A DNA stretch of 64,000 nucleotides, taken from Promethearchaeota archaeon. Lineage in GTDB: Archaea > Asgardarchaeota > Lokiarchaeia > Sigyniarchaeales > SOKP01. Shown piece by piece: positions 1 through 64,000 of the stretch. Made by a program: the position numbers and the translations under genes. The notes beneath the pieces were generated by a model. The model made no database searches, was not told the DNA's origin, and was given only the letters and a program-made list of their open reading frames with translations. Within the stretch, counting starts at the first letter, position 1, and every line of letters begins with the position of its first letter. The stretch spans positions 1 to 64,000 of the forward strand of contig JAHLWS010000056.1 of the NCBI GenBank assembly GCA_019057795.1. Reading direction: 5' to 3'.

Positions 1-77
1 TAAACTTCCCTTTTGATACTTCTTTCCCTTCATCTGTCATGATAAAAAGTATGATGCGATCTTATTAAAGTGTTTTT

Positions 78-360
78 CTATTCCTCCATTAGGAGTTCTT
101 CATATAAATATTTTCTTTTGTTAAATAAAGACCTAATATACCCGGAATTGTTCTTGCGCCTTAAAGCTCGGATGAGAGCATTCTTGAAATCAGTGAATGT
201 ATCATAAAATCCATTATAAACCACTTCCGATTTAATTTCTTGCCATAACTTTTCGATTTCATTCAAATCAGGGGAATAAGGAGGCAAGAAGACGAGTTCG
301 AATTGTTACCGAACTTCTTCTAAAAAGGGTTGAAATAATTTCGCATGGTGAGCGCTGGCT
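78..360 (-). pseudogene. IS630-family transposase C-terminal relic
   Basis: LPPYSPDLNEIEKLW motif (DDE_3). The upstream frame reads ASAHHAKLFQPFLEEVR*QFELVF with an in-frame TAA, and the N-terminus is missing. Confidence 0.85.
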
Positions 361-468
361 TGGAATAGAACGTTAGTATTTATTGAGAAGCATAAGGGTA
401 AAATAATAGATCAATACATTTCTACAAATAATTTATATCGTAAGCTTAGAATACGCCATGATTTTTCA

Positions 469-834
469 ATGTGTATTTATGGTACATCTATGGGTGAAAC
501 GTACGAAATGATTTTTGGTTATAACCCTTCTGATAACACTACATATGTCAGCGTTTTTGTTAAGTATTCAAATTTCGGAAAGGGTATACCATCGAAAGTA
601 CCAAAAGACATGATGAAAAAATGGGCTTATGAAATGGGTATCACCCCTATGAAGTTGGTTAAAGAAATCGACTATAATTTCTTAGCTAATCTTGATAAAA
701 TCCAAGAAATTCCGCTACATCAAATTGCGAATTTATCAAATGTATTTTGTTTCGCTTGCGGTGAAGTAAACAGCATAAAGGGTACTTATTGTGTTTCCTG
801 TGGAACCCAATTAAACACAAAAGTTATTCCTTAA
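469..834 (+). CDS. Hypothetical protein with C-terminal zinc ribbon (possibly N-terminally truncated)
   Basis: CFAC...CVSC motif at the C-terminus; lies next to the IS relic. Confidence 0.6.
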   Translation: MCIYGTSMGETYEMIFGYNPSDNTTYVSVFVKYSNFGKGIPSKVPKDMMKKWAYEMGITPMKLVKEIDYNFLANLDKIQEIPLHQIANLSNVFCFACGEVNSIKGTYCVSCGTQLNTKVIP

Positions 835-875
835 GGCTTAAAAAAATAGAAATTCTATAAATAATTTTTACTTTT

Positions 876-1469
876 TCAATTTAACATCGAAACTATTTGA
901 TCTCTATACAAATTCTTAAAAACAAGGCTTAAAATCTCTTCAAAACAATCTAAAATTCCCTCACCGTTAACTGCTATTGTCTTTTTGAAGTCGATGTTTT
1001 TAAATCTAAAATAATTAATGTTTTCTAAAAACTCAGGAGGGCTAAATTTATCTGGTAAATCTTGCTTGTTAAATGCTATAACTTTAGGAAGAGTAATAAT
1101 TATATCATCGAAATAACCACATAATTCGTTCCAAGACGTCAAATTTCGGTGGTAAACGCTTTGTTGTGAATCCGCTACGAAAATAATTCCATCTATACCT
1201 TGTAAAGTAATTGGTCTGGTAATTAAGTAAAAGTCCTGCCCAGTTGTAGAATATAGGTGGATTTTTAGGTGCCATTGTTGGTTTTCAAAATCAATAGTGC
1301 CATAATCAAAGAACAGCGTTCTGCGAATACTGCTGTCTATACTTAAGACTCGATCTTTCTTACCAAAATGGTTAAATAATGCTTTAATAGATGTCGTTTT
1401 TCCCGAGAGGGCGGGTCCAAAATAGCAAATTTTCAACTGAATACTTCGAGTTAATTGATCTATTATCAT
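876..1469 (-). CDS. MglA-like small GTPase
   Basis: G1 GPALSGKTT, RTLFFDY, TTGQ (MglA TVPGQ equivalent), G4 NKQD, G5 TIA. Confidence 0.9.
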   Translation of the reverse strand: MIIDQLTRSIQLKICYFGPALSGKTTSIKALFNHFGKKDRVLSIDSSIRRTLFFDYGTIDFENQQWHLKIHLYSTTGQDFYLITRPITLQGIDGIIFVADSQQSVYHRNLTSWNELCGYFDDIIITLPKVIAFNKQDLPDKFSPPEFLENINYFRFKNIDFKKTIAVNGEGILDCFEEILSLVFKNLYRDQIVSMLN

Positions 1470-1574
1470 CTTAAATACTAGTTCTCGTTTTTAAGTAATA
1501 TTAAAAATAAGTTTAAAAAAGCCGAGTTTTTTAAAACAAGGAAAAATAAAGCTTTTTTGTCAAATGTAGAGAAA

Positions 1575-1952
1575 TTAAAAAACTAACTCGTCTCCTTCGA
1601 TTTTACAACGTAATAACGATCGAAGGATAAGTATTTCAACTTCTCTTCTTAAAATTGGTTCCTCAATGTTTATATTTTCACGTTCCTTTAAAATTTCATT
1701 TAGTCCCGTAAAAAAGATTGACTTTTGTTGCGAAGATTCTTCTTGGATAACTTTTAATACTATTTGTTGATTGTAAAGCGAATGAGAATTAGAAATTAAT
1801 TGATACAATTTATGAGTAAGGCTATAATCAAAATTTCCCGCTTTTTCAATTTCTTTCAATTTGTCTAAGATAATTAACGCTTCTTGATACTTTTCATCCT
1901 TCATGAGTAGTTGAACTTCTTGAATTTTTTTAATAAATTCACTATTATTCAT
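1575..1952 (-). CDS. Hypothetical helical protein with PCI/winged-helix-like C-terminus
   Basis: TPR-like N-terminal helices; C-terminal EVEILILRSLLRCKIEGDELVF resembles the PCI winged-helix end. Confidence 0.55.
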   Translation of the reverse strand: MNNSEFIKKIQEVQLLMKDEKYQEALIILDKLKEIEKAGNFDYSLTHKLYQLISNSHSLYNQQIVLKVIQEESSQQKSIFFTGLNEILKERENINIEEPILRREVEILILRSLLRCKIEGDELVF

Positions 1953-2046
1953 TTTACTAATCAGAAGGTTCTAATTTTAATAAATTTCAAGCTCTTGCTC
2001 TTATAAAATTAAAAAAAATTAAAAAAAAAAGCAACTCCAGATTGCT

Positions 2047-2277
2047 TTAAGCAACATTTTCGACTCTGACAACTTCTGGAACAAATTGTTTAATCGCACG
2101 CTCAACGCCAAATGTTAGGGTCTGTTGGGCATGCATACAGCCCGCACAATGACCTAATAATCGTACTTTAACGATTCCGTCGTCGGTAATTTCAACGAGT
2201 TCTACATCTCCGCCGTCCATTTGTAATTGAGGCCTAATTTTTTCTAGCACTTCTTTTACTTTTTCTTTATCCAGCAT
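2047..2277 (-). CDS. nfuA: NifU-C/NfuA-type Fe-S carrier
   Basis: IRPQLQMDGGDVEL...GHCAGC signature. Confidence 0.9.
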   Translation of the reverse strand: MLDKEKVKEVLEKIRPQLQMDGGDVELVEITDDGIVKVRLLGHCAGCMHAQQTLTFGVERAIKQFVPEVVRVENVA

Positions 2278-2433
2278 ATAAAATCACATATTTGTTTTTT
2301 ATATCTTAATTTAATTAAATTATTTAACATATTTAAAGCAAAGCTCTTTAAAATATGAATATTTTTGAATAATCATTTAATTAGGAACGATATTTTTTGA
2401 AAAAATCCTATTAAATAAAGACTTAAAAATTTT

Positions 2434-2480
2434 AAGGAAATATTTTCAAAAAGTTAATTATCTTTTATTAATTAATAAAT
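2434..2480 (+). repeat. 47-bp direct repeat, copy 1
   Basis: AAGGAAATATTTTCAAAAAGTTAATTATCTTTTATTAATTAATAAAT, identical to 4078-4124. Confidence 0.95.
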
Positions 2481-2639
2481 TTGAACTCTAAACAGTCTTT
2501 AATCAACTTTTAACAACTTTTTGCAAATAAATGGAAATGCTTTGCTTAAGCTGATGAATATTTATCGTCGTCTTGACAATTCAAATAGAACTATATATTA
2601 GAAGTGACTTATTTTAATTGAAGCAAGGGAGATAATTTC

Positions 2640-2861
2640 ATGGTTCAAGAAGTTAAAAAAAAATATTGGTTCGATGAACAAAATTTGTTAAAACCTATAG
2701 ATTGGGAATATTTCAATACTCTCTCTAAAAAAGTACAAAACGCTTTAGAACTTTACATGAGAGGAGACATATCCATGGGTAGAGCAATAGAAATAGCACG
2801 ATTGCCATATCGAGAATTTGATCTTATTCGATCAAAAGCTAGAATACCGATTCATCATTAG
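2640..2861 (+). CDS. UPF0175-family HTH antitoxin-like protein
   Basis: LYMRGDISMGRAIEIARLPYREF motif; followed by a PIN gene start. Confidence 0.8.
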   Translation: MVQEVKKKYWFDEQNLLKPIDWEYFNTLSKKVQNALELYMRGDISMGRAIEIARLPYREFDLIRSKARIPIHH

Positions 2862-2870
2862 AGTTGGTTT

Positions 2871-2978
2871 ATGATAATTGTTATATCTGATACTGCTCCA
2901 ATCATCTTTTTTGGAAAGATTAATAAGTTGAGTCTTCTAAAGGAACTTTATCATACTATTTATTTACCTCCTGAATGA
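2871..2978 (+). pseudogene. Truncated PIN-domain (DUF3368-like) toxin
   Basis: MIIVISDTAPIIFFGKINKLSLLKELYHTIYLPPE* is the typical DUF3368 N-terminus, ending after 35 aa. Confidence 0.8.
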
Positions 2979-3179
2979 GAATTTATTAGAAGATGTAAAA
3001 AAGAAGTTCAAAACCTAATTTCAGATTTATTTTTAAAAAAGGAATTTGGTTTGAAAGAGCATATAAACTTTATAATTATTTAAAAAAAATAAAATTTAGA
3101 TTTGAAGATAATTCTAAACTCCCTTTAGTTAAAAGGTATTAACTTCCATTTTTTGAATTATTTTTTGAATTTAAAGAAT

Positions 3180-4016
3180 TTATGGGAGCCCTGCTCCTGG
3201 AATATCAACTTCAACGACTTCAATTCTACCGTTCGTTCTTGTGTGTGTTGATGTAGCTACAAAAAGCGTTCGACGATCTGGTCCGCCCAACATGCAAGCA
3301 TAAGCATCGTTTTCTACTTTAATTATGTGTGTAATTTTACCGCCCTCTACAACTCTAACAACTCTTCTACGCCCTGGTGCTGCAGCCCATATACCACCCT
3401 CTTCATCCAAACAGATGCCATCAGGAGCTAGAGATTTAAGGTTAGCCCATACACGGCGTCTTGAAAGAGAACCGTCTTCGAGAATATCAAATGCTGTTAA
3501 TCGCGCAGCAAAAGTTTCAGCAACAATAAGAGTTTGACCGTCTGGGGTAATAACAGTACCATTAGGGAAAGCCATATCCTCTGCTACGATTTTTGCGTCT
3601 CCATCTGGTGTTACTAGTATGAGTTTTGTTGGAGCAAACGGTTTCTCGTGAAGATAATCGAAACCAAAATTTCCTATATATGCGCGGCCTTTTTTATCTA
3701 CAACCATATCATTTAAATAAACTGTTCCGAATTTATTCAAATCAACTACTTCAGTAACTCCCCCCGGATCGAGTCGTAGTAAGCGACAATCTTCCATTGA
3801 AACTATCAACAATCTACCATCAGGGAGCCAATCTATTCCTGAAATTTGGCTATGTCTCTCAATTATTGTCTCAGTTTTCCCTTTTAAATCAACTGTCATC
3901 ACTTTATAAGTGTCCATATCAACGAACCAGAGTTTATCGCCGTGCCATCGTGGACTTTCAGGAAATTTTAATCCTTCAATTAATATTTCTGTCTTAAGTG
4001 TAATTCTTTTGCTCAT
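3180..4016 (-). CDS. SMP-30/gluconolactonase/LRE family protein
   Basis: FPESPRW, LND, FPNG and PDG beta-propeller metal-binding motifs. Confidence 0.92.
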   Translation of the reverse strand: MSKRITLKTEILIEGLKFPESPRWHGDKLWFVDMDTYKVMTVDLKGKTETIIERHSQISGIDWLPDGRLLIVSMEDCRLLRLDPGGVTEVVDLNKFGTVYLNDMVVDKKGRAYIGNFGFDYLHEKPFAPTKLILVTPDGDAKIVAEDMAFPNGTVITPDGQTLIVAETFAARLTAFDILEDGSLSRRRVWANLKSLAPDGICLDEEGGIWAAAPGRRRVVRVVEGGKITHIIKVENDAYACMLGGPDRRTLFVATSTHTRTNGRIEVVEVDIPGAGLP

Positions 4017-4077
4017 AATTTATTGATGATAAAAAGTTATAAAAAGATTTTTCGAAGTAGAAAATTCATGTTTTTTA

Positions 4078-4124
4078 AAGGAAATATTTTCAAAAAGTTA
4101 ATTATCTTTTATTAATTAATAAAT
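4078..4124 (+). repeat. 47-bp direct repeat, copy 2 (contains BRE/TATA-like AAAAAGTTAATTAT upstream of the 4158 gene)
   Basis: Identical to 2434-2480. Confidence 0.95.
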
Positions 4125-4157
4125 AATTAATAACCGCATTAAATTATTGAGAATAAT

Positions 4158-5396
4158 ATGAACGAGAACGAAAAAATCGAACGACCATTAAGGAGGTCGA
4201 GACGTACTAGACCCGTTAGAAAGACACAAGGTCAAATATTACAAGAGGCTTTAGGTTTAGAGCCAGAGAACCTTAGGAACATCGAAGCTAAATTATCCAT
4301 AATTAAATTTTTGGATTATTTTTCGGAGGAGACTTTAGATTTTATATTTAAGGATCGCAATGTCGAGCAATATATAACAAAGATATCGGAGAAAATTGAA
4401 AAATTTGGTTTGAGTGGAGAAGAAGACAAACTTCTTAAAAAGGGATTTGAAGATAAGAAAATCGTTGAGACCGTTGAGCGCTTAAAGGCTAATGTCGAAG
4501 AATTAGCAATAAGTAAAGGAATTAACAAATCAGTTGACAAAAGATTAAGGAACCTAAGCTTTATGGTTTCCGCGCCTTTGCTTGCTATTGCTGTGATTTT
4601 TTTAATATTGCCTTATTTTGGAATACCTGTTGATGCATTTCTTATGTTTCCATTATTATGTGTCTTTTGCATGGTTCCCCAGTTAGTAAAGAGTATTGTC
4701 GTGAAAAAATGGTATAGGTTTAAGGAAGAGAATAGACGTGAGATTTACACGAAAAATAGAGACGATTTCTTAGTTTTAAAAAGTTATATTGGCGAAGTAT
4801 TAGCTAATATTCGAGCTAATCTTTTAGAAATGGAAGTACCATTGGAACTAATTAAGTTTTCCTTATTTAATCGAGATTATGAAAACTTAAAAATATTAAA
4901 CCAAAAAATATTAAGGGGGCTCACAGAATATTACGTTTCATTTGAATACCCAGAAGGTATGGAGCCTTTCCCTATTCCTGAAACTCTTCGACAACAATAT
5001 GAGAAACCGTTATTTCCGGAAAAGCAAAAGGATGAGAAAAATTTCGTTGTTTTAACAGAAATGAAAGGTAAAGATGGGGTAATTACGAGCTTTACACCCA
5101 GCTTAAAAGATAACCTTGCCGATAAAATTAATCAAATGTTAAACGATTCTGAGTTTACCGAATCACCTCTCAAATTCACGGAGATAATCCCTAACTATTC
5201 CGAAGACATGGCAATTTATTGTATTTGTGGAGAGATAACCGAAATTAGAGTTATAAATATTTGTAATTGGAAAAATAAGTTTAAGTTTTACTTATTTGAA
5301 GGAAAACAATGCCAATGTGGAGACCAAATTTATGCTATTTCTCTAATGGATGAAAATACTGAAATTCCCGAAGAACTAAAAGAGATTTTTAGTTAA
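4158..5396 (+). CDS. Hypothetical membrane protein, two TM helices, C-terminal zinc finger
   Basis: Hydrophobic hairpin at about aa 132-178; CICG...CQCG; Arg-rich N-terminus. Confidence 0.75.
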   Translation: MNENEKIERPLRRSRRTRPVRKTQGQILQEALGLEPENLRNIEAKLSIIKFLDYFSEETLDFIFKDRNVEQYITKISEKIEKFGLSGEEDKLLKKGFEDKKIVETVERLKANVEELAISKGINKSVDKRLRNLSFMVSAPLLAIAVIFLILPYFGIPVDAFLMFPLLCVFCMVPQLVKSIVVKKWYRFKEENRREIYTKNRDDFLVLKSYIGEVLANIRANLLEMEVPLELIKFSLFNRDYENLKILNQKILRGLTEYYVSFEYPEGMEPFPIPETLRQQYEKPLFPEKQKDEKNFVVLTEMKGKDGVITSFTPSLKDNLADKINQMLNDSEFTESPLKFTEIIPNYSEDMAIYCICGEITEIRVINICNWKNKFKFYLFEGKQCQCGDQIYAISLMDENTEIPEELKEIFS

Positions 5397-5398
5397 TT

Positions 5399-6772
5399 TT
5401 ACTTTCTTTTTTTAATTTTTGCGTAATAATCGTATAAAAGCTTATAACCTCGAACGGCTCGCTCTATTTCGTTTTCGAAGGCAGGTATTTTCAACTCAGT
5501 TGCCGCTTTAATTACACGTTTCGCTCCTTCGTGTTCTGCCTGAACTAGAATGGTAATAATCGGTTTATTTGGATATTTTTTAACCAAAGGCGCGTAAATG
5601 TTGAAATCGAACTCGATTTCAGTAAAGAACTCTAAAGCTAAAATTAATCCATCAACAGCATCGTCTTTTAATAAAGCTTCTGAAGATGTCTTATATATAC
5701 CACATATTTTAATTCCAACAAATTTTTCTGGAGGCCAATAATCTACAGGATTCCCAAAGGCGCAAGTAGACCCCCCAACTTTATCTATAATGATTTCTCG
5801 AGAAATTTTACTGGGCTTCGCGAGCGATAAATGTTGTTTTCTCATTTCTTTCACGATTAAATGAATTGCGCCAGAACTTGGTCCTATTATACCTAAATTT
5901 ATTCCTTTAGGTTCAGGACACCATAAAAAGATTTTAGCAATCTCAAATAATTCGATATAATTTAATACCAATATCCCCCCAGCTTTTTGTAATTCTCTCT
6001 CTTTTATGTCATCCTTTCCCACATAATAGAAGAGTATTGGTTTGGTAGAGCTGACTTTTCTAACCGCTCCAATTAATTCTTCTGAGATTTCTCTTAGAAA
6101 TAAGGAAATAACCTTAGTTGTATCGTCATTTAAAAAGTATTCGAGTACATCGGCTTCATTAATGTGAAAACCTTTTCCTAAATGTATTACCTTTGAGATG
6201 GGTAATTTTTGTGACGGCGTCCACCACCCTAACGCTCCCGCTAGACCTCCAGATTGAGCAATAAAGCTCATTCCTTCTTTTACATTTTTATTTTCTCGCA
6301 TTATATGTTGGCGAACTGGGATTATGGATGTGGTAAAGTTATCGTTAAAATTTATAATGCCAAGCATAGACGGTCCTAAATAAGTGATGTTATATTTTTT
6401 ACAAACTTTATGTAAATTAATAGTTAAATCGTTAATCTTTGTTCCTGGTTTTAATTCTGTCTGGATTGCTATGTATTTGACACCTAGTTCTCCTAAACTT
6501 TCTACAATTTCGAGAATGCCTTTTCCTAAAACGATTACAGCCAATTCGGGAATTTCAGGTAATTCTTCAAAAGAATGGTAAGATTTAACACCTAAAATGT
6601 CGTTTGCATTAGGATTCAGAATATAAAGATTTCCTTGGTAAAAAATTTCTAACAAGTTTTTCAATACCGTATAACTAAAAGATAGCGCTTGCCTTGAAAC
6701 GCCGATTATAAGTACGCTCTTTGGGCTAAAAAACGGTTGTAAATCTTTCAAGGTATTTCCTTCACATTTCAT
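5399..6772 (-). CDS. Acyl-CoA synthetase (NDP-forming) alpha-subunit-like CoA-binding protein
   Basis: FFSPKSVLIIGVS, GPSMLG, IAQSGGL, NPVD motifs; SHTG catalytic loop absent. Confidence 0.85.
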   Translation of the reverse strand: MKCEGNTLKDLQPFFSPKSVLIIGVSRQALSFSYTVLKNLLEIFYQGNLYILNPNANDILGVKSYHSFEELPEIPELAVIVLGKGILEIVESLGELGVKYIAIQTELKPGTKINDLTINLHKVCKKYNITYLGPSMLGIINFNDNFTTSIIPVRQHIMRENKNVKEGMSFIAQSGGLAGALGWWTPSQKLPISKVIHLGKGFHINEADVLEYFLNDDTTKVISLFLREISEELIGAVRKVSSTKPILFYYVGKDDIKERELQKAGGILVLNYIELFEIAKIFLWCPEPKGINLGIIGPSSGAIHLIVKEMRKQHLSLAKPSKISREIIIDKVGGSTCAFGNPVDYWPPEKFVGIKICGIYKTSSEALLKDDAVDGLILALEFFTEIEFDFNIYAPLVKKYPNKPIITILVQAEHEGAKRVIKAATELKIPAFENEIERAVRGYKLLYDYYAKIKKRK

Positions 6773-6848
6773 TTACTTTTTATAATAAATATGAGAGAAA
6801 TAATCATTAAAAATTTGATGTTTATTTTTTATTTTTTAATCGCTAGCA

Positions 6849-7853
6849 TTATTCTTTTAGAGAATACGCTTCTAATACAAATTCAACCGCTCTTTTTCCA
6901 TCTTCAAAATTAGGACTTTCTTGTTTGTTCTCAGCGACGCAATTAATAAAATGATCAATTAGGCGATATTGAGCCATGTCTCCAGACCTTTTATAGTTGA
7001 TAATTTTCTTAATCAATTCGTTTCTTTTTATAGTTCTTGGTCCATAAGAAACGGAGTATTTCTTTCCTAAATCGATTTTGAGGTACCCTTTAGAACCAAA
7101 AATCTCGATAGTTTCTGAAGGTTCGTTACACCAAGAAACGCTGATAAGTCCTAGCGCGTCGTTTTTAAATCGAAAAAGAATGTTACAATTATCCTCGTCG
7201 TCCATATTTATACAAGAGGTGTTGTAATTTATTCCATTAACTTTATCGTATTCACCTATTAAATACCGAAGGATATCAATACAGTGTACGCCAAGGTCTA
7301 ATAAAACGCCTCCACCCGCTTTTTCAGAATCAAAAAACCATTTTTCTTTGGAGAGTGGTTTCCAAGATTTATAAGGTCCATAGTGACTAAAATAATATCG
7401 AACCAAAATGATTTTACCAAGAACCATTTCATCTATTACTTTTTTTATTAACGGAAAAATTGGATTGTATCGCTTTTGAAACGACGTAAAAAAGATAAGC
7501 TTCTTATTTTTTAGTTTCGATTCGATTTCACCTAACTCTTTGTGAGAAATAGCAATTGGTTTTTCGCATAAAATATGAAAATTTTTATCTATTGCCTTCA
7601 AAACTGTTTGAGCGTGCAAATAATTGGGAGTACAAATGCTAATAACATCTAATTCCTCATTTTCAATCATTCTTTTCCAGCTATCGACTCCTCCGTAGAT
7701 TTTTGGGATACTGAATCTCTCAGCTGCCTTTCTCGCATGTTCTTCAGTTCTGGAAGCTATCGCTACCAACTTGCAATTAGGATTTCTAACATAACCTAAT
7801 AAATGAATGGTCCCAAAGCCGCCCGCTCCAATTAATCCTACTTTTAAAGTCAT
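6849..7853 (-). CDS. Gfo/Idh/MocA family oxidoreductase
   Basis: GAGGFG, CEKP, GGGVLLDLGVH. Confidence 0.93.
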   Translation of the reverse strand: MTLKVGLIGAGGFGTIHLLGYVRNPNCKLVAIASRTEEHARKAAERFSIPKIYGGVDSWKRMIENEELDVISICTPNYLHAQTVLKAIDKNFHILCEKPIAISHKELGEIESKLKNKKLIFFTSFQKRYNPIFPLIKKVIDEMVLGKIILVRYYFSHYGPYKSWKPLSKEKWFFDSEKAGGGVLLDLGVHCIDILRYLIGEYDKVNGINYNTSCINMDDEDNCNILFRFKNDALGLISVSWCNEPSETIEIFGSKGYLKIDLGKKYSVSYGPRTIKRNELIKKIINYKRSGDMAQYRLIDHFINCVAENKQESPNFEDGKRAVEFVLEAYSLKE

Positions 7854-7947
7854 AATCTTATTTGGTGATAACTAAAGAATTAAATAATAACTAGGGATAA
7901 AAAGATAAAAATATAATGAAAAACGCTAATTAAGTAAAATCACAGAC

Positions 7948-8574
7948 CTATGCAACGACAAACTCGAACATTGGAACTTCTCGCCGCTTTTTATCGTCAT
8001 AGAGAGGTAAACCCGATTGCTTGAATATTTCAGGGGTTTTATACTTAAGGACAACTGTTGTACAATTACACGAGATTTTCATAGATGCTATTCTTAATCT
8101 ATCTCTGACTACGGGCAAATCTTTCAAGCTAGTTCCGACATCGCATACAATAGCACCTGCTCGTACCCGCGCACAAACTCCCGTAGACCGCCCGAATGAA
8201 TTTCTCATTCCGCTCTGCACTCGGTCAGCTCCCGCGAAAGCTAACATCCTATTTTCTCGAATTTTTTGGAATGGTTTAGGTCTTATTCGAAAACGAAAGT
8301 TCGATCTTCCTATTTTATTTTGTAATGCACTGTTTATGGTAATACGGATTGCTTCAAGAGCATTTGAAGATATTTGAATTTGTCGACTGACTTTAAGTCC
8401 TACAACAAGCTCCCAATCTTCCCAAGGGATAGCTTTATTGCCCCCCCAAAACCGGACTATCATTGACTGCGCACCTCCACGCGCGTATTCTCTTCTATGA
8501 TTAGCGCTACGCTTGTGTTGGTATGGCCTTCGACTCCAACTTGAGTAGCACCGCCAAGGTCTACGACTTGCCAT
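7948..8574 (-). CDS. rpl10e: 50S ribosomal protein uL16 (L10e)
   Basis: MASRRPWRCY..., QISSNALEAIR, IRENRMLAFAGADRVQSGMRNSFG; probable start is the ATG at 8574. Confidence 0.95.
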   Translation of the reverse strand: MASRRPWRCYSSWSRRPYQHKRSANHRREYARGGAQSMIVRFWGGNKAIPWEDWELVVGLKVSRQIQISSNALEAIRITINSALQNKIGRSNFRFRIRPKPFQKIRENRMLAFAGADRVQSGMRNSFGRSTGVCARVRAGAIVCDVGTSLKDLPVVRDRLRIASMKISCNCTTVVLKYKTPEIFKQSGLPLYDDKKRREVPMFEFVVA

Positions 8575-8727
8575 TTTACACTTCCTCTTCAATTAAATTT
8601 TTTAGCGTTAAATTAACAGATTACAATTAATAAGAAATAAAATTATAAAAGGTTATTATATTCATTCCATGAAGAATAGTTAAAAAATTTTATCAAAATT
8701 ACATATTTAGCACGAATATTTGAAACT

Positions 8728-9864
8728 ATGCTCGATGATTACACTTCTTTTGTAAAGAAGACTGAAATATTGTGTAAAGGGTTGTATTTAGACGAAAAAT
8801 TAATTGATCATTATAAAAATCAAGGAATCGAGATATCTTTTGGCCGAAAAGGCGGTGCAGGGCCGTTAGGTGGGAGGTATTTTCTTTTTGAAAATCGAAC
8901 TCTCGTGAACGCCGCACTTTGGAACGATCCTCAAAAATCTAATTTGGTGTTAAGAGAAAACCGAGATAGTTATTTTGAGGTATATGATGTTAGGAATAAA
9001 ATAGAACACAGTAAATTGAAGTTAATTCAAAACCCGCGTTATTACAATTCAGATTATATGACTTCCGATGGAATACCAATGAAAAAGATTGCGTTGGTCC
9101 ACGGCGTAGATTGTTTATCTAGTACTATATATCAAAAATGCGTTTATTGGGCGTGTGGTGAAGCTTGTAAATTTTGTGGCATCGAGTTAAGCTTAAAGAG
9201 CGACGCAACCATAGAGGAGAAAAATGCTCTACAAATGTCCGAAGTTATCGCGGTCGCGAAAAAAGAAGGAAGATGCAATCATATGACTTTAACAAGCGGC
9301 ACTGACGAGAACATTGATAAAGGGGCTAAGCGATATATTGAGCTTTTAAAAGGGATAAAAAAGAATTACCCTAATCTTCCTTTACATATTCAAATTGAAC
9401 CTTTAGAAGACTTATCGTATATAAACGAGTTAAAAGAAGCCGGCGCAGATACTATTGGAATCCATGTTGAGGTACTCAATCAGAATATCAGGGATAGTAT
9501 TACTCCAGGTAAGTCTCGCATTTCGTATGAGTCATATGAGAAAAATTGGAAGCACGCACTTGAGATTTTCGGCAAAAATCAGGTTTCATCCTATCTTTTA
9601 ACTGGTTTTGGAGAATCACAGGATGATTTTGTATTGGACACCGAAAAAATAATTTCGTTAGGCGTAATTCCGTATATTACACCTGTGAGATCGATACCCG
9701 GGATAAAAGATTTGCCAATAACCAATCATAACATAATGGTTGAAATTTACACAAAAGCAGCAAAATTAATGAAAGAATATGGAGTCAATCCTTTGAAAAC
9801 CAAAGCGGGATGTGTAAGGTGTGGTGGCTGTTCTGCTATTAATGAAGCTTATAAAAATGTATAG
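8728..9864 (+). CDS. Radical SAM protein, MSMEG_0568 (Nit1C NitD-like) family
   Basis: IALVHGVDCLSST, CVYWACGEACKFC, PGKSRI, C-terminal KAGCVRCGGCS. Confidence 0.85.
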   Translation: MLDDYTSFVKKTEILCKGLYLDEKLIDHYKNQGIEISFGRKGGAGPLGGRYFLFENRTLVNAALWNDPQKSNLVLRENRDSYFEVYDVRNKIEHSKLKLIQNPRYYNSDYMTSDGIPMKKIALVHGVDCLSSTIYQKCVYWACGEACKFCGIELSLKSDATIEEKNALQMSEVIAVAKKEGRCNHMTLTSGTDENIDKGAKRYIELLKGIKKNYPNLPLHIQIEPLEDLSYINELKEAGADTIGIHVEVLNQNIRDSITPGKSRISYESYEKNWKHALEIFGKNQVSSYLLTGFGESQDDFVLDTEKIISLGVIPYITPVRSIPGIKDLPITNHNIMVEIYTKAAKLMKEYGVNPLKTKAGCVRCGGCSAINEAYKNV

Positions 9865-9933
9865 CTTTTTTCAAACTGCGATTAAAAAGAGATAATTTTC
9901 ATAGCCATTGTTTTTTATTGAAAGAGATTTTTT

Positions 9934-9950
9934 GAAAAAAGTTAATAAAT
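9934..9950 (+). promoter_or_regulatory. Putative BRE-TATA element upstream of the mutase operon
   Basis: GAAAAAAGTTAATAAAT about 85 nt before the ATG; resembles the motif in the 47-bp repeat. Confidence 0.35.
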
Positions 9951-10032
9951 TTGGATACTTATCAAAAAGTAGGAAGAATTATGTTAATAATTATATAATC
10001 GTATTTTAATTTTTAAATGAAAGGAAAGTATT

Positions 10033-11667
10033 ATGACAGAAATTGATGAGAGTAAGACTTTGAAACCGACTAAAAGCGAAAGGCGAGAAAAGTTTACTAA
10101 TTTGTCTGATATTGAAATTAAACCATCCTATACGCCCGAAGACATCAAAGAGTTCAATTACGATATGGACTTAGGAGAACCAGGAAAGTACCCGTTTACT
10201 CGTGGTGCTTATCCTAACATGTATCGGGGTCGCTTGTGGACAATGAGGCAATTTGCGGGATTTGGTAGTGCTGAACAAACAAACAAACGCTATAAATTCT
10301 TATTAGAACATGGGACGACCGGTTTGAGCGTGGCATTTAGTTTGCATACCATTTATGGATATGAAGCTGACGATGATAAAGCTTTGGGCGAGGTAGGGAA
10401 GGAAGGCGTGTCGATTGACACTTTAAAAGATATGGAAACTTTGTTTAGTGGAATCGATTTGTCTAAAATATCTACATCCATGACAATTAACGCTCCTGCG
10501 TCAATATTATTAGCAATGTACATAGTAACTGCTGAAAAACAAGGCCATTCTCCCGATAAATTAAGAGGAACAATTCAGAACGATATTCTTAAGGAATATA
10601 TAGCCCAGAAATCTTGGATATTTCCACCAGAACCGTCTATGCGCTTGATCGTTGATACAATTGAATATTGCGCCAAAAATGTCCCCCAATGGTATACTAT
10701 CTCGATATCAGGATATCACATACGAGAAGCTGGCTCTACCGCAGTCCAAGAGCTCGCTTTTACTTTAGCCGATGGTTTTGCTTATATCGAGGCAGCGATG
10801 AAAAGAGGTTTAGATGTTGATGATTTTGCTCCTAGACTTTCTTTTTTCTTTAATTCTCATAATAATTTCTTTGAAGAAGTGTGTAAATATCGCGCTGCTC
10901 GAAGGATATGGGCAAAACGATTGAAAAATAAATATGGTGCAAAAAAAACAGAATCAATGAGGTTGCGCTTTCACACCCAAACTGCGGGAGTATCGTTAAG
11001 CGCTCAAGAACCAGAAAACAATATTGCTAGAGTTACGATACAGGGCTTAGCAGCTGTTTTAGGAGGAACTCAGTCTCTTCATACAAACTCCTTTGACGAG
11101 GCTTTGTGCTTACCAACTGAAAAAGCAGTAAAAATAGCTTTACGAACGCAACAGATAATTGCCCATGAATCGGGTGTTGCCGATACCGTTGACCCATTAG
11201 CGGGCTCGTACTATGTTGAATGGCTAACAAATAAAATGGAGGAGGAAGCTGAAGCTTACTTTGAAAAAATTGAGGAATTGGGTGGGGTGATTCCAGCAAT
11301 TAAAGCTAATTTCTTTCAAAAAGAGATTGCTAACGCTTCATACAAATATCAACGAGAAATTGAAAGCAAAGATCGAATATTTGTTGGCGTGAACGATTAC
11401 CAACTAAGAGAACCTTGTGCGACCCCTTTGTTAAAAATAGATGAAGGAGTTGCTAAAGAGCAAATAGAAAATTTACAACTTTTAAGAAATAGAAGGAACA
11501 ATGAAAAAGTTCAGGAAATACTGAAAAAGTTGGAGGAAGCTGCGAGAGGTTCTGAGAATTTAATGCCATATATCGTCGATGCTGTAAGAGAATACGCTTC
11601 GATAGGCGAGATCATGGCATCTCTTAAAGAAGTATTTGGAACCTATGTAGAAGATTCAATATTTTAA
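10033..11667 (+). CDS. icmA: Methylmalonyl-CoA mutase family, substrate-binding subunit (isobutyryl-CoA mutase-like)
   Basis: [45 protein letters not shown]. Confidence 0.9.
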
Positions 11668-11681
11668 ATGAGGTAAATAAT

Positions 11682-12083
11682 ATGGCAGAACAAAGAAAAA
11701 TTAAAGTTTTAGTTTGTAAACCAGGTCTTGACGGGCACGATAGGGGAGCTAAAGTTCTTGCCCGAGCTTTACGAGATGCAGGTATGGAGGTTATTTACAC
11801 TGGACTCCATCAGACGCCATCCGACATTGTTTCGACAATTATTCAAGAAGATCCAGATGCAGTTATGCTAAGCATGCTATCTGGAGCACATAATGCATTA
11901 TGTCCAATTATAATGGAAAAATTAAAAGAAAATGGAATTGATGATGTTCTTGTGGGTGTTGGGGGAATTATCCCAGATGAGGACAAAATTTTTCTCGAAA
12001 AACACGGGCTAAAAGGTTTTTATGGACCAGGTACAGAGTTAAAAACTATTGTTGAATTCGTTAAAAACAATTTGAAAAGATAG
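11682..12083 (+). CDS. icmB: Acyl-CoA mutase cobalamin-binding subunit
   Basis: KPGLDGHDRGAKV (DxHxxG), SMLSGAH, GGIIP. Confidence 0.92.
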   Translation: MAEQRKIKVLVCKPGLDGHDRGAKVLARALRDAGMEVIYTGLHQTPSDIVSTIIQEDPDAVMLSMLSGAHNALCPIIMEKLKENGIDDVLVGVGGIIPDEDKIFLEKHGLKGFYGPGTELKTIVEFVKNNLKR

Positions 12084-12089
12084 TGTACA

Positions 12090-13082
12090 ATGCCTTATTC
12101 TGATTTAATAGAAAAATTGCTAGAAGGAAATACCAGAGCAGCAGCACGTCTTATCACTTTAGTAGAAAATGATATTGAAGCCGCAGAAAAGATTGTTAAT
12201 GTGATATACAAGAATACGGGGAACGCGTATATTTTAGGCGTTACTGGGGCGCCAGGAAGCGGAAAATCTACTTTTATCTCAAATTTAACGAAGTTTTTTA
12301 TTAAGCAAGGCAAAAAAATTGGAATAATTTGCGTAGATCCGTCATCTCCTTTAACAGGAGGCGCTTTGTTAGGAGATAGAATCCGAATGAAAGAAAACTT
12401 TTCTCTAGATAATGTTTTTATTAGAAGCATGGCAAATAGAGGGCAACTAGGTGGATTAGCTAGAGCAACTGAAGATTCGATAAAGATCTTAGACGCTTAC
12501 GGATGTGATGTAGTTATTGTTGAAACCGTTGGAGTTGGGCAATCAGAAGTAGACATATTTAAATCAGCTCATACTGTTGTTGTACTCTTAGTTCCTGGTA
12601 TGGGGGACGATATCCAAGCTATTAAAGCTGGAATCATGGAAATCACAGATATTTTTGTTGTAAACAAGATGGATCTTTCTGGGGCTGACAAAAAAGTTGC
12701 TGAAATTACTCAGATGTTAGAATTAGACATGAGTTATAAGTATCAATCTAATAACATTGATGAAAATTACGCAAAAATAGTGAATTGGACCCCCAAAATT
12801 GTAAAAGTTAATTCGAAAACAAGCGAAAATTTTGAAAAAGTAATTGAGCTGATTGAAGAGCACAAAAAATTCTTAGAAGAATCAGGAATTGTAGAAAATT
12901 ATAAAGTAAATCGAATAAAAAGCGAAACACTTCAAATTCTAAAGCACAAAATCACAAAAAAAGTAGAAGGATTAGTTAGTTCCAACTCTGCTATTGACAA
13001 ATACATTAGATTAGTTATGGATAAAAGCCTTGATCCTTATTCTATGGCAAATTTAATTATTAAATTATTGGGAATAGAATAA
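12090..13082 (+). CDS. meaB: MeaB/ArgK mutase-associated GTPase
   Basis: GAPGSGKS, DPSS...GALLGDRIRM, ETVGVGQSE, NKMD. Confidence 0.95.
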   Translation: MPYSDLIEKLLEGNTRAAARLITLVENDIEAAEKIVNVIYKNTGNAYILGVTGAPGSGKSTFISNLTKFFIKQGKKIGIICVDPSSPLTGGALLGDRIRMKENFSLDNVFIRSMANRGQLGGLARATEDSIKILDAYGCDVVIVETVGVGQSEVDIFKSAHTVVVLLVPGMGDDIQAIKAGIMEITDIFVVNKMDLSGADKKVAEITQMLELDMSYKYQSNNIDENYAKIVNWTPKIVKVNSKTSENFEKVIELIEEHKKFLEESGIVENYKVNRIKSETLQILKHKITKKVEGLVSSNSAIDKYIRLVMDKSLDPYSMANLIIKLLGIE

Positions 13083-13147
13083 AAAGCAATTTTTTAAAAG
13101 GATGGAAAAGTAATAGATTTAATTTTATTCGTCCCTTAAAAGATATA

Positions 13148-13813
13148 TTGAATATTAAATGGATAGTCTTAAAAATGAAAAACATATCTCTTTCAAGTAA
13201 TACTATTTTAATCTACCGTATATTTCTTGCTGGACTAAGTTGGTTTACTTTTATAGCTAGCGCAGTTAATTATGCCCTAAATTTTGGCCCAATTCTCGAG
13301 TGGTTTAATAGCTTTAAAGCTTTCACCATGCAAACAAACCTAATGGTTACCATATGGCTTACATTAGCAATTCTATGGTATAACAAACCAGAAACTCTTG
13401 AAAAAATTTCAGGACCTCTCAAAGGCGCTTTTACCCTCTATATTACAATAACCTTTATTTTCTTTGCAGTTCTATTGGCCCCTTTTTACCAGCCCACTGG
13501 ATTTGCAGCATTTAGCAATCTCGTTTTGCACTATATTACCCCAATCGCATTTATAGTCGATTGGATATTAACAGAAACTAAATTGAGATATAAATGGAAC
13601 TACATACCCTATTGGATTATATATCCATTATGTTATTTAGTGTTTGCTTTCATACATGGCACATTTACAGGTAATTATTTATATTTTTTTCTAGATATCA
13701 ATGCACTCGGCATTTTAGGATATGTTTTATTCGTCTCAATTTTAATTACAGCAGGAATAGTTTTGGGATCCCTATATATTGCTATTAACAGAAAAAGAAC
13801 AAAAAGCTTATAA
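13148..13813 (+). CDS. Pr6Pr/FAR-17a-like integral membrane protein
   Basis: FTMQTN, LHYITP, YPLCY, YFFLD motifs; about six TM segments. The start may be the ATG at 13175. Confidence 0.75.
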   Translation: MNIKWIVLKMKNISLSSNTILIYRIFLAGLSWFTFIASAVNYALNFGPILEWFNSFKAFTMQTNLMVTIWLTLAILWYNKPETLEKISGPLKGAFTLYITITFIFFAVLLAPFYQPTGFAAFSNLVLHYITPIAFIVDWILTETKLRYKWNYIPYWIIYPLCYLVFAFIHGTFTGNYLYFFLDINALGILGYVLFVSILITAGIVLGSLYIAINRKRTKSL

Positions 13814-13935
13814 TTAAGTGAAAATAACGGTTTTTATTTAATTAGAAAGAGGATTTTTTTTTATATTTCTATTAAAAAACCTTATAAATTGTTCAATCTA
13901 TTGCACAAGAGTGCATTCGAATTAAGGAAGCTAAA

Positions 13936-14190
13936 TCACTTAGTCTTTTTTGGATCGAACCATTCAGAATAAATCTCTTCAACAACAAGAACTTTAATAC
14001 GATTGCATTTTTCACATTCTTCGTCGTCCAACTTTTTAAAGGTATAGTCTCCCGCTTTAAACTCTCGAGAATACTTAGCTTTGCATTCTCCACACTTTAA
14101 GACCGTTGTTTTCTTCTGTATAAAGCGATCTTTTCGACCGAGTATTTCTCCGATGTCAGGAAGGTCTGGAAATTGAGGTTCATCACTCAT
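13936..14190 (-). CDS. Small archaeal zinc-ribbon protein
   Basis: CGEC...REFKAGDY...CEKC. Confidence 0.75.
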   Translation of the reverse strand: MSDEPQFPDLPDIGEILGRKDRFIQKKTTVLKCGECKAKYSREFKAGDYTFKKLDDEECEKCNRIKVLVVEEIYSEWFDPKKTK

Positions 14191-14278
14191 ATTACAGCAC
14201 TAAACGAATTTGATATTTATAATTATAAATCATAAACAACTAATAACTTTTTAGGTTTACAATTTAAAGGTAAGAAGA

Positions 14279-15136
14279 TTATTTTTGTTTTATAAACGTA
14301 CCTTGAGAGTATTCTCTAAATGCTATTCTTAATTCTTCTTCAGTATTCATAACAATTGGACCTCTCCATGCCACAGGCTCTCCTATCGGTTTGCCGGATA
14401 TCAATAGAAATCTGACTGGTATTTCTTTAGTTTTCACGACTATTTCATCTCCGTCGCGATAAATTACTAAATTTTCAGCATTCACTAGAGTATCTTTAAT
14501 CGGATCAAAAATAGCCTCCCCCTCAATGATATACGCAAAAACATTATGAGTATTATCTATTGCGTGTTTAAATTCAGAATTGGGTTCTATAGAGACATCT
14601 AAATATTCTGGATCGGTTACTATATCTTGTACGGGTCCTTTGACACCATTTACTTCGCCACAAATTATTTTCACTCTCGCACTCTCATTTACGATAACTT
14701 CTGGAATCTGGTCTTTTTTAATATCTCGATAGCGTGGATCCATCATTTTATGAGATGCCGGAAGATTTGCCCACAACTGAAAGCCAGCTAAGACAGGATC
14801 GTTCTCATTTTTCTTCGGCATTTCTTGATGTATTATCCCGCCCCCAGCAGTCATCCACTGAACATCTCCTGCTCCAATTATACCATTATTTCCCATACTA
14901 TCTCCATGTTCTATATTGCCATTGAGCATATAAGTAATCGTTTCTATTCCCCGATGTGGGTGCCATGGAAACCCTGCCATATAATCATTAGGATTATCTG
15001 AGTGGAAATCATCTAAAAGTAAGAATGGATCTAAGGAAGAATCAGCATAACCAAACGCTCGTTTCAACCTAACCCCAGCTCCTTCCATTGTTGATCTACT
15101 TTTTAGAGTTACTTTTACTTCTCGAATTTTTGACAT
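14279..15136 (-). CDS. Pirin family protein
   Basis: DPFLLLD, FPWHPHRGIET, WMTAGGGIIHQE, GPIVMNT. Confidence 0.95.
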   Translation of the reverse strand: MSKIREVKVTLKSRSTMEGAGVRLKRAFGYADSSLDPFLLLDDFHSDNPNDYMAGFPWHPHRGIETITYMLNGNIEHGDSMGNNGIIGAGDVQWMTAGGGIIHQEMPKKNENDPVLAGFQLWANLPASHKMMDPRYRDIKKDQIPEVIVNESARVKIICGEVNGVKGPVQDIVTDPEYLDVSIEPNSEFKHAIDNTHNVFAYIIEGEAIFDPIKDTLVNAENLVIYRDGDEIVVKTKEIPVRFLLISGKPIGEPVAWRGPIVMNTEEELRIAFREYSQGTFIKQK

Positions 15137-15318
15137 TTCTTATCTCTTTTATTTAGTGTTTTTCTTGTTATTCTAAGTTTACATAACTAAACTCAAGTAA
15201 TAAAAAGTTTTTATTATAAATCATAATGCAGTCTATTCATTAACATTGAAATTATAAATTATTACATATAATAAATAAGAAAAGGTTTGAGAAGATAAGT
15301 TCTCAAGAATTCAAAATT

Positions 15319-16176
15319 TTACTGGTTCTTTTCTTCAGGTTCAACTGTTTCTTTATCTGCTTTCTCTGTTTCTTGTTGTTTTTCTTTTTCGTTTTCATTG
15401 CTAATAGTTTCACTCTCTTTATTGTCTTGAGTGATTTCTTGTTCTATTTCTGCCTTTACTTCTGGTTCAGGTTCTGGTTCCGGTTCAGGCGGGGGAGGAA
15501 CACGAGAAACAATAACTTTAGTATATCGTATCACTTCTTTATCCAACTTCCAACCGTCTTGAATGATATTAATAATAGTATTGTTGGGAAGATCGTCCCT
15601 TTCTATTGAACTTAAAGCTTCGTGGTAATTGTAATCAAAAATATCGTTTATCTTAACATCAATAGGTATCGCTTTATGATACTTCAAAATATTAATAAAT
15701 TGATCAAAAAAACCTTTTAAGATTACTTGGTTTTCGTCGCTATTTTCAAGTGCTTTCTTAAAGGAATCATATAAAGGTAGAAATGTTTTCAGAGCCGAGG
15801 CTGTGTATTCTATCCTTAAATTCTGTCGATTTTTGTTCCAACGTTTTTGAGCGTTCTCAAACTCTGCTTGAAGTCTCATGTATTTATTTTTCCAATCGTC
15901 GCTTTCGGTTTGATACTTTAAAAGTTGCTCATCTTTCTTTTTATTTCCTTCTTCAAGGGTCTTAATCTCCTCTAATAAATTATCCTTAGAGTAATACTCA
16001 AGAATTTTTTGTTCTTTGCCTTCTAAAAGCTTAATGTCTTGTACATCTATTTTAGCTTGTAAATCGTCTTGTTCTTTAATTGCATCTTCTTTACTACCAT
16101 CAGTAACAACTTCAGCCTTATCCTCTAGCAACGCTTCATTGCTTGGATTTTCTTTCTTTTCTTTTTTCCGAGTCAT
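15319..16176 (-). CDS. grpE: GrpE nucleotide exchange factor with acidic, PE-repeat C-terminal extension
   Basis: RLQAEFENAQKR, FDYNYHEA, IQDGWKLDKEVIR; tail PPPPEPEPEPEPE. Confidence 0.9.
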   Translation of the reverse strand: MTRKKEKKENPSNEALLEDKAEVVTDGSKEDAIKEQDDLQAKIDVQDIKLLEGKEQKILEYYSKDNLLEEIKTLEEGNKKKDEQLLKYQTESDDWKNKYMRLQAEFENAQKRWNKNRQNLRIEYTASALKTFLPLYDSFKKALENSDENQVILKGFFDQFINILKYHKAIPIDVKINDIFDYNYHEALSSIERDDLPNNTIINIIQDGWKLDKEVIRYTKVIVSRVPPPPEPEPEPEPEVKAEIEQEITQDNKESETISNENEKEKQQETEKADKETVEPEEKNQ

Positions 16177-16358
16177 AAGCGAAAACCACTATAAATTATA
16201 AATTTTTAATACTATTGATTTTTACAAGAATACTTTAATTCTATATTTTAATATAAAATTTTATTATTTTTTTATTTTATGTTTATAAACGATCTCTATA
16301 GAACTTAAAACCGTAGAAGAGATCCTAGCAGAATTTAATAAATTAGGAGAATTAAATT

Positions 16359-17795
16359 ATGGATACAAGTGGAATTGATTTTTTTATTGATAAATACAAA
16401 AATGAAATAGATGATTTAAAAACAAAAATATCCCGTGTAGAAGACTCCGAAAATGAGTTTAAACTTCTTCAAAAGATTGCTGAATCGTATTACATTTTAT
16501 CAGAACAGTATAAACTCAGAAGAAATGTGACAAAACTTCTAAATGATTATAATGAAATGATGGAAGCTAAAAGACAATCGTTTATATCTATTGAGAAGAG
16601 TCTTTCTATTCTACTAAAAAATTCTATAGATGTGTTAAATAATGCTCATTGGTTTATAAGAAATATAGGATTTGAATATGACTATTTAATTACTCATAAT
16701 GGTGATATACCAGGCGAAATTGAATTATATTATTCGTCATTTTCACCGTATCCTAATCGTGTACTAAATATCCTTGTTAATAATATATCAGAATATCAGA
16801 GAATTATTGGTTTTTTTATAAATGAAGCAGAACGAAGAGCAGATTATGATAATGTTTTTATCTACAGCGAAGTAATGGGGGATTTGTTTTTATTCAAGCA
16901 ATTACTTATTGAAGATTTAATAGATGTAAATGTGATGCGATACCTAGATAATGCATATTTTTCGTATTATTACTATGATAAAGCATTACAAAATAGGTAT
17001 AAAGTTGATGAAAGAGAAGTAGCAAAATTTGGATTAGTAGATACAGAAGGTCATAACTATCAAAATGTTATGTATTTAATTTTAGAACAACGAGGGTTTC
17101 CATTTTTTGTTCGTTCTATGTTAGAAGAAAAGATTAAAATTATGAATAAAATTTATCCGTTTACCATAAATAGAAAAGAATTCCCTCCATTTCGTTCCAA
17201 CACTCACGATAAATTATACTCTCTTATAAAAGATATGAATATTCCTAATTATGACGAACACGATAAAATTTTTATCAAATTATGTGAATGGTTATGTAAT
17301 ATGCTAAATATGGCATATGATAATAAGAAGTATTTTAGACAACCAGCTCAAGATTGGAATGCTGAAGAACAAATGCACACTTGGATGGAAAGAGAATTAA
17401 AGATCTTTGAAGTGTATACCAATCATAAATATCATAGAGAAGCAGAGTCAGGGGGAGGTAAGTGCGAACATTGGATTGATACAATACCTCTGGAAGATAA
17501 ATTGGTTTCTGATTATGAAAATGTTGAAAATATAAAGGATTTTATATCTTCTGTTTATGAGAAATATGTTGACCAAGTTATTCAGTATGCTGAGGGGAAA
17601 AAAAGTAAATATGGCTTTTTAATCGTTGCTGATGTAAGAGATGAGATAAAAAATCATTTAATTCGACGATCTCCGTGCCATAAGTGTATTGATATAAAAT
17701 ATGATAGTGAATATAAAATATGGATAGGTCTTTTTGTTTTTCAAGCCCTTAATGAACCACCATCTAAACTAAATCTTTTAAAAACTAAAAAATGA
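16359..17795 (+). CDS. Hypothetical protein with probable C-terminal PD-(D/E)XK nuclease-like domain
   Basis: E...REAESGGGKCEHWIDTIPLEDK...QVIQY pattern. Confidence 0.55.
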   Translation: MDTSGIDFFIDKYKNEIDDLKTKISRVEDSENEFKLLQKIAESYYILSEQYKLRRNVTKLLNDYNEMMEAKRQSFISIEKSLSILLKNSIDVLNNAHWFIRNIGFEYDYLITHNGDIPGEIELYYSSFSPYPNRVLNILVNNISEYQRIIGFFINEAERRADYDNVFIYSEVMGDLFLFKQLLIEDLIDVNVMRYLDNAYFSYYYYDKALQNRYKVDEREVAKFGLVDTEGHNYQNVMYLILEQRGFPFFVRSMLEEKIKIMNKIYPFTINRKEFPPFRSNTHDKLYSLIKDMNIPNYDEHDKIFIKLCEWLCNMLNMAYDNKKYFRQPAQDWNAEEQMHTWMERELKIFEVYTNHKYHREAESGGGKCEHWIDTIPLEDKLVSDYENVENIKDFISSVYEKYVDQVIQYAEGKKSKYGFLIVADVRDEIKNHLIRRSPCHKCIDIKYDSEYKIWIGLFVFQALNEPPSKLNLLKTKK

Positions 17796-17993
17796 GGTAA
17801 AGATATTAGGAAATTGATGAAATTAGGACGAATCGGTAAGAAAGAAATTTGATGAAAATAAGCAATCTTATTCTACATTAGAGTTTATAAAAGATTTAAT
17901 GGGGCATACCCTTCTATGTACGACAATTAGAATTCCCGCGCACTACTTAAATTTAAATAAGATTTTTTCTTTTTTTTATTAATATATGGTGTT

Positions 17994-18521
17994 TTGATTT
18001 TGAGGGTATTTGTATCAGATATTATCGCTAAAAAGGATAAACATGGTTTTGATTACTACTGGGTAGTTGGAAGGCTTCAGAGCGGTGTGGAAGTTATTAT
18101 CGATGATTATTACAACGATCTTAGGGAATATATAGGTCGCCACATTGACATGTTATTATCTTTTATGAGGTCTCCCTATTGCGAGCAAAAGAGGGGAATT
18201 CGTAGCCAAATTTTTTTAGCAGAGAAATATTATTCAGTGGAGCTTATTGACGAGTTGTTAAGCAAGGAGGGGGTCGTTTCAACCAGCAATAAGAGAGTTA
18301 TAAAATTGACCGGTAAATTTATTGATTCTTACACTATCCCTGAGAAATGGGCTCCCCTAACTCGGCGAAAATCATTTAAAGTTTTTTTCAAGGAGCCATC
18401 TGCTCTTAAAACTGAAGATGGGACATACCTTCTAACCCCCTTCCATTTGCGAAGGCGAGTTCCAATTGAGAAAATTCCTCAAGAAGTGACAATGGCGGGA
18501 GGTCTGGAATTAGAAGCTTGA
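17994..18521 (+). CDS. Hypothetical protein
   Basis: 175-aa ORF with a TTG start; no recognised motif. Confidence 0.55.
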   Translation: MILRVFVSDIIAKKDKHGFDYYWVVGRLQSGVEVIIDDYYNDLREYIGRHIDMLLSFMRSPYCEQKRGIRSQIFLAEKYYSVELIDELLSKEGVVSTSNKRVIKLTGKFIDSYTIPEKWAPLTRRKSFKVFFKEPSALKTEDGTYLLTPFHLRRRVPIEKIPQEVTMAGGLELEA

Positions 18522-18640
18522 ACTCCAAACGAACAAAGTTCTTTAATGGATAATTACAGAAATAGTACGAAAAAAAAGCAACCTTAAACAATTTGATTGA
18601 TTTATTTTTATAGATAATTTAATATTTTAGATAATAGCAC

Positions 18641-19423
18641 ATGGAATTCGTGAGTATTAAAGGCGTTGGAAAAAGATGTGTCAATCCTGAGAGATTGTCC
18701 CTTGATTTAAACGGGCTCGGAATAAAAAAAATTAAAGATATTAATGGACTTCAAGATCTTACTACGCTTCGTCGGCTTGAACTCCAGGGGAATAAGCTCA
18801 TTTCAATTGAGGGTCTTGAAAATCTTAAGGATCTTGAGGAATTATTCCTTAGCGGGAATAAGATTGTTAAGATTGAAAATCTAAATAAACTACCCCATTT
18901 AAAAAGATTAATTCTAAATAGTAATAATTTTTCTACAATTCATGGACTTGAAGGAATAACCAATTTAAGATGGCTAGGACTGAGTTTGAATAATATAGTC
19001 GATATTCAGGGACTTGACACACTATATAGCTTGCAGAGGTTGGATATTAGTATTAATCGAATTACTGAAATAAAGGGGCTTGATAATTTGGTTAACCTTC
19101 GTTTATTGAGCCTTCCTAGTAATAAGATAACTCACTTTCATGGACTGCAGAATTTAACTAACCTTGAATATTTAAATCTCAGTCGAAATCCCATCCAATC
19201 ACTTAAAGGAATTGAAGCTCTTATTAAGCTTGAGGAACTGTTTCTTGATGATACTAACTTAACTTCTGTTGTGAACGAACTCGACAGATTACCGAATTTG
19301 AAATTTCTTGCAATTAAAGGAAGGCTTGGACATATCCCATTTGAAGAGATGAGGTACTTGATTGAAGAAAAGGGAATAGATATTCTTCCTTATGGGATCC
19401 CACCCTATGAATTAAAAAGATAG
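18641..19423 (+). CDS. Leucine-rich repeat protein (SDS22-like)
   Basis: Repeated 22-aa LxxLxLxxNxIxxIxGLxxL units. Confidence 0.92.
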   Translation: MEFVSIKGVGKRCVNPERLSLDLNGLGIKKIKDINGLQDLTTLRRLELQGNKLISIEGLENLKDLEELFLSGNKIVKIENLNKLPHLKRLILNSNNFSTIHGLEGITNLRWLGLSLNNIVDIQGLDTLYSLQRLDISINRITEIKGLDNLVNLRLLSLPSNKITHFHGLQNLTNLEYLNLSRNPIQSLKGIEALIKLEELFLDDTNLTSVVNELDRLPNLKFLAIKGRLGHIPFEEMRYLIEEKGIDILPYGIPPYELKR

Positions 19424-19525
19424 ATTTTTTTAGATAATTCAAAAAAACATTATGGCAAAATTTTAATCTTTTGTTGAATTAAGATTAAATTAACCCCATT
19501 TTAACTAACTTTACTGAGGGGCGTA

Positions 19526-20137
19526 GTGCAAAGAAGGATTTCTGAGATTTGGGGTTCATTTTATCAAGCTCAAGAAGAACTTTTTTCACCCGTTATGAAA
19601 CGTCTTTTCTTTTTCATGTATGATGGAAATGATATTTACAATGCTTTCAAATTAAGTAGCGTAGCAAATAGTTATTTCTCAGCATGGATTTTAGGTAAGG
19701 TTACTCTTGATTTTTCTGAGGGATATAAAAAACTTTCAGATCAAAAAAAGTTAGCTCATTTAAAAACATTTGCGGAGAGATGTTTTTTCGGTGTACCCGT
19801 GAGTCAGTGGAATGAGTGGGCAATAAGAGGTATGTCTGAGACCGACTTTAAAGCATTAGGGTTTACAAAACATGTTCACCAGACCGTCAGAGAACTTCTG
19901 TTTGAAGGCAAGTATGCCGAGATACAAATTAAATTACGTAAAGTGCGCACATTAGAACGTCTTACGAAAGGTTGGTCCTTTGAAAGAATTTATATGGAAG
20001 ATTTTCAAAGGGCATATAACTTTGATAGACAAAGCGGGTTCAGGCTTAGGGAATTTTTCTCAAAACTTTTTCCAGGTTTAAATTTCGAAGAAATTATATA
20101 TCTTGCATATATGCAAGATAAATATAAAGTTTTTTAA
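19526..20137 (+). CDS. Hypothetical protein (possibly a fragment)
   Basis: 203-aa ORF with a GTG start; no motif recognised. Confidence 0.5.
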   Translation: MQRRISEIWGSFYQAQEELFSPVMKRLFFFMYDGNDIYNAFKLSSVANSYFSAWILGKVTLDFSEGYKKLSDQKKLAHLKTFAERCFFGVPVSQWNEWAIRGMSETDFKALGFTKHVHQTVRELLFEGKYAEIQIKLRKVRTLERLTKGWSFERIYMEDFQRAYNFDRQSGFRLREFFSKLFPGLNFEEIIYLAYMQDKYKVF

Positions 20138-20183
20138 ATTGAATTAGTTAAATTTAAATTCTATTTTTTTTATTTTTTTATAG

Positions 20184-21431
20184 ATGAATGCCGTAAAGTT
20201 TAGTGTTGGTAAATATATAACACTTAAGTTAGAGGACGAAGGCACTGTTATTTATGTTAACGGTCAAAAATTTTTACAGTGTAAACATCTGCTATTAAGA
20301 TTGACGCATGAAAAAAATAACCTAAATAACATTGTCTCAATAGATGATGCAGAAAGGGTCCTTAGAGGCAGTAAGGAAGGAAATGGTGTGGTAAAATTTA
20401 GAATTACCCCAGAGCAAGAGTTTTGGGGACATAGCTCTAATTTACAAGCGTGGTATGAGCATCATTATGATACGGTATTACTTCATTCTAATTTAGCTTT
20501 TCCGTTACTTAGGAAATTATATGAAATAGGAGATCGTTATGCTCGGAAAGCGTTTAAGGAAGAGATTGCAAAAAGATTAGCAGAAAACTATGCCCCTATA
20601 AATGAAATGTTCATAGAAGAGAATTACTTGAGCTTTTTATCTAATGAGGAGTTAAAATCAAGTTATCCAAAAGAGATAAAAATTAACAAACTCATATTAG
20701 CTAGCAGAAGACTCGTTAAAATTCCTCCCTTAATAAACACACTTCCAATTAAAGGTTTAAAAATTCTTAACCTCTTAAATAATAATTTTACTATCCTACC
20801 CTCATTTATTTTAAAGCATAATACTCTTGAAGTTCTATTATTGAGAGAAAACCAGATAGAATGCCTTCCTGATTCTATAGATAATTTAACAAGATTAAAG
20901 AAGCTTGATTTAAGCAATAATCAGCTTAAAGCTCTACCCAATAATATTGGGAAATTAAAATCACTTAATATTTTGAATTTATATGACAATAATCTCTTAA
21001 CTATCCCTGATTCTATAGGGAACCTTAATTCGCTTAAAAAATTAATATTAACAAGTAATAAATTGCAGAAACTGCCTGAATCTATAGGAGGGCTTATAAA
21101 TCTAGAGCAATTATCTTTACGATCAAACGAATTATCAAGTTTACCATCCACTCTTGTTAATCTGAAAAACCTTAAATCTTTAGATTTGTCTGACAACAAA
21201 TTTCACGATTCATCTACATTTGAATTTGTTAAGATGTTAGGTCTAAGAATTGCAAGGAATAATGCATATTCTATGATACAAAATGCTAGACAATTATTAA
21301 GTAAGAATAATTCAATTCCCTCTGATCAGAAGTCTAAGATCTCAAGAAACATTAGAAGATTGGAAGAAGTAATAGATTCTGACAATCTTAAGAAAATCGA
21401 TTTTAGAACTCATGAATTATCATCATATTAA
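20184..21431 (+). CDS. LRR protein with Lokiarchaeal N-terminal domain and C-terminal Hsp70-lid-like helical domain
   Basis: ITLKLE...EFWGHSSNLQAW...LHSNLAFPLL N-domain; 23-aa LPxSIGxLxxL repeats; the tail aligns to DnaK SBD-alpha. Confidence 0.88.
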   Translation: MNAVKFSVGKYITLKLEDEGTVIYVNGQKFLQCKHLLLRLTHEKNNLNNIVSIDDAERVLRGSKEGNGVVKFRITPEQEFWGHSSNLQAWYEHHYDTVLLHSNLAFPLLRKLYEIGDRYARKAFKEEIAKRLAENYAPINEMFIEENYLSFLSNEELKSSYPKEIKINKLILASRRLVKIPPLINTLPIKGLKILNLLNNNFTILPSFILKHNTLEVLLLRENQIECLPDSIDNLTRLKKLDLSNNQLKALPNNIGKLKSLNILNLYDNNLLTIPDSIGNLNSLKKLILTSNKLQKLPESIGGLINLEQLSLRSNELSSLPSTLVNLKNLKSLDLSDNKFHDSSTFEFVKMLGLRIARNNAYSMIQNARQLLSKNNSIPSDQKSKISRNIRRLEEVIDSDNLKKIDFRTHELSSY

Positions 21432-21521
21432 ATTGAAATAGAAAACTTTAATTTTTTTAACTAACTAAATAAAATACAGTATTATGAATGCATTAAATAA
21501 AGTTTTGGTGCTGAAATTTAA

Positions 21522-23522
21522 ATGAGTGAGGAAAGCAAACCGAAGAAAAAAGAAAAAATCATTGGAATCGATTTGGGAACATCAAACAGCGCATGCGCTA
21601 TTTTAAGTGGAACGGGGCAACCAGAAATAGTCCCTGCTGCCGAAGGAAGGACGTTGGGTGGCAAAGCATTTCCCTCTTATGTTGCTTTTGATGATAACGG
21701 TAGGAAAATCGTAGGTGAACCCGCAAGACGCCAAGCTGTGTCTAATCCGGAGGGGACCGTTTACGCTATTAAAAGAAAAATGGGAACTTCATATAAAGCA
21801 AAAGTTAAAGTTGGAAGCGAATGGAAGGAGTTTTCTCCAGAGGAAATTAGTGCGATGATTTTAAAAAAGATAAAGAATGATGCGTCTGCTTATCTCGGGG
21901 AGGAAATAAAGAAGGCAGTTATTACCGTTCCAGCTTATTTTAACGACGCCCAGAGAACATCTACTAAGAATGCCGGTGAGATTGCTGGACTTGAAGTTGT
22001 ACGTATGATAAACGAACCTACAGCAGCATGCTTAGCTTACGGCCTTGATAGAGATACAAAAGACAAACTCCTAAAAATTTGCGTTTTAGACTTAGGAGGA
22101 GGAACTTTTGATATAACTTTAATGGAATATGGCGAAGGCGTGGTTGAAGTTTTATCTACAGCAGGAGATACTCAGCTTGGTGGAACCGATATGGACAATG
22201 CTATTATAGATTGGGTCGTCGATAACTTTCAAAAGAAAGAAGGGATCAATCTTAAAGGAGACAACAAAGCCATGATAAGAATTAAAGATGCCGCAGAAAA
22301 AGCAAAAATCGAATTATCTACTACTTTAAGTACTCAAATTAACTTGCCTTACATTACTCAGAAAGAGGGAAATCCAGTTCATATAGAAATTGAACTTACA
22401 CGGGCAAGATTGGAACAACTAATTGAACCTACTTTAAGAAGATTAGATCCTATAATTAAAAGAGCCGTAGCCGACGCTAAAATAGGAGTTAATACAATTG
22501 ATAAAGTTATTTTAGTTGGTGGTCCAACGAGAATGCCCTCTGTTCAGAAAAGATTTAAGGACTTCTTTGGCAAAGAACCAGACCACTCAGTTGATCCTAT
22601 GGAATGCGTTGCGATTGGAGCTTCGATTCAGGGAGGCATCATTGCGGGTGATGTTCAAGATCTTCTTTTATTGGATGTTACACCTCTTTCCTTAGGAATT
22701 GAGACTTTGGGAGGCGTGTTTACAAAGCTAATAGAGCGAAATTCAACGATTCCAACGGAAAAAAAGCAAGTATTTAGCACTGCTGCCGATAATCAACCTG
22801 GCGTCGAGGTCAATGTTTTGCAAGGAGAAAGAACAATGGCAAAAGATAATATAACATTAGGAATGTTTCACTTGACTGGAATTCCGCCTGCTAGACGTGG
22901 AATACCTCAAATTGAAGTGAAATTCTCGATTGATGCTGATGGCATTGTTCACGTTAATGCAAAAGATTTGGGAACTGGAAAGGAAACAGGTATTACGGTT
23001 ACTGGTGCCAGGGGCTTAACAGCTGAGGAGATTGCGGAAAAGATTAGATCTGCTGATCAATTTGAAGAAGAAGATAAAAAGCTAAGGGAGTTAATCGAAT
23101 CAAAAAATGCTGCAGACTCTATGATCTATCAGACAAAGAAACTGATAGAAGATAATAAAGATAAGATCGAAGAGAAAGAACAAGGCGAAATAGAAGCAGC
23201 AATGAAATCTTTAGAAGAAGATATAAAAACAGATGATCTTCCAAGAATTAAAATGGGGCTTGAAAACTTGCAAAAGTCGATACATGGTTTCTCTCAAAGG
23301 ATATATAGCCAACAAGCTCAAGATCAAGTATATCAGCAAGCAGCAGAACAAGCACAACAAGCAGCTAGTGGAATGGGTGGCGTTCCTCCAGGCGGCATGG
23401 GTGGAGCCCCTCCAGATGGAATGAGTGGTGCCGGTGCCGGTGGAGCAGCTTATAGTAAAGACAAAGAAGATAAGAAAAAGAAGGGCAAAGTAGTCGATGT
23501 AGACTGGGATGAGGAGGATTAA
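21522..23522 (+). CDS. dnaK: Chaperone DnaK (Hsp70)
   Basis: [36 protein letters not shown]. Confidence 0.99.
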
Positions 23523-23659
23523 GCTTTAGCTTAATATGCTCCTTTATTTTATTGATTTATATTTCTTTTTATTTTTGGTTATAAGTTTTTAAAATAATTT
23601 TAATTATAATATCAATTCAGCAAACCGATGATATAACTTTTAATGAATATTATTTTATG

Positions 23660-24157
23660 TTAAAATCCAATTTCAGCTTCCCAAAAATTGATTCGAAAAT
23701 CTTTAAAAATTTGTGAATAAATGTACAATGTTAACCATGTTGCTCCAATTAATAGTAAAATGACGATAGCGAATCCCGTCAAGTCATTAAGTTTGATTGG
23801 CACGCTATATTTAGATTTTATTTTTGGAATCTGCTTTTTCATAAATGATTTATATTTTCTAACAAATTTTCCTTTTTCATTAAATGGGTTTAAACCAGTG
23901 TCTGCTTCAAATCCTTCTCGATTTTCTTTAGTATTTAAAGAAATAAATCTATTCTTTAATTCTTTTTGAGAAGAGTAAAACATTGTGCTTATAACTGTAA
24001 AAATTATTACTGGCACAGTTATAACCCAATAGTAAGCTAGAAACTTAATGATACTAAAGATAAATTGCATATTAATAATGACTATCATAATAGTAATAGA
24101 TACAACCAAAAAACAAAAGCAGATTACTACATCAGTATTATCCAATCTATAACTCAT
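23660..24157 (-). CDS. Hypothetical membrane protein
   Basis: Three hydrophobic segments. Likely start is ATG 24157, preceded by AGAGGT; the longer ORF runs into AT-rich intergenic DNA. Confidence 0.55.
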   Translation of the reverse strand: MSYRLDNTDVVICFCFLVVSITIMIVIINMQFIFSIIKFLAYYWVITVPVIIFTVISTMFYSSQKELKNRFISLNTKENREGFEADTGLNPFNEKGKFVRKYKSFMKKQIPKIKSKYSVPIKLNDLTGFAIVILLLIGATWLTLYIYSQIFKDFRINFWEAEIGF

Positions 24158-24366
24158 ACCTCTTTTCACAATAAACTGATAATTAAAATGATTATTTCTA
24201 ATTAAATTTAAATTATGTACATTAATATATTTTACTTTTAAAATTAATATTAAAAAGTTTATATAATTATTTTTAGATATCCTAATACCTAAAAAAATAA
24301 ATTTCATAATAAATTTTTATAAATATAGTTTAAGCTCATAAGATATTATGAAGTGACTAAAAGATC

Positions 24367-25491
24367 ATGAGTACGAGCAAAAAAAGGGATTACTATGAAG
24401 TTTTAGGTGTGGGTAAAAATGCTACCGAGAATGATATAAAGTTAGCATATAGGCGATTGGCAAGAAAACTTCATCCTGATGTTAATAAGACGGATCCAAA
24501 TGCAAAGGAGAAATTTATTGAACTCCAAGAAGCTTATGACGTATTAAGTGATTCTAATAAAAGACAAAATTATAATCGATTCGGATTTAGCGGTGTGGAT
24601 GTTGATATGAGTAATTTTTTCAGAGGTGGAATCCCTGGTTTAGATGATTTACTCAGTTCGCTTTTTGGAGGGGGCATGTTTGGAGATAGCTTCGGGAGTA
24701 TTTTTGGTTCTCGAGGTAGAGGCAGATCAGCACCACGTCGGGAAGTAGGGCAAGATATTGAGGACCATATCGAAATTACATTCGAGGACGCTATGTTTGG
24801 TACGAAAAAAGATGTTATTATTAAAAGATACATACCATGCGACGATTGTGAGGGAACGGGAGCTGAAGATCCATCAAGTGTAAAAATTTGCCCTCAATGT
24901 AATGGATCGGGGCGGACGAGAAAGATGACCCAATCTGGTTTTGGAACAATCATACGCGAATCTGAATGCTATGGATGTAATGGAACAGGCAAAGTAATTA
25001 AGAAAAAATGTCCAATATGCAATGGAATGAAAGTAGTCCTTGAAACTAAAAAAATACATGTAAGTATTCCACCTGGCGTAGAAAATGGCGTTCATTTAAA
25101 AGTTCAAGGGGCAGGACATATTCCTTCTTCTAGAGCAATTCCAGGCGATCTTTATTTAGGCATTAAAATTGAAGAAAACGAAAACTTTATACGCCGCAGA
25201 AACGATCTTTATACTCCAATTAATATAGATATTGTAACAGCAACTTTAGGAGGAGAAATTAAAGTCCCAACATTAGATTACAAAACTGAAAAATTAACTG
25301 AGAAAGAGTTAAAAATACCCCCAGGAACCCAACATGGTACAGAATTTAGAATTAAAAATAGGGGCGCTACTTATTTAAGGGGGAGAGGTAAGGGAGATCA
25401 ATACATTATAATTAATATTGAAATTCCTAAGAAAATTACTGAGGAACAAAAAGAATTATTACTAAAATTCAAAAAATCGAGCTCAAAATAA
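24367..25491 (+). CDS. dnaJ: Chaperone DnaJ
   Basis: J domain with HPD, G/F region, four CxxCxGxG-type repeats. Confidence 0.98.
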
Positions 25492-25603
25492 AAGAGTTAA
25501 TAATTTAAAATCTTAAATATGGTTTTTTATCCCGTTACTAAGATTATTTAACTTATATAATTATATAAATACTTTTAATTAAATCATAATTGAAAACTGA
25601 ATT

Positions 25604-26149
25604 ATGAGCGTCAAAATACTTATCACTGGTCCACCAAGATGTGGAAAATCGACATTAATTTCTAAATTGATTAATTTTTGCTCGCAAAAAGAACATAATA
25701 TTTATGGTTTTATAACTCCAGAAGTAAAAAATGACGACCGGAGATTAGGGTTTGATGTTCAAGAGTTGGATACTAAAAAAAGATACAAATTGGCAAGGGT
25801 AGGAAGCTATACCACTCAATTCAAGCTAGGTAAATATCATGTATTCATTGAAGAATTTGAGAAAATAATATCACATCTTGATTCTCTCGATTTCAAACCT
25901 GTCGATATAATCTTTCTCGATGAAATTGGAAAAATGGAATTATATTCAGAGAAATTTCAAAATTTCATCAGGAGGATTTTTCAGACTAATATTAACATAA
26001 TAGCAACAATAGGACAAAAGTTGCATCATCCATTAAAGAAATTTGTTTTAAGCAATCCAAACATCAAGCTTTTCACAGTAACTAGGGAAAATCAAGAATT
26101 TGTTTATCAAAATATTATCACTGCTTTAAAACAAGCAAACAAAATTTAA
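25604..26149 (+). CDS. Nucleoside-triphosphatase, THEP1/NTPase_1 family
   Basis: ITGPPRCGKST, GFIT, R.GF, DEIGKME. Confidence 0.92.
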   Translation: MSVKILITGPPRCGKSTLISKLINFCSQKEHNIYGFITPEVKNDDRRLGFDVQELDTKKRYKLARVGSYTTQFKLGKYHVFIEEFEKIISHLDSLDFKPVDIIFLDEIGKMELYSEKFQNFIRRIFQTNINIIATIGQKLHHPLKKFVLSNPNIKLFTVTRENQEFVYQNIITALKQANKI

Positions 26150-26319
26150 TTTAGCTGGAATTTATAGCTTTTATTTATATTATATAAATTTCGATTGATG
26201 TTTAATCCTCTGGCCATTTCCGTTGATTGAATAAAAAAATTTTAATTGTACTTTTTATTTCAATAATAAATAATTTTATTACTTTTTCTAAAAAAATAGT
26301 TACAAAAAGAAGAAGCTAA

Positions 26320-26424
26320 ATGTGGAAATGTGATGAGTGTGGAGCTATATTCGATTTAGAGGGAATCCCTGAAAAATGTCCCGAATGTGGTGCTGAAGAT
26401 GGAACATTTAGCTTGGTTGATTAA
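26320..26424 (+). CDS. 34-aa rubredoxin-like/zinc-ribbon microprotein (not in the ORF track)
   Basis: MWKCDECGAIFDLEGIPEKCPECGAEDGTFSLVD*. Confidence 0.85.
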   Translation: MWKCDECGAIFDLEGIPEKCPECGAEDGTFSLVD

Positions 26425-26441
26425 AATTTAAAAAAGAACCC

Positions 26442-26810
26442 TTATTTGGTTTCTGTTCCACAAAACGGGCAAAGTTTGAGCCCCTTAGATATATTTTCTC
26501 CGCAAAATGTACAGAATTGGGCATTCACGCCCGCATCACTTTTTTTCTTATCTACGTTATTTAGGGATTCTATTAAATGAACTGAGGGTTCAGCAATTTT
26601 CTTATCTTTGTCTATCTTCTTAGATTTATCTTCGTTTACGTTCATTCTTAGCAATTTAAATACGATGAGAATAACAAGAATAAGAAAGATAACGACCACA
26701 ACGAAAACCACTACGAAAAATGAACGTATAAACTCAAATATTGATGAAGACATAATTAATACAACTATTTCTTGTTTTTTCGTACCATGAGAATATACAA
26801 AATAATACAT
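26442..26810 (-). CDS. Membrane-anchored zinc-ribbon protein
   Basis: One TM helix; C-terminal CTFCG...CPFCG. Confidence 0.7.
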   Translation of the reverse strand: MYYFVYSHGTKKQEIVVLIMSSSIFEFIRSFFVVVFVVVVIFLILVILIVFKLLRMNVNEDKSKKIDKDKKIAEPSVHLIESLNNVDKKKSDAGVNAQFCTFCGENISKGLKLCPFCGTETK

Positions 26811-27024
26811 TAATAAAATTATGGCATGATGTCAAGATTGGACATGTGAAAACTCCCAATCAGAATTAGTTCCTTAAGTAATTAAAAGATACAGAAAAAA
26901 GTACAAATTTTTTTCGAATTACAATTTTTTGGACAAAAGAAGATAACTATTTATTAACATTTAAATATACTAAGTCACCATATATCTCTTGGAATCTAAA
27001 TTAAAATATAATAAATGATGAAAT

Positions 27025-27798
27025 ATGTTATTACAAGGATTTGATTGGTTATTTTTAATTTTTCCTCTCGCAATTGGTCTAGCAATTTTTTTGGGATGCT
27101 GGCTGTTGGCGGGCATTAAGGTGGTTTTAGAATACGAAAGGCTCGTAATCTTTAGATTAGGTAAATTCAAGCGTACAATTGGCCCGGGTGTTGTATTTAT
27201 CATCCCGCTTTTAGAAAAATCTCAAAAAGTTGACTTGAGAATCATCACGGCAGACATTCCTCGTCAAGAAGTAATGACAAGAGACAATATACCTGTCTTA
27301 GTAAATACAGTAGTGTATTATAAAGTTGAAAAGCCAGAAGATGCAATCATAAAAATTCAAAATTACGCTTATGCCGTGCGTCAGTACACGCAAGCCGCGT
27401 TGAGAGATGTTTTAGGTAACATGGAATTGGACAGCGTTTTAACCGATAGAGAAAGGGTTGCTACAGAAATTAGGAGTATCGTTGATAAAGAGACTAGCGA
27501 TTGGGGTATCGATATTAAGAGCATTAATATTCAGGAGCTTGAACTTCCTGCTGAAATGAAGAGAGCTATGGCAAAACAAGCAGAAGCAGAGCGGGAAAAG
27601 CGTGCCGTAATAATTGCAAGTCAGGGCGAGCTAGGAGCGGCTGAAAATTTAGTAAAAGCAGCGACCATAATGGTAGCATACCCAGCAGCGCTTCAATTAA
27701 GGACTCTTCAAACAATTCGAGATATTTCACAAGACCCCTCTGAGAAGATAGTTATTTTTATGCCAGGTGGAATTAGCGATTTATTGAAGAAATTGTAA
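27025..27798 (+). CDS. SPFH/stomatin (slipin) family protein
   Basis: EYERLVIFRLG, VDLR, AMAKQAEAEREKRA, ALQLRTLQT. Confidence 0.95.
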   Translation: MLLQGFDWLFLIFPLAIGLAIFLGCWLLAGIKVVLEYERLVIFRLGKFKRTIGPGVVFIIPLLEKSQKVDLRIITADIPRQEVMTRDNIPVLVNTVVYYKVEKPEDAIIKIQNYAYAVRQYTQAALRDVLGNMELDSVLTDRERVATEIRSIVDKETSDWGIDIKSINIQELELPAEMKRAMAKQAEAEREKRAVIIASQGELGAAENLVKAATIMVAYPAALQLRTLQTIRDISQDPSEKIVIFMPGGISDLLKKL

Positions 27799-27817
27799 TT
27801 AACAGCGGTGAACATCA

Positions 27818-28495
27818 ATGAGTAGAACGTTCAATTCCAGCACGAGATACATCCAAATTGCATTTAATCACACCATTCACGATGTTGTGCGAATATTACC
27901 TCAAATTCCTCTCGACCCGAGAATCATAATAGAAGCTGGGACGCCATACGTCAAAAGAGAGGGACAGAATGGCATCAGACTAATAAGAAGGTATTGGCGA
28001 GGATTAATCGTCGCTGATCTAAAAGTTATTGACGGCGCTCAAGAAGAGGTTGCGATGGCATATAATGCAGGAGCTAATGCCGTTACTGCCGCGGGTACTG
28101 CTCCAAAAGAAACCTTAGATTACTTTAGTAAGACATGCGATCAATATAATGTTTTTTCAATGATCGACATGTTAGGACAAGATAATCCGTTAAAAAAACT
28201 TTTTGCGCTAAAAAACAAACCAAAAGGAGTAGTAATCCATAAGGGGCGAGACGAGGAAGCAAACCCAAGAACCATAATTAGGTACAAAGACATTAATAAA
28301 ATTCGCTCTAAGTATGATGTTCTCATATCTGTTGCCGGTGGATTAAAAGAAGAAAGCGTGAGAAAAGCCTATTTTAATGGAGCGAGCATTGCAATCTTAA
28401 ATATCGTAAAACCTACAGATGTCAATGAGGGTATAAGCGACATGTCGAACTTTCGAGTTATAATTCCCTCAATCTTGAAAGAGGTTGGACATTAA
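27818..28495 (+). CDS. 3-hexulose-6-phosphate synthase-like (OMPDC/HUMPS barrel)
   Basis: IEAGTP, ADLK..D, VAGG; SD-like GGTGA upstream. Confidence 0.82.
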   Translation: MSRTFNSSTRYIQIAFNHTIHDVVRILPQIPLDPRIIIEAGTPYVKREGQNGIRLIRRYWRGLIVADLKVIDGAQEEVAMAYNAGANAVTAAGTAPKETLDYFSKTCDQYNVFSMIDMLGQDNPLKKLFALKNKPKGVVIHKGRDEEANPRTIIRYKDINKIRSKYDVLISVAGGLKEESVRKAYFNGASIAILNIVKPTDVNEGISDMSNFRVIIPSILKEVGH

Positions 28496-28515
28496 ACAAA
28501 TATTCTTTTTTTTAT

Positions 28516-30049
28516 CAGTATCTAAGTATTTATTTTTTTTTATTATTATTTTCGATGGTCAACAAGCCGACATTATTTGTAATTTATCCGACCACCCCAC
28601 GTGATTTTTTCTCTGATGAAAGAAATGATTCCATCAAGTAGTCTTGATTTTGAACTAATGTCCAAACTGGTCCCTTACCTTGATTTCTACTAGAAATTTG
28701 AATTAGCTTTTTATTCATTTTCCATGAATTATAAAGGAGCATTCTTACCAACATATCCAAGTATCGGACATTATCATAGTTTGACTTCCAACGACGATTA
28801 ATTCGATTTAAGTCGGAGAAACTCGTTTCGATCAACCATCGTCGACGATAAAATAGTGCCGTGCGGGACGCCCAAGAGCTTGTCTTGCCTCGAGGCTTCT
28901 CGGTAGTCATTATTAAGAATAAACGCTTTCGAGCATCGTCCAACGATATTCTTCCCGCTTTATAATCTCGCTTGACTCCTTGAAGAGTGAATTGATTTTT
29001 TGCTTTTATTATCACATAAACATGGTGAGAAAATCGACATTTTGCAGCCGTCTTGCTAGAAAACGTGTATTTCCGCACTCGAGCATGCGTTCCCTTGAGA
29101 TAATCGGTAAGGAATTGCTTGATCTTTTTATATTTCTTGGCAGGAACGATGACCTCACCCCCCATTCCTTTAATCCTATCTAATAATTCAGCTCTATAGA
29201 ATTCTCTATCCATCAACACGAAGCCTAACTTAAATCCTAGCTTAAGTAATTTTTCAAGAAACTTTAAGATGATGGGTATTTTAGACTGACCCGTTGCCAC
29301 TTGTTCCAATCCTGCATAAAGATGTGTTTCTCGGGACAATATCGAGAAGCCGAGGTAATGACGCATTTTTAGCGTTCCTTTCTGCCGGTTCGTTCCCTTG
29401 ATCATGTTATCCTCTCTCTTTCCAAAATAAGGATGCTCAGTGAAATCAATGAGCACATTTACCTTCTTTGAGATGAACCCTTGTTTTAAGGCATCCAAGA
29501 GCTGCCCATCCAAGCACCCACGTAAGATCTTCTGCGCTTTCCTAAATCCAATCTTGCGGAGATACTTGTTGACTTCTGTTTGGTGAGGTATCGCGCGCTT
29601 TCTCCGTCCATCCGCAAATATTTTTGGTCTTCCTCCTCTATGGCTCATTAATTGGGCGTTGAGCAATTCACTCGTGTCATGAATGGACCTACCTAGTAAT
29701 TCTGAGAAGAAGAACACCTTCAAAAACTCCTCCTCTTCATATCTCGAATTCTTGCCCTTTTTAAAACGCCAGGTGCGAGAGGTAACTTCATCACAAAACT
29801 TTTTAAAAAAAGACAGCATATTATGATTTGAAAGAAGTGATTTTATGCCCGAGTTCCTAACCGAATTAGGAAATATATTGCCTGGTAGCATATATTAATA
29901 ATATCACTTCTTTCTTAAAAGTTTTAAGGTAGATTTCCGATGGAAATCAATTTAAAGTTTGAATATAAGCATTTGTAAAATTGAAATAAAATTTACGAAA
30001 GATAAGATTCAGTTCAAGGGGTTTCTAACATCTAAATCCTTTGATACTG
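28516..30049 (-). mobile_element. ISH3-family (IS4-like) insertion sequence, 1534 bp
   Basis: Imperfect 17-bp TIRs: CAGTATCTAAGTATTTA at 28516 and reverse complement CAGTATCAAAGGATTTA ending at 30049 (15/17). Inserted in a T-rich tract. Confidence 0.85.
28584..29891 (-). CDS. DDE transposase, ISH3/IS4 group
   Basis: IDFTEHPYFG, MDREFY, YRRRWLIETSF (YREK-like). Confidence 0.92.
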   Translation of the reverse strand: MLPGNIFPNSVRNSGIKSLLSNHNMLSFFKKFCDEVTSRTWRFKKGKNSRYEEEEFLKVFFFSELLGRSIHDTSELLNAQLMSHRGGRPKIFADGRRKRAIPHQTEVNKYLRKIGFRKAQKILRGCLDGQLLDALKQGFISKKVNVLIDFTEHPYFGKREDNMIKGTNRQKGTLKMRHYLGFSILSRETHLYAGLEQVATGQSKIPIILKFLEKLLKLGFKLGFVLMDREFYRAELLDRIKGMGGEVIVPAKKYKKIKQFLTDYLKGTHARVRKYTFSSKTAAKCRFSHHVYVIIKAKNQFTLQGVKRDYKAGRISLDDARKRLFLIMTTEKPRGKTSSWASRTALFYRRRWLIETSFSDLNRINRRWKSNYDNVRYLDMLVRMLLYNSWKMNKKLIQISSRNQGKGPVWTLVQNQDYLMESFLSSEKKSRGVVG

Positions 30050-30185
30050 TTTTTTTTTTATTTTAAAGGTAGATTGCTTTTTCTAAGAATGTTACACAAT
30101 TAAACTTCAAAATTCTTATTTGGTGACATTAATTATTAAATTAAACTCCACAAAAAAAAAGCAAAATAGGATAAGTGTAAATCGA

Positions 30186-30890
30186 ATGGCCGAGGAATTT
30201 GACTTTGAAAAGTATTGGCTAAATAAGTTTTCTAACTGTTTAGACGAGGTTGCTGGAGAAGAAGTAAGAAAAGATGTAATGACCGGAAGTGAAAAGCTTT
30301 CAGATGCATCGTCCAGAGAAGAAGTTATTAACTGGTCTAATCAAGCTATGGAAAGATTAAGTTCTTTAGTTAACGACGAAAAACAAATTGGTGTCATGAC
30401 GGGATGCGCTTGTAATTATTCTAAATCTCAATTACAAGAGATAAGAGAAAAGTACGAACAAACAAAGGATATTAACGTAGCACATCGTATGCTACAGGAA
30501 CAATTTGAATCTCTGCTCAAGGATACACTTAAATTAAATGAAGATCTTATCAAAAAAGTTATTAAAAAAGGATGGAGTACTGCTGGAGTTAAGGAAGGAA
30601 ATGTAATTATAGCTACCAAGATTCCTAAAAGCGCTTATATTAAACAATATTTAGAAACAACTGATCCAGACGAAAAAAGGGCCATTTATTGCCATTGTCC
30701 TCGCGTTAGAGACGCTTTAAAATTGTCAATAGAGAATTTACCAGAAATTTATTGCTACTGTGGAGCAGGCTTTTTCAAAGGTATCTGGGAAGAAATCCTT
30801 CAAAAACCCGTAAAAGTTAAGGTTTTAGAATCTGTTATGAAAGGAGACGAAGTGTGCAAAATTGCAATATATCTTCCTCCGGATGCGTAA
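30186..30890 (+). CDS. Cys-rich DUF6144-like (V4R-related) protein
   Basis: CAC, YCHCP, YCYCGAGF, VLESVMKGDEVC; probable start is ATG 30186. Confidence 0.7.
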   Translation: MAEEFDFEKYWLNKFSNCLDEVAGEEVRKDVMTGSEKLSDASSREEVINWSNQAMERLSSLVNDEKQIGVMTGCACNYSKSQLQEIREKYEQTKDINVAHRMLQEQFESLLKDTLKLNEDLIKKVIKKGWSTAGVKEGNVIIATKIPKSAYIKQYLETTDPDEKRAIYCHCPRVRDALKLSIENLPEIYCYCGAGFFKGIWEEILQKPVKVKVLESVMKGDEVCKIAIYLPPDA

Positions 30891-30911
30891 ATTTAGAAAG
30901 AATAAAAGCGA

Positions 30912-31235
30912 CACCTGAGATATATACCCACCTTTTTGTTCTATTTCTCGTCGCCAAGAAATAGGTGGGGCATCAAACTAAGCGGCCTACCTAAAACTCG
31001 TTCCAAATACTCATCGCTTTCATTTGGCCTTGCACCAAGGTTTTAGCTCGTTCCAACCGTTCCCGATTACAATTTCTCTGGCTTAAATCCAAGTCATTAA
31101 TGTACGTAAAAGGGCAGTGCCGTTTCAGTTGCTAAAATACGATTTTCACCGTAGTAGTTATCTACTCCTTGCTTGGAAAGTGAGGTGAGGTTCCTCAGCA
31201 GTTCAATGACTACCGTCAGCCCCATATTTCATGTG
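30912..31235 (-). ncRNA. rnpB: Archaeal RNase P RNA (type A-like)
   Basis: On the minus strand: P2 UGGGGC/GCCCCA; P4 GAGGAACCUCACC pairing with AACAAAAAGGUGGGU; GCAACUGAAAC; GGUGCAAGGCCAAAU; GGUAGGCCGCUUAG; P9 with GAAA loop; P19 with GCGA loop; P1 CACAUGAAAUAU/AUAUCUCAGGUG. Confidence 0.93.
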
Positions 31236-31441
31236 ATTTTCTTTTTTTCGCTTTTTACTTTCCAATTAATACATAGTTCCATAACTATTTATAATTTAAG
31301 GTTATCTTGCAACGGTGTTATTTACAAAATTAAAAATACTTTTGAATTTAAAGCTCAATCTATATATCACTGGGATTGTTTTTTATAGAGAATAAAAAAA
31401 AAGTTATTAATTATTTTATTTATTTGTTAGAATGTCTTGAA

Positions 31442-33626
31442 CTAGGATAGAGCAAGTAAGTTTCCAAGCAACCCAGCTCCGCCATTGAACATTAGAAGTA
31501 AACCCATGAAAATCGAAGCTGTCAACGACATCACTACTAACAGCGTGTTTATACTTGGTCCTGCGGTGTCCTTTCATCGATAATTGGTTTTCAATACCAA
31601 AGACCTTAAATGGGTCACCGACCGTATCTCCCGTTATACTAGCTTTATGTACTTCAGTCCCTTTTCCTCCAAGGTTACCGTCCTCTATCCATTTCTTTGC
31701 GTTATCCCATGCCCCACTTATGCTTTTTGCTCGAAATAAGCTATAATCTGCATTGGACATAAACACTGCAAACACAAATCCGGATAAGATAGCTCCAGCT
31801 AAGAATGCTACTAAGGAAGCTACGCCAAAAAGAATTCCAACACCAATAGGAACAGTTATAGAAATAATGCTTGGTATAATTAACTCACGTAGTGAGCCTT
31901 TTGTTGCAATATCAATTGTTTTATGGAAATCAGCGGGTTCTTCACCAGTTAATATTTTTGGATTTTCTTCAAATTGCCTACGAATTTCATCGACCATCTT
32001 CGCTGCGTTTCTTTGGACAGCTAAGACTAACAACGCTGAAAATAGCGCTGGGATAACAACTCCTATAAAGGCACCTACTAGAACATTGACGCTTAATAAA
32101 TCCACAACAGTAATACCAGCCTCTTCTGCAAAGGAAAACATTAAAGCCATGACGGTTAAGTTCGCAGCTCCAATTGCGAATCCCTTTGTAATTGCTTTGG
32201 CGGTGTTACCAGCAGAATCTAATTTATCAGCAGTTCTAATTACTTCATCACCTAATTCTCCTTGTTCTGCAATAGCTCTTGCATTGTCAACGATTGGGCC
32301 ATACGCATCATTTGTTACTATTGTTCCTACAATTGCTAACATTCCAACAGCAGCCATTGCTACACCAAATACACCAGCTAACCAAAATGCAATTGTCATA
32401 GCAAGTATAACTCCTATTGCAGGAGGAACTACACTTAGAAGTCCATATGAGAAACCAGAAAGAATTACAACTGCATGACCTTCTTTAGCAGCATGAGCTA
32501 TGTTTTGTACTGGTTTCCTATCATCCCGAGTAAAATAATCACTCGTAAAACCTAAAACTATACCAGATATAAGTCCAATCACTGATGTGCCCCATATTCG
32601 CCATAATAACCACATTTCATCGTCTCCTAATCCAATTGATAGGAAAATCGTTATTACAGCGGATAATGCAAAATAGATTAAAGTTGCTAAATAAGTTCCT
32701 GTGTTTAAAGCTTTTCCAGGTTCTTCAGAACCTTTATATTTTATTATGTATATTCCTATAAGCGAAGCAATTAGCCCTACGCCGCAAAAAACAACTGGAG
32801 CAACAATAAATACAGAGGTTCCTATAGTTGTTAATGTTACATTTGCGAAAGGTGCTTTAATAATACCTGCTACACCAAAGGCTGCTGCAAGCATCATTGC
32901 TGCAACAATGGATGCAACATAAGAATCGAATAGGTCACTGCCCATTCCAGCTATGTCACCAACATTATCACCTACATTATCAGCGATCGTTGCTGGATTT
33001 CTTGGATCATCTTCAGGTAGATTGTATTCAGCTTTTCCTACTAAATCAGCACCTACATCTGCTGTTTTCGTAAAAATTCCACCGCCACACTTCATAAATA
33101 AAGCTATACTACTGGCACCGAAGCTAAACCCTAACACAACAAGAGGAGACTGAAAAATCCAATAGATTATTGATACGCCTATTAAAGCAACTCCCACCAC
33201 GGCTAAACCCATTACTGCTCCTCCAAAAAATGCTACATCGAAACCGGCTTTTGTGCCCTTGGTACAACCTTGTGCTGCTCTCGTATTTGCTTTAACACCA
33301 ACATACATCCCTAACCAACCTGCGAGCATAGAACCCACACAACCAATTAAGTACGCTATCGCTTGTTCCCAATTTAATGTCCCAGGATTCGTCATATTAG
33401 GAAGTAAGAATAACATTACTAAAAAAAGTACTCCTACAAAGATTCCAAGAACTTTATATTGGACTTTTAAGTATGTTTTAGCCCCTTCTTCGATATATCC
33501 AGCGACTTCTTGCATTCTTTCGTTGCCAGGATCTTCTTTTAAAACTAAAGATCTAAAGTATACAGCAAGAACGATTGAAATTATCCCTGCGATTAGTGCA
33601 ACAATTAAAATTATTGGCACTGCCAT
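31442..33626 (-). CDS. hppA: Membrane-bound H+-translocating pyrophosphatase (K+-independent type); predicted spliced CDS complement(join(31442..31572,31607..31717,31748..33626)), 706 aa
   Basis: ADVGADLVGKAE, EDDPRN, DNVGDNVGD, GNTAKA (Lys indicates K+-independent). Removing the two inserts restores AGGAWDNAKK, GDTVGDPFKDTAGPS and a final TM helix ending in TAG at 31442-31444. Confidence 0.95.
31573..31606 (-). other. Putative BHB-type mRNA intron 2 (34 nt, frameshifting) in hppA
   Basis: Central helix CAUU/GAUG, bulges UA^A and AA^A, exon helix CGGUGACC/GGACACCG, intron helices GGU/AUC and UUGGU/ACCAA. Confidence 0.85.
31718..31747 (-). other. Putative BHB-type mRNA intron 1 (30 nt, in frame) in hppA
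   Basis: Central helix AUGC/GCAU, bulges AG^A and AA^G, exon helix AUGUCCA/UGG(G)GCAU, intron helices UU/AA and GCUU/GAGC. Confidence 0.85.
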
Positions 33627-33788
33627 TTTTATTCACTTTTTATTTTTTTTTATTTAAATTTTTATATTAAGATATAATTAATATTTATTCTATTAGCCTA
33701 ATTCCTATAAATTTTTTGAATTTTGTAAAATTATTGAACAAAAATGACGAAAGAATAGCAAAATTTCAAAAAGATTTAAAGAATACCT

Positions 33789-33956
33789 TTATTTAATGAG
33801 ATTCTTTTTATTTTTTCTTTTCATATACTCTGGTATATGAGTCTGCTCACATTTTCTACGGGAAGCCCAATTCTTCCAAGTTGACTCGAAAATCTCCTCT
33901 ACTTTATCGTCGTCAAGTTTGGATTTTTCTTTTTTCTTATTCTTATCATTTTTCAT
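33789..33956 (-). CDS. Small basic hypothetical protein (55 aa, not in the ORF track)
   Basis: MKNDKNKKKKKSKLDDDKVEEIFESTWKNWASRRKCEQTHIPEYMKRKNKKNLIK*; co-oriented between the NMO gene and hppA. Confidence 0.55.
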   Translation of the reverse strand: MKNDKNKKKEKSKLDDDKVEEIFESTWKNWASRRKCEQTHIPEYMKRKNKKNLIK

Positions 33957-33988
33957 GGCTTTAACCAACCTATAATTTAATCCCTATA

Positions 33989-34879
33989 CTAAAGGCGAAG
34001 TGTATTGAATTCGTCATTATTAAATCCCCAAGATTGTAATATATTCTCTGCATTTTTAATCATTTCCTCGATTAAGGTTTTCACAGGGATAATTTCATTA
34101 TGGTGTCCTATTGCGGTTGAAGGTGCCATAAAATTTTTTACATTGAAAGTGTATATTTTTTTATGAAATTGCTCGTCAAATACATCTAGATTTAGCCATT
34201 TTTCCTTAATTCTCTCTGGCACTGGACATTCTTTAGTAACCATTAAAGCCGTACCTAAGCACACCGCATCAGCACCCAATGCCAGAACACCTAAAAATCC
34301 TCTTGAATCTCCGATTCCTCCTGCTGCAATTATAGGAACTTTAAGCAATTTTTTTGCCATCGTTATGTTTACCAAAGTACTGTTTGTTAGGGGATTTTTG
34401 AATCCAGTTCCTTCTAAACCTACTATAGTAACGCCATCTGCACCCTCTTTTTCTGCTGAAATAGCATGCTTTACCAACACGCATTTATGAAACCATAAGC
34501 CACCTGCTTCGTGAACTCTTGTGCCGATGAACGAAGCTTTATATCCAGAAGTTGTAAAGATGGTACAGTTTTCATTGATTGCTATTTCCACATAATCTAA
34601 ATATCTTTTTCTGGTTCTATTATCTTCACCATTTTCTTTTAAGCTACGATGCGGCAAAGAAAGGTTTATTCCAAAAGGTTTGTCAGTTAATTTTCTCATT
34701 TTTTGTAAATCTTTCTTAAAATCTTCTGGATTTGGAAAGTTTAACGCAGCTATTATTCCTAACCCACCTGAGTTTGAAAAAGATGATGCAAATTCGGCTT
34801 TACCCCAGCCCCCAAAAGCTCCCATTACGAGGGGGTACCTAATTCCAAAGATTTGAGTTATTTTAGTCTTCCACTTCAT
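33989..34879 (-). CDS. Nitronate monooxygenase/FabK-like flavoprotein
   Basis: TDKPFGINL, IIAAGGIGD, ALGADAV. Confidence 0.9.
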   Translation of the reverse strand: MKWKTKITQIFGIRYPLVMGAFGGWGKAEFASSFSNSGGLGIIAALNFPNPEDFKKDLQKMRKLTDKPFGINLSLPHRSLKENGEDNRTRKRYLDYVEIAINENCTIFTTSGYKASFIGTRVHEAGGLWFHKCVLVKHAISAEKEGADGVTIVGLEGTGFKNPLTNSTLVNITMAKKLLKVPIIAAGGIGDSRGFLGVLALGADAVCLGTALMVTKECPVPERIKEKWLNLDVFDEQFHKKIYTFNVKNFMAPSTAIGHHNEIIPVKTLIEEMIKNAENILQSWGFNNDEFNTLRL

Positions 34880-34919
34880 TTTCTAATAAGATAAAAATTT
34901 AACCTCTTATCATTGATTT

Positions 34920-36451
34920 TTAGAATCCTGAATTTCTTTTAGGGAACCTAGTTCGAGTCATGGAATATTCGTGGAACATTTTGTCCAATAGTTTTAGTCT
35001 TAGCTCTTGATCTTTTTCCCATAAATTATTTAATTCTGCCTTGTCGTTCTTTCGATCGAAAAGGTCTCCGTACCCCGGCAACTCAGCATATTTAGTTAAT
35101 TTAAAATCTTTTGTTATTATATGAATTAGTCTCGTATATAAGGGTCCGCGCGGACCTACTTCTTCGTCTTCCGTGATTAGAATGGAATCTCGTAATTCTA
35201 TTGTAGGATCCTTCAAAACGGGCGTCATATCATAGCCTTGCATTCCCGGTGGTCTATATCTTTCCTTGATATTTAGTAACTCAAGAATAGTTTTAGGTAT
35301 ATCTACTGAACTGATTAACGCATCAGAAACTGCTGATTTAGTAACGCCAGGAACCCGCCAAATTAAAGGGACTTGCAAAGTTCCGTTAAAGGGAGAAATT
35401 CCTTTTAATATTAAACTGTGGTCTCCCATGTAATCTCCGTGATCTGATGTGAAAATCACCATCGTATTATCTGCTAATCCGAATTTTTCCAATGAAGCTA
35501 AAATTTGACCTACAGCGTGATCAATTAAAGAAACAGAACCGTAGCTGAGAGCAATAAACTTCCTTATATTTTCTTCTGTTTCTTCGTGTAATAATGATCC
35601 TCTTGCGGGGGGATGTTCTAAATGCTTTTTTAAATAAGGGTGTTTATATAAGTTCTTTATATTATGGAAATTCTCAGGAAGTACCATGGCTTCTGGTTTA
35701 TACATCTCTCTATACTTTCCAGGTGGTGAGACTGGTTGATGGGGATCTGGAAATGAACAATGCAAAAAGAAAGGTTTTTCTCCGTAAATACCATTAGAAT
35801 ACTTTTCTAAAAACGCTATGGTATTATTTTGAATGTATGTAGTATTATAAAGTTCTAAAGGAACCCAATTATCATAAAAAATCTCTTGTGTTGGTATTTT
35901 ATTTGAATACTCCTCTACAATTTTTTTCGCAATTTTAGGATCTCTTTCTTCTATCCACTCAAGATAGTGTCCCAAACATGCGTTACCATGTCCTACAACT
36001 AAATCGACTTCCTCAAACCCATAATAGGGGAGTGGAAAATTCTCATGTGCTAGATGATTACCTTTAGGGTTTCTCGTTTTCCAGTCTTGAAAATCCTCTG
36101 CCGATTGTATTTTTGGGTCGTATCTTGGCGTCCAAGTGTTGTAATGAGTTTTACCTATAGTAATAGTATGGTACCCTCTTTTTACAAGCGTTTGAGTTAT
36201 TGTGGCAGATCTTTTGGTAAATTTATACCGTTACTTCGCACGCCATGAACGTTAGGATAGTATCCAGTTAGCATCGTGGCTCTATTAGGCATACACATGG
36301 GACTTACACAGAAAGCGTTAGAAAACCTTATATTTTCTTTAGCAAACCTATCTAAATTGGGGGTTTTAACTATTTCATTGCCATAACAACCCAACATATC
36401 AGCACGCTGCTGATCTGTGATAATAAAAAGTACATTCATTTTTTTGCTCAT
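34920..36451 (-). pseudogene. Sulfatase-family hydrolase with a single frameshift near 36203
   Basis: TDQQRAD and CMPNR motifs. Adding 1 nt at DLP gives TITQTLVKRGYHTITIGKTH, continuing into SFPDPH and TSDHG. Confidence 0.85.
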
Positions 36452-36576
36452 AATAATATAAATCTCCTAAATAGTAATAAAAAGTAAATATTAACTTAGT
36501 TTAGAAAAACCAAAATCAGTAATAAAATTTTCAAATTTTTATTTAATTAGTAATAAATTAACAAAATGAAAGATAA

Positions 36577-37461
36577 TTACAAGTGAAAGTCACTAACCTT
36601 AGGTCGAGTTTCAATTTCGGGATAAATCTTTCCTACTATGGGCGGAGTACTATTATAAATTTCTTCAATCTCTATAACGCCAAACTTAATCCCTCTAAAT
36701 TTCTTAAAACCCGTAAACGTTCCTTTTACGACTTGATTATAAAAATCAAAATTCATTCCAAAAACAGCCACTTTTGAGTTAATGGGTATCTGGTATAAAT
36801 CTTCTTTTAAAACAGAAGGAGGAAACACTAATCTGTTGTGATCGGCCGCTTGAAGTTGGATACAAGGAATCATAGTTGGATAACCATCAGTGGGGTCTAT
36901 ATACGCAATTACTCTAACGGCGATTAAGTCCGCGAATAATTTGTGTCCAAGAACATTTAAACGCTTTTCTTCGAGTTTTGTTTTCGCTCCGCCTTTCCCA
37001 ATCATATCTTTAATTATTCCTTTTACGACACCAAACAAGGGTAAATTTCTAACAGGCGTCACAGCTACTATGTTATTGTAGTACGCTGTATGAACTCTTA
37101 CATAAGTAAAGTAGCGCATCAATTGCGACTGGTTAAAATGCTCTAAATCTTCTCCTTCACTGGTAGTATGAGTAAAATCTGCTTTAGCTTGGAGAAATTT
37201 AAATGGCATTTCAGCAGTCATAAAAAAGATTCCTTGTTTTGGTCTCTTTTTAACGTATTTCTTTGACGTACCTTCAGTAAAAGCCCCCCACACTATTTGT
37301 TTTTTATTAATAGCCCGATTACTCGAAATTAGAGTTATGTGGGGCCAACCTCGATCGTCTATAGTAGATATTAACTTCAACATAATATCTGGTTGCGTAA
37401 ATTCTATTCCTTCCTCTGATATTTCGGACGACCACCTAACTATATTATTTTTCTTACCCAT
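36577..37461 (-). CDS. Tandem pyridoxamine-5'-phosphate-oxidase-like (split barrel) protein
   Basis: Two repeats: STIDDRGWPHIT and AYIDPTDGYPTM. Confidence 0.7.
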   Translation of the reverse strand: MGKKNNIVRWSSEISEEGIEFTQPDIMLKLISTIDDRGWPHITLISSNRAINKKQIVWGAFTEGTSKKYVKKRPKQGIFFMTAEMPFKFLQAKADFTHTTSEGEDLEHFNQSQLMRYFTYVRVHTAYYNNIVAVTPVRNLPLFGVVKGIIKDMIGKGGAKTKLEEKRLNVLGHKLFADLIAVRVIAYIDPTDGYPTMIPCIQLQAADHNRLVFPPSVLKEDLYQIPINSKVAVFGMNFDFYNQVVKGTFTGFKKFRGIKFGVIEIEEIYNSTPPIVGKIYPEIETRPKVSDFHL

Positions 37462-37864
37462 TTTGTTTCAAATTTTAAAATGTTATCTTAAATTAAAATA
37501 TTTCTTCCTTAATTTTAATTTAGCAGTAAACAAAGTAGAATTAATAGTGATGCAAAAAAGAGTAAAAATCACTATGTTGGATATAAATAGAGAGAAAAAA
37601 AGAGTGAGAGCGAAAAAAGCTTTAACGGCTTATAAACCCCAGCTACCTGATTTAATAATGGAATCAAATACATTTGAGCCCTCAAGATACTTAATTTTTC
37701 GATTTATTTTGCCCTATCTTGCATGAGACTTTGGATTTCTAATCTTTGAAAATAAAATATATCAGAACCAATAAAACATATTCCGATATAGTAATAGGAA
37801 AAATAAAATCTCAATTTAAAAATTTATAGATGATTTTATATTTTAATTAAAACATTATGTTATT

Positions 37865-38260
37865 ATGGATAAAGATATTAAACAATCAATTGAGGAATTT
37901 TTAGAATTAATAAAATAGGAAAAAATTTATCCCAGAATTGAATTTATCGTATTGTATGGTTCTTCTTTGAGTGATTATTTTTATAAAGATAGTGATATTG
38001 ATATTTGTATATATATCGAAGATGAAAAAAAGGAATTGGCTAAAATACGCTTAAATTTATTGAAAAAATTAGATGAGAAATTTGATATTCAAATATTTCA
38101 ATTACTTCCTATTTATGTCCAAGTTGAAATACTTAAAGGTAAATTTCTTTATATGAGGGATGAATTTAAGGTATACAAAATTGCGAATGATATTATTGAA
38201 GAATTTGAAGCTTTTTATCCCTTTTACTTAGATTATATTAATGAGGGAAAGAAGAGTTAA
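37865..38260 (+). pseudogene. Minimal nucleotidyltransferase (MNT) with an internal TAG
   Basis: ATG at 37865, TAG at 37916-37918, then LYGS...SDIDI; no HEPN partner downstream. Confidence 0.75.
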
Positions 38261-38276
38261 TACGAATTTAAGTTTA

Positions 38277-38372
38277 TTAAGCTTCTTTTTTAGTTAAGCT
38301 TGACCACCGAACTTCCTTTACTCCGGTCTTCAATGCAATATTATTAAGTTTCTCTACTTCTTCTTTACTCAT
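38277..38372 (-). pseudogene. Relic C-terminus of a glycyl-radical activase paralogue
   Basis: MSKEEVEKLNNIALKTGVKEVRWSSLTKKEA* compared with the activase tail MTKDEMDDFVELAKKIGVKNAQWSGLTKKEV. Confidence 0.7.
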
Positions 38373-38380
38373 CAAAGCTA

Positions 38381-39205
38381 TTAATTCAAATGTTTCTTTA
38401 AAAAGTTCCACATGATTTCATTAGTTTTTTCTGGTGCTTCAATAATGAACGCATGTCCAATGCCCTCAAGCACTTCGAAAGTTGAGTTTGGAATTTTTTG
38501 ATGCATAAATTCTGATTCTCTCAGATTATCTTTATCTCTGGATCCTACTATTATCAAAGTTGGCTGTGTAATTTTATGTAATATCTCTCGTGTATCATAA
38601 CCCTTCATTGCTGTCCATTGGTTGACATAATCTTGATACCGGGGAGGGTCCTTTACGTGAGCAAGTAAACCCATATCATTTTTATATAATTCAAATAATT
38701 CTTTGTCTGTCTTCAATTTTTTTCTAAAAGAGGGTGAGAACATATTACGAATCGCTATTTGGATTATCTCTTCTGGAGTAGCGTTCTTAAAAAATTGATC
38801 AAGTAATTTAAGTTGTTGATCGAATTCAACAGGAGGCATATAAGTAGCAGTTCCAAATAGCATTAAGCTTTTAACTAAATGGGGATATTTTAAGGCGAAA
38901 GATTGAGCAATAGCACCTCCATTACTAAAACCACATATATGGATCGGTTCTTGAATGTTTAGATACTTCAGTAAATCCTTAGTATCCTCCACGAAAGTGT
39001 CCACCGTATAAGGGTCATCTGGTCTTGAACTTTTTCCTACTCCTCGATTATCTAATGCAATAACGGTCATTTTTTGTCTAAAAAATGGTATCTGGAAGTT
39101 CCAACTTTCTAATTTACAACAGTATCCGTTGAATAATATGAGAGGTTCTCCTTCTCCTTCCTTTATGTAATTAATTTTGATGTTTCCTTTCTCAAATATT
39201 GGAAT
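38381..39205 (-). CDS. Alpha/beta hydrolase (start probably ATT at 39205)
   Basis: DNRGVGKS, GFSNGG nucleophile elbow, GH. The frame stays open upstream as (I)PIFEKGNIKINYIKEGEGEPLILFNG, after SD-like GAAGGTGGT. Confidence 0.88.
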   Translation of the reverse strand: MPIFEKGNIKINYIKEGEGEPLILFNGYCCKLESWNFQIPFFRQKMTVIALDNRGVGKSSRPDDPYTVDTFVEDTKDLLKYLNIQEPIHICGFSNGGAIAQSFALKYPHLVKSLMLFGTATYMPPVEFDQQLKLLDQFFKNATPEEIIQIAIRNMFSPSFRKKLKTDKELFELYKNDMGLLAHVKDPPRYQDYVNQWTAMKGYDTREILHKITQPTLIIVGSRDKDNLRESEFMHQKIPNSTFEVLEGIGHAFIIEAPEKTNEIMWNFLKKHLN

Positions 39206-39252
39206 TTAAAACCACCTTCACAATCTTTAATAAAATAATTAAGGAAAAATAT

Positions 39253-40218
39253 TTAACATTTTGGTCTGAAAACTTCTTTTTTTGTTAATCCAGACCACTG
39301 AGCGTTTTTAACGCCAATTTTCTTAGCAAGTTCAACAAAATCATCCATTTCGTCTTTTGTCATAAGCTGAAAGTCCTTTAGGGGCCAATCCATATCTAAT
39401 CTTTCGTACTTTGCAGTACACAAGTTATTGAAACTTAATAAATCCCATCTTTCGGGAATGTTATGTAATTTATTTGCAATAAATTCTCCAATACCCTTAA
39501 TATTTTCTTCTGTGGCGGTATAATTTGGGATAATTGGCGTTCGAACCCAAAGCTTTTTACCGTTATTTTTTACATAATTCGAAATCCAAATAGCATTTTC
39601 TAAAACGAGGTCGTTTGGAACTCCAGTAAATTCTTCATGCTTGTCAGAATTAATCTCTTTTATATCTAGAAGGACTAAGTCAACATGAGGAAGTAATTTT
39701 TCGTAAATTTTCTTGGAAGCGTATCCACACGTATCTAAAGCCGTTGATATCCCGTTTTCTTTGCATTTTTTCAAAAAATCTAAGATAAAATCTGATTGGA
39801 GCGTTGGTTCGCCGCCTGAAACCGTTATTCCGCCATGAGATTGTGTGTAGTAGACTTTATCTTTTTGTATTTCGTAATATAAATCCTCTAAAAGCCATAA
39901 CTCTCCAAACATATGTAAAGCAGTGCTGGGGCATTCTTTTGAGCAATCTCCACAACTATTGCACTTTTCTCTATCAATATGCATCCCATCCTCATCGAGA
40001 AATAATGCCCCTTGCTGACATGTTTCAATACAGATTTTACATCCGATGCATTTATGTTTAAACCATTCCAATTGCGGCTTTTTTAGAATTGATTCGGGAT
40101 TATGACACCAGATACATTTTAATGGACATTGTTTAAAGAAAACCGTTGTTCTAATACCGGGGCCATCTTCGGTACTCATTTTTTGTATCTGGAAAATTAG
40201 GGCTTCAGATTCTGCCAT
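39253..40218 (-). CDS. Glycyl-radical enzyme activase (radical SAM with ferredoxin insert)
   Basis: DGPGIRTTVF, CPLKCIWCHNPE, two CxxCxxCxxxC motifs, SGGEP. Confidence 0.95.
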   Translation of the reverse strand: MAESEALIFQIQKMSTEDGPGIRTTVFFKQCPLKCIWCHNPESILKKPQLEWFKHKCIGCKICIETCQQGALFLDEDGMHIDREKCNSCGDCSKECPSTALHMFGELWLLEDLYYEIQKDKVYYTQSHGGITVSGGEPTLQSDFILDFLKKCKENGISTALDTCGYASKKIYEKLLPHVDLVLLDIKEINSDKHEEFTGVPNDLVLENAIWISNYVKNNGKKLWVRTPIIPNYTATEENIKGIGEFIANKLHNIPERWDLLSFNNLCTAKYERLDMDWPLKDFQLMTKDEMDDFVELAKKIGVKNAQWSGLTKKEVFRPKC

Positions 40219-40359
40219 GATTATTAGGTTTTACAGCTAACTTTTAAATTATAGAAGCCTTGAAGCTACTTTAATTTTATTAAATGTAAAAAATATAAGA
40301 GATTTTAGGAATCATATGAATTAATTAAAACAGAGAAAAATTAAAAAAACAAAAGGATT

Positions 40360-41421
40360 TTATTTTAAATAGCCATAAGCGCTTTTAATCCGTTTTTCTG
40401 CGTCCTCTACAATTTCATCGACTATTTTCTTAACGGTTTTTAAACTGTTTATGACACCTATGCTCTGACCTAAAAGAACAGCCCCGGTATTAATATCTCC
40501 TAAATATGCCGCTTCATATTTCCTTCCTTCTTCTATTATGTCTTCCATCGACATTTCTGCTTCTTCGGCCATTTTTGTTTCCTTATCAGATACAAGACCG
40601 TGGTGTAATGAATATTCATTTCTCCAAAGCCGTATAGGTCCCAAAGCGCCAGTTGCTAGGATTGTATCCTGAGCTTTAGCGGAAGGAACAACACTTTTGT
40701 AGGTTCCATCGAATTCGCTCTCGTTAGAAGCAATAAACCTGGAACCCATTGCTACGGCTCCAGCTCCCATAGCCAAAGCGGAGGCTAACCCATCCCCAGT
40801 GGCAAATCCACCACAGGCCACTACAGGTACCTCTGGATGTTTTTGGAGAACCTGTTGTAATAATACTAAAGTGCTGACTTTTTCATAAGATTGATGACCT
40901 CCACCTTCCCCACCAGAAACTACTAGACCGTCGACATTTGAAGCAACACATTTATCTGCAAGCCATAACGCGGGAGCTACGTGAAAATGTTTGATCTGAG
41001 ATCCGCTTTCTTTTAGTCTTTGGAAGGGTTTAGATTGCGGTAGAGTTTTTGAAGAACCAGCGCTGGTAATTGCGTACACACATTGTTCTCTTAATTTTGG
41101 GTTTTTCATAATGAATCTAGGAATATCTTTAGCGAGCCCTGAAGCAGCCATTTCTCTTCGCGAAGTCCTAATGTTAAAACCAAAAGGCTTATCTGTGTGT
41201 TCGACAACATATTCCATATTTTTTTTCATTATGCCGACTGGCTCTCTTCCAGCCTCATAATCTGAGATTAAAGCAGTATGGCTTAACACGCCCAGACCAC
41301 CCGCCTCAGATAAGGCAATCGTCAATTCAGTTGTATAGAAGGGCCCCATCGGGGCAGCTATTATTGGATGCTTAATACCAAGCATCTTGGTTATGTTTGT
41401 TTCCAATACCATATACATCAC
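40360..41421 (-). CDS. Nitronate monooxygenase/FabK-like flavoprotein
   Basis: PIIAAPMG, EAGGLG, GEGGGH, ACGGFATG, MGSRF. Confidence 0.9.
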   Translation of the reverse strand: MMYMVLETNITKMLGIKHPIIAAPMGPFYTTELTIALSEAGGLGVLSHTALISDYEAGREPVGIMKKNMEYVVEHTDKPFGFNIRTSRREMAASGLAKDIPRFIMKNPKLREQCVYAITSAGSSKTLPQSKPFQRLKESGSQIKHFHVAPALWLADKCVASNVDGLVVSGGEGGGHQSYEKVSTLVLLQQVLQKHPEVPVVACGGFATGDGLASALAMGAGAVAMGSRFIASNESEFDGTYKSVVPSAKAQDTILATGALGPIRLWRNEYSLHHGLVSDKETKMAEEAEMSMEDIIEEGRKYEAAYLGDINTGAVLLGQSIGVINSLKTVKKIVDEIVEDAEKRIKSAYGYLK

Positions 41422-41480
41422 TTAGTATAAAATTTGAAATATTTTAATTTATTATTAATCTAAGTTATATATTAATATTC

Positions 41481-43796
41481 ATGAAATTTCTGGTTAACAA
41501 TGATAAAACTATGAATGAAAATAGAATCGACAACTTTGGTAATGAGATAAAAGTCATAAAAACTGGTTGCTGTCATGATTGTGGAGGACGATGTGTCTTA
41601 AGAGCTCATGTAAAAGACGGAAAGATCATACGTTTTGAAACAGATAATGACGAAGAACCACAAATACGAGCATGCATGAGAGGAAGGGCATATAGACAGC
41701 GCGTTTATTCTCCTGATCGCCTTAAATATCCTCTTCAGCGAATTGGAAATAGAGGAGAAGGAAAATTTGAACGAATTAGTTGGGATAAAGCACTAAATAT
41801 TGTTGCGGCTAAACTCAAAGAGACTAAACAAAAACACGGCAATTCTGCCATCCTTCTAGTTCCTGGAAGTGGAAATCAAGGTATGTTGCATGGATATTTG
41901 CCAGTAGGATTGATGTTGAATCTGTTTGGAGGATACACGCGGCTATGGGGCGCACCATCCTACGAAGGTGCTCTCTTTGGCTCTATGGCTACTTACGGAA
42001 CGATAACAACTGGTAATGCTCGCGAGGATCTTTTAAACACGCATTTGCTGATCATGTGGGGCTGGAATCCAGCAAATACCATATGGGACCCTGGAACAAG
42101 TTTAATGTTAGCAAGAGTTAAAGAAAAAGGCATCAAAATTATTGTTATCGACCCAATATTTACCGATTCAGCAGCCATTTTTGCTGATCAATGGATACCT
42201 ATTAGGCCAGGCACAGATACTGCAATGCTCCTTGCGATGGGTTATACAATAATCAATGAAAATCTCCAAAATCACTCTTTTATTAACAAATTTACTATTG
42301 GCTTTGATGAGTATAAAAAATACATTCTGGGGGAGGAAGATGGAATTGCAAAAACTCCAGAATGGGCAGAAATAATTACTAAAGTTCCAGCAGACATTAT
42401 TAAGAGTTTGGCGAGAGAATATGCTAAGGCTAAACCCGCAACTCTTATAGCCGGATGGGGACCAGCTCGCACAGCTTTTGGAGAAATATATTCCAGAGCA
42501 GCAAATATATTATGTATAATAACAGGCAATATAGGAATTAATGGAGGATACGCCTCTGGTTTTATGAGAGCTTATTCTAGTCGGGAATCAGTTATGTCCA
42601 AGAACAAGAAAAAAATAGGACCTATTAAACCAGATCAAGAGAAACCAAAGAAACTACGACCTCAAGATAATCCAGTAGACTTTGGAGCTCCTCCAAGGAA
42701 GGATAGTCTCTATAAATTAAGAGGTGGTACAAATCCAGCAAGTACGCGAATTCATTATAACTATTATTACGATGCCATACTCAAAGGTAAGGAGGGGGGC
42801 TACCCCGCTGATTTAAAGTTTGCATATGTAGTAGCTTCAAATTGGTTAAATCAATATGGAAACATCAATAAGGGAGTCGAAGCTTTAAAAACCCTTGATT
42901 TTATAGTTGTTCAAGATCAATTTTTAACACCAACAGCTAAATTTGCTGATGTAGTTTTACCTGTAAATACATTTATGGAACGAAATGATATTGCTGTTCC
43001 TTGGTTAGGATCGCCATATTATATTTATCTAAATAAAGCAATCGAATCCCTTTATGAAAGTAAATCTGATCTAGAAATAGCTCGAGAATTATCAAAGAAG
43101 TTAGGACTCGATCCTGGATTACTCAACTTCGAGGAGGATCAGTTTTTACGAGTACTTTCATCCCCTCGGAAAGATATTAAAAGTTATGCAAAGATGAAAA
43201 AAGATGGATATTATAAGGTAAAGGTTAAGGAGCCTTTTATTGCGTTTAAGAAACAAATTGAAGATTCTGAAAATAATCCGTTTCCTACATTGTCAGGTAA
43301 AATTGAAATTTTCTGTGAACATATTGCAGAAAAAAATAACCCCCTCATGCCGCCTATTCCAAAATATATGAGTCATGAAGAACATTATGATTCACCAAAA
43401 GCTAAGAAATATCCTCTGCAACTTATTACACCTCATAATAAACGACGTACCCATTCAAGTCTACAGAACATACCTTGGCTAAAGGAAATAGAACCTCATT
43501 GTGTTTGGATCAACCCGATTGATGCCATGAAAAGAAATATCGAAGAGGAAGATATGGTTGATGTATATAATGATCGGGGGAGAGTTAGAATTATTACTAA
43601 GGTAACTGAGCGTATAATGCCTGGTGTTGTCTGTATTCATCAAGGCGAATGGTATAATCCTAATGAAGATGGAGTTGATATTGGGGGTTCTGCCAATACA
43701 TTAACTCAAGATGGTCATTCACCTGGAGGAGCTTTTCCACTAAATAGTTCTCTAGTAGAAATCGAATTATTTTCTAAAAACCAAATGGAGGAATAA
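41481..43796 (+). CDS. Molybdopterin oxidoreductase, DMSO-reductase (DmsA-like) catalytic subunit
   Basis: CCHDCGGRC, ACMRGRA, RISWD, PIRPGTD, TLSGKIE; no Tat signal. Confidence 0.92.
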   Translation: MKFLVNNDKTMNENRIDNFGNEIKVIKTGCCHDCGGRCVLRAHVKDGKIIRFETDNDEEPQIRACMRGRAYRQRVYSPDRLKYPLQRIGNRGEGKFERISWDKALNIVAAKLKETKQKHGNSAILLVPGSGNQGMLHGYLPVGLMLNLFGGYTRLWGAPSYEGALFGSMATYGTITTGNAREDLLNTHLLIMWGWNPANTIWDPGTSLMLARVKEKGIKIIVIDPIFTDSAAIFADQWIPIRPGTDTAMLLAMGYTIINENLQNHSFINKFTIGFDEYKKYILGEEDGIAKTPEWAEIITKVPADIIKSLAREYAKAKPATLIAGWGPARTAFGEIYSRAANILCIITGNIGINGGYASGFMRAYSSRESVMSKNKKKIGPIKPDQEKPKKLRPQDNPVDFGAPPRKDSLYKLRGGTNPASTRIHYNYYYDAILKGKEGGYPADLKFAYVVASNWLNQYGNINKGVEALKTLDFIVVQDQFLTPTAKFADVVLPVNTFMERNDIAVPWLGSPYYIYLNKAIESLYESKSDLEIARELSKKLGLDPGLLNFEEDQFLRVLSSPRKDIKSYAKMKKDGYYKVKVKEPFIAFKKQIEDSENNPFPTLSGKIEIFCEHIAEKNNPLMPPIPKYMSHEEHYDSPKAKKYPLQLITPHNKRRTHSSLQNIPWLKEIEPHCVWINPIDAMKRNIEEEDMVDVYNDRGRVRIITKVTERIMPGVVCIHQGEWYNPNEDGVDIGGSANTLTQDGHSPGGAFPLNSSLVEIELFSKNQMEE

Positions 43797-43798
43797 TT

Positions 43799-44362
43799 AT
43801 GACTCAATATGGATTTTATTTTGATCAAACAAGATGTATAGGATGTCACACCTGCGCGGTTGCTTGCAAAGATTGGTATGATATTAACGCAGGACCGGTA
43901 AATTGGATACGAGTAAAGGAAATTCTTAAAGGGAAATATCCAGAATTAAAGATGGCATATATTTCGATTGCTTGTAATCATTGTGCTGATCCTCCTTGTG
44001 TAAAAGCATGCCCAACAAATGCAATTAGTAAAAGAGAAAAGGATGGAATAGTAATCGTTAATTCAGAGAAATGTTTGGGATATAAAGAATGTGGTGCGAA
44101 ATGCTTAAAAGTCTGTCCATGGAATGCCCCTCAATTTTTAAACCAAGAAAATGCTAAGATGGAGAAATGTAATCTTTGCTTTGAGAGGGTGGAAAAGGGA
44201 AAACAAGCTATTTGTGTAGAAGCTTGCCCCATGTTTGCTCTTGATGTGGGTCCAATTGAGGAACTAAAACAAAAATATATTTATAACAAGGAAGCTGAGG
44301 GTTTTAATTCTAATGACAAATATAAACCCTCAATAATATTTAACCCAAAAAAATTTTCCTAA
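43799..44362 (+). CDS. DmsB-like 4Fe-4S subunit
   Basis: CIGCHTCAVAC, CNHCADPPCVKACP, KCNLC. Confidence 0.92.
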   Translation: MTQYGFYFDQTRCIGCHTCAVACKDWYDINAGPVNWIRVKEILKGKYPELKMAYISIACNHCADPPCVKACPTNAISKREKDGIVIVNSEKCLGYKECGAKCLKVCPWNAPQFLNQENAKMEKCNLCFERVEKGKQAICVEACPMFALDVGPIEELKQKYIYNKEAEGFNSNDKYKPSIIFNPKKFS

Positions 44363-44446
44363 GGTCATACATGCGTAATTTAATTAACTAAATTACAATT
44401 CTTCAAATATCTAGTGTAATTCTTTATTATAAGATAATATTAAAAA

Positions 44447-45736
44447 TTGAATGGTGAATTGAAATTGAAAGAGGTTTGGTTAATTGATTATGCTCGTACT
44501 GCATTTTCTCGATCAAGACCAACTCAACCTGAGAGGGATGTTTTTGGTGAGATTAGAGGAGATGAACTCCTTGCTGAATTACTAATAAAATTTTTTGATG
44601 GTAAATTAGCAGATAAAGGAATTGAAAAAAAAGATATGGATGAAGTATCAATAGGTGTTGCTGCTGGGGTATTGGAAAATTGGACTTATGGAGGCCGTGG
44701 CCCTCTTTTTTTAGCAGGATTTCCCTACGATGTTCCATCGTTCTTCATCGATAGACAATGTGCTTCTGCAGGTTCGGGAATGCATGTGGGAATTATGGAA
44801 ATTATGACAGGTCATAGTAAAAGCGTATTAGCTACTGGTTTTGAACACATGACGCGCGTTCGAGGTAAAGGTACAGATCCAAATTTATCAACAGCGAATA
44901 AGAAAAGTAAGTTTTATAGACCCGATTTAGACTTGGGAACTTTGTTTAACATGCTCCAAACAGCTCAAAAACTATACGAAGAAGAAGTTCCTACATTTAC
45001 TAAAGAACACTTAGATAAGTTTGGCGTGAGAAGCCACAATTTAGCTGTCAAGAATCACGAAGAAGGATGGTTTAAAGGTGAAATCATACCAATAGAAGGG
45101 CATGCTCCTGGCAATGTTGAAGAGAAAATGATTATAGATAGAGATATGAACGCAAGAAAGTCTACATTAGAAGCAGTATCTCAATTACGTCGTATATCCC
45201 AACCTTTTTTCTTAGAAAAAAATGGGGGAAAACAAGGATATATAAAAAGAGAAGGCACAGAGGAAGGTGTAATAACTGCTGGAAATTCATCGCCCTTAAA
45301 TGCGGGAGCTACAGCAGCCGTTCTTATGGAAGCTGAAGAGGCTAAGAAAAGGGGAATCGAACCAATGGCAAAAATTGTATCAATTGGATGGGCGGGCGTT
45401 GACCCTACAGTAATGGGGCGAGGGCCAGTTCCAGCAACTCAAAAAGCGTTAAAATATGCGGGAATGTCTGCTGATGATATTGAATACTGGGAAATTAACG
45501 AAGCTTTTTGTATCGTTGCGTTAAATTGTATGGATAAATTTGATATACCCGAAGAAAAAGTTAACATCATGGGAGGGTCTACTGCTATTGGTCATCCACT
45601 AGGATCAACAATGGTACGATTAACAGGAACATTAGCGAGAATTTTAAAAGATAAAAAAGCTCAGTATGGTATTGCTAATGCTTGTGTCGGAGGCGGCCAA
45701 GGCGTTGCAACAATAATTGAGAATTTAGATGCTTAG
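44447..45736 (+). CDS. Acetyl-CoA C-acyltransferase (thiolase)
   Basis: RQCAS, NEAF, GHPLG, CVGGGQG. Confidence 0.95.
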   Translation: MNGELKLKEVWLIDYARTAFSRSRPTQPERDVFGEIRGDELLAELLIKFFDGKLADKGIEKKDMDEVSIGVAAGVLENWTYGGRGPLFLAGFPYDVPSFFIDRQCASAGSGMHVGIMEIMTGHSKSVLATGFEHMTRVRGKGTDPNLSTANKKSKFYRPDLDLGTLFNMLQTAQKLYEEEVPTFTKEHLDKFGVRSHNLAVKNHEEGWFKGEIIPIEGHAPGNVEEKMIIDRDMNARKSTLEAVSQLRRISQPFFLEKNGGKQGYIKREGTEEGVITAGNSSPLNAGATAAVLMEAEEAKKRGIEPMAKIVSIGWAGVDPTVMGRGPVPATQKALKYAGMSADDIEYWEINEAFCIVALNCMDKFDIPEEKVNIMGGSTAIGHPLGSTMVRLTGTLARILKDKKAQYGIANACVGGGQGVATIIENLDA

Positions 45737-45756
45737 AATAAAGGGATGAAAGATAC

Positions 45757-46800
45757 ATGGCTAATCCAAATATTTTATTCTACGGTGCAGGTGCTATTGG
45801 TAGTACTCTTAGCGGATGGCTAAGTGAACATTATGAAAACGTTTATGTTTTAGCCAGAGGAGAAAATGCTGAAGTCATAAAATCAAAGGGATTGACTTTA
45901 TATGAAATAGATAAAACAAAGTCAAAAACTATTCCATTAAAGATAATAACCAACGTAAATAACCTTAAGCAATTTGATATAATAGTTATCACTGTAAAAA
46001 ATTATGATCTTGAGGAAGTTGCTAAAGATATATATGAAAAGTTAGGTGATAAGCCTATAATTGTGGGTTTGCAAAATGGTATTGAAAACCAAAAGATATT
46101 ACCCAAGTATTTTTCAAAGATTATTTATGGAGTAATTGTATGTTCAGCTTGGTATGATGAACCAGGAATTTTTGGAAATCGAGGAAAAGGACAAATTCTA
46201 TTGGGGACAACGAATAACGAAAATCAAGAAATATTGGAGCAAGTAAGGGATATTCTGGCTCTTGGCTTTCCTACTAAAATAACGAGACGATATAATGATG
46301 CAGCCCACTCTAAACTAATCTTAAATATAATAAATTCAATTTTTACTATAATAAGTAAGGAGAATTTAACTATTGATGATAAATTTAAGATCTGGAAAAT
46401 TTTTGTATCTTCCTTTTTAGAAGGAGTAGAAGTATTAAAAAAAGCAGGATATAGAGAACAAAAACTTAAAGGATTACCTTCATGGAGAACAATTGAATTC
46501 GCACAAAATTTAGAAAAAAAAATGGCTCTCGATTCTTTTGAGGAAAGTATGAAATTTTCTTGGCTCAACAGTATGGCACAAGATATGGTTCTCCTAAAAA
46601 GACAGAAATCAGAAATTGATACATTAAATGGGTATTTTATAGAATTAGCAGATAAGTTTGAGTTAGAGGTTCCATTTAATCGTACTCTCTATGATCTTTG
46701 TAAAAAACAGTTTAAGAAAGTTCCTTTTAAGCCACTACATGTTGATATAGTATGGAATAAACTCAATGAAAATTTAAAAGAGAAATTAAAGTTAGATTAG
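45757..46800 (+). CDS. Ketopantoate reductase family (PanE/ApbA)
   Basis: GAGAIG, VKNY, LQNG, KLILN, SMAQD, EIDTLNG. Confidence 0.9.
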   Translation: MANPNILFYGAGAIGSTLSGWLSEHYENVYVLARGENAEVIKSKGLTLYEIDKTKSKTIPLKIITNVNNLKQFDIIVITVKNYDLEEVAKDIYEKLGDKPIIVGLQNGIENQKILPKYFSKIIYGVIVCSAWYDEPGIFGNRGKGQILLGTTNNENQEILEQVRDILALGFPTKITRRYNDAAHSKLILNIINSIFTIISKENLTIDDKFKIWKIFVSSFLEGVEVLKKAGYREQKLKGLPSWRTIEFAQNLEKKMALDSFEESMKFSWLNSMAQDMVLLKRQKSEIDTLNGYFIELADKFELEVPFNRTLYDLCKKQFKKVPFKPLHVDIVWNKLNENLKEKLKLD

Positions 46801-46814
46801 TCAAAAAAACAATA

Positions 46815-49316
46815 TTAAATTTTATGAGATTCTCGAGCGATTATTTCGTCTTGTAATTCTTTTCCTATAGCATTGAAGTAAGCATTATAACCTGTAATTC
46901 GAACTAAGAGATTAGTATAGTTTTCTGGATGTTTTTGAGCGTCTTTTAGCATTTCTACATCAAGCATGTTTATTTGCAAGCATGTACCACCATTTTCAAC
47001 GTAACCTTTCAAATAAGATTTAAATTTTTCTTTATGTTCTGGGTCTTTAAGTATCGAAGGATTAAATGTAATCGTATGACTGCTTCCGTTAGGTAAATAA
47101 TTAATATAGGCTCCATTTTCTGTTTTACCCCCCAGAACCACACCCACAGAATTTGTTACGGCGGTTGGTCCTTTAAGATCTGCCCCATTTGAAGGACAAA
47201 TTGCGTTAGATAAAAATGTCGCCTTATTTCGGCCGTTTGGGGTAGCAACTGTAAAACCAGCGTCAGCACCCGCCCAATAATTCCAAGACAACATACCTGG
47301 TCTAAATTGATAATTCGTAGATGTTTTGTACTTCCAAGTTTCGTCAGACCATACTTTCATTATTTTTCTTGCCAGCTCGTCAGCATCGTCAACATCATTT
47401 CCGTATTTAGGTGCTCTATTTTTTAACATCGTTTGGATAACAGCAAATTCTTCCCCCTCGAAATTGTTAATGAGAGCATCTTTAATTTGAGTAATGGAGT
47501 ATTTATTATCATCGTAAACAAATTTCTTAATTGCTAGTAAAGAATCGACTGTTGTTGCGAATCCAACTCCCTCAACGGTTATAAACCTTAATTCAGGACC
47601 GCCTCTTCTAATATCCAATCCTTTTTCAATACACCCTCGAACTAAAGTGGATAAATATGGCGTGGGCACGAATTCGGCTCTAATGTCTTCGGTTAAATTA
47701 TATGTATCTACAGTATATTTAATAAGGAATTCAATTTGCTTTTTCCAAGCATTCCAAAAATCTTCCCAAGTCTGAAAACTTTCAGGATTTCCCGTTTTTG
47801 GTCCTATTTGTTGACCAGTTTTAGTAACGACATCATTGCCGGGCATATTCTTTCCGTTCCAAAGAGTCAATTCAATGCTTTTAGTTAAATTTGGGTTGCA
47901 ATTTACAGTACCCGATCGATCGTTTCCTTGCATCGTATTTTCTAAGCACCCAACACAAGCGTAATCCCAAGCTTCTTCGGGCGAAATTCCTTCTGTTATC
48001 ATTCCAGCGATGCTCCTTTCGTCGAAATTTATGAGGAATGGTGCTCCTTGCGATCGAGATACTATGTCTACTATAATATTCAATAACTTCTCGGGTGAAT
48101 TTCGATGCAGCCGAACATTAGGTTTTGGTTCTAAAATAGGCGACCATTCGTCTACGACTTCCAAAATAGTATAAGTTAATTCGTTGGTTAAGTCTTCCCC
48201 ATTAGGTCCGCACCCACTAAGCGTCATCAATTGTCCGAACGCTGAAGTTATACCTTGCTTTCCTACCATTATTTGTGCGTCATAGGCAGTATTGCAATGA
48301 AACCAAAAACTTCCTAAAATGTCTTTTGCAAACTCCTTTGAGATAGTTTTCTCATCAACAACATCTTTTTTATACAAATGCCAAAGATGCAGATCTGTCC
48401 GACCAAAAGATATACCTGGGCCAGGATATGATTCTTCCGCCATGATTAACATATGAGTTAACCAAATTGCTTGAACGCCCTGCCAAAAGGTTTCTGCCGG
48501 CTCCCAAGGGACTTTTTCGAGATTTTTAGCCATTTGTTCGAGTTCTTCTACTCTCTCTGACGATGACGCAGTTTCTTTAAGCCTTCTACATTCTTCGGCG
48601 TACTTCATCGCTAATTTTCTTGGGACTTCCGCAGCTTCCATCATTGCTCTTAATTCTTGGCCTTTAGGACCTTTTTTCTCGCGTTCGTTCAATTGGTCGT
48701 ATTGTGTTTCTGCTTTTTCGTAAATGTACTTGAAGCCTTTTTTAATTATTGTTTCGTGATCTGGGATGAGATGACCAGCTGTAGCTCCTACATTTCCAAA
48801 TCCAGACTTATGAAATTTATAAAATTTTTGTCTGACATTCAGATTATTTTTCCAGTATCTTTTAGTTTCTTTTTTTGTTAAACAGTTACTCAATTGAGTG
48901 TTAAATCTACCTCCTGCAATTAAATCGTTTTCAGAAATAATTTCTTGAGGAATATAATTAAGCATAACCTCCTCAAAAAAGCGTATTTTACGCTCGGGTA
49001 AGGATAACTCCCAGAAATTGTCGGGTAATTTAACAGGTAATGCCATGGATCTTAAAGCCCCCTCAAAAACTCCTTTTCCCTTATTACCAATGTAAAAGTG
49101 AACTTCAGGGGCAACATAATAATCTGTTTCTTTCCATATTATATCCCAATCTGTTCCAGTAGTAAACGGCATGTATTGATTGTTCCATTCACGTTTAACT
49201 CCCTTAAAGTAATATTCTCTTAACCATTTCGACCTTGAAGATAAATCATGAGGTTCAACTATATTATACTTTGGTACTTCTTTCTTAACTTCGGATTTAT
49301 TATCTAAATCACTCAT
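46815..49316 (-). CDS. Glycyl radical enzyme (PFL2/PflD-like)
   Basis: CVGCLE thiyl loop; LLVRITGY glycyl loop. Confidence 0.93.
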   Translation of the reverse strand: MSDLDNKSEVKKEVPKYNIVEPHDLSSRSKWLREYYFKGVKREWNNQYMPFTTGTDWDIIWKETDYYVAPEVHFYIGNKGKGVFEGALRSMALPVKLPDNFWELSLPERKIRFFEEVMLNYIPQEIISENDLIAGGRFNTQLSNCLTKKETKRYWKNNLNVRQKFYKFHKSGFGNVGATAGHLIPDHETIIKKGFKYIYEKAETQYDQLNEREKKGPKGQELRAMMEAAEVPRKLAMKYAEECRRLKETASSSERVEELEQMAKNLEKVPWEPAETFWQGVQAIWLTHMLIMAEESYPGPGISFGRTDLHLWHLYKKDVVDEKTISKEFAKDILGSFWFHCNTAYDAQIMVGKQGITSAFGQLMTLSGCGPNGEDLTNELTYTILEVVDEWSPILEPKPNVRLHRNSPEKLLNIIVDIVSRSQGAPFLINFDERSIAGMITEGISPEEAWDYACVGCLENTMQGNDRSGTVNCNPNLTKSIELTLWNGKNMPGNDVVTKTGQQIGPKTGNPESFQTWEDFWNAWKKQIEFLIKYTVDTYNLTEDIRAEFVPTPYLSTLVRGCIEKGLDIRRGGPELRFITVEGVGFATTVDSLLAIKKFVYDDNKYSITQIKDALINNFEGEEFAVIQTMLKNRAPKYGNDVDDADELARKIMKVWSDETWKYKTSTNYQFRPGMLSWNYWAGADAGFTVATPNGRNKATFLSNAICPSNGADLKGPTAVTNSVGVVLGGKTENGAYINYLPNGSSHTITFNPSILKDPEHKEKFKSYLKGYVENGGTCLQINMLDVEMLKDAQKHPENYTNLLVRITGYNAYFNAIGKELQDEIIARESHKI

Positions 49317-49663
49317 TTTAATGGCTCCTTAGAATTTTTTATAATTAAAAAATATAAAGTTTAACTTTTAGGTAATCCTTGTTTAAAGTTAATTCAAACT
49401 CAATTATAAATTTTCAAGTTATTTCATATAAGAGGGCATTTAAATTATTTCTTATACATTTCAATTTAGGTTATTTTTAATTTCCTTTAGTAATTTCAAT
49501 AAATTTATTAATTTATTTTACACAAATATCATTAAGACTCCAAAAGAATGAAATATTTATTTTGAATTTAAGATTGAAATTTTCTGTTCTAATATAAAAT
49601 AGAAAAAAGTTTTAATTAAATTACAAACAATTAGAATATAAGAAAGGTATAAGGTTTTGTCAT

Positions 49664-50608
49664 ATGGAATTAAAAGAGTACAAATGTGAGGTTTTAATAA
49701 TAGGTTCAGGCCCAGCGGGATTAAGTGCGGGAGTTTATTGTGGTAGAGCAAACAGAAGTACTATTATATTAGACGGAAAAGAGCCTTCTGCTTTAGAGAA
49801 AACGAAAGAAATAAAAAATTGGTTGGGAGAGGCAGATATTGGAGGGTTAGAGCTTCTAAAAAAGTTTAGGAAACACGCTGAAAGCTTCGATAATGTCGAA
49901 ATTATAAAAGGAGATGTCATCGCACTAATGTTAGGTATGGGTATGAATATGGTCTCAACTAGAAATGCAAATATTACTGCTGATGTTGTATTAATCGCCA
50001 CTGGCACGGGAGTAAGGAAAGAAATAATTAAAGGAGAAAGTGGATTAATTGGTTTTGGCGTGTCTTATTGTGCGTTATGTGATGGTCCATTATTTAAAGA
50101 GAGACATGTCTATTTATATGGTTCGGACGAAGAAGTTTTGGAAGACGCGCTTGTTCTTGATCAAATGGGTTGTATAACACACATCATTACTAATGTAGGA
50201 TTTAATGATTTACCTGAATTAGCTACTGAAGTTAAAGAAAAAGGAATCGAAATTATTGACAATATGGAAATCGTTGAAGCTATCTCGGATTCCGATGGTA
50301 TAATCCAGAAAATTTTGTGCAAAACAACAAAACCAGAGCAAGAAGATCAAGAAATAAAAGAGTACGAATTAGCTTGTCTATTCATCTTATCGCACATACC
50401 TTCTAATTCGATATTTAAAAAAGCGGGAGTAGAATTGGATGAGAATGGTAATGTCGCTGCTGACGAGCATCAACAAACAAATATTCAAGGAGTATATGCC
50501 GCCGGAGATGTAACTGGAGGCCTATTTCAAGTAGTTTTTGCTGCGGCAGAAGGCGCGCGTGCAGGGATAAACGCTTGTAAATACCTACGAAAATCAAAGA
50601 AAGAATAA
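49664..50608 (+). CDS. trxB: Thioredoxin reductase-like flavoprotein
   Basis: GSGPAG, GVSYCALCDG, GVYAAGD. Confidence 0.88.
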   Translation: MELKEYKCEVLIIGSGPAGLSAGVYCGRANRSTIILDGKEPSALEKTKEIKNWLGEADIGGLELLKKFRKHAESFDNVEIIKGDVIALMLGMGMNMVSTRNANITADVVLIATGTGVRKEIIKGESGLIGFGVSYCALCDGPLFKERHVYLYGSDEEVLEDALVLDQMGCITHIITNVGFNDLPELATEVKEKGIEIIDNMEIVEAISDSDGIIQKILCKTTKPEQEDQEIKEYELACLFILSHIPSNSIFKKAGVELDENGNVAADEHQQTNIQGVYAAGDVTGGLFQVVFAAAEGARAGINACKYLRKSKKE

Positions 50609-50702
50609 TTAAAATCTATTTTTTAATCTTCATAAATTAATTCTTCATAATACGGAGATATTATACCATATTATGTAATATCACGATGCTATTTCTTTTA
50701 TT

Positions 50703-51629
50703 ATGGTTAATTATAAGGTTTCAGATTTTATCGAAGATTTTTTGATTTCGAAAGAAGTAGAAGAAGGGTGTGCGCCATCTACCATTAAAGCGTATCGATA
50801 CGATCTTGAAAAGTTTATTAACCTTGTAGGAGATATTGACCTCGAATCGCCAGTTTTGAGACAAAGGATAAGACTCTTTTTAAAAAAACTGAAAGATTTA
50901 GATTATTCAAAAAAGGGTATAAGTAGAAAAATCGCGTCGTTAAGATCGTTTTTTAAGTTTTTAACTTTAAATGAATTTATCACTAAAAACCCTATGGCAA
51001 CAATTAAATCCCCAAAAATCAAACTAGAAGAGAGCCTCCCTAAATTTCTGGATGTTTCTGACATTGAAGTTATTTTTAACAAGCTGAACGATTGGAGGCT
51101 ATTTAATTCAAGAAAGAGTCTAAGGTATTACTTAACTGTGAGATTGTTATATTCCACTATGGCTCGTGTAAGCGAATTGTGTGACATTAAAATTAGGGAT
51201 ATCGATTTCAAGAATGGATATATAAGGTTAAAAGGGAAAGGGGGTAAAGAAAGGATTGTTCCCGTCGATCAAAAGACTTTAGAGCTTTTTAAGGAACATT
51301 TGAATAATAGGATATCTTATAGTTCTGAAGATTATTTATTGGTTAATACAAGAAATCAAAAATTAAATCCTCGCGTTATTCAGGCTGATATAAAATTGAT
51401 AAAAGAAAAGTGTGGATTTCCAGATTCAAAGATTATTACGCCCCACATATTTAGACATACTGGAGCGACGCATCTTAGGCGTTCTGGGATGGATATTAGT
51501 GAATTACAGGACATTTTAGGCCATAGCTCTCCAAATACTACCCGAATCTATGCTAAGAACGATATTACTAAATTAAAGCAATCGTATTCAACGATGCATC
51601 CATTAAATAATAATGATTTGAAACTGTAA
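50703..51629 (+). CDS. xerA: XerA/XerC-D-type tyrosine recombinase
   Basis: RVSE, GKGGKER, HIFRH, LGH and catalytic Tyr (TRIY). Confidence 0.9.
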   Translation: MVNYKVSDFIEDFLISKEVEEGCAPSTIKAYRYDLEKFINLVGDIDLESPVLRQRIRLFLKKLKDLDYSKKGISRKIASLRSFFKFLTLNEFITKNPMATIKSPKIKLEESLPKFLDVSDIEVIFNKLNDWRLFNSRKSLRYYLTVRLLYSTMARVSELCDIKIRDIDFKNGYIRLKGKGGKERIVPVDQKTLELFKEHLNNRISYSSEDYLLVNTRNQKLNPRVIQADIKLIKEKCGFPDSKIITPHIFRHTGATHLRRSGMDISELQDILGHSSPNTTRIYAKNDITKLKQSYSTMHPLNNNDLKL

Positions 51630-51784
51630 AAACCAAGTTTTTAATAATATACTTTTTTATCATAGAAGTGATTATCTAATAATCTTCTAATAAAAACTTA
51701 AAAGTATAAGAAAGTTTAAACTTAATTTGTTCTATATTTACTTATACATTATTAATAGTTAATCATAGACAAGGATAGTTAATC

Positions 51785-52975
51785 ATGGACGAGGATGAAT
51801 TTCGAAAACAATTCATGACGAAATCAGTGTTTAAGAAAGCAAGCTCGCTTGATATGAGTTATGTACCTGAAAAGTTATATTGTCGAGACGAGGTAATTAA
51901 AAGCTTAATATATAACTTTAGAAGAATTCTTGAAGAAAAAGTGCAGCCTACGATCAGTTGCTTGATTTTAGGAAAAGGTGGGGTTGGAAAAACGGTTACA
52001 GCAAGATATTTCGGTAGAAATTTTAAGACTATTGCCTTAGAAAAAGATGTTAATATTTTTGTTGAATATTTTAATTGTATAAATTTTCGCTCAAAAAGTA
52101 AAATTGTACGAGAACTTTTGGCTAAATATACTCACGGATCTGGGCGCGGTTTTAGCGACGACGAAGCACTCAAATTAATATTAACACAGTTAATAAGAGA
52201 AAAAGGTTATATGTTATTAGTTATCGACGAAATTCACCTATTAAAATCCGAAGAAATTTTAGCTTTTTTAGATATTTCCGAAACTTATGGACATCAAAAC
52301 GCTAAACTCTCGATTTTATTAATATCTCGTAATAGAGACTGGATGAGGATTGAGACGGAAAGGATTTTAAGTCGATTAAACGAAAAGATTATTCTTAAAC
52401 CCTACAATTATGACGAGGCAAAACAAATATTAGAATATAGAAGCGAGGAGGCGTTTAAAGAGTACGTTATCAGTGATGACATTTTAAATATGGTGAGTCA
52501 AATTGTTGCTGATCACGAGAATATGCGTCATGGAATTGAGATTTTGAGAAAGAGTGGGCTCTACGCGGATAAAAATAGCTTATCTAGCGTAAATGCTGAG
52601 ATTATTAGAGAAGCTTCAAATGAAGTTTACCCCACTTTTAGAGCAGATATTATTGATCAATTAAACGATCAAGAGCTTCTGGCGCTATATGGGATAGCTA
52701 GGTCTTTAATTAACCATAAGGAACCCTTCTCTTTAGTTGATGATGCTTTCGAAGAGTATCAAATAATATGCGAAACTTATTCAATAGAACCACACGTAAA
52801 AATGAGTTTTAGGAAATATATACGGCAACTAAATCAATTAGAAATTATTTCTTCGAAAACTGTAAGAATTGAGGAAGCAGAGCGAGGTCGACATCTTGAA
52901 ATTACTTTGTTAGATATTCCAGCAGTTAAATTGGAAGAATTTTTAATAGATATTTTTAACAGAAAGTTTGATTAA
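51785..52975 (+). CDS. cdc6: Orc1/Cdc6 replication initiator
   Basis: YVPEKLYCR, GKGGVGKT, IDEI, C-terminal winged helix (RGR). Confidence 0.93.
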   Translation: MDEDEFRKQFMTKSVFKKASSLDMSYVPEKLYCRDEVIKSLIYNFRRILEEKVQPTISCLILGKGGVGKTVTARYFGRNFKTIALEKDVNIFVEYFNCINFRSKSKIVRELLAKYTHGSGRGFSDDEALKLILTQLIREKGYMLLVIDEIHLLKSEEILAFLDISETYGHQNAKLSILLISRNRDWMRIETERILSRLNEKIILKPYNYDEAKQILEYRSEEAFKEYVISDDILNMVSQIVADHENMRHGIEILRKSGLYADKNSLSSVNAEIIREASNEVYPTFRADIIDQLNDQELLALYGIARSLINHKEPFSLVDDAFEEYQIICETYSIEPHVKMSFRKYIRQLNQLEIISSKTVRIEEAERGRHLEITLLDIPAVKLEEFLIDIFNRKFD

Positions 52976-53134
52976 TAAGTCTTTATATTTGTAAAAGTTG
53001 GACTATAATAATAAGTCCTTTCGCTTTTTTGAGCTAAAAAATATACTCTAGAATTAATTAAATAAGAAATATTAATCTTGGAGAATTTGAACTTACTCAA
53101 AGGATTTTTAATATTGGTTAAATTAATCAATTAA

Positions 53135-53365
53135 TTAATAGTTTTTTTTTTCTTCCTTTGACTTTGAGTACCAGTCCAACCAATCCTTGCGTCGGTTTTT
53201 TGCTTTCTGTACTTCATCAGTTTCTAATCCCCGTTCATTTCGTATCTTATGCCAAAATTGATCTAATTCGTAACGAGATAATGACAATCCACATGAACTA
53301 CATACCATAAGACGATTGTCGGGATTGTATTTCATGTTACCAGCGCATTCTGGACAACGAGCCAT
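53135..53365 (-). CDS. Small zinc-ribbon protein
   Basis: CPECAG...CSSCG. Confidence 0.75.
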   Translation of the reverse strand: MARCPECAGNMKYNPDNRLMVCSSCGLSLSRYELDQFWHKIRNERGLETDEVQKAKNRRKDWLDWYSKSKEEKKNY

Positions 53366-53521
53366 ATTCTTTTCTTTCTATTTTTTTTTCTCTTGTAATA
53401 TTAGAATTAAACACCGTTAAAATAATTATTGTTAACCTTAAACTCCAAATTTATTTTTAATGTTGTATTAATCTAATAAAAATCATTAAATTAGTCATTT
53501 ATTAGCATAATATTTGTAAAA

Positions 53522-54766
53522 GTGGTATTATTGAGATCAGATGTCTATTACATTACAGCACGAACACACACTCATGAAGAGAGTTTAAGTAAAGTTAAAG
53601 GTCCTTTAGCGCTAGATAAAATCGGATTTAAGAACAAAGTGAATAAAGGAGATAAAGTAGTAATCAAAACTCACTTCGGAGCTTTAGAGAATGTTAGATA
53701 TTTACGTCCTAGTTATTTAAGATTCCTATGTGATTATGTAAAGGGTTTAAAAGCAATTCCATCTGTAGCAGAATCGTGCGGTTGGGGTGCTCCAGAGGCG
53801 TTTACAGGGACCCATACGGAATACAGTGGTCGAGCAACAGAAAAGGAATACTTAGAAATAGCTAAAATGCATGGTTTTACCGATGAAACCATGGGAGCAA
53901 AAATTTTAATGCTTGATGGTAGCGTTGGTACCGATATAGCGATACAAAAAATTAATGGTAAGCGATTTAAAGAAATATTAGTTGCCGGGAGATTGAGAGA
54001 ATTTGACCACATGATTTTAGCTACACATTTTAAAGGGCACGCTGGAGCTGGGTTTGGTGGGGCTATAAAGAATTTAGGCATTGGGTGCGTAAGCAAAGGA
54101 GGTAAAGTTCAAGCGCATGTTGGTAAAAAATTTGAATTTAATTACGACGCACCAATTTCTGATTACGAAGATTGTTTGAAAATTTGTCCTACAAATGCCT
54201 TAACGGAAAGAACAGACGGTAAATTAAAGCGTGATGAGAATAAATGTAGATACTGTTATATGTGTAAATCAGTCTGTAAAAATAATGTAATAGATACTGG
54301 AGCATCAACACGAGAGGAATTTATAACTCAGATGGTAGATAACGCTGCGGGTGTTGTTGATTATTTTGGAAAGGATAAAATATTTTATATCAATTATGTT
54401 ATAGATGTTACATGGCAATGTGATTGTACAGGTGGTTCCGATATTCCATTTGTGAGCGATATTGGTGTTTTATCCTCACTGGATCCCGTTGCAATAGATC
54501 AAGTTGCCATTGATTTAATTCATTCTTCTTTAATGAACCCTCATTCAATTTTAGGTGATGTTAAAAATATATCTAAAGATAACACACATGAATGGTTTTC
54601 TTACGTACCTAGATTTGATCCGAAAACACATGAATTGGACTTAAATCTCAATGGGAAAGAATCCAAACACTGGGAATTACAATTGAAAGCAGCAGAAGAT
54701 ATCGGATTGGGGTCGAAGGACTATAATTTAGTTGAAGTGAAAGTAGAAAGTAAGAAGAAGAATTAA
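53522..54766 (+). CDS. DUF362-domain Fe-S protein
   Basis: KTHFG, HFKGH..AGFGGAIKNLGIGC, ferredoxin Cys, CDC, DPVAID. Confidence 0.9.
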   Translation: MVLLRSDVYYITARTHTHEESLSKVKGPLALDKIGFKNKVNKGDKVVIKTHFGALENVRYLRPSYLRFLCDYVKGLKAIPSVAESCGWGAPEAFTGTHTEYSGRATEKEYLEIAKMHGFTDETMGAKILMLDGSVGTDIAIQKINGKRFKEILVAGRLREFDHMILATHFKGHAGAGFGGAIKNLGIGCVSKGGKVQAHVGKKFEFNYDAPISDYEDCLKICPTNALTERTDGKLKRDENKCRYCYMCKSVCKNNVIDTGASTREEFITQMVDNAAGVVDYFGKDKIFYINYVIDVTWQCDCTGGSDIPFVSDIGVLSSLDPVAIDQVAIDLIHSSLMNPHSILGDVKNISKDNTHEWFSYVPRFDPKTHELDLNLNGKESKHWELQLKAAEDIGLGSKDYNLVEVKVESKKKN

Positions 54767-54838
54767 AAAGCATTCTATACTTTAATCATTAATAGAATTA
54801 TCTTAAATTTAATACAGATAACAGATGGGTGAAATTAT

Positions 54839-55468
54839 ATGTCTAAACAAACTAAAGAAAGGATAAATTGGAATATAAAAGGAGTATGGTACGAAGCATG
54901 TGCTGCGGAAGGTCATTGTCCGATGTATTTCGGTAGAAACATGGAATCTCCTTGTAAATCATTTCAATTATTTCAAATTAATGAAGGTAAATTTCAAGAT
55001 GTTGATGTCGGGGGAATATTAGCAATTAATATAATTGATTTATTTTCCCCAAAGGCTGCCGATTTAGTGGCGAAAGGTGGAGAAGGGGGAATATACATTA
55101 GTAAAGATGCATCTGAAGAACAGAGAAAGTATTTAGAACCTTTTTTCGTTAATAATATTCCTGGTGGCTTATTAGTGAGAAAAGTTTTGGGAATTAAATA
55201 TGTCGATATAACTTTAGAACAAGAAGGCAATATTTATAAAATTAAGATGCCCTATGGAGAAATGAATCTCTCGTTGGCACCAGGAGGGGATGGAAAGAAT
55301 CCTCAACGTATCGAAAACTCATTATTTAGTATGATGTTTTCTGATATTAAGATTTGTAACACTCACTCTTGGAAATTCAACGATTTTGGAAAGAATTGGG
55401 AATTTACAAATAGAAGTGGTGCAATAGCAGCCTTTAATCTACAAGGCAAATCCAGAAAATTTTTTTAA
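54839..55468 (+). CDS. DUF1326-like protein
   Basis: WNIKG.WYEAC...CP, I.EG.F.DVD, YI...ASEEQR. Confidence 0.75.
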   Translation: MSKQTKERINWNIKGVWYEACAAEGHCPMYFGRNMESPCKSFQLFQINEGKFQDVDVGGILAINIIDLFSPKAADLVAKGGEGGIYISKDASEEQRKYLEPFFVNNIPGGLLVRKVLGIKYVDITLEQEGNIYKIKMPYGEMNLSLAPGGDGKNPQRIENSLFSMMFSDIKICNTHSWKFNDFGKNWEFTNRSGAIAAFNLQGKSRKFF

Positions 55469-55526
55469 TAAATCGTTTAAATTAAAGATATGATTAATCT
55501 TTCTCGTTAAATTTAAAGGTGAGATA

Positions 55527-57254
55527 ATGAAACCATTTTTAACCCTTGAAGAAGTAAGAAATGCTATTATAGGTCGGAATTTTATTTTCCAGACGCCTTA
55601 TGGAATGCGTCTTCTCACATATGCAGACTACACTGCATCTGGTAGATCTCTCAAATTTATTGAACAATTTTTAATCAAAATTCAACGAGAATATGCCAAT
55701 ACTCACACAGAAGACGATGTAACTGGGCGTCAAATGACGGAAATCTTACATCAAGCGGAAACTATAATAAAAAAGGCTTTTAATGCAGAGAAAAATTGCA
55801 AAATTATAGCCACGGGTACAGGTGCAACGGGAGCGATATCCAAGTTCCATGAAATTATAGGTATACGTCTACCTCCAGCAACGAGAAATCTTGTTCTTTC
55901 AATATTAGACAATTCATCTGAGGAAAATGTTATAGATCAAAATTTGAGAAAGAAACTTGAACTAGAAATTAATCGATTGAAACCCGTTGTTTTTATTGGT
56001 CCTTATGAACATCATTCTAACGATATAATGTGGCGAGAAGCTATTGCAGAAGTTGTAACCATTCAACTTACCCCCGATGGTTATCTTGACTTAAAGGATT
56101 TAGAAAGTCAAGTTTCAGATCAAAAGTATAAAAAAAGGCTAAAAATCGGCTCTTTTTCAGCAGCATCGAATGTTACTGGTTTAAAATCTCCAGTTTATGA
56201 AATTGCTCGTATAATGCATAAATATAATGCTTTAGTTTGTTTTGATTTTGCCGCTAGTGCTCCCTATGTAAAAATTAATATGAACAATGATTCTGATACT
56301 TTTTTTGATGCAATTTTTATATCGCCTCACAAATTCGTGGGAGGTCCAGGGTCGTCAGGAATCTTAGTCTTTAATGAACGAGTTTACAATCTCGCACTCT
56401 CTCCAACTTCTGCTGGAGGTGGAACCGTTGATTTTGTTAGCTCAACCACAGTGGATTATTCAAAAGATATTGAAACCAGAGAAAGAGCGGGCACTCCAGG
56501 GGTCTTGCAAACAATTAAAGCGGCATTAGTTATTGATCTAAAGGATGCTATTGGAATTGATAATATTGAATCGAAAGAACTAGAGTATTCAACCCGAGCT
56601 TTAAAGCGATTATCCAAACATTCAAAAATCAAAGTTCTCGGTCCAATCGACCCAGAAAATCGCATCCCAATTGTGTCATTTATGATTAAACATGGAAATA
56701 AAGATTTACACCCAAAATTCGTCACTAAATTGCTCAACGATTTGTTTGGAATTCAAAGTCGGGCAGGTTGCATGTGTTCTGGACCATATGGGAACTTATT
56801 GCTCAAAATCGATGAAGAACAATCTCAAAAATTCCGAAAAATTGGTCAACAAGGGAAATTCGGAATTAGACCAGGATGGTGCCGCGTTAATTTCCATTAT
56901 CTCTTTTCCGAGATAGAGTTCAAATTTATCTGTCAGGCGATTGAATTTATCGCAGATTATGGGTATCTATTTCTTAGAGAATACTCTTTTAACATTAATT
57001 CGGGAGTATGGACACATCTCAATTTCAAAGATACTCTCTTATACAACAAACCAGACATTAAATCGGTGCTCACAACAAATTTAAAAGATTGTTTTGACGA
57101 GGAATTAATTGATAGAGATGTGGAATTTACTAAATATTTGAATGATGCTAGGAAACTAGTCAAAACATTCGGAGATGAAATTGAATATCATCAGTTTGAT
57201 GATCCTGAGGCCGAAGAACTAAGATGGTTTAATTTTATACATATAAATAAATAA
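55527..57254 (+). CDS. Class V PLP aminotransferase/cysteine desulfurase-like protein
   Basis: YADYTASGR, EHHSN, SPHKFVGGPG, QSRAGCMC. Confidence 0.92.
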   Translation: MKPFLTLEEVRNAIIGRNFIFQTPYGMRLLTYADYTASGRSLKFIEQFLIKIQREYANTHTEDDVTGRQMTEILHQAETIIKKAFNAEKNCKIIATGTGATGAISKFHEIIGIRLPPATRNLVLSILDNSSEENVIDQNLRKKLELEINRLKPVVFIGPYEHHSNDIMWREAIAEVVTIQLTPDGYLDLKDLESQVSDQKYKKRLKIGSFSAASNVTGLKSPVYEIARIMHKYNALVCFDFAASAPYVKINMNNDSDTFFDAIFISPHKFVGGPGSSGILVFNERVYNLALSPTSAGGGTVDFVSSTTVDYSKDIETRERAGTPGVLQTIKAALVIDLKDAIGIDNIESKELEYSTRALKRLSKHSKIKVLGPIDPENRIPIVSFMIKHGNKDLHPKFVTKLLNDLFGIQSRAGCMCSGPYGNLLLKIDEEQSQKFRKIGQQGKFGIRPGWCRVNFHYLFSEIEFKFICQAIEFIADYGYLFLREYSFNINSGVWTHLNFKDTLLYNKPDIKSVLTTNLKDCFDEELIDRDVEFTKYLNDARKLVKTFGDEIEYHQFDDPEAEELRWFNFIHINK

Positions 57255-57410
57255 AAGCTGGGTTTATAGGAAAAGATTTTATTCTTTATACTTCTTGCGA
57301 CTATATAAATAATTCTTTATAAAAAACAGATATATTTAAAAAAAGATTTTATCTATAAATCATATAAAAAAAACCAATAGAGATAATAAATGGTAAATAG
57401 GTAAAATAAA

Positions 57411-58310
57411 TTGATTATAGATTCACATTGCCATATTTGGGATAAATCCATCATAAGTGGAAGTTTTAAGAAGTTAATTGATGATGGAGCTAAGCAAATG
57501 GGTTTATCAGATCCTTCAACGTTATATGATGGATCAGTAGAAAGATTAATTAGAGAGATGGAAGAAGCAGGAATTGATAAAACGGTTATATTAGCATTAG
57601 ATGGTCATATTGCTTTTACGGCTAATTTAACTTATAAAGATTACAACGATTACGTTGCAAATATCATTAATGAATATCCAGATAAATTAATAGGATTTGC
57701 GGGAATTGATCCTAGAAGAGGTAAAGAAGCTATTCAAGAACTTGAAAGGTGCGTGGAATTGGGATTGAGAGGTCTAAAACTTTGGCCGTTAACTGGATTT
57801 TATCCAGATGATCTAAATTTTTACCCCTTTTATAAGCGCGTACAAGAATTGGAGATTCCTGTTCTGATGCATACAGGGTCAGGACCGCCAGGTACATACA
57901 TAAAATATTGCCAACCAATTTATGTTGATAAAGTAGCTATAGATTTTCCCGATATGAAAATAATTATGGCTCATATGGGAGACCCTTTTACAAATCAAGC
58001 TATATCGGTTGCTAGCAAGAATTTTAACGTTTATCTTGACATCTCTGCTTGGGAACCGGTCTTAAAAAGGGTTCCTGCCGCCTTTATTCAAACGCTTTTT
58101 CAAGCGAAATCAGCGTGTGGTATTGATAAGATACTTTTCGGTTCAGATTGGCCTCTTTTTGTTTCGTTCTTATCTCTTAAAGATTGGGTAAAAGGTATTA
58201 GAAAATTAAAAATACCTCCTCCTCTCAAACTAATGGGATTAACGGACTTTACTGAAGAAGACAAAGACAAAATTCTAGGAATAAATGCTGCTAAAGTGCT
58301 GGGATTATAA
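57411..58310 (+). CDS. Amidohydrolase_2 family metallohydrolase
   Basis: IIDSHCH, HTG, AHMG, FGSDWP. Confidence 0.92.
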   Translation: MIIDSHCHIWDKSIISGSFKKLIDDGAKQMGLSDPSTLYDGSVERLIREMEEAGIDKTVILALDGHIAFTANLTYKDYNDYVANIINEYPDKLIGFAGIDPRRGKEAIQELERCVELGLRGLKLWPLTGFYPDDLNFYPFYKRVQELEIPVLMHTGSGPPGTYIKYCQPIYVDKVAIDFPDMKIIMAHMGDPFTNQAISVASKNFNVYLDISAWEPVLKRVPAAFIQTLFQAKSACGIDKILFGSDWPLFVSFLSLKDWVKGIRKLKIPPPLKLMGLTDFTEEDKDKILGINAAKVLGL

Positions 58311-58347
58311 AAAAAGTAATAATAATAAAAATTTTATTTTTTTGTTT

Positions 58348-59688
58348 TTAAGAAGAAACATTCAAATTATTAAACGCCATATATGGAAAAAGAACATTTT
58401 CGGAAAACTCCCGCTCTTTAGATATATATAAGCAGTTTTTTACCATTTCAAGTACATTGCCACTAACATTTCCTAGTTTAATTGGATTTTGAAACTCGCC
58501 GTTTTTAATGTAATATCCATTTCTAATTTCCGCTCCAAAATTACCTGATATATCGTCCGGAGATAGCCAAGAAAACTGTTCGATGTAATACCCCTCCTTA
58601 ACATTTGAAATCATCTCCTTTAAGGAAATATCTCCTGGTAATATTTTTAAATTACTGATGCCATTAACTACCGTCCCACTTTCTGCTCTTCTGGCATTTC
58701 CTGTTGAATGTACATTATCTAAAATTGCATATTTCTGATTGTACAACCTATTTCGAAAGACTCCGTTCTTTAAGACTTCTGTTTCCTGATGAGGATTTCC
58801 TTCTGAGTCCCATGAACTCGAATTAAGTCCTCCCTCTAGCAATCCGTCGTCGATTAATGTGATGTTATCGCTTGCAACTTTGTCTCCAAGATTATAGCGA
58901 GAAATTTTTTCAAAATGAGCTTCAGCGAGCACATGGAATCCAATCACGGTATTAATTGCCGCTCTTAAGACAGATGGAGAAAATATTACAATGGCGTCAT
59001 TGGCTGGTTTAGGTTCTTCTGCTCTTAATGTATCTTTTGCTCTTCTTGCCCAATTGTTCACTCTTTCGTTAAATTTTAAATGTTCTTTCTCTTTATAATA
59101 TCCAACATCCCAAAACTCAGATAACTCCCCATTTTCTTGTGCCTTTAACGCAAATTCAACAAAGAAGAAGGTTTTCTTAGAATCTAAATTTAAGGCATTA
59201 CTATTTCTTAAGGAGCTGTGATAACTATGAATTCTAAAGCGTCCAAAAGTAGTCTTTACATCTTTTTGCTGGGACGCCTCTGATATTAACTCCTCTGCTA
59301 AATCTTTCTTAATTGCTATGGGATCGTCTAAGATTTTTTTATCTGCAGTATTTAGTTCCGATATATGTTTCTTTTCTGGAAAAAAATACTTGGTATTTGA
59401 ATTAAATTTAGATAACATAGCACAAATATCAATATTTTTATCAATTTGTCCTTTATCCAGAGAATTTCCCTTAATTACACCTATACCAGTTTCATCTTTC
59501 TTTTGGGAAAGAATCCGTATAAAATATTCAAAGTCTTTTATTTCTCGCTCATTATCTGCTTGATTTTTCAAGAAAATAGTCTCGTAAATATTCTTCTCCA
59601 CAAGATATATCTCGTATTCTTCGATGTTCTTTGATTTCAATCCTTTTTCAATTAAATCTAATCTTTCGTTTGACATTTTTTCTCTCAC
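58348..59688 (-). CDS. tldE: TldE/PmbA family protein
   Basis: DSEG, STGNA, SGNF; no HExxH; coupled to tldD. Confidence 0.88.
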   Translation of the reverse strand: MREKMSNERLDLIEKGLKSKNIEEYEIYLVEKNIYETIFLKNQADNEREIKDFEYFIRILSQKKDETGIGVIKGNSLDKGQIDKNIDICAMLSKFNSNTKYFFPEKKHISELNTADKKILDDPIAIKKDLAEELISEASQQKDVKTTFGRFRIHSYHSSLRNSNALNLDSKKTFFFVEFALKAQENGELSEFWDVGYYKEKEHLKFNERVNNWARRAKDTLRAEEPKPANDAIVIFSPSVLRAAINTVIGFHVLAEAHFEKISRYNLGDKVASDNITLIDDGLLEGGLNSSSWDSEGNPHQETEVLKNGVFRNRLYNQKYAILDNVHSTGNARRAESGTVVNGISNLKILPGDISLKEMISNVKEGYYIEQFSWLSPDDISGNFGAEIRNGYYIKNGEFQNPIKLGNVSGNVLEMVKNCLYISKEREFSENVLFPYMAFNNLNVSS

Positions 59689-61079
59689 CCCGGACTCACC
59701 AATGCGTTTTTAACTCTAATATAACTACCACCAGAAGTAACGGGAACGAAATCTTCACTACCTTTTCCACATGTCCCGCCATCAAGTTTCGTAGGGTCCT
59801 TACTTACAGCATCGATATTCTTTAATAATTCAAGAACATCTCCACTTAGAGCTGTAGCCTTCAAAATTTTTGTTTTTTCCCCATTTTCAATTAGATACGC
59901 TTTTTTTGATGTGCATTGCATGCCTCCGCCTAGAGGGTCTTCCATTCCAAAAAACCCATGAACCAACATTATTCCTTCGTTGATTTCTGAGATAATTTCA
60001 TTCAGATCATAATCACCAGAACCGAAATAAGTATTTGACATTCTAACATTGATAGGATGGGCGAAACTTTCTCGTCTTCCATTTCCTTGAGGGATGGCAC
60101 TTAAATCTGAGGCAGATCTCCTGTCATATATGTAATTTTTCAATATACCATTTTCTACTAAAACATTGCTACCTGCTTTTATTCCTTCGTCATCAAAAAA
60201 GTAAGAACCTAATTTTTTCTCTAACGATGGTGTGTCGTAGATCGAGCAGATATTGGAAGCAACTTGCTTATTTAGGTGTTGTTTTAAATAGCTTCGATCT
60301 CTTAATATTTGATCTGCTTCCAAACCATGCCCAAAACTTTCATGAGCAATCAATCCCGCCATTGGGGGGTCTAAAATGATTGTTCGTCTTCCTGAGGGGG
60401 GTAATTCAGCTTTTAACATTTCAAGAGAGTTTTTAACCGTTTTTTCTAATAATTCATAATCAAATAAATCAAAAATTTCATATCCAATCTCTCCAGAAAT
60501 AATCGAATAATCATAATCAACAACAGATCCTTCTTTAGCAATAGGTAAAACCATAATTCGTACACGTGGAATTACTTGTCTCAATTTGCATCCTTCATTA
60601 TTGACGAAGATTCGCTCAATTATAAATTCCATGTACTTTACTTGAACATTAATAATTCTCTCGTCGTAATTCTTGATATAACCATATATTTCCCTTACTT
60701 TCTTGATTTTATCCTCTATAGGTATGTTCGCAGGATCGATTTTAGGCTTAATCTCTTTGTTTAATTCCCAGCCTTCGAATTCCGCTATTGCATCTCCCTT
60801 TTTGGTCAATTTTGGGATCTTATTTTTAATAACGCCAATATCAGAACTCTCTTCAATTGCTATTTCTTTCCATATTCCTGAAAATGTACGAGCAACTATA
60901 CCCGATTTTTTAGTATTAACTGAAAAGTTTTCAGAGGAGCGGGTTTTTGCTATGGTTGTGGACGAAACCGAATCGTATAAGATGTCAAAATATTGATCGC
61001 GACGATTATAGTGGTTCGTTATTTCTTCAAATTCAGAAAAAATTTCTTCGTAAGATTTGTCACTCACATATTTCACCAA
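59685..61079 (-). CDS. tldD: TldD metalloprotease
   Basis: HESFGHGLEAD, FDDEG, RMSNT, CGKG. Confidence 0.95.
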   Translation of the reverse strand: MVKYVSDKSYEEIFSEFEEITNHYNRRDQYFDILYDSVSSTTIAKTRSSENFSVNTKKSGIVARTFSGIWKEIAIEESSDIGVIKNKIPKLTKKGDAIAEFEGWELNKEIKPKIDPANIPIEDKIKKVREIYGYIKNYDERIINVQVKYMEFIIERIFVNNEGCKLRQVIPRVRIMVLPIAKEGSVVDYDYSIISGEIGYEIFDLFDYELLEKTVKNSLEMLKAELPPSGRRTIILDPPMAGLIAHESFGHGLEADQILRDRSYLKQHLNKQVASNICSIYDTPSLEKKLGSYFFDDEGIKAGSNVLVENGILKNYIYDRRSASDLSAIPQGNGRRESFAHPINVRMSNTYFGSGDYDLNEIISEINEGIMLVHGFFGMEDPLGGGMQCTSKKAYLIENGEKTKILKATALSGDVLELLKNIDAVSKDPTKLDGGTCGKGSEDFVPVTSGGSYIRVKNALVSPG

Positions 61080-61186
61080 AGTTTTAAAATTTAAGTTAGA
61101 ACTAAGTTAGTTTTATAACAAAAATTATAGTAAAATAATATGTCTAATAATATATAGGTTTAGATGTAAATTCTATTAAGGTTATC

Positions 61187-62632
61187 TCATTCAATATCCA
61201 AAATATCTTTGATTAACTCTTTTTTATTTTCCAAATTAGCTTGTCTTGATATCATAATCCTTTGCGCTTGTGGACTTCCTGCTCCGTGCATTGATTCCGT
61301 CCTATAACTAACAGAAGCCACGCCCATTGTTAAATTTTCAATAAATCTTAGAACTTTATATCTATCCTCAGCGCATGTTTCTTCACATGTATTAAGATAT
61401 TTCGCAATTAAACGCCCAATTTCCTCCGATTTAAAGTCTGCTTCAGAGGGCATTGTACAGATTAGCCCCCCAGCTAAATCCTCAGCAAGCCGCCCTATTT
61501 CGTATGGAAAACGAGTAACATTTAGTTTACATACATTTGCCAAAAGCATATCCATTTCAAAGTTTCCTGCTTCCCGCTGGAACCCTAACGAACTGCAAGC
61601 AATACCACAACAATATAGTGTTTCGTTTAAGTGAACCATTTCCACAATTTTATCTCGTATATGAGATGACTTTTCGGTTCCATTGTATTCAGTAATCAAG
61701 GATGACGCACCGATGAGTACATCACCTACACCAACTTTACATCCGCCATAGGACTGCCGATGGAAACCAGCGAACCTATTAACTAATTTACCTGCAAACT
61801 CTATTTCTCCCCTCATAAATATTTGATCATTTGGTATAAACACATTATCAAATATTACAAATATTTCTTGGCCGCCATACTTGAAGTTTCCAATGTCTAA
61901 TTTACCAGGTTCCATTTTTCTAGTGTCACACGACTGCCTTCCATATACCAATGTTATTCCCTTTTCATTCGTATTAACGCCAAAACTTACAGCGTACTGT
62001 TCTTCACCGGGTCGTAAAGAAAGAGTGGGCATAATAATTGCTCTATGTGAGTTCAAATATCCAGTTTGGTGGATTTTTGCACCGCGAACAATTATTCCGT
62101 CATCAATTTCCTCGACAATATGTAAAAAAGCGTCTGGATCAGGTTGGTCTTTAGGTCTTTTGCTTCTATCTCCTTTAGTATCTGTCATGGCACCACCCAC
62201 CATCAAATCTTGCGACTGTACTTCAATCCAATACTTTTTGAAGCGGTTATGGTAATCAGTACCATTTTTTTTGTCCATTTCATAGGTTACACTATATAAA
62301 GCATTAGCGGTGTCAAAACCTACGCACCTTTGGAAGCAACACGCTGTTTGTTGACCCAATAACCTCTGCATCTTTACCTTTTTAATTAAATCGTCAACAG
62401 ATTGGTGAATATGCGTAAATCTGTTAATAGTTTCACCTGTTAAATGTGATGTGGCGGTCATAAGATCTTCATACTCGTCCATCTGAGCTAATTCGTAAAT
62501 CTTCATAACCGTATTGATTGAGGGTCTTATAATAGGGTGATTCCAAAATTCCTTAACTTTTTCACCAAAAATATACAAATTTACAGGTCGTTTTATGCTT
62601 TCTAAATACTGTTCTGGGGTTTTTAAAGGCAT
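61187..62632 (-). CDS. abfD: 4-hydroxybutyryl-CoA dehydratase/vinylacetyl-CoA isomerase
   Basis: CCFQRCVG, HRQSYGGCK, ESMHGAGSPQAQ. Confidence 0.93.
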   Translation of the reverse strand: MPLKTPEQYLESIKRPVNLYIFGEKVKEFWNHPIIRPSINTVMKIYELAQMDEYEDLMTATSHLTGETINRFTHIHQSVDDLIKKVKMQRLLGQQTACCFQRCVGFDTANALYSVTYEMDKKNGTDYHNRFKKYWIEVQSQDLMVGGAMTDTKGDRSKRPKDQPDPDAFLHIVEEIDDGIIVRGAKIHQTGYLNSHRAIIMPTLSLRPGEEQYAVSFGVNTNEKGITLVYGRQSCDTRKMEPGKLDIGNFKYGGQEIFVIFDNVFIPNDQIFMRGEIEFAGKLVNRFAGFHRQSYGGCKVGVGDVLIGASSLITEYNGTEKSSHIRDKIVEMVHLNETLYCCGIACSSLGFQREAGNFEMDMLLANVCKLNVTRFPYEIGRLAEDLAGGLICTMPSEADFKSEEIGRLIAKYLNTCEETCAEDRYKVLRFIENLTMGVASVSYRTESMHGAGSPQAQRIMISRQANLENKKELIKDILDIE

Positions 62633-62765
62633 TTTTCTATTCTCTTAGATTTTTAATTTATTATTTTAAATAAAACAAGTAATGTAATTAAAAATTTCTT
62701 TAATATCTCTAAAACAATAAAGTGAAAAAATTAAAGTTTTAAATCGAATGTTCTTTTTGATGGTA

Positions 62766-63647
62766 TTAATGACTATCTTGATTCGCTTCTAAATGACGTA
62801 GCCTTTTTTCCAAAATACTCATTGTTTCAATTACATTATTCATTGTTTTATGGATTTCTTTGACGCTGTTTTGAACTTGTCCAATTTGATCTAAGATGAA
62901 AGACATTACATCTGATTTTTTTACAGGTTCAGTCAACCAGGTAAAAATTTTATGTAAGAACTTCTGATTATCAAGAGTATTAATACCTATATTATCATCA
63001 CTGCAAAAAATATCGATATCGCCAAAAGCAACGACCTTACCTTGCCCAAATTCAGAATAAGCGGCTACTATATGTTGTTGCTCTTTATCTCTTATCCATT
63101 TTTCAGAAGAGGTATTAAAAATTTCTGACCAGAAATTATTTTGATTTGTTTGTAAAAGTGGTTTTGCACCTTTATTTAAGAAGAGGGAACAAGTTCCACC
63201 TATTACAACTTCCCTTAATCCATTAATAATATTATTTTTAGGAAAATTTTGAATATGTAATATACTTGAACGATTATGATTATTGGAATTTTGTTCTTTT
63301 ATAAGATTCTTCTCAAATAGGATACCAAAATTAGGAGCTATATCATTCAAATTAGTTTTTTGAAGATAATCGGCTCCATATTCACTTACAAGAATTAAAT
63401 TCCCTCCAGTTCTAACGTAATTAACAATGTCCTTGATCTCGATGTTTGAAAAGTAATCGTCAATAGGATTGCCCAGAACTAAAACATCAACATTTTCCAA
63501 AAGCTTTTTCGTTACATCTTTATTCTCGTTTTTCTTAATCTTGAGATTTAGATTTTGAAGAAGTTTTAAAAGATCTGAAAAATCTGAAAAATCAATATCG
63601 AGCATCTCGTTATGATTTAAGTCAAAAAGAATCGTTTTTCTCAGCAT
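62766..63647 (-). CDS. GIFT-domain (IFT52/GldG-like) protein with C-terminal coiled coil
   Basis: TILFD...P...FS..EI..I.NYVRTGG, TNLN, FGI, GKVVAFGD..IF, N.KF...IF.WLT. Confidence 0.75.
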   Translation of the reverse strand: MLRKTILFDLNHNEMLDIDFSDFSDLLKLLQNLNLKIKKNENKDVTKKLLENVDVLVLGNPIDDYFSNIEIKDIVNYVRTGGNLILVSEYGADYLQKTNLNDIAPNFGILFEKNLIKEQNSNNHNRSSILHIQNFPKNNIINGLREVVIGGTCSLFLNKGAKPLLQTNQNNFWSEIFNTSSEKWIRDKEQQHIVAAYSEFGQGKVVAFGDIDIFCSDDNIGINTLDNQKFLHKIFTWLTEPVKKSDVMSFILDQIGQVQNSVKEIHKTMNNVIETMSILEKRLRHLEANQDSH

Positions 63648-63833
63648 TTTTACTTATAAATGTGATAAAAATAAGCCTATAAAAATTATTGCATAACTAA
63701 ATCTTTAACAGAAAAATTTTATAACTATTAAAGAATAATCCTTTTTGGAACATATTTTAGATATAAATATCAAATATTAATACCTTATCAACTAAAAAAA
63801 CAAATGGTTAACACACTTAACGGAATGTGAATT

Positions 63834-64000
63834 ATGACTAAAAAATTTAACACTATTGCTGTTTGCGGGCTATCTTGGGGCGACGAAGGTAAAGGGAAAA
63901 TAACTGATTACTTAGCCCAAAAATCAGATATTGTGGTAAGATACAACGGCGGAAATAACGCGGGACATACAATTGAAGCTAATGGGATAAAATACAAATT
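63834..64000 (+). CDS. purA: Adenylosuccinate synthetase (5' part, truncated by the window edge)
   Basis: [25 protein letters not shown]. Confidence 0.95.

What the first reader, a model, noticed from the sequence alone, without database searches (positions are those of the whole stretch)
31442..31770. Two bulge-helix-bulge introns in a protein-coding gene (hppA): candidate mRNA splicing system in an Asgard archaeon
Seen in the sequence: hppA carries two short inserts, each inside an invariant pyrophosphatase motif (SNA[DYSLFRAKSIS]GAWDNAKK and GDPFK[VFGIEN..., frameshift]). Each insert with its flanks forms a full hBHBh' structure, a 4-bp helix between two 3-nt bulges. Cutting after the second nt of each bulge yields GCA GGT GGG GCA TGG (AGGAW) and TTT AAG GAC ACC GCA GGA CCA AGT (FKDTAGPS), with exons of 1879+111+131 nt giving 706 aa. 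Established: BHB is the substrate of the archaeal splicing endonuclease EndA, with ligation by RtcB. Archaeal introns are mostly in tRNA and rRNA, and the well-known mRNA case is crenarchaeal cbf5. Inference: a multi-exon mRNA processed by tRNA-type splicing in the lineage closest to eukaryotes, analogous to non-spliceosomal XBP1/HAC1 splicing. I cannot check whether this has already been reported.
Basis: partly seen in the sequence, partly recalled or inferred. Interest (0 to 1): 0.97.

Follow-up and report, generated by a model that had tools for sequence, protein, structure and literature searches.

The report
Two tRNA-type introns in hppA mRNA
The only membrane pyrophosphatase gene of this Loki-type Asgard archaeon is broken by two tiny inserts (30 and 34 bases) shaped like the introns that the tRNA-splicing enzyme removes. 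Comparison with relatives shows they must be removed for the protein to be made, a kind of splicing reported for hardly any archaeal protein-coding gene.

Summary
hppA lies on the minus strand (33626..31442). It carries a 30-nt insert (31747..31718) inside SNAGGAWDNAKK and a frameshifting 34-nt insert (31606..31573) inside GDPFKDTAGPS. Removing both gives an intact 706-aa PPase. Each insert sits in a bulge-helix-bulge (BHB) register whose cut sites match the junctions defined by intron-less orthologues.

The inserts are not assembly artefacts. A Logan assembly holds identical DNA, and three further haplotypes from four JGI metagenome contigs carry both inserts. Among four haplotypes the introns are conserved like non-synonymous sites: 3/64 sites vary against 52/172 third codon positions. 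Substitutions downstream of the frameshift are synonymous only in the spliced frame (45:6, against 3:43 in the read-through frame). So the gene is under selection and the inserts are removed before or during decoding.

The 28 other same-genus species with a match lack both inserts, as does an allele 99.5% identical upstream. The 3' end of the gene is recombinant.

The genome encodes two EndA paralogues (alpha/beta-like), RtcB and Archease. The single uL11 gene carries a similar 28-nt BHB insert, shared by six species with a compensatory stem change.

No RNA data could be obtained. My genome-wide screens were underpowered. This scan noted the same kind of intron earlier in other parts of this genome. 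The closest published case is crenarchaeal cbf5.

The parts
31442..33626 (-). hppA pre-mRNA coding region (membrane-bound, K+-stimulated-type pyrophosphatase). Three exons give 706 aa after removal of both introns.
31748..33626 (-). Exon 1 (1879 nt), ending ...UCC AAU GCA G
31718..31747 (-). Intron 1 (30 nt, in frame, no stop). It splits the invariant GGAWDNAKK motif.
31713..31757 (-). BHB 1. Outer helix 31757-31754 with 31716-31713; central helix 31753-31750 (AUGC) with 31723-31720 (GCAU); bulges 31749-31747 and 31719-31717.
31607..31717 (-). Exon 2 (111 nt): G GU GGG GCA ... CCA UUU A
31573..31606 (-). Intron 2 (34 nt, frameshifting). It splits GDPFK|DTAGPS and is identical in all four haplotypes.
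31565..31619 (-). BHB 2. Outer helix 31619-31613 with 31571-31565 (one A.A mismatch); central helix 31612-31609 (CAUU) with 31578-31575 (GAUG); bulges 31608-31606 and 31574-31572; inner GGU/AUC and hairpin UUGGU/ACCAA.
31442..31572 (-). Exon 3 (131 nt including TAG), encoding ...K DTAGPSINTLLVVMSL...LLALS. Its substitutions are synonymous only in the spliced frame.

Best explanation
hppA is transcribed as a three-exon pre-mRNA. At two places, exon sequence and intron sequence pair to form a bulge-helix-bulge motif. The archaeal splicing endonuclease, here an alpha/beta-type EndA, cuts after the second nucleotide of each 3-nt bulge. RtcB, helped by Archease, joins the exon ends, and the 30- and 34-nt introns are released, probably as circles. 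The mature mRNA encodes a normal 706-aa ion-pumping pyrophosphatase.

Shown here: the inserts are real; they are exactly placed relative to intron-less orthologues; the BHB geometry is in the right register; intron sequence and the spliced reading frame are both under purifying selection; and the enzymes are encoded.

Inferred: that EndA and RtcB are the enzymes that act, and that the introns are circularised.

Both introns appear to have been gained once, on the stem of a small clade of 3'-end alleles. They now segregate within and between closely related populations through homologous recombination of the gene's 3' end.
For: Geometry and junctions.

Independent assemblies and haplotypes: a Logan contig from SRR14803104 with identical DNA, and JGI contigs Ga0209345_10002461, JGI24724J26744_10004890, Ga0466255_069005 and Ga0209121_10007878.

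Selection: over the whole CDS, 84-87 synonymous against 40-45 non-synonymous codon differences, with 4-fold-site divergence of 15-16% against 1-2 differences in 64 intron nt. In exon 3 the syn:non ratios in the spliced frame are 9:2, 9:2, 6:2, 9:0, 7:0 and 5:0; in the read-through frame they are 1:8, 1:9, 1:7, 0:8, 0:7 and 0:4. Polymorphic sites are 3/64 in the introns against 52/172 at third codon positions (Fisher p about 1e-5), similar to the 9/344 at first and second positions. All three intron-1 polymorphisms would be non-synonymous if translated.

Single copy: there is only one PPase match in the genome.

Exon context: intron-bearing alleles form 8/8 and 10/11 exon-dependent pairs, against 9-11 of 19 in their five closest intron-less relatives, mostly through synonymous differences.

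Single origin: the four intron-bearing 3' ends form a clade with support 99/96.

Machinery: two EndA paralogues, each with N and C domains. One is closest to the crenarchaeal catalytic subunits 3P1Z_B, 3AJV_B and 2ZYZ_B. The other has K where the first has the catalytic-loop His. RtcB and Archease are neighbours. PMC5829648 reports alpha-beta EndA with the broad-specificity L1 loop in Asgard.

Second gene: the uL11 insert of 28-29 nt is shared by six species, is absent in three, has central helix GCAU/AUGC, and shows a G:C to A:U compensatory change in its stem.
Against: The BHB folds are not the predicted minimum-energy structures, and the folding z-scores are ordinary.

In three of four haplotypes the central helix of intron 1 has an A.A mismatch, leaving 3 bp. 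The inner helix of intron 1 is only 2 bp before a mismatch.

There is little true covariation in hppA itself: the variable paired sites change only between U:A and U.G.

My genome-wide strict-BHB screens gave no excess over shifted-cut controls. They were dominated by noise from gene boundaries.
Confidence: 0.85

Rival explanations
1. The inserts are removed from the RNA, but not by EndA and RtcB. Another nuclease-ligase pair, or an unknown RNA-guided or self-catalysed reaction, does it, and the BHB-like fold is incidental.
For: No enzymology is available, and the BHB conformers are not the MFE structures.
Against: The cut sites predicted by the BHB rule coincide with the homology-defined junctions at both introns. 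This has a chance of about 1e-4 per site. It is also true at the uL11 intron. At 30-34 nt the inserts are far too small for group I or II ribozymes.
Confidence: 0.05
2. Translational recoding. The ribosome hops over intron 2, in the manner of T4 gene 60, from the AAG before it to the AAG at its end. Intron 1 is simply translated as a 10-residue loop.
For: The 4-nt AAGG repeat at both ends of intron 2 provides matching take-off and landing codons. Intron 1 is in frame and has no stop.
Against: No stop codon follows the take-off site. Intron 1 has no matching codons, and translating it would replace a Gly of the invariant GGAWDNAKK motif. Its three polymorphisms would all be non-synonymous, yet its sequence is conserved like a structured RNA. 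The uL11 insert has the same BHB design.
Confidence: 0.04
3. The intron-bearing allele is a decaying or non-functional copy: a pseudogene hit by two small insertions.
For: Most relatives lack the inserts. An intron-less allele exists in what appears to be the same species.
Against: The gene is single-copy in a genome estimated 100% complete. Four haplotypes that diverged after the insertion show strong purifying selection, including in the frame downstream of the frameshift. There are no further stops or indels.
Confidence: 0.03
4. The inserts are an assembly or sequencing artefact, or are excised at the DNA level.
For: None found.
Against: The same two inserts occur in a Logan assembly and in four JGI metagenome contigs, with their own point differences. 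The intron-less alleles found differ by about 15% in the flanking 300 nt, so they are not excision products.
Confidence: 0.01

Closest known systems
BHB intron in the cbf5 (pseudouridine synthase) pre-mRNA of Crenarchaeota (Watanabe 2002; Yokobori 2009, PMC2738675)
   Same: It is a short intron inside an archaeal protein-coding sequence, in a BHB motif, in lineages with heteromeric broad-specificity EndA. Its presence and absence are lineage-specific.
   Different: Here the gene is a membrane ion pump rather than an RNA-modification enzyme, and the host is an Asgard (Loki-type) archaeon rather than a crenarchaeon. There are two introns in one CDS. They are very young, restricted to one allele clade within a species complex, and linked to a recombinant 3' end. 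Splicing of cbf5 was shown experimentally, whereas here it is inferred.
BHB intron in the 5' UTR of HVO_1309, Haloferax volcanii (PMC7714728)
   Same: It is an mRNA substrate of the archaeal splicing endonuclease that is released as a circle. That paper states cbf5 was the only other mRNA case known in 2020.
   Different: It lies in the UTR rather than the coding sequence, so it does not restore a frame or motif. The endonuclease there is of the homodimeric alpha'2 type.
Non-canonical and multiple BHB introns of Asgard and TACK tRNA genes (PMC5829648; bioRxiv 10.64898/2026.10.13.758758)
   Same: The motif, the size range, the predicted enzymes, the repeated recent gains and the preference for sites that can fold into a BHB are all the same. 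In this genome aragorn finds only about 18 tRNA genes, consistent with heavy interruption.
   Different: The host RNA here is an mRNA, so splicing must also preserve a reading frame and compete with translation. Those papers do not report mRNA introns.
IRE1/RtcB splicing of XBP1 and HAC1 mRNA in eukaryotes
   Same: It is protein-only, structure-guided excision of a short frameshifting intron from an mRNA, followed by ligation of the tRNA-ligase type.
   Different: The nuclease is IRE1 acting on twin stem-loops, unrelated to EndA and the BHB. The process is regulated by stress. This is an analogy only.
Translational bypass of T4 gene 60
   Same: A short non-coding gap inside a CDS is flanked by matching codons. 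This applies to intron 2 only.
   Different: Intron 2 has no stop after the take-off codon, the model cannot account for intron 1, and BHB geometry is present.

Membership tests
Archaeal BHB (EndA-type) intron | Two 3-nt bulges on opposite strands separated by a 4-bp helix | tested here: met
   Intron 1: AUGC/GCAU with bulges AGA and AAG. Intron 2: CAUU/GAUG (one G-U) with bulges UAA and AAA. In three other haplotypes intron 1 has 3 bp plus an A.A mismatch, a relaxed form.
Archaeal BHB (EndA-type) intron | Flanking helices h and h' on both sides of the core | tested here: met
   Outer helices are 4 bp (intron 1) and 6 of 7 bp (intron 2). Inner helices are 2 bp, then mismatches, then a 3-4 bp hairpin (intron 1, weak), and 3 bp plus a 5-bp hairpin (intron 2).
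Archaeal BHB (EndA-type) intron | Cleavage after the second bulge nucleotide on each strand yields the functional, colinear product | tested here: met
   The predicted junctions equal those defined by intron-less orthologues and restore both invariant motifs and the frame.
Archaeal BHB (EndA-type) intron | Splicing endonuclease and RtcB ligase encoded by the host | tested here: met
   There are two EndA paralogues, one catalytic-like and one lacking the aligned His. RtcB and Archease are also present.
Archaeal BHB (EndA-type) intron | Intron is actually excised and the exons ligated (RNA evidence or in vitro cleavage) | not testable with these tools
Only evolutionary evidence is available: selection on the spliced frame.
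Archaeal BHB (EndA-type) intron | Base pairs maintained in evolution (covariation) | tested here: inconclusive
   In hppA there are only U:A to U.G changes at two pairs, one central-helix pair that is A:U in the window and A.A elsewhere, and no variation in intron 2. The uL11 intron shows one true compensatory G:C to A:U change.
Membrane-bound pyrophosphatase (Pfam PF03030 H_PPase) | Full-length match, with the GGAWDNAKK and GDPxKDTxGPS motifs intact | tested here: met
   E = 1.9e-217 for the read-through ORF, truncated at profile position 624 of 645. The motifs are intact only in the spliced form.
Gene-60-type translational bypass | Matching take-off and landing codons, a stop codon after take-off, and applicability to every gap | tested here: not met
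   AAG/AAG is present at intron 2, but no stop follows it. Intron 1 has no matching codons.
Pseudogene | Relaxed constraint, or further disabling mutations, after the disruption | tested here: not met
   Polymorphic sites are 9/344 at first and second positions against 52/172 at third positions. Exon 3 changes are synonymous in the spliced frame. The gene is single-copy.

The most novel reading that the evidence does not exclude
The hppA introns are one visible instance of a genome-wide and evolutionarily active population of EndA-spliced mini-introns in ordinary protein-coding genes of this Asgard genus. These introns are gained recently, adapted through synonymous exon changes, spread or lost by homologous recombination, and obligatory for expression of essential genes such as uL11. 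On this reading, routine mRNA splicing by a protein-only pathway exists in prokaryotic relatives of eukaryotes and may gate translation of the affected genes.
Probability: 0.55. Interest if true: 0.93.

Novelty: new member of a known kind. Interest (0 to 1): 0.85.

Why it matters
In the literature I could search, a BHB intron inside an archaeal coding sequence is documented only for cbf5 of Crenarchaeota, with one further case in the 5' UTR of a Haloferax mRNA.

Here a housekeeping ion pump of an Asgard archaeon carries two such introns, and evolutionary evidence shows that they must be removed. Together with the uL11 case, this indicates that the tRNA-splicing machinery processes mRNAs in the archaeal lineage nearest to eukaryotes.

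There are practical consequences. Gene callers mis-annotate such genes: public records list a 736-740-aa product with a false C-terminus. Completeness and pseudogene estimates for Asgard MAGs would be affected in the same way.

It also gives a tractable natural system for studying intron gain. The introns are very young, an intron-less allele is 99.5% identical just upstream, a recombination breakpoint is visible, and the synonymous exon changes that build the splice motif can be identified.

Tried and rejected

2. Genome-wide census of strict BHB motifs whose removal joins long ORFs. Counts in the true register equalled those with the 3' cut shifted by 1-2 nt (for example 1858 against 1672-1858). 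Gene boundaries in operons swamp any signal.

3. The same candidates tested for paralogue alignments spanning the junction. The result was 218 against 211-254, or 25 against 24-31 for gapless alignments, so no excess. Both screens are underpowered. They also required a contiguous inner helix, which the uL11 intron fails. They say nothing either way about how many mRNA introns exist.

4. Intron sequences as repeats or mobile elements. blastn-short of both introns against the genome found only chance matches of 17 nt or less.

5. Other introns in hppA homologues of 40 relatives. The split matches turned out to be ordinary HSP breaks or loop insertions once the spliced protein was used as query.

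6. Monophyly of intron-bearing genes on the whole-gene tree. It was not recovered (AU p = 0.11). Mosaicism explains this: the 3' 420 nt alone give a clade.

7. A cDNA-like intron-less copy with the BHB-adapted exon context. None was found among the cluster members examined.

8. Thermodynamic fold significance was not informative.
Full report
WHAT IS THERE. The finding lies at the 3' end of a 2.2-kb gene on the minus strand, ATG at 33626. Read straight through, the gene gives a 736-aa ORF. Pfam H_PPase matches it at E = 1.9e-217, but only as far as residue 674 and profile position 624 of 645. Against the solved Vigna H+-PPase (4A01), the read-through translation shows a 10-residue insertion exactly inside SN-GGAWDNAKK, and the alignment ends at GDPFK. 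Removing 31747..31718 (30 nt) and 31606..31573 (34 nt) gives exons of 1879, 111 and 131 nt and a 706-aa protein with SNAGGAWDNAKK and GDPFKDTAGPSINTL restored.

BHB GEOMETRY. I checked the motif in the proper topology: on each strand, outer helix, 4-bp central helix, 3-nt bulge, inner helix, with the two bulges on opposite strands.

- Intron 1: outer helix UCCA/UGGG, central helix AUGC (exon) with GCAU (intron), bulges AG|A and AA|G. The inner part is weak: UU/AA, then mismatches, then a GCU(U)/(G)AGC hairpin.
- Intron 2: outer helix GGUGACC/GGACACC with one A.A mismatch, central helix CAUU/GAUG, bulges UA|A and AA|A, inner helix GGU/AUC plus a UUGGU/ACCAA hairpin.

Cutting after the second nucleotide of each bulge gives exactly the junctions needed. 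Those junctions are defined independently of structure: ten same-genus orthologues align with clean 30- and 34-nt gaps. Intron 1 has only one possible placement. Intron 2 has five equivalent placements because of an AAGG repeat, and the BHB picks one of them.

Over all placements on both strands of the window, geometry as good as that of intron 1 occurs at 8.6e-5, and as good as that of intron 2 at 3.9e-5. The criteria were chosen after seeing the data, so these figures are order-of-magnitude only. Folding energy alone is not unusual (z -1.96 and -1.49). The BHB conformers lie 2.9 and 1.0 kcal/mol above the MFE. The argument therefore rests on register, not stability.

NOT AN ARTEFACT. The exact 736-aa product is also encoded on a Logan contig assembled from run SRR14803104, with identical DNA. 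Its 90%-identity protein cluster contains two more read-through forms with both inserts. Their DNA, plus one more contig found by a junction pattern search, gives three further haplotypes from four JGI metagenome contigs: Ga0209345_10002461 and JGI24724J26744_10004890 (the same haplotype), Ga0466255_069005 and Ga0209121_10007878. All carry both inserts at the same sites, each with its own point differences.

THE INSERTS MUST BE REMOVED FOR EXPRESSION. The haplotypes differ at 15-16% of 4-fold degenerate sites, yet by only 1-2 of 64 intron nucleotides. Over the whole CDS, synonymous codon differences outnumber non-synonymous ones 84-87 to 40-45.

In the 583 nt shared by all four haplotypes, polymorphic sites number 52/172 at third codon positions, 9/344 at first and second positions, and 3/64 in the introns. 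Fisher's test of introns against third positions gives p about 1e-5. The haplotypes are related, so this p-value is indicative only.

The key test is exon 3, downstream of the frameshifting intron. Across the six haplotype pairs, substitutions are synonymous:non-synonymous 9:2, 9:2, 6:2, 9:0, 7:0 and 5:0 in the spliced frame. In the read-through frame they are 1:8, 1:9, 1:7, 0:8, 0:7 and 0:4. All these lineages carry the intron, so selection has acted on the spliced frame since the intron arrived.

The three polymorphisms in intron 1 would all change the amino acid if translated. One lies at an unpaired position. One turns U.G into U:A. One makes the outermost central-helix pair A:U in the window but A.A in the other three haplotypes. 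hppA is the only PPase match in this genome, which is estimated 100% complete. A pseudogene reading is therefore not tenable.

DISTRIBUTION AND HISTORY. The genus holds 42 genomes, counting this one. Of the 41 others, 28 have a match to this region, and none carries either insert.

The whole-gene tree is star-like, and the window's nearest relative is the intron-less G042 at 96% identity. The gene is a mosaic, however. An intron-less allele on two JGI contigs (L057, L058) differs from the window at only 9 of the first 1816 CDS positions but at 45 of the last 305. The breakpoint lies 35-60 nt upstream of intron 1.

On the last 420 nt of spliced CDS, the four intron-bearing haplotypes form a clade with support 99/96, sister to an intron-less allele. 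So both introns were probably gained once, and the 3' end has since moved by homologous recombination.

The intron-bearing clade also carries mostly synonymous exon states that build the helices: UCC AAU GCA, GGU GAC, AAG and ACC. These give 8/8 and 10/11 exon-dependent pairs, against 9-11 of 19 in the five closest intron-less alleles. I cannot tell whether the site was pre-adapted or adapted after insertion. Genes downstream of hppA differ between haplotypes, so the gene's 3' end borders a variable island.

MACHINERY. The genome has two roughly 200-aa EndA paralogues, each with the N-terminal and catalytic domains. One is most similar to the catalytic subunits of the crenarchaeal heterotetramers 3P1Z_B, 3AJV_B and 2ZYZ_B. 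The other is closest to M. jannaschii EndA and has Lys where the first has the His of the Y..H loop. This fits an alpha-beta enzyme. PMC5829648 reports that Asgard archaea have alpha-beta EndA with the L1 loop linked to broad substrate range. RtcB and Archease are encoded side by side.

NOT UNIQUE TO hppA. Earlier notes of this scan list many similar candidates elsewhere in this genome. I treated them as leads and tested one.

The single uL11 gene matches the Pfam N-domain only from position 26. Across 31 genomes (this one and 30 relatives) the domain is contiguous in some and split at about 26/27, 17 or 9 in others. Aligning nine species shows a 28-29-nt insert after GGCAU in six of them and none in three. 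Its register gives central helix GCAU/AUGC and bulges AA|A and AA|A. The inner stem is GGAAAU/AUUUCC in two species and GAAAAU/AUUUUC in two others, a compensatory G:C to A:U change. An essential single-copy ribosomal protein gene cannot be a pseudogene, so mRNA splicing of this type must operate in the genus.

aragorn finds only about 18 tRNA genes in the genome. This is consistent with the heavy tRNA interruption described for some Asgard lineages in bioRxiv 10.64898/2026.10.13.758758. My own genome-wide screens for more mRNA introns gave no excess over controls, but they were dominated by noise. I therefore make no claim about their number.

RIVALS. Four alternatives were considered.

- A gene-60-like ribosomal hop could use the AAG...AAG repeat of intron 2. 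It has no stop after take-off, cannot restore the Gly-Gly at intron 1, and does not explain the BHB design shared with uL11.
- Assembly artefact is excluded by the independent assemblies.
- DNA excision is excluded because the intron-less alleles differ by about 15% in the flanks.
- Removal by some other RNA pathway cannot be formally excluded without enzymology.

KNOWN OR NEW. Full-text searches found BHB introns in mRNAs only for crenarchaeal cbf5 (PMC2738675) and the 5' UTR of Haloferax HVO_1309. The latter paper (PMC7714728) states that cbf5 was the only other case. The 2026 preprint on Asgard tRNA introns does not mention mRNAs.

The mechanism is therefore a known kind. The gene, the lineage, the presence of two introns in one CDS, and the population-level picture (young, polymorphic, recombining, with exon flanks fitted to the motif) are new as far as I can tell. 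The Asgard assignment rests on the name 'Candidatus Lokiarchaeota archaeon' attached to a cluster member at 90% identity or more.

VERDICT. Confidence that these are EndA-type introns spliced from the hppA mRNA is about 0.85. Direct RNA evidence is the missing piece.

Noticed in passing
G000 contig C73 about 108500-108960 (minus); loci L055, L056: The single uL11 gene has two inserts. One is 28 nt after GGCAU, in BHB register (GCAU/AUGC, bulges AAA and AAA), and is shared with five other genus members with a compensatory G:C to A:U stem change. The other is a private 30-nt insert containing TAA, between CCUAU and GGUCC. It has a 7-bp hairpin but does not fit a strict BHB.
   Followed up: partly
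L083 (G005) and L082 (G010), upstream part of uL11: These two species carry a further insert of about 30-40 nt earlier in uL11, after ...GGAGGGAG, at a position where G000 has none. The gene has been hit at several sites across the genus (one search shows splits at about 9, 17 and 26).
   Followed up: no
window about 31105-31810; L057, L058: There is a recombination breakpoint in hppA. An intron-less allele is 99.5% identical over the first 1816 nt of the CDS and 97% identical over CDS plus upstream flank, but only about 84-85% identical from about 31810 through the downstream intergenic region.
   Followed up: yes
window 30120-31400; L048 5513-8223; L050 1038-2991: Genes downstream of hppA differ between haplotypes: a DUF6144-like gene here, N6_N4_Mtase plus MethyltransfD12 in L048 and L049, AAA_15/AAA_21 in L050, and an MFS transporter in intron-less L089 and L095. 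The 3' end of hppA borders a variable island.
   Followed up: no
G000 contig C70 112485-114285 (L033, L088): RtcB (+) and Archease (-) are convergent neighbours about 70 nt apart.
   Followed up: no
whole genome G000: aragorn with intron detection finds only about 18 tRNA genes in a genome scored 100% complete. Ten of them have introns and several calls look doubtful. Most tRNA genes are presumably too interrupted to be recognised.
   Followed up: no
L029 (G003:C128): The hppA orthologue of G003 matches residues 1-41 and 222-616 only, with about 100 nt in between. This is a large internal deletion or a misassembly.
   Followed up: no
L020, L037 (G030:C30): The hppA orthologue has an 18-residue in-frame insertion (IEFGENDVTLWILKGTIP) in the first periplasmic loop that no other sequence shares. 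It was not examined for a BHB.
   Followed up: no

What the first reader, a model, noticed from the sequence alone, without database searches (positions are those of the whole stretch)
31718..31747. hppA intron 1: in-frame 30-nt insert with an unambiguous BHB junction
The mRNA reads ...AUGUCCA AUGC AG^A UUAUAGCUU AUUUC GAGCAAAAA GCAU AA^G UGGGGCAU. The central helix AUGC/GCAU is fully Watson-Crick. There is no terminal redundancy, so the 30-nt deletion restoring the conserved Gly-Gly has a single placement, and it matches the BHB cut sites. That is independent agreement between protein conservation and RNA structure. Because the insert is in frame and stop-free, ORF-based annotation misses it; unspliced mRNA would add 10 aa to the WDNAKK substrate-binding region.
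Basis: seen in the sequence. Interest (0 to 1): 0.88.

Follow-up and report, generated by a model that had tools for sequence, protein, structure and literature searches.

The report
tRNA-type mini-intron in Asgard hppA
The only membrane pyrophosphatase gene of this Loki-type Asgard archaeon is interrupted, inside its catalytic motif, by a 30-base insert shaped like a tRNA intron; comparison with relatives indicates it is cut out of the messenger RNA, which published work documents for hardly any archaeal protein gene.

Summary
Window 31718-31747 (minus strand) is a 30-nt in-frame insert in hppA, between the two glycines of NAGGAWDNAKK. It has one possible placement. It is absent from 19 orthologues and from 160 other species genomes of the class.

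Six other public assemblies carry a 30-nt insert at the same site, always together with a second, frameshifting insert (31573-31606). Four lines of evidence support a bulge-helix-bulge (BHB) intron:
- The cut sites set by the protein alignment fall after the second base of two 3-nt bulges around a 4-bp helix. The chance rate is about 1e-4.
- Four base pairs covary across lineages.
- The exon-exon helix is complete only in insert-bearing alleles.
- The insert's codons evolve almost neutrally, while flanks and the downstream exon in the spliced frame are under strong purifying selection.

The genome encodes two EndA paralogues and RtcB.

Weak points: no RNA contig covered the site, the BHB is not the minimum-energy fold, and the outer pair of the central helix is missing in three of six distinct alleles.

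The most likely reading is EndA/RtcB splicing of the mRNA, confidence about 0.85. This scan has reported the same kind of intron before on other DNA, in this genome and in other Asgard genomes. In print the nearest case is cbf5 of Crenarchaeota.

The parts
31442..33626 (-). hppA (membrane-integral pyrophosphatase, PF03030 family). As spliced it comprises exon 1 (33626-31748), exon 2 (31717-31607) and exon 3 (31572-31442, including TAG), giving 706 aa. The unspliced read-through ORF is 31416-33626, 736 aa.
   Evidence: Searches give the ORF and the spliced length. Searches show homologues carrying PF03030 and matches to PDB 8b37, 4av3 and 4a01. One search finds it as the single copy in the genome.
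31718..31747 (-). Intron 1: a 30-nt, in-frame, stop-free BHB mini-intron between the first and second base of the first Gly codon of GGAWDNAKK.
31750..31753 (-). H2a: the 5' strand (AUGC, exon 1) of the 4-bp central helix.
   Evidence: In one search, column pair 21-52 covaries U-A <-> C-G.
31720..31723 (-). H2b: the 3' strand (GCAU, intron) of the central helix.
31747..31749 (-). 5' bulge AG^A. The cut is predicted between 31748 and 31747.
   Evidence: The same bulge position is seen in all seven alleles.
31717..31719 (-). 3' bulge AA^G. The cut is predicted between 31718 and 31717.
31724..31746 (-). Intron hairpin (H3/h'). The arms are 31746-31738 and 31732-31724; the pentaloop is 31737-31733.
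   Evidence: One search shows three pairs with compensatory changes (columns 28-48, 32-44, 34-42). RNAalifold finds the distal stem on its own.
31754..31761 (-). H1a: exon-1 strand of the outer exon-exon helix (Met-Ser-Asn codons).
   Evidence: 7 of 7 pairs in all six distinct intron-bearing alleles, against a mean of 4.6 of 7 in 19 intronless alleles.
31708..31716 (-). H1b: exon-2 strand of the outer helix (Gly-Gly-Ala-Trp codons), with one bulged G at 31712.
31573..31606 (-). Intron 2: a 34-nt frameshifting BHB mini-intron inside GDPFK|DTAGPS. An AAGG repeat allows five placements. Only this one gives a 4-bp central helix (CAUU/GAUG) in all six distinct alleles and a Lys codon in each.

Best explanation
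Window 31718-31747 is an archaeal bulge-helix-bulge (tRNA-type) intron inside the coding sequence of hppA. It is one of two such introns in this gene.

The proposed mechanism has three steps:
1. The pre-mRNA folds so that exon 1 (AUGUCCA-AUGC) pairs with the intron's 3' end (GCAU) and with exon 2 (UGGGGCAU). This presents two 3-nt bulges separated by a 4-bp helix.
2. The tRNA-splicing endonuclease EndA cuts after the second base of each bulge. The genome has two paralogues, one with and one without the catalytic His, which suggests an (alpha-beta)2-like enzyme.
3. RtcB joins the exons, restoring ...SNA-GG-AWDNAKK....

Intron 2 (31573-31606) is removed the same way and restores the frame for DTAGPSINTL... 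and the last transmembrane helix.

What is shown: the DNA anatomy, the coincidence of protein-defined junctions with BHB cut sites, structural covariation, exon-flank co-evolution with intron presence, purifying selection on the spliced frame, and the presence of the enzymes.

What is inferred: the actual cleavage and ligation in vivo, and which enzymes perform it.
For: 1. Nineteen orthologues lack exactly these 30 nt, and removal restores the invariant Gly-Gly with one possible placement.
2. That placement is the BHB cut pair. The background rate of the geometry at fixed sites is 1.2e-4. Clear tRNA introns of this genome (tRNA-Thr, tRNA-Ser-GGA, tRNA-Ala) score the same way with the same routine.
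3. Six further public assemblies carry a 30-nt insert at the same site: four JGI contigs, plus an NCBI MAG and another JGI contig. Together with the window they make six distinct sequences in at least four lineages.
4. On their alignment, 88.9% of cells pair, against 34-50% when partners are slid. Four pairs change on both sides, including U-A <-> C-G in the central helix. The covariation score is 0.321 against 0.200 +/- 0.025 for shuffles, with 0 of 500 shuffles reaching it. RNAalifold recovers the core helices unaided.
5. The exon-exon helix H1 is complete (7 of 7 pairs) in all six distinct intron alleles and in only 1 of 19 intronless alleles (mean 4.6). For intron 2 the figures are 5.8 of 6 against 4.3 of 6.
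6. The insert's codons have pN 0.24-0.52 and pN/pS 0.4-1.8. Flanking codons have pN 0.00-0.06 at pS 0.44-0.91.
7. Exon 3, read in the frame that exists only after removal of insert 2, has pN 0.09 and pS 0.86 between the window and L038. The interrupted gene is therefore kept functional across lineages.
8. It is the only hppA in the genome.
9. Two EndA paralogues and RtcB are present.
10. Solved PPases have a gap at this site.
Against: - There is no RNA evidence. The RNA contigs laid end at 31804 or further upstream, so none bridges the site.
- The BHB is not the minimum-energy fold. It lies 2 kcal/mol above the MFE in the window, 3-5 in L038/L039 and 8 in L034.
- The outer pair of the central helix is A.A (L035/L036) or A.G (L034/L037), so only three of six distinct alleles have 4 of 4 pairs.
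- The insert is 30 nt, in frame and stop-free in all six distinct alleles, and K-S is conserved in the read-through peptide. This is what one would also expect of a translated loop.
- H1 is exonic, so its conservation is confounded with coding constraint, and relatedness inflates the statistics.
Confidence: 0.85

Rival explanations
1. The 30 nt are translated. On this view they encode a lineage-specific 10-residue loop before GGAWDNAKK, and are not an intron (or are only partly spliced).
For: The insert is in frame, stop-free and exactly 30 nt in all six distinct alleles. The read-through peptides share D..(S)...(R).KS.
Against: - pN inside the insert is 5-10 times that of the flanks, and pN/pS is about 0.4-1.8.
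- The residues that look conserved are encoded by the conserved paired strands (GAG.AAAAAG).
- The substitutions are compensatory for RNA pairing.
- Exon synonymous sites co-evolve with the insert's presence.
- 117 of the 120 database proteins listed (119 of them carry the WDNAKK motif; the 120th, P0055, lacks it), the 19 orthologues and the three solved structure families have no residues at this site.
- The same alleles carry a frameshifting insert 2 that must be removed at the RNA level anyway.
Confidence: 0.05
2. The gene is a decaying pseudogene hit by two small insertions, or the inserts are assembly artefacts.
For: Only this species representative among 161 genomes of the class has the insert. 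Read literally, the gene has a wrong C-terminus.
Against: - The same two inserts occur in six independent assemblies from other samples.
- Lineages that diverged to saturation at synonymous sites keep exon 3 under purifying selection in the spliced frame, pN 0.09-0.19 against pS 0.74-0.88.
- It is the single hppA copy in a genome estimated 100% complete.
Confidence: 0.03
3. The insert is skipped or removed by another route. Candidates are translational bypassing (as in T4 gene 60), a different RNase with another ligase, or a self-cleaving element.
For: Nothing was tested at the RNA level. The BHB is not the MFE fold.
Against: - There are no matching take-off and landing codons at insert 1. At insert 2 of L039 the Lys codon must be assembled across the junction, which a hop cannot do.
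- The intron starts AU and ends AA, so it is not GU..AG. At 30 nt it is far too short for group I or group II introns.
- No Rfam family matches here.
- The conserved geometry is precisely that of the EndA substrate.
Confidence: 0.05

Closest known systems
BHB intron in the cbf5 (pseudouridine synthase) pre-mRNA of Crenarchaeota (Watanabe et al. 2002, from memory; Yokobori et al. 2009, PMC2738675)
   Same: - A short intron inside an archaeal protein-coding sequence.
- It is defined by a bulge-helix-bulge built partly from exon sequence.
- Removal is attributed to the tRNA-splicing endonuclease and ligase.
- Distribution among relatives is patchy, with gain and loss.
   Different: - The host is an Asgard (Promethearchaeota / Loki-type) archaeon, not a crenarchaeon.
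- The gene is a bioenergetic membrane enzyme.
- There are two introns in one gene, 111 nt apart, always present or absent together.
- Intron 1 is in frame and stop-free, so gene callers read through it.
- Splicing is not shown experimentally here.
Archaeal tRNA/rRNA BHB introns cut by EndA; broad-specificity (alpha-beta)2 and epsilon2 enzymes (PMC5829648, PMC12397907); the heavily interrupted tRNA genes of Asgard archaea (bioRxiv 10.64898/2026.10.13.758758)
   Same: - Same motif geometry and the same predicted cut positions.
- Similar intron length: the clear tRNA introns of this genome are 19-30 nt.
- The same enzymes are encoded in the genome.
   Different: - The substrate is an mRNA, with no tRNA body to scaffold the motif.
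- The exon half of the motif must also encode an invariant catalytic peptide.
IRE1/RtcB splicing of XBP1/HAC1 mRNA in eukaryotes (general knowledge; mentioned in PMC13149111)
   Same: - Spliceosome-independent removal of a very short intron from an mRNA.
- A structure-specific endonuclease cuts and an RtcB-type ligase joins.
- Removal changes the reading frame, as at intron 2.
   Different: - A different endonuclease and a different RNA motif (twin stem-loops, not a BHB).
- Regulated by stress in eukaryotes; there is no evidence of regulation here.

Membership tests
Archaeal BHB (EndA-type) intron | [quoted passage not shown] | tested here: met
   Window: AUGC/GCAU pairs 4 of 4, with bulges AG^A and AA^G. 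L038 and L039 also pair 4 of 4. L035/L036 and L034/L037 pair 3 of 4, with the outer pair A.A or A.G.
Archaeal BHB (EndA-type) intron | The cut sites in the bulges coincide with the exon-intron junctions. | tested here: met
   The junctions were fixed independently by the alignment with 19 intronless orthologues. They fall after the second base of each bulge. The chance rate is 1.2e-4.
Archaeal BHB (EndA-type) intron | Flanking helices h (exon-exon) and h' (intron). | tested here: met
   H1 has 4 bp, a bulged G, then more pairs. H3 is a hairpin with a pentaloop. Both are kept in all alleles. H3 has three compensatory pairs. H1 is complete only in intron-bearing alleles.
Archaeal BHB (EndA-type) intron | The genome encodes the splicing endonuclease and an RtcB ligase. 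| tested here: met
   There are two PF01974 ORFs of 200 and 201 aa. One is closest to the Aeropyrum catalytic subunit 3p1z_B; the other lacks the His. RtcB matches at 561 bits.
Archaeal BHB (EndA-type) intron | The intron is absent from the mature RNA. | tested here: inconclusive
   Three metatranscriptome runs were laid. Their contigs cover 31804-33610 only, and none reaches 31718-31747.
Membrane-integral pyrophosphatase (H_PPase, PF03030) | Full-length similarity, including the GGAWDNAKK and GDTVGDPFKDT motifs. | tested here: met
   Homologues carry PF03030. PDB 8b37, 4av3 and 4a01 match at E around 1e-25. Both motifs are restored only after removal of the two inserts.
Spliceosomal or group I/II intron | GU..AG ends with a branch site, or ribozyme domains of hundreds of nt. 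| tested here: not met
   Intron 1 starts AU and ends AA and is 30 nt long. No Rfam intron family matches in the window.
Programmed translational bypass (T4 gene 60 type) | Matched take-off and landing codons flanking the gap. | tested here: not met
   The junction lies inside a Gly codon (G|GU) with no repeated codon. At insert 2 of L039 the Lys codon is assembled from both sides.

The most novel reading that the evidence does not exclude
EndA/RtcB splicing of protein-coding messages may be a routine layer of gene expression in Loki-type Asgard archaea, and hppA may show two of its properties.

First, the in-frame intron 1 together with the frameshifting intron 2 lets splicing act as a gate. 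Only the doubly spliced message yields an active pump, so PPase output could be tuned by EndA activity or by the competing RNA fold.

Second, the strict all-or-none co-occurrence of both introns on a patchy tree may reflect repeated loss through a spliced RNA intermediate (reverse-transcribed cDNA recombining with the gene). That is the mode of intron loss known from eukaryotes.
Probability: 0.2. Interest if true: 0.9.

Novelty: new member of a known kind. Interest (0 to 1): 0.74.

Why it matters
In the papers I could search, endonuclease-dependent splicing of an archaeal coding sequence is documented essentially for one gene, cbf5 (PMC2738675). The recent Asgard tRNA-intron census does not treat mRNAs (10.64898/2026.10.13.758758).

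Here a central bioenergetic enzyme of a close archaeal relative of eukaryotes can be made only if two mini-introns are removed. One of them is invisible to ORF-based annotation, so database proteins such as P0002 and P0003 carry 10 spurious residues and a false C-terminus.

The case also gives a clean comparative signature that can be used to find more such introns without RNA data: covariation, exon-flank co-evolution, and neutral codons within the insert. Together with the other cases this scan reported in Asgard genomes, it bears on how split protein genes and RNA-level repair of reading frames arose before the spliceosome.

Tried and rejected
- **RNA evidence.** The look-up of sequencing runs gave six metatranscriptome runs with small shares. 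Three were laid with one independent DNA run. The RNA contigs cover only 31804-33610, so nothing can be said about splicing. In DNA run X6 a loose end at 31758 reads as an intronless allele of a relative (AGTAACGCTGGTGGAGCG...), not as a spliced form of this allele.
- **Scan of genome contigs** with the site pattern: 0 hits.
- **Pattern search in 161 genomes of the class:** only G000 matched. **DNA search in 42 genomes of the genus:** only exon flanks matched.
- **blastn-short of both introns against the whole genome:** no second copy, with best chance hits of 13-17 nt. This gives no sign of a repeated mobile element.
- **ARAGORN on the genome:** only 18 tRNAs, and several implausible intron calls. 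It was usable only as a three-example positive control.
- **Search for a database protein equal to the spliced product,** which might have been a transcript-derived copy: the best match was 94-95% identical, so none was found.
- **Tree of the 3' 600 nt,** to test whether the introns travel as a cassette with the gene end: distant intron-bearing alleles do not cluster, so there is no support.
- **Single-sequence MFE folding as a test of the BHB:** uninformative (z = 0.35).
- **Placement d=3 of intron 2,** which I first favoured by hand: rejected because L034 cannot code Lys there. Placement d=1 fits all alleles.

Full report
**What is there**

The window comes from an archaeon. An archaeal RNase P RNA lies at 30912-31235. 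Database relatives of the gene are labelled Promethearchaeota or Lokiarchaeota. The genome G000 has 4.95 Mb in 87 contigs at 31% G+C.

The ORF 31416-33626 on the minus strand reads through as 736 aa of a membrane-integral pyrophosphatase. It departs from the family in two places. The first is ...FMSNA[DYSLFRAKSI]SGAWDNAKK.... The second is GDPFK followed by an unrelated tail.

**The observation**

I took the orthologous loci from 19 genomes of the same genus or order (73-95% aa identity). All 19 read SN(A/S)GG(A/S)WDNAKK and GDPFKDTAGPSINTL with no extra residues.

The DNA alignment shows two clean gaps:
- 30 nt at window 31747..31718
- 34 nt near 31606..31573

For the first gap only one placement gives Gly-Gly. 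The second has a 4-nt AAGG repeat, which allows five placements.

After removing both inserts the gene is 706 aa and ends ...GLLGNLLALS, like its nearest relatives. It is the only hppA match in a genome estimated 100% complete.

**Is the BHB more than chance?**

With the junctions fixed by the protein alignment, the RNA around insert 1 has these elements:
- a 4-bp central helix, AUGC/GCAU
- 3-nt bulges AG^A and AA^G, with the junctions after the second bulge base
- an exon-exon helix of 4 bp that continues after one bulged G
- an intron hairpin with a pentaloop

I applied the same rule (H2 4/4, H1 at least 4, H3 at least 2) to 1.4 million position pairs 30 nt apart in this genome. It is met at a rate of 1.2e-4. 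Three clear tRNA introns of this genome score the same way with the same routine.

Thermodynamics alone does not favour the motif:
- The region's z-score is 0.35.
- The hand-drawn BHB is 7 kcal/mol above the MFE in 71 nt.
- The best BHB-constrained fold is 2 kcal/mol above the MFE in 80 nt.
- The competing fold pairs AUGC with the exonic GCAU of GGGGCAUGG.

**Relatives that carry the insert**

A scan of JGI metagenome contigs for any 20-50-nt insert at this exact site found four contigs, L034 to L037. A protein search whose words covered the read-through peptide found two more, P0002 and P0003. Their DNA is L038 (an NCBI MAG) and L039.

All seven alleles, six of them distinct, have a 30-nt insert 1. 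All also have insert 2, which is 34 nt in the window, L035 and L036, and 31 nt in L034/L037, L038 and L039.

No species representative carries insert 1 among the 41 other genomes of the genus or the 160 other genomes of the class.

**Structure is conserved by compensation**

On the 80-column alignment A1, the BHB I drew from the window gives the following:
- 88.9% of cells pair, against 34-50% when partners are slid by 1-3 columns.
- Four pairs change on both sides.
- The covariation score is 0.321, against 0.200 +/- 0.025 in shuffles. None of 500 shuffles reaches it.

The compensated pairs are:
- U-A <-> C-G in the central helix. The exon side of this change is the synonymous third base of the Asn codon.
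- Three pairs of the intron hairpin (G-C <-> C-G/U-A, U-A <-> C-G, U-A <-> C-G).

RNAalifold was given no structure. It still predicts three pairs of the central helix, the distal hairpin and an exon-exon helix.

One weakness remains. The outer pair of the central helix is A-U only in the window, L038 and L039. It is A.A in L035/L036 and A.G in L034/L037. In L034 the BHB conformer lies 8 kcal/mol above the MFE.

**Exons co-evolve with the intron**

The exon-exon helix can also be scored in intronless genes:

| Helix | Six distinct intron-bearing alleles | 19 intronless alleles |
|---|---|---|
| Intron 1, 7 pairs | 7 of 7 in all six | mean 4.6; one allele has 7 of 7 |
| Intron 2, 6 pairs | mean 5.8 | mean 4.3 |

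Mann-Whitney p values are 2e-4 and 6e-4. They are overstated because the sequences are related.

The concrete pattern is clear. Ser is TCC and the first Gly is GGT in every intron allele, while these codons vary freely in the others. GGTGACCCATT before intron 2 is invariant only in intron alleles.

**The insert is not a selected peptide**

The 10 codons are stop-free in all six distinct alleles, and K-S recurs. However, nonsynonymous divergence inside the insert is 0.24-0.52, with pN/pS of 0.4-1.8. In the 15 flanking codons pN is 0.00-0.06 at pS of 0.44-0.91.

The recurring residues map to the conserved paired strands. The other two frames are also poor in stops, so stop-freeness carries little weight.

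Three solved PPase families align with a 10-residue gap at this site: Pyrobaculum 8b37, Thermotoga 4av3 and Vigna 4a01. Of the 120 closest database proteins, 117 have the canonical GG; two of the other three are the insert-bearing P0002 and P0003, and P0055 lacks the WDNAKK motif.

**The interrupted gene is functional**

Between the window and L038, L034 or L039, synonymous sites are saturated (pS 0.7-0.86). Exon 3, read in the frame that exists only once insert 2 is removed, has pN of 0.09-0.19. Decay or artefact is therefore excluded, and an RNA-level correction is required.

For insert 2, the placement 31573-31606 gives a 4-bp central helix (CAUU/GAUG) in all six distinct alleles. It is also compatible with a Lys codon in each. 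The intron cores fold into hairpins of unrelated sequence.

**Machinery**

The genome has two EndA-family ORFs:
- One of 200 aa is closest to the catalytic subunit of the Aeropyrum heterotetramer (3p1z_B, E 4e-34). It has the Tyr...His...Lys pattern.
- One of 201 aa lacks the His.

It also has one RtcB. Two paralogues are what the (alpha-beta)2 type would require. According to PMC5829648, that type and the epsilon2 type are the ones that cut non-canonical introns. Subunit roles here are inferred, not tested.

ARAGORN finds only 18 tRNA genes. This fits the report that Asgard tRNA genes are heavily interrupted (10.64898/2026.10.13.758758).

**History**

On an exon-1 tree the intron-bearing alleles are scattered. 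Starred branches force at least three changes. Inside a tight clade (93-95% identity), three members have both introns and two have neither. A tree of the 3' 600 nt does not bring distant intron alleles together.

The intron sequences diverge about as much as the exons: intron 1 of the window and L038 share 21 of 30 positions. The simplest reading is an old pair of introns that was lost several times, always both at once. Recombination with intronless alleles cannot be excluded.

**What is missing**

Direct RNA evidence is missing. The metatranscriptome contigs that hold parts of this gene end at 31804 or further upstream.

**Comparison with what is known**

The closest published case is the cbf5 pre-mRNA intron of Crenarchaeota (PMC2738675). 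My searches found no paper on such introns in Asgard protein genes. The 2026 review of non-canonical splicing mentions archaea only for tRNA. The library is incomplete, so this is not proof of absence.

Earlier notes of this scan report the same kind of intron in other genes of this genome and in at least 43 genomes, some with RNA support. I did not test those notes and do not count them as evidence.

**Verdict**

This is a new member of a known kind, a BHB intron in an archaeal mRNA. It is unusual in four respects:
- the host lineage
- the host gene
- its in-frame, annotation-invisible form
- its pairing with a second intron

Noticed in passing
window 31573-31606 (-): A second mini-intron (34 nt, frameshifting) lies inside GDPFK|DTAGPS. 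Its central helix CAUU/GAUG is invariant in all six distinct alleles, while the hairpin core has an unrelated sequence in each lineage. It is present or absent strictly together with intron 1: 7 of 7 alleles have both and 19 of 19 have neither.
   Followed up: yes
window 31607-31717 (exon 2) compared with L035:6442-6700: Between the window and L035 the two introns differ at 1 of 64 bases, but the 111-nt exon between them differs at 17 (85% identity; pS 0.65 against 0.15 in exon 1). The middle of exon 2 in the window looks more like that of more distant alleles. This suggests short-patch recombination, but it remains unexplained.
   Followed up: partly
window 30912-31235 (-): An archaeal RNase P RNA (RF00373, 123.5 bits) lies about 200 nt downstream of hppA on the same strand.
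   Followed up: no
window 31442-31572 (exon 3) and about 32150-32180: After splicing, the last helix reads DTAGPSINTLLVVM, with Val where many PPases have the gate Lys. The protein also has GNTAKAITKG, the Lys/Thr signature usually linked to K+-independence. Source annotations nevertheless call relatives 'K+-stimulated sodium pump'. Other notes of this scan describe the same lysine-free gate in Asgard PPases.
   Followed up: no
G000 whole genome: ARAGORN detects only 18 tRNA genes in a genome estimated 100% complete, 10 of them with intron calls of mixed quality. Most tRNA genes are probably hidden by multiple or non-canonical introns.
   Followed up: partly
P0002 (L038:1501-3651) and P0003 (L039:886-3006): Public protein records of insert-bearing alleles are mis-predicted. 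They contain the 10 read-through residues and an out-of-frame C-terminal tail of about 40-50 residues.
   Followed up: yes
window 31758, DNA run X6: An independent subsurface metagenome holds contigs that match upstream of 31758 and then continue as an intronless allele with different synonymous codons (AGT AAC GCT GGT GGA). Intron-bearing and intronless relatives may therefore co-occur in one habitat.
   Followed up: partly

What the first reader, a model, noticed from the sequence alone, without database searches (positions are those of the whole stretch)
31573..31606. hppA intron 2: frameshifting 34-nt insert that gates the last catalytic motif and TM helix
The mRNA reads CGGUGACC CAUU UA^A GGU CU UUGGU AUUGAAA ACCAA UU AUC GAUG AA^A GGACACCG. 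A 4-nt AAGG repeat allows five equivalent placements, and the 31573-31606 placement gives a canonical BHB. Without splicing, DTAGPS and the final TM helix are replaced by an out-of-frame tail. Splicing would therefore be required for a working pump and could act as an on/off switch (inference).
Basis: partly seen in the sequence, partly recalled or inferred. Interest (0 to 1): 0.88.

Follow-up and report, generated by a model that had tools for sequence, protein, structure and literature searches.

The report
tRNA-type mini-intron in Asgard pyrophosphatase gene
A 34-base insert that breaks the reading frame of the only membrane pyrophosphatase gene of a Loki-type Asgard archaeon has exactly the RNA shape cut by the tRNA-splicing enzyme. 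Comparison with three other natural copies shows the gene is still read as if the insert were removed, so its mRNA is almost certainly spliced, which in print is confirmed in archaea for only one coding sequence (cbf5).

Summary
Window 31573-31606 (minus strand) is a 34-nt frameshifting insert in the Lys codon of GDPFK|DTAGPS in the genome's single hppA gene. With its flanks it forms a full hBHBh' motif, and the canonical cuts restore the frame and a 706-aa protein.

All 41 other species genomes of the genus lack it. Three independent metagenome lineages (91-94% identical over the gene's exons) carry the identical insert.

- Among the four carriers, exon 3 differs almost only at synonymous sites of the spliced frame (42 syn : 3 nonsyn; pN/pS 0.02, against 2.0 in the unspliced frame).
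- The spliced-frame stop is kept in all four.
- A 60-nt block covering the insert and the BHB-forming exon flanks is invariant.
- The genome encodes a catalytic EndA alpha subunit with the specificity-loop Lys, a His-less beta subunit, and RtcB.

Best reading (about 0.85): an obligatory EndA/RtcB-spliced pre-mRNA intron. The "on/off switch" idea has no support.

This scan already noted this stretch and the same kind of mini-intron in other genes of this genome. I re-verified acr3 and, in part, rpl11. Closest published case: the crenarchaeal cbf5 intron. Interest 0.76.

The parts
31416..33626 (-). Unspliced hppA ORF as it stands in the DNA (736 aa). It is the only H_PPase gene in the genome.
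31748..33626 (-). Exon 1 of hppA, ending ...AAUGCAG.
31718..31747 (-). Intron 1: 30 nt, in frame, no stop, splitting NAG|GAWDNAKK. BHB with a perfect AUGC/GCAU central helix in this genome. The other three lineages have GCAA, which gives an A.A mismatch.
31607..31717 (-). Exon 2 (111 nt), ending ...GGUGACCCAUUUA.
31573..31606 (-). Intron 2 (the finding): 34 nt, frameshifting, inside the Lys codon of GDPFK|DTAGPS. Identical in all four intron-bearing lineages.
31564..31620 (-). Whole hBHBh' element of intron 2. Outer helix 31613-31620 with 31564-31571; central helix 31609-31612 with 31575-31578; bulges 31606-31608 and 31572-31574; inner hairpin within the intron.
31442..31572 (-). Exon 3: DTAGPS motif, last TM helix, and the spliced-frame stop TAG at 31442-31444.

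Best explanation
The 34-nt insert is a bulge-helix-bulge (tRNA-type) intron in the hppA pre-mRNA.

Proposed mechanism:
1. After transcription, the last 14 nt of exon 2, the intron, and the first 9 nt of exon 3 fold into an hBHBh' element.
2. The heteromeric (alpha-beta)2 splicing endonuclease EndA cuts after the second base of each 3-nt bulge (UA^A and AA^A).
3. RtcB joins the exons to give CCAUUUA|AGGACACC. This recreates the Lys codon AAG and the frame for DTAGPS, TM16 and the stop. The 34-nt intron is released, probably as a circle.
4. Only the spliced message encodes a complete 706-aa pump, so splicing is obligatory.

What is shown here: the structure, the exact restoration of the frame, selection on the spliced frame, and the presence of the enzymes. 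What is inferred from established EndA/RtcB biochemistry: the cleavage, the ligation and the circle.
For: 1. The hBHBh' geometry is canonical, and the cut sites give exactly the conserved junction. The chance rate is about 6e-4.
2. A second insert 111 nt upstream fits the same template at its only possible placement.
3. The insert is real DNA. Besides the window's own record (NCBI/Logan), carrier contigs come from four separate JGI samples: L033, L034 (identical to L033), L035 and L041, which make three further lineages.
4. Among the four carrier lineages, exon 3 shows 42 synonymous against 3 nonsynonymous pairwise differences in the spliced frame (pN/pS 0.02). In the unspliced frame pN/pS is 2.0. 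Twelve of 15 variable sites fall on spliced-frame third positions (binomial about 3e-4, my arithmetic). The spliced-frame stop is kept (TAG three times, TAA once). In L041 the unspliced frame hits an early stop.
5. A 60-nt block (13 + 34 + 13 nt, the BHB with its exon helix) is invariant, while 12-20% of neighbouring sites vary.
6. Carriers share synonymous states GGU, CCA and AAG. These states pair in the BHB, where the intronless alleles compared here (L004, L005, L036, L055-L057) have GGA and AAA, and most have CCC or CCU. Carriers also share ACC, but some intronless alleles have it too.
7. The machinery is present. The EndA alpha subunit has Tyr/His/Lys and the Lys aligned with K44 of the A. 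pernix specificity loop. A paralogue has the catalytic His replaced (beta). RtcB scores 561 bits (PMC5829648).
8. hppA is single copy in this genome.
9. Other genes of the same genome carry the same kind of insert. acr3 has a 31-nt strict BHB that restores ...GLFWEVPVML. The only uL11 gene is interrupted twice.
Against: - No RNA evidence. The spliced junction was absent from JGI metagenome contigs. Every intronless relative I fetched is genomic DNA with ordinary flanks.
- The intron is identical in all carriers, so there is no covariation within it.
- The thermodynamic MFE prefers a slipped register by 1 kcal/mol, and the z-score is only -2.
- BHB-like matches are common by chance, and genome-wide they are not enriched over a mirrored decoy. 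The motif alone proves little.
- How splicing competes with ribosomes on the nascent message is unknown.
Confidence: 0.85

Rival explanations
1. Recoding during translation. Either the ribosome hops from the Lys codon AAG before the insert to the AAG 34 nt downstream (as in T4 gene 60), or it reads the insert and makes a +1 shift at AAA-G just before GAC. The second route would give GDPFK-VFGIENQLSMK-DTAGPS.
For: Matching AAG take-off and landing codons exist because of the A|AGG repeat, and a hairpin lies between them. A +1 slip at AAA G GAC would reach the exon 3 frame (sequence). Selection on the exon 3 frame is equally compatible with recoding.
Against: - There is no stop codon after the take-off codon.
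- Recoding does not explain the exact two-bulge, 4-bp geometry.
- It does not explain intron 1, which is in frame, has no repeat, and carries three changes that are all nonsynonymous if read through.
- It does not explain the BHB inserts in acr3 and rpl11.
- An 11-aa insertion next to a Lys that aligns with a substrate-binding residue of solved PPases would probably be harmful.
Confidence: 0.05
2. The gene is a pseudogene, or a truncated pump, broken by a small insertion. The BHB-like fold is then coincidence or a relic.
For: The insert is absent from all 41 other species genomes of the genus and from 28 aligned orthologues. BHB-like matches are frequent by chance.
Against: - Four diverged carriers keep exon 3 under strong purifying selection in the spliced frame and keep its stop.
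- Pairwise dN/dS between the window's gene and its relatives is 0.11-0.16 over the full length, and 0.04 over the 163 codons held for L035.
- It is the only hppA copy.
- A 60-nt block is invariant.
- Two inserts in one gene both fit the template.
Confidence: 0.05
3. A split gene. Exon 3 is translated separately as a small peptide that completes the pump in trans.
For: None specific. Split membrane proteins do exist.
Against: In the exon 3 frame a TGA lies directly before AAG GAC. The first in-frame start (GTG/ATG in VVM) lies after the DTAGPS motif.
Confidence: 0.02

Closest known systems
BHB intron in the cbf5 (pseudouridine synthase) pre-mRNA of Crenarchaeota (Watanabe 2002; Yoshinari 2006; Yokobori 2009, PMC2738675)
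   Same: A short intron (16-44 nt there, 34 nt here) inside a protein-coding sequence. It sits in the codon of a conserved functional residue and has a BHB motif. The host has a hetero-oligomeric EndA. Gain and loss are lineage-specific, and gene callers miss it.
   Different: A different phylum (Asgard/Promethearchaeota), a different gene (a membrane H+-PPase), and two introns in one gene. Presence or absence varies among near-identical strains, and the intron-bearing gene end is shuffled by recombination. Splicing is shown experimentally for cbf5 but not here.
Archaeal pre-tRNA and pre-rRNA BHB introns cut by EndA and joined by RtcB
   Same: The same hBHBh' geometry with cuts after the second base of each 3-nt bulge, and the same enzymes encoded in the genome. 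This genome is rich in tRNA introns: 16 of the 29 tRNAs that ARAGORN finds carry one.
   Different: The host RNA is an mRNA, the outer helix is made of coding sequence, and there is no tRNA body. No sequence similarity to other loci of the genome.
BHB intron in the 5' UTR of Haloferax volcanii HVO_1309 (PMC7714728)
   Same: An mRNA substrate of EndA.
   Different: That one lies in the UTR (46 nt) and does not interrupt the coding frame. That paper states cbf5 is the only other mRNA case reported.
XBP1/HAC1 unconventional mRNA splicing in eukaryotes (IRE1 plus RtcB or Trl1); from my own knowledge
   Same: A small, spliceosome-independent, frame-changing intron (26 nt in XBP1). It is removed by a protein endonuclease, and the exons are joined by a tRNA ligase.
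   Different: The nuclease is IRE1, which recognises twin stem-loops, not EndA on a BHB. That system is a proven stress switch, and no regulation is shown here.
Translational bypassing in phage T4 gene 60; from my own knowledge
   Same: A short untranslated gap between matching codons, with a hairpin.
   Different: Gene 60 has a stop codon directly after the take-off codon and depends on a nascent-peptide signal. It has no BHB.

Membership tests
Archaeal BHB intron (EndA substrate) | Two 3-nt bulges on opposite strands, separated by a 4-bp helix and flanked by helices (hBHBh') | tested here: met
   Central helix CAUU/GAUG, bulges UA^A and AA^A, outer helix 7 pairs of 8, inner helices of 3 and 5 bp. 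The BHB register is within 1 kcal/mol of the MFE.
Archaeal BHB intron (EndA substrate) | Cuts after the second base of each bulge give a functional joined RNA | tested here: met
   The junction recreates AAG and GDPFKDTAGPS, giving a 706-aa protein, the length of many of the closest intronless orthologues.
Archaeal BHB intron (EndA substrate) | The host encodes a splicing endonuclease with the catalytic triad, and an RtcB ligase | tested here: met
   Alpha subunit (C69) with Y/H/K and the loop Lys; beta-like paralogue (C74) without the His; RtcB (C70).
Archaeal BHB intron (EndA substrate) | Excision and ligation seen in RNA (junction reads, circular intron, in vitro cleavage) | not testable with these tools
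The spliced junction is absent from JGI metagenome contigs.
Pre-mRNA BHB intron of the cbf5 kind | Lies inside a coding sequence that stays under selection in the spliced frame | tested here: met
   pN/pS is 0.02 in the spliced frame and 2.0 in the unspliced frame across four carriers, and the stop is conserved.
Pre-mRNA BHB intron of the cbf5 kind | Structure conserved among carriers, ideally with compensatory changes | tested here: inconclusive
   The 60-nt element is invariant, which shows strong constraint but leaves no variation to covary; the synonymous exon states in carriers favour pairing compared with intronless alleles.
Programmed translational bypass (T4 gene 60 type) | Matching take-off and landing codons, with a stop codon directly after take-off | tested here: not met
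   The AAG...AAG match is present, but the codon after take-off is GUC, not a stop.
Pseudogene | Relaxed selection and decay downstream of the lesion | tested here: not met

The most novel reading that the evidence does not exclude
This Loki-type Asgard archaeon routinely splices protein-coding mRNAs with the tRNA-splicing machinery. It carries a set of young 29-34-nt BHB mini-introns (hppA twice, acr3, rpl11, and others noted by the scan). They sit in conserved motifs, are polymorphic between near-identical strains, and spread or are lost by homologous recombination of the intron-bearing gene segment. Intron 2 is invariant even in its loops, which hints at a constraint beyond EndA recognition, for example a role for the excised RNA or control of splicing.
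Probability: 0.5. Interest if true: 0.88.

Novelty: new member of a known kind. Interest (0 to 1): 0.76.

Why it matters
- In the papers I could search, EndA-dependent splicing of an archaeal coding sequence is confirmed only for cbf5 in Crenarchaeota. One further case lies in a 5' UTR (PMC2738675, PMC7714728).
- Here a central energy-coupling pump in an Asgard archaeon, the closest prokaryotic relatives of eukaryotes, needs protein-only mRNA splicing to be made.
- Natural intron-plus and intron-minus alleles exist in nearly identical backgrounds, so gain, loss and the cost of such introns can be tested directly.
- It is also a practical warning. Gene callers report a 736-aa or 740-aa frameshifted product for these genes.

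Tried and rejected
2. The exact spliced junction with the carriers' flanks (26 nt) gave no hit in JGI metagenome contigs.
3. The intron 2 pattern matched two contigs in the JGI metagenome scan, both hppA, and none in GTDB species genomes. It is therefore not a repeated mobile sequence. blastn-short found no related copy in the genome.
4. Candidate spliced cDNAs among cluster members (P0003, P0131, P0132) all proved to be ordinary intronless genomic alleles with neighbouring genes.
5. Genome-wide discovery by motif had no power. The strict BHB template gave 46,055 hits against 45,771 for a mirrored decoy. After an ORF-fusion filter the counts were 363 against 383. After a paralogue-spanning test they were 118 against 103. 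There was no enrichment at any stringency. The ORF-fusion filter missed both hppA introns and the acr3 intron. Intron 2 and acr3 failed its ORF thresholds, and intron 1 is in frame and stop-free, so no ORF test can see it.
6. Split tblastn matches of hppA in two other genera (G028, G030) are ordinary loop insertions, not introns.
7. The split-gene reading was rejected because a TGA lies directly before exon 3 in its frame.

Full report
**What is there**

The minus strand of window 31416-33626 carries a membrane pyrophosphatase gene (Pfam H_PPase, E 2e-217). It is the only copy in a 4.95-Mb, 31.4% GC genome. An archaeal RNase P RNA lies about 180 nt downstream. The nearest database proteins are labelled Promethearchaeota or Lokiarchaeota.

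Alignments to Pfam and to solved PPases stop at Lys674 of the 736-aa ORF. That residue aligns with residue 730 of the mung bean H+-PPase. After it, the ORF reads an unrelated tail.

Removing 31573-31606 (34 nt) gives ...GDPFKDTAGPSINTLLVVMSLTASIF...ALS*, a 706-aa protein. A second insert of 30 nt (31718-31747), in frame, splits NAG|GAWDNAKK.

**The structure**

| Element | Sequence |
|---|---|
| Outer helix | CGGUGACC/GGACACCG, 7 pairs of 8 |
| Central helix | CAUU/GAUG |
| Bulges | UA^A and AA^A |
| Inner helices | GGU/AUC and UUGGU/ACCAA |

- The A|AGG repeat allows five equivalent deletions. The 31573-31606 placement is the canonical one.
- The BHB register costs -14.6 kcal/mol. The MFE is -15.6 and uses a slipped register. 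The z-score is a modest -2.
- My BHB template hits random site-length pairs at 1.1e-4 in this genome, so the five placements give about 6e-4.
- Intron 1 fits the same template at its only possible placement.

**Is it real DNA, and how widespread is it?**

- All 28 orthologues aligned from species genomes of the genus and order lack both inserts.
- A DNA search of the 41 other species genomes of the genus matched only exon 2, in 23 of them, and never either insert.
- The 90% protein cluster of the window's ORF holds two other read-through products, P0122 (740 aa) and P0128.
- Their contigs are L033 and L034 (identical, from two JGI samples) and L035. A fourth contig, L041, came from a pattern scan. 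All carry both inserts.
- The four carriers are 91-94% identical over the gene's exons (blastn of whole gene regions gives 92-93%). This rules out an assembly artefact.

**Is the gene still read in the spliced frame?**

- Among the four carriers, exon 3 shows 42 synonymous and 3 nonsynonymous pairwise differences in the spliced frame (pN/pS 0.02).
- The same nucleotides give pN/pS 2.0 in the unspliced continuation frame.
- Twelve of 15 variable sites are spliced-frame third positions, and one more is a synonymous first position.
- The two variable sites behind the three nonsynonymous pairwise differences fall in the last three codons, which vary in all homologues.
- The phase of variation in exon 2 continues into exon 3 only if 34 nt are skipped.
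- The spliced-frame stop is conserved (TAG in three lineages, TAA in L041).
- The unspliced frame hits an early stop in L041.

This excludes a decaying pseudogene. The cell must restore the frame.

**Constraint on the element**

- Intron 2 is identical in all four lineages.
- The 13 nt on either side are also invariant, giving a 60-nt invariant block that matches the BHB with its exon helix. Neighbouring segments have 12-20% variable sites. At 14-16% per site, such a block has a chance of about 1e-4 or less.
- Carriers share the synonymous states GGU, CCA and AAG, which pair in the BHB. The intronless alleles I compared (L004, L005, L036, L055-L057) have GGA and AAA, and most have CCC or CCU. 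ACC is shared with some of them.
- Because nothing varies, there is no covariation.
- The invariance of loops and bulges goes beyond what a BHB needs, and I cannot explain it.

Intron 1 has three variable sites. All three would be nonsynonymous if it were translated. One keeps a pair (G:U to A:U). One makes the central helix perfect only in this genome.

**Machinery**

- One EndA homologue (C69) aligns end to end with the catalytic alpha subunit of the Aeropyrum pernix (alpha-beta)2 enzyme. It keeps Tyr, His and Lys, and the Lys aligned with K44 of the specificity loop.
- That loop is reported as conserved in TACK and Asgard archaea and as responsible for broad substrate range (PMC5829648).
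- The second homologue (C74) has Ser in place of the catalytic His, so it is beta-like.
- RtcB is present.
- The link between pre-mRNA splicing and hetero-oligomeric EndA was made for cbf5 (Yoshinari 2006, cited in PMC2738675).

**Context in the genome**

Earlier notes of this scan list BHB mini-introns in other genes of this genome. I checked two myself.

- acr3 (C78:170202-170232, 31 nt) has a perfect central helix (GACU/GGUC) and 3-nt bulges. Its removal gives ...GTTMGLFWEVPVML.
- The single uL11 gene (C73) is interrupted twice.
  - Its first insert fits the template with one central-helix mismatch and gives GGPPIGPAVG.
  - For its second insert, the canonical cuts give 26 nt rather than a frame-restoring 25 or 28 nt (plus hand analysis). 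I leave this open.
- Motif-only genome scans had no power.

**History**

- On the 3' exons the carriers form a clade (support 0.97), sister to intronless alleles.
- On the 5' 1.9 kb, the window groups with intronless L036 (99.4% identical, support 0.98) and L033 groups with intronless L005 (support 0.98).
- Along the locus, the window compared with L036 shows this pattern:

| Segment | Identity to L036 |
|---|---|
| Upstream genes | 91-97% |
| First 1.8 kb of hppA | about 100% |
| From about 60 nt before intron 1 to the RNase P gene | 82-91% |
| RNase P RNA gene | 100% |

This fits a single origin for the intron-bearing gene end, which then recombined among closely related backgrounds. Intron-plus and intron-minus alleles coexist in populations about 5% apart.

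**Rivals**

- Recoding (a hop between the two AAG codons, or a +1 slip at AAA-G) would also satisfy selection on exon 3. It does not explain the exact BHB geometry, intron 1, or the other genes, and there is no stop after the take-off codon.
- Separate translation of exon 3 is excluded by the TGA directly before it.
- I put EndA/RtcB splicing at 0.85.

**Novelty**

- Published confirmed cases of BHB introns in archaeal mRNAs are cbf5 (a coding sequence, Crenarchaeota) and the HVO_1309 5' UTR (PMC2738675, PMC7714728).
- Full-text searches found no report for Asgard protein genes. A 2026 preprint on Asgard tRNA introns does not treat mRNAs.
- This intron is therefore a new member of a known kind, in a lineage and on a scale that make it interesting.
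- RNA proof is still missing.

Noticed in passing
window 31017-33662 compared with L036/L037: Recombination mosaic. The first 1.8 kb of hppA is about 100% identical to an intronless strain whose neighbouring genes are only 91-97% identical. The 3' end with both introns plus the intergenic region is 82-91% identical, and the RNase P gene is again 100%. The breakpoint lies about 60 nt upstream of intron 1.
   Followed up: partly
window 31573-31606 and 13 nt on each side: Intron 2 and its flanks are invariant in four lineages that differ at 12-20% of neighbouring sites. The loops and bulges are invariant too, which is more constraint than a BHB needs. Unexplained.
   Followed up: partly
window 31718-31747: The central helix of intron 1 is a perfect AUGC/GCAU only in this genome. 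The three other carriers have GCAA (an A.A mismatch), which makes a relaxed BHB. All three variable intron sites would be nonsynonymous if translated.
   Followed up: partly
genome contig C78:170202-170232 (+), outside the window: acr3 is broken by a 31-nt insert with a strict BHB (GACU/GGUC, bulges AU^A and AU^U). Its removal gives ...GTTMGLFWEVPVML.
   Followed up: partly
genome contig C73:108800-108915 (-), outside the window: The only uL11 (rpl11) gene is interrupted twice. The first 30-nt insert fits a BHB with one central-helix mismatch. For the second, the canonical cut sites give 26 nt, which does not restore the frame (25 or 28 nt would).
   Followed up: partly
window 30912-31235 (-): An archaeal RNase P RNA gene (Rfam RF00373, 123.5 bits) lies about 180 nt downstream of hppA on the same strand.
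   Followed up: no
window 32220-32250 (-), protein motif GNTAKAITKG: The pump has Lys at the position where K+-dependent PPases have Ala. It aligns with the K+-insensitive Pyrobaculum enzyme 8B37. It is therefore probably a K+-independent H+-PPase, not the 'K+-stimulated sodium pump' of the automatic names. The A/K rule is from my own knowledge.
   Followed up: no
whole genome: ARAGORN finds only 29 tRNA genes in a genome scored 100% complete, and 16 of them have introns. Many tRNA genes are probably hidden by multiple or non-canonical introns.
   Followed up: no
window 28584-29891 (-): A 435-aa ORF that looks like a transposase lies about 1 kb beyond the RNase P gene. Not examined.
   Followed up: no
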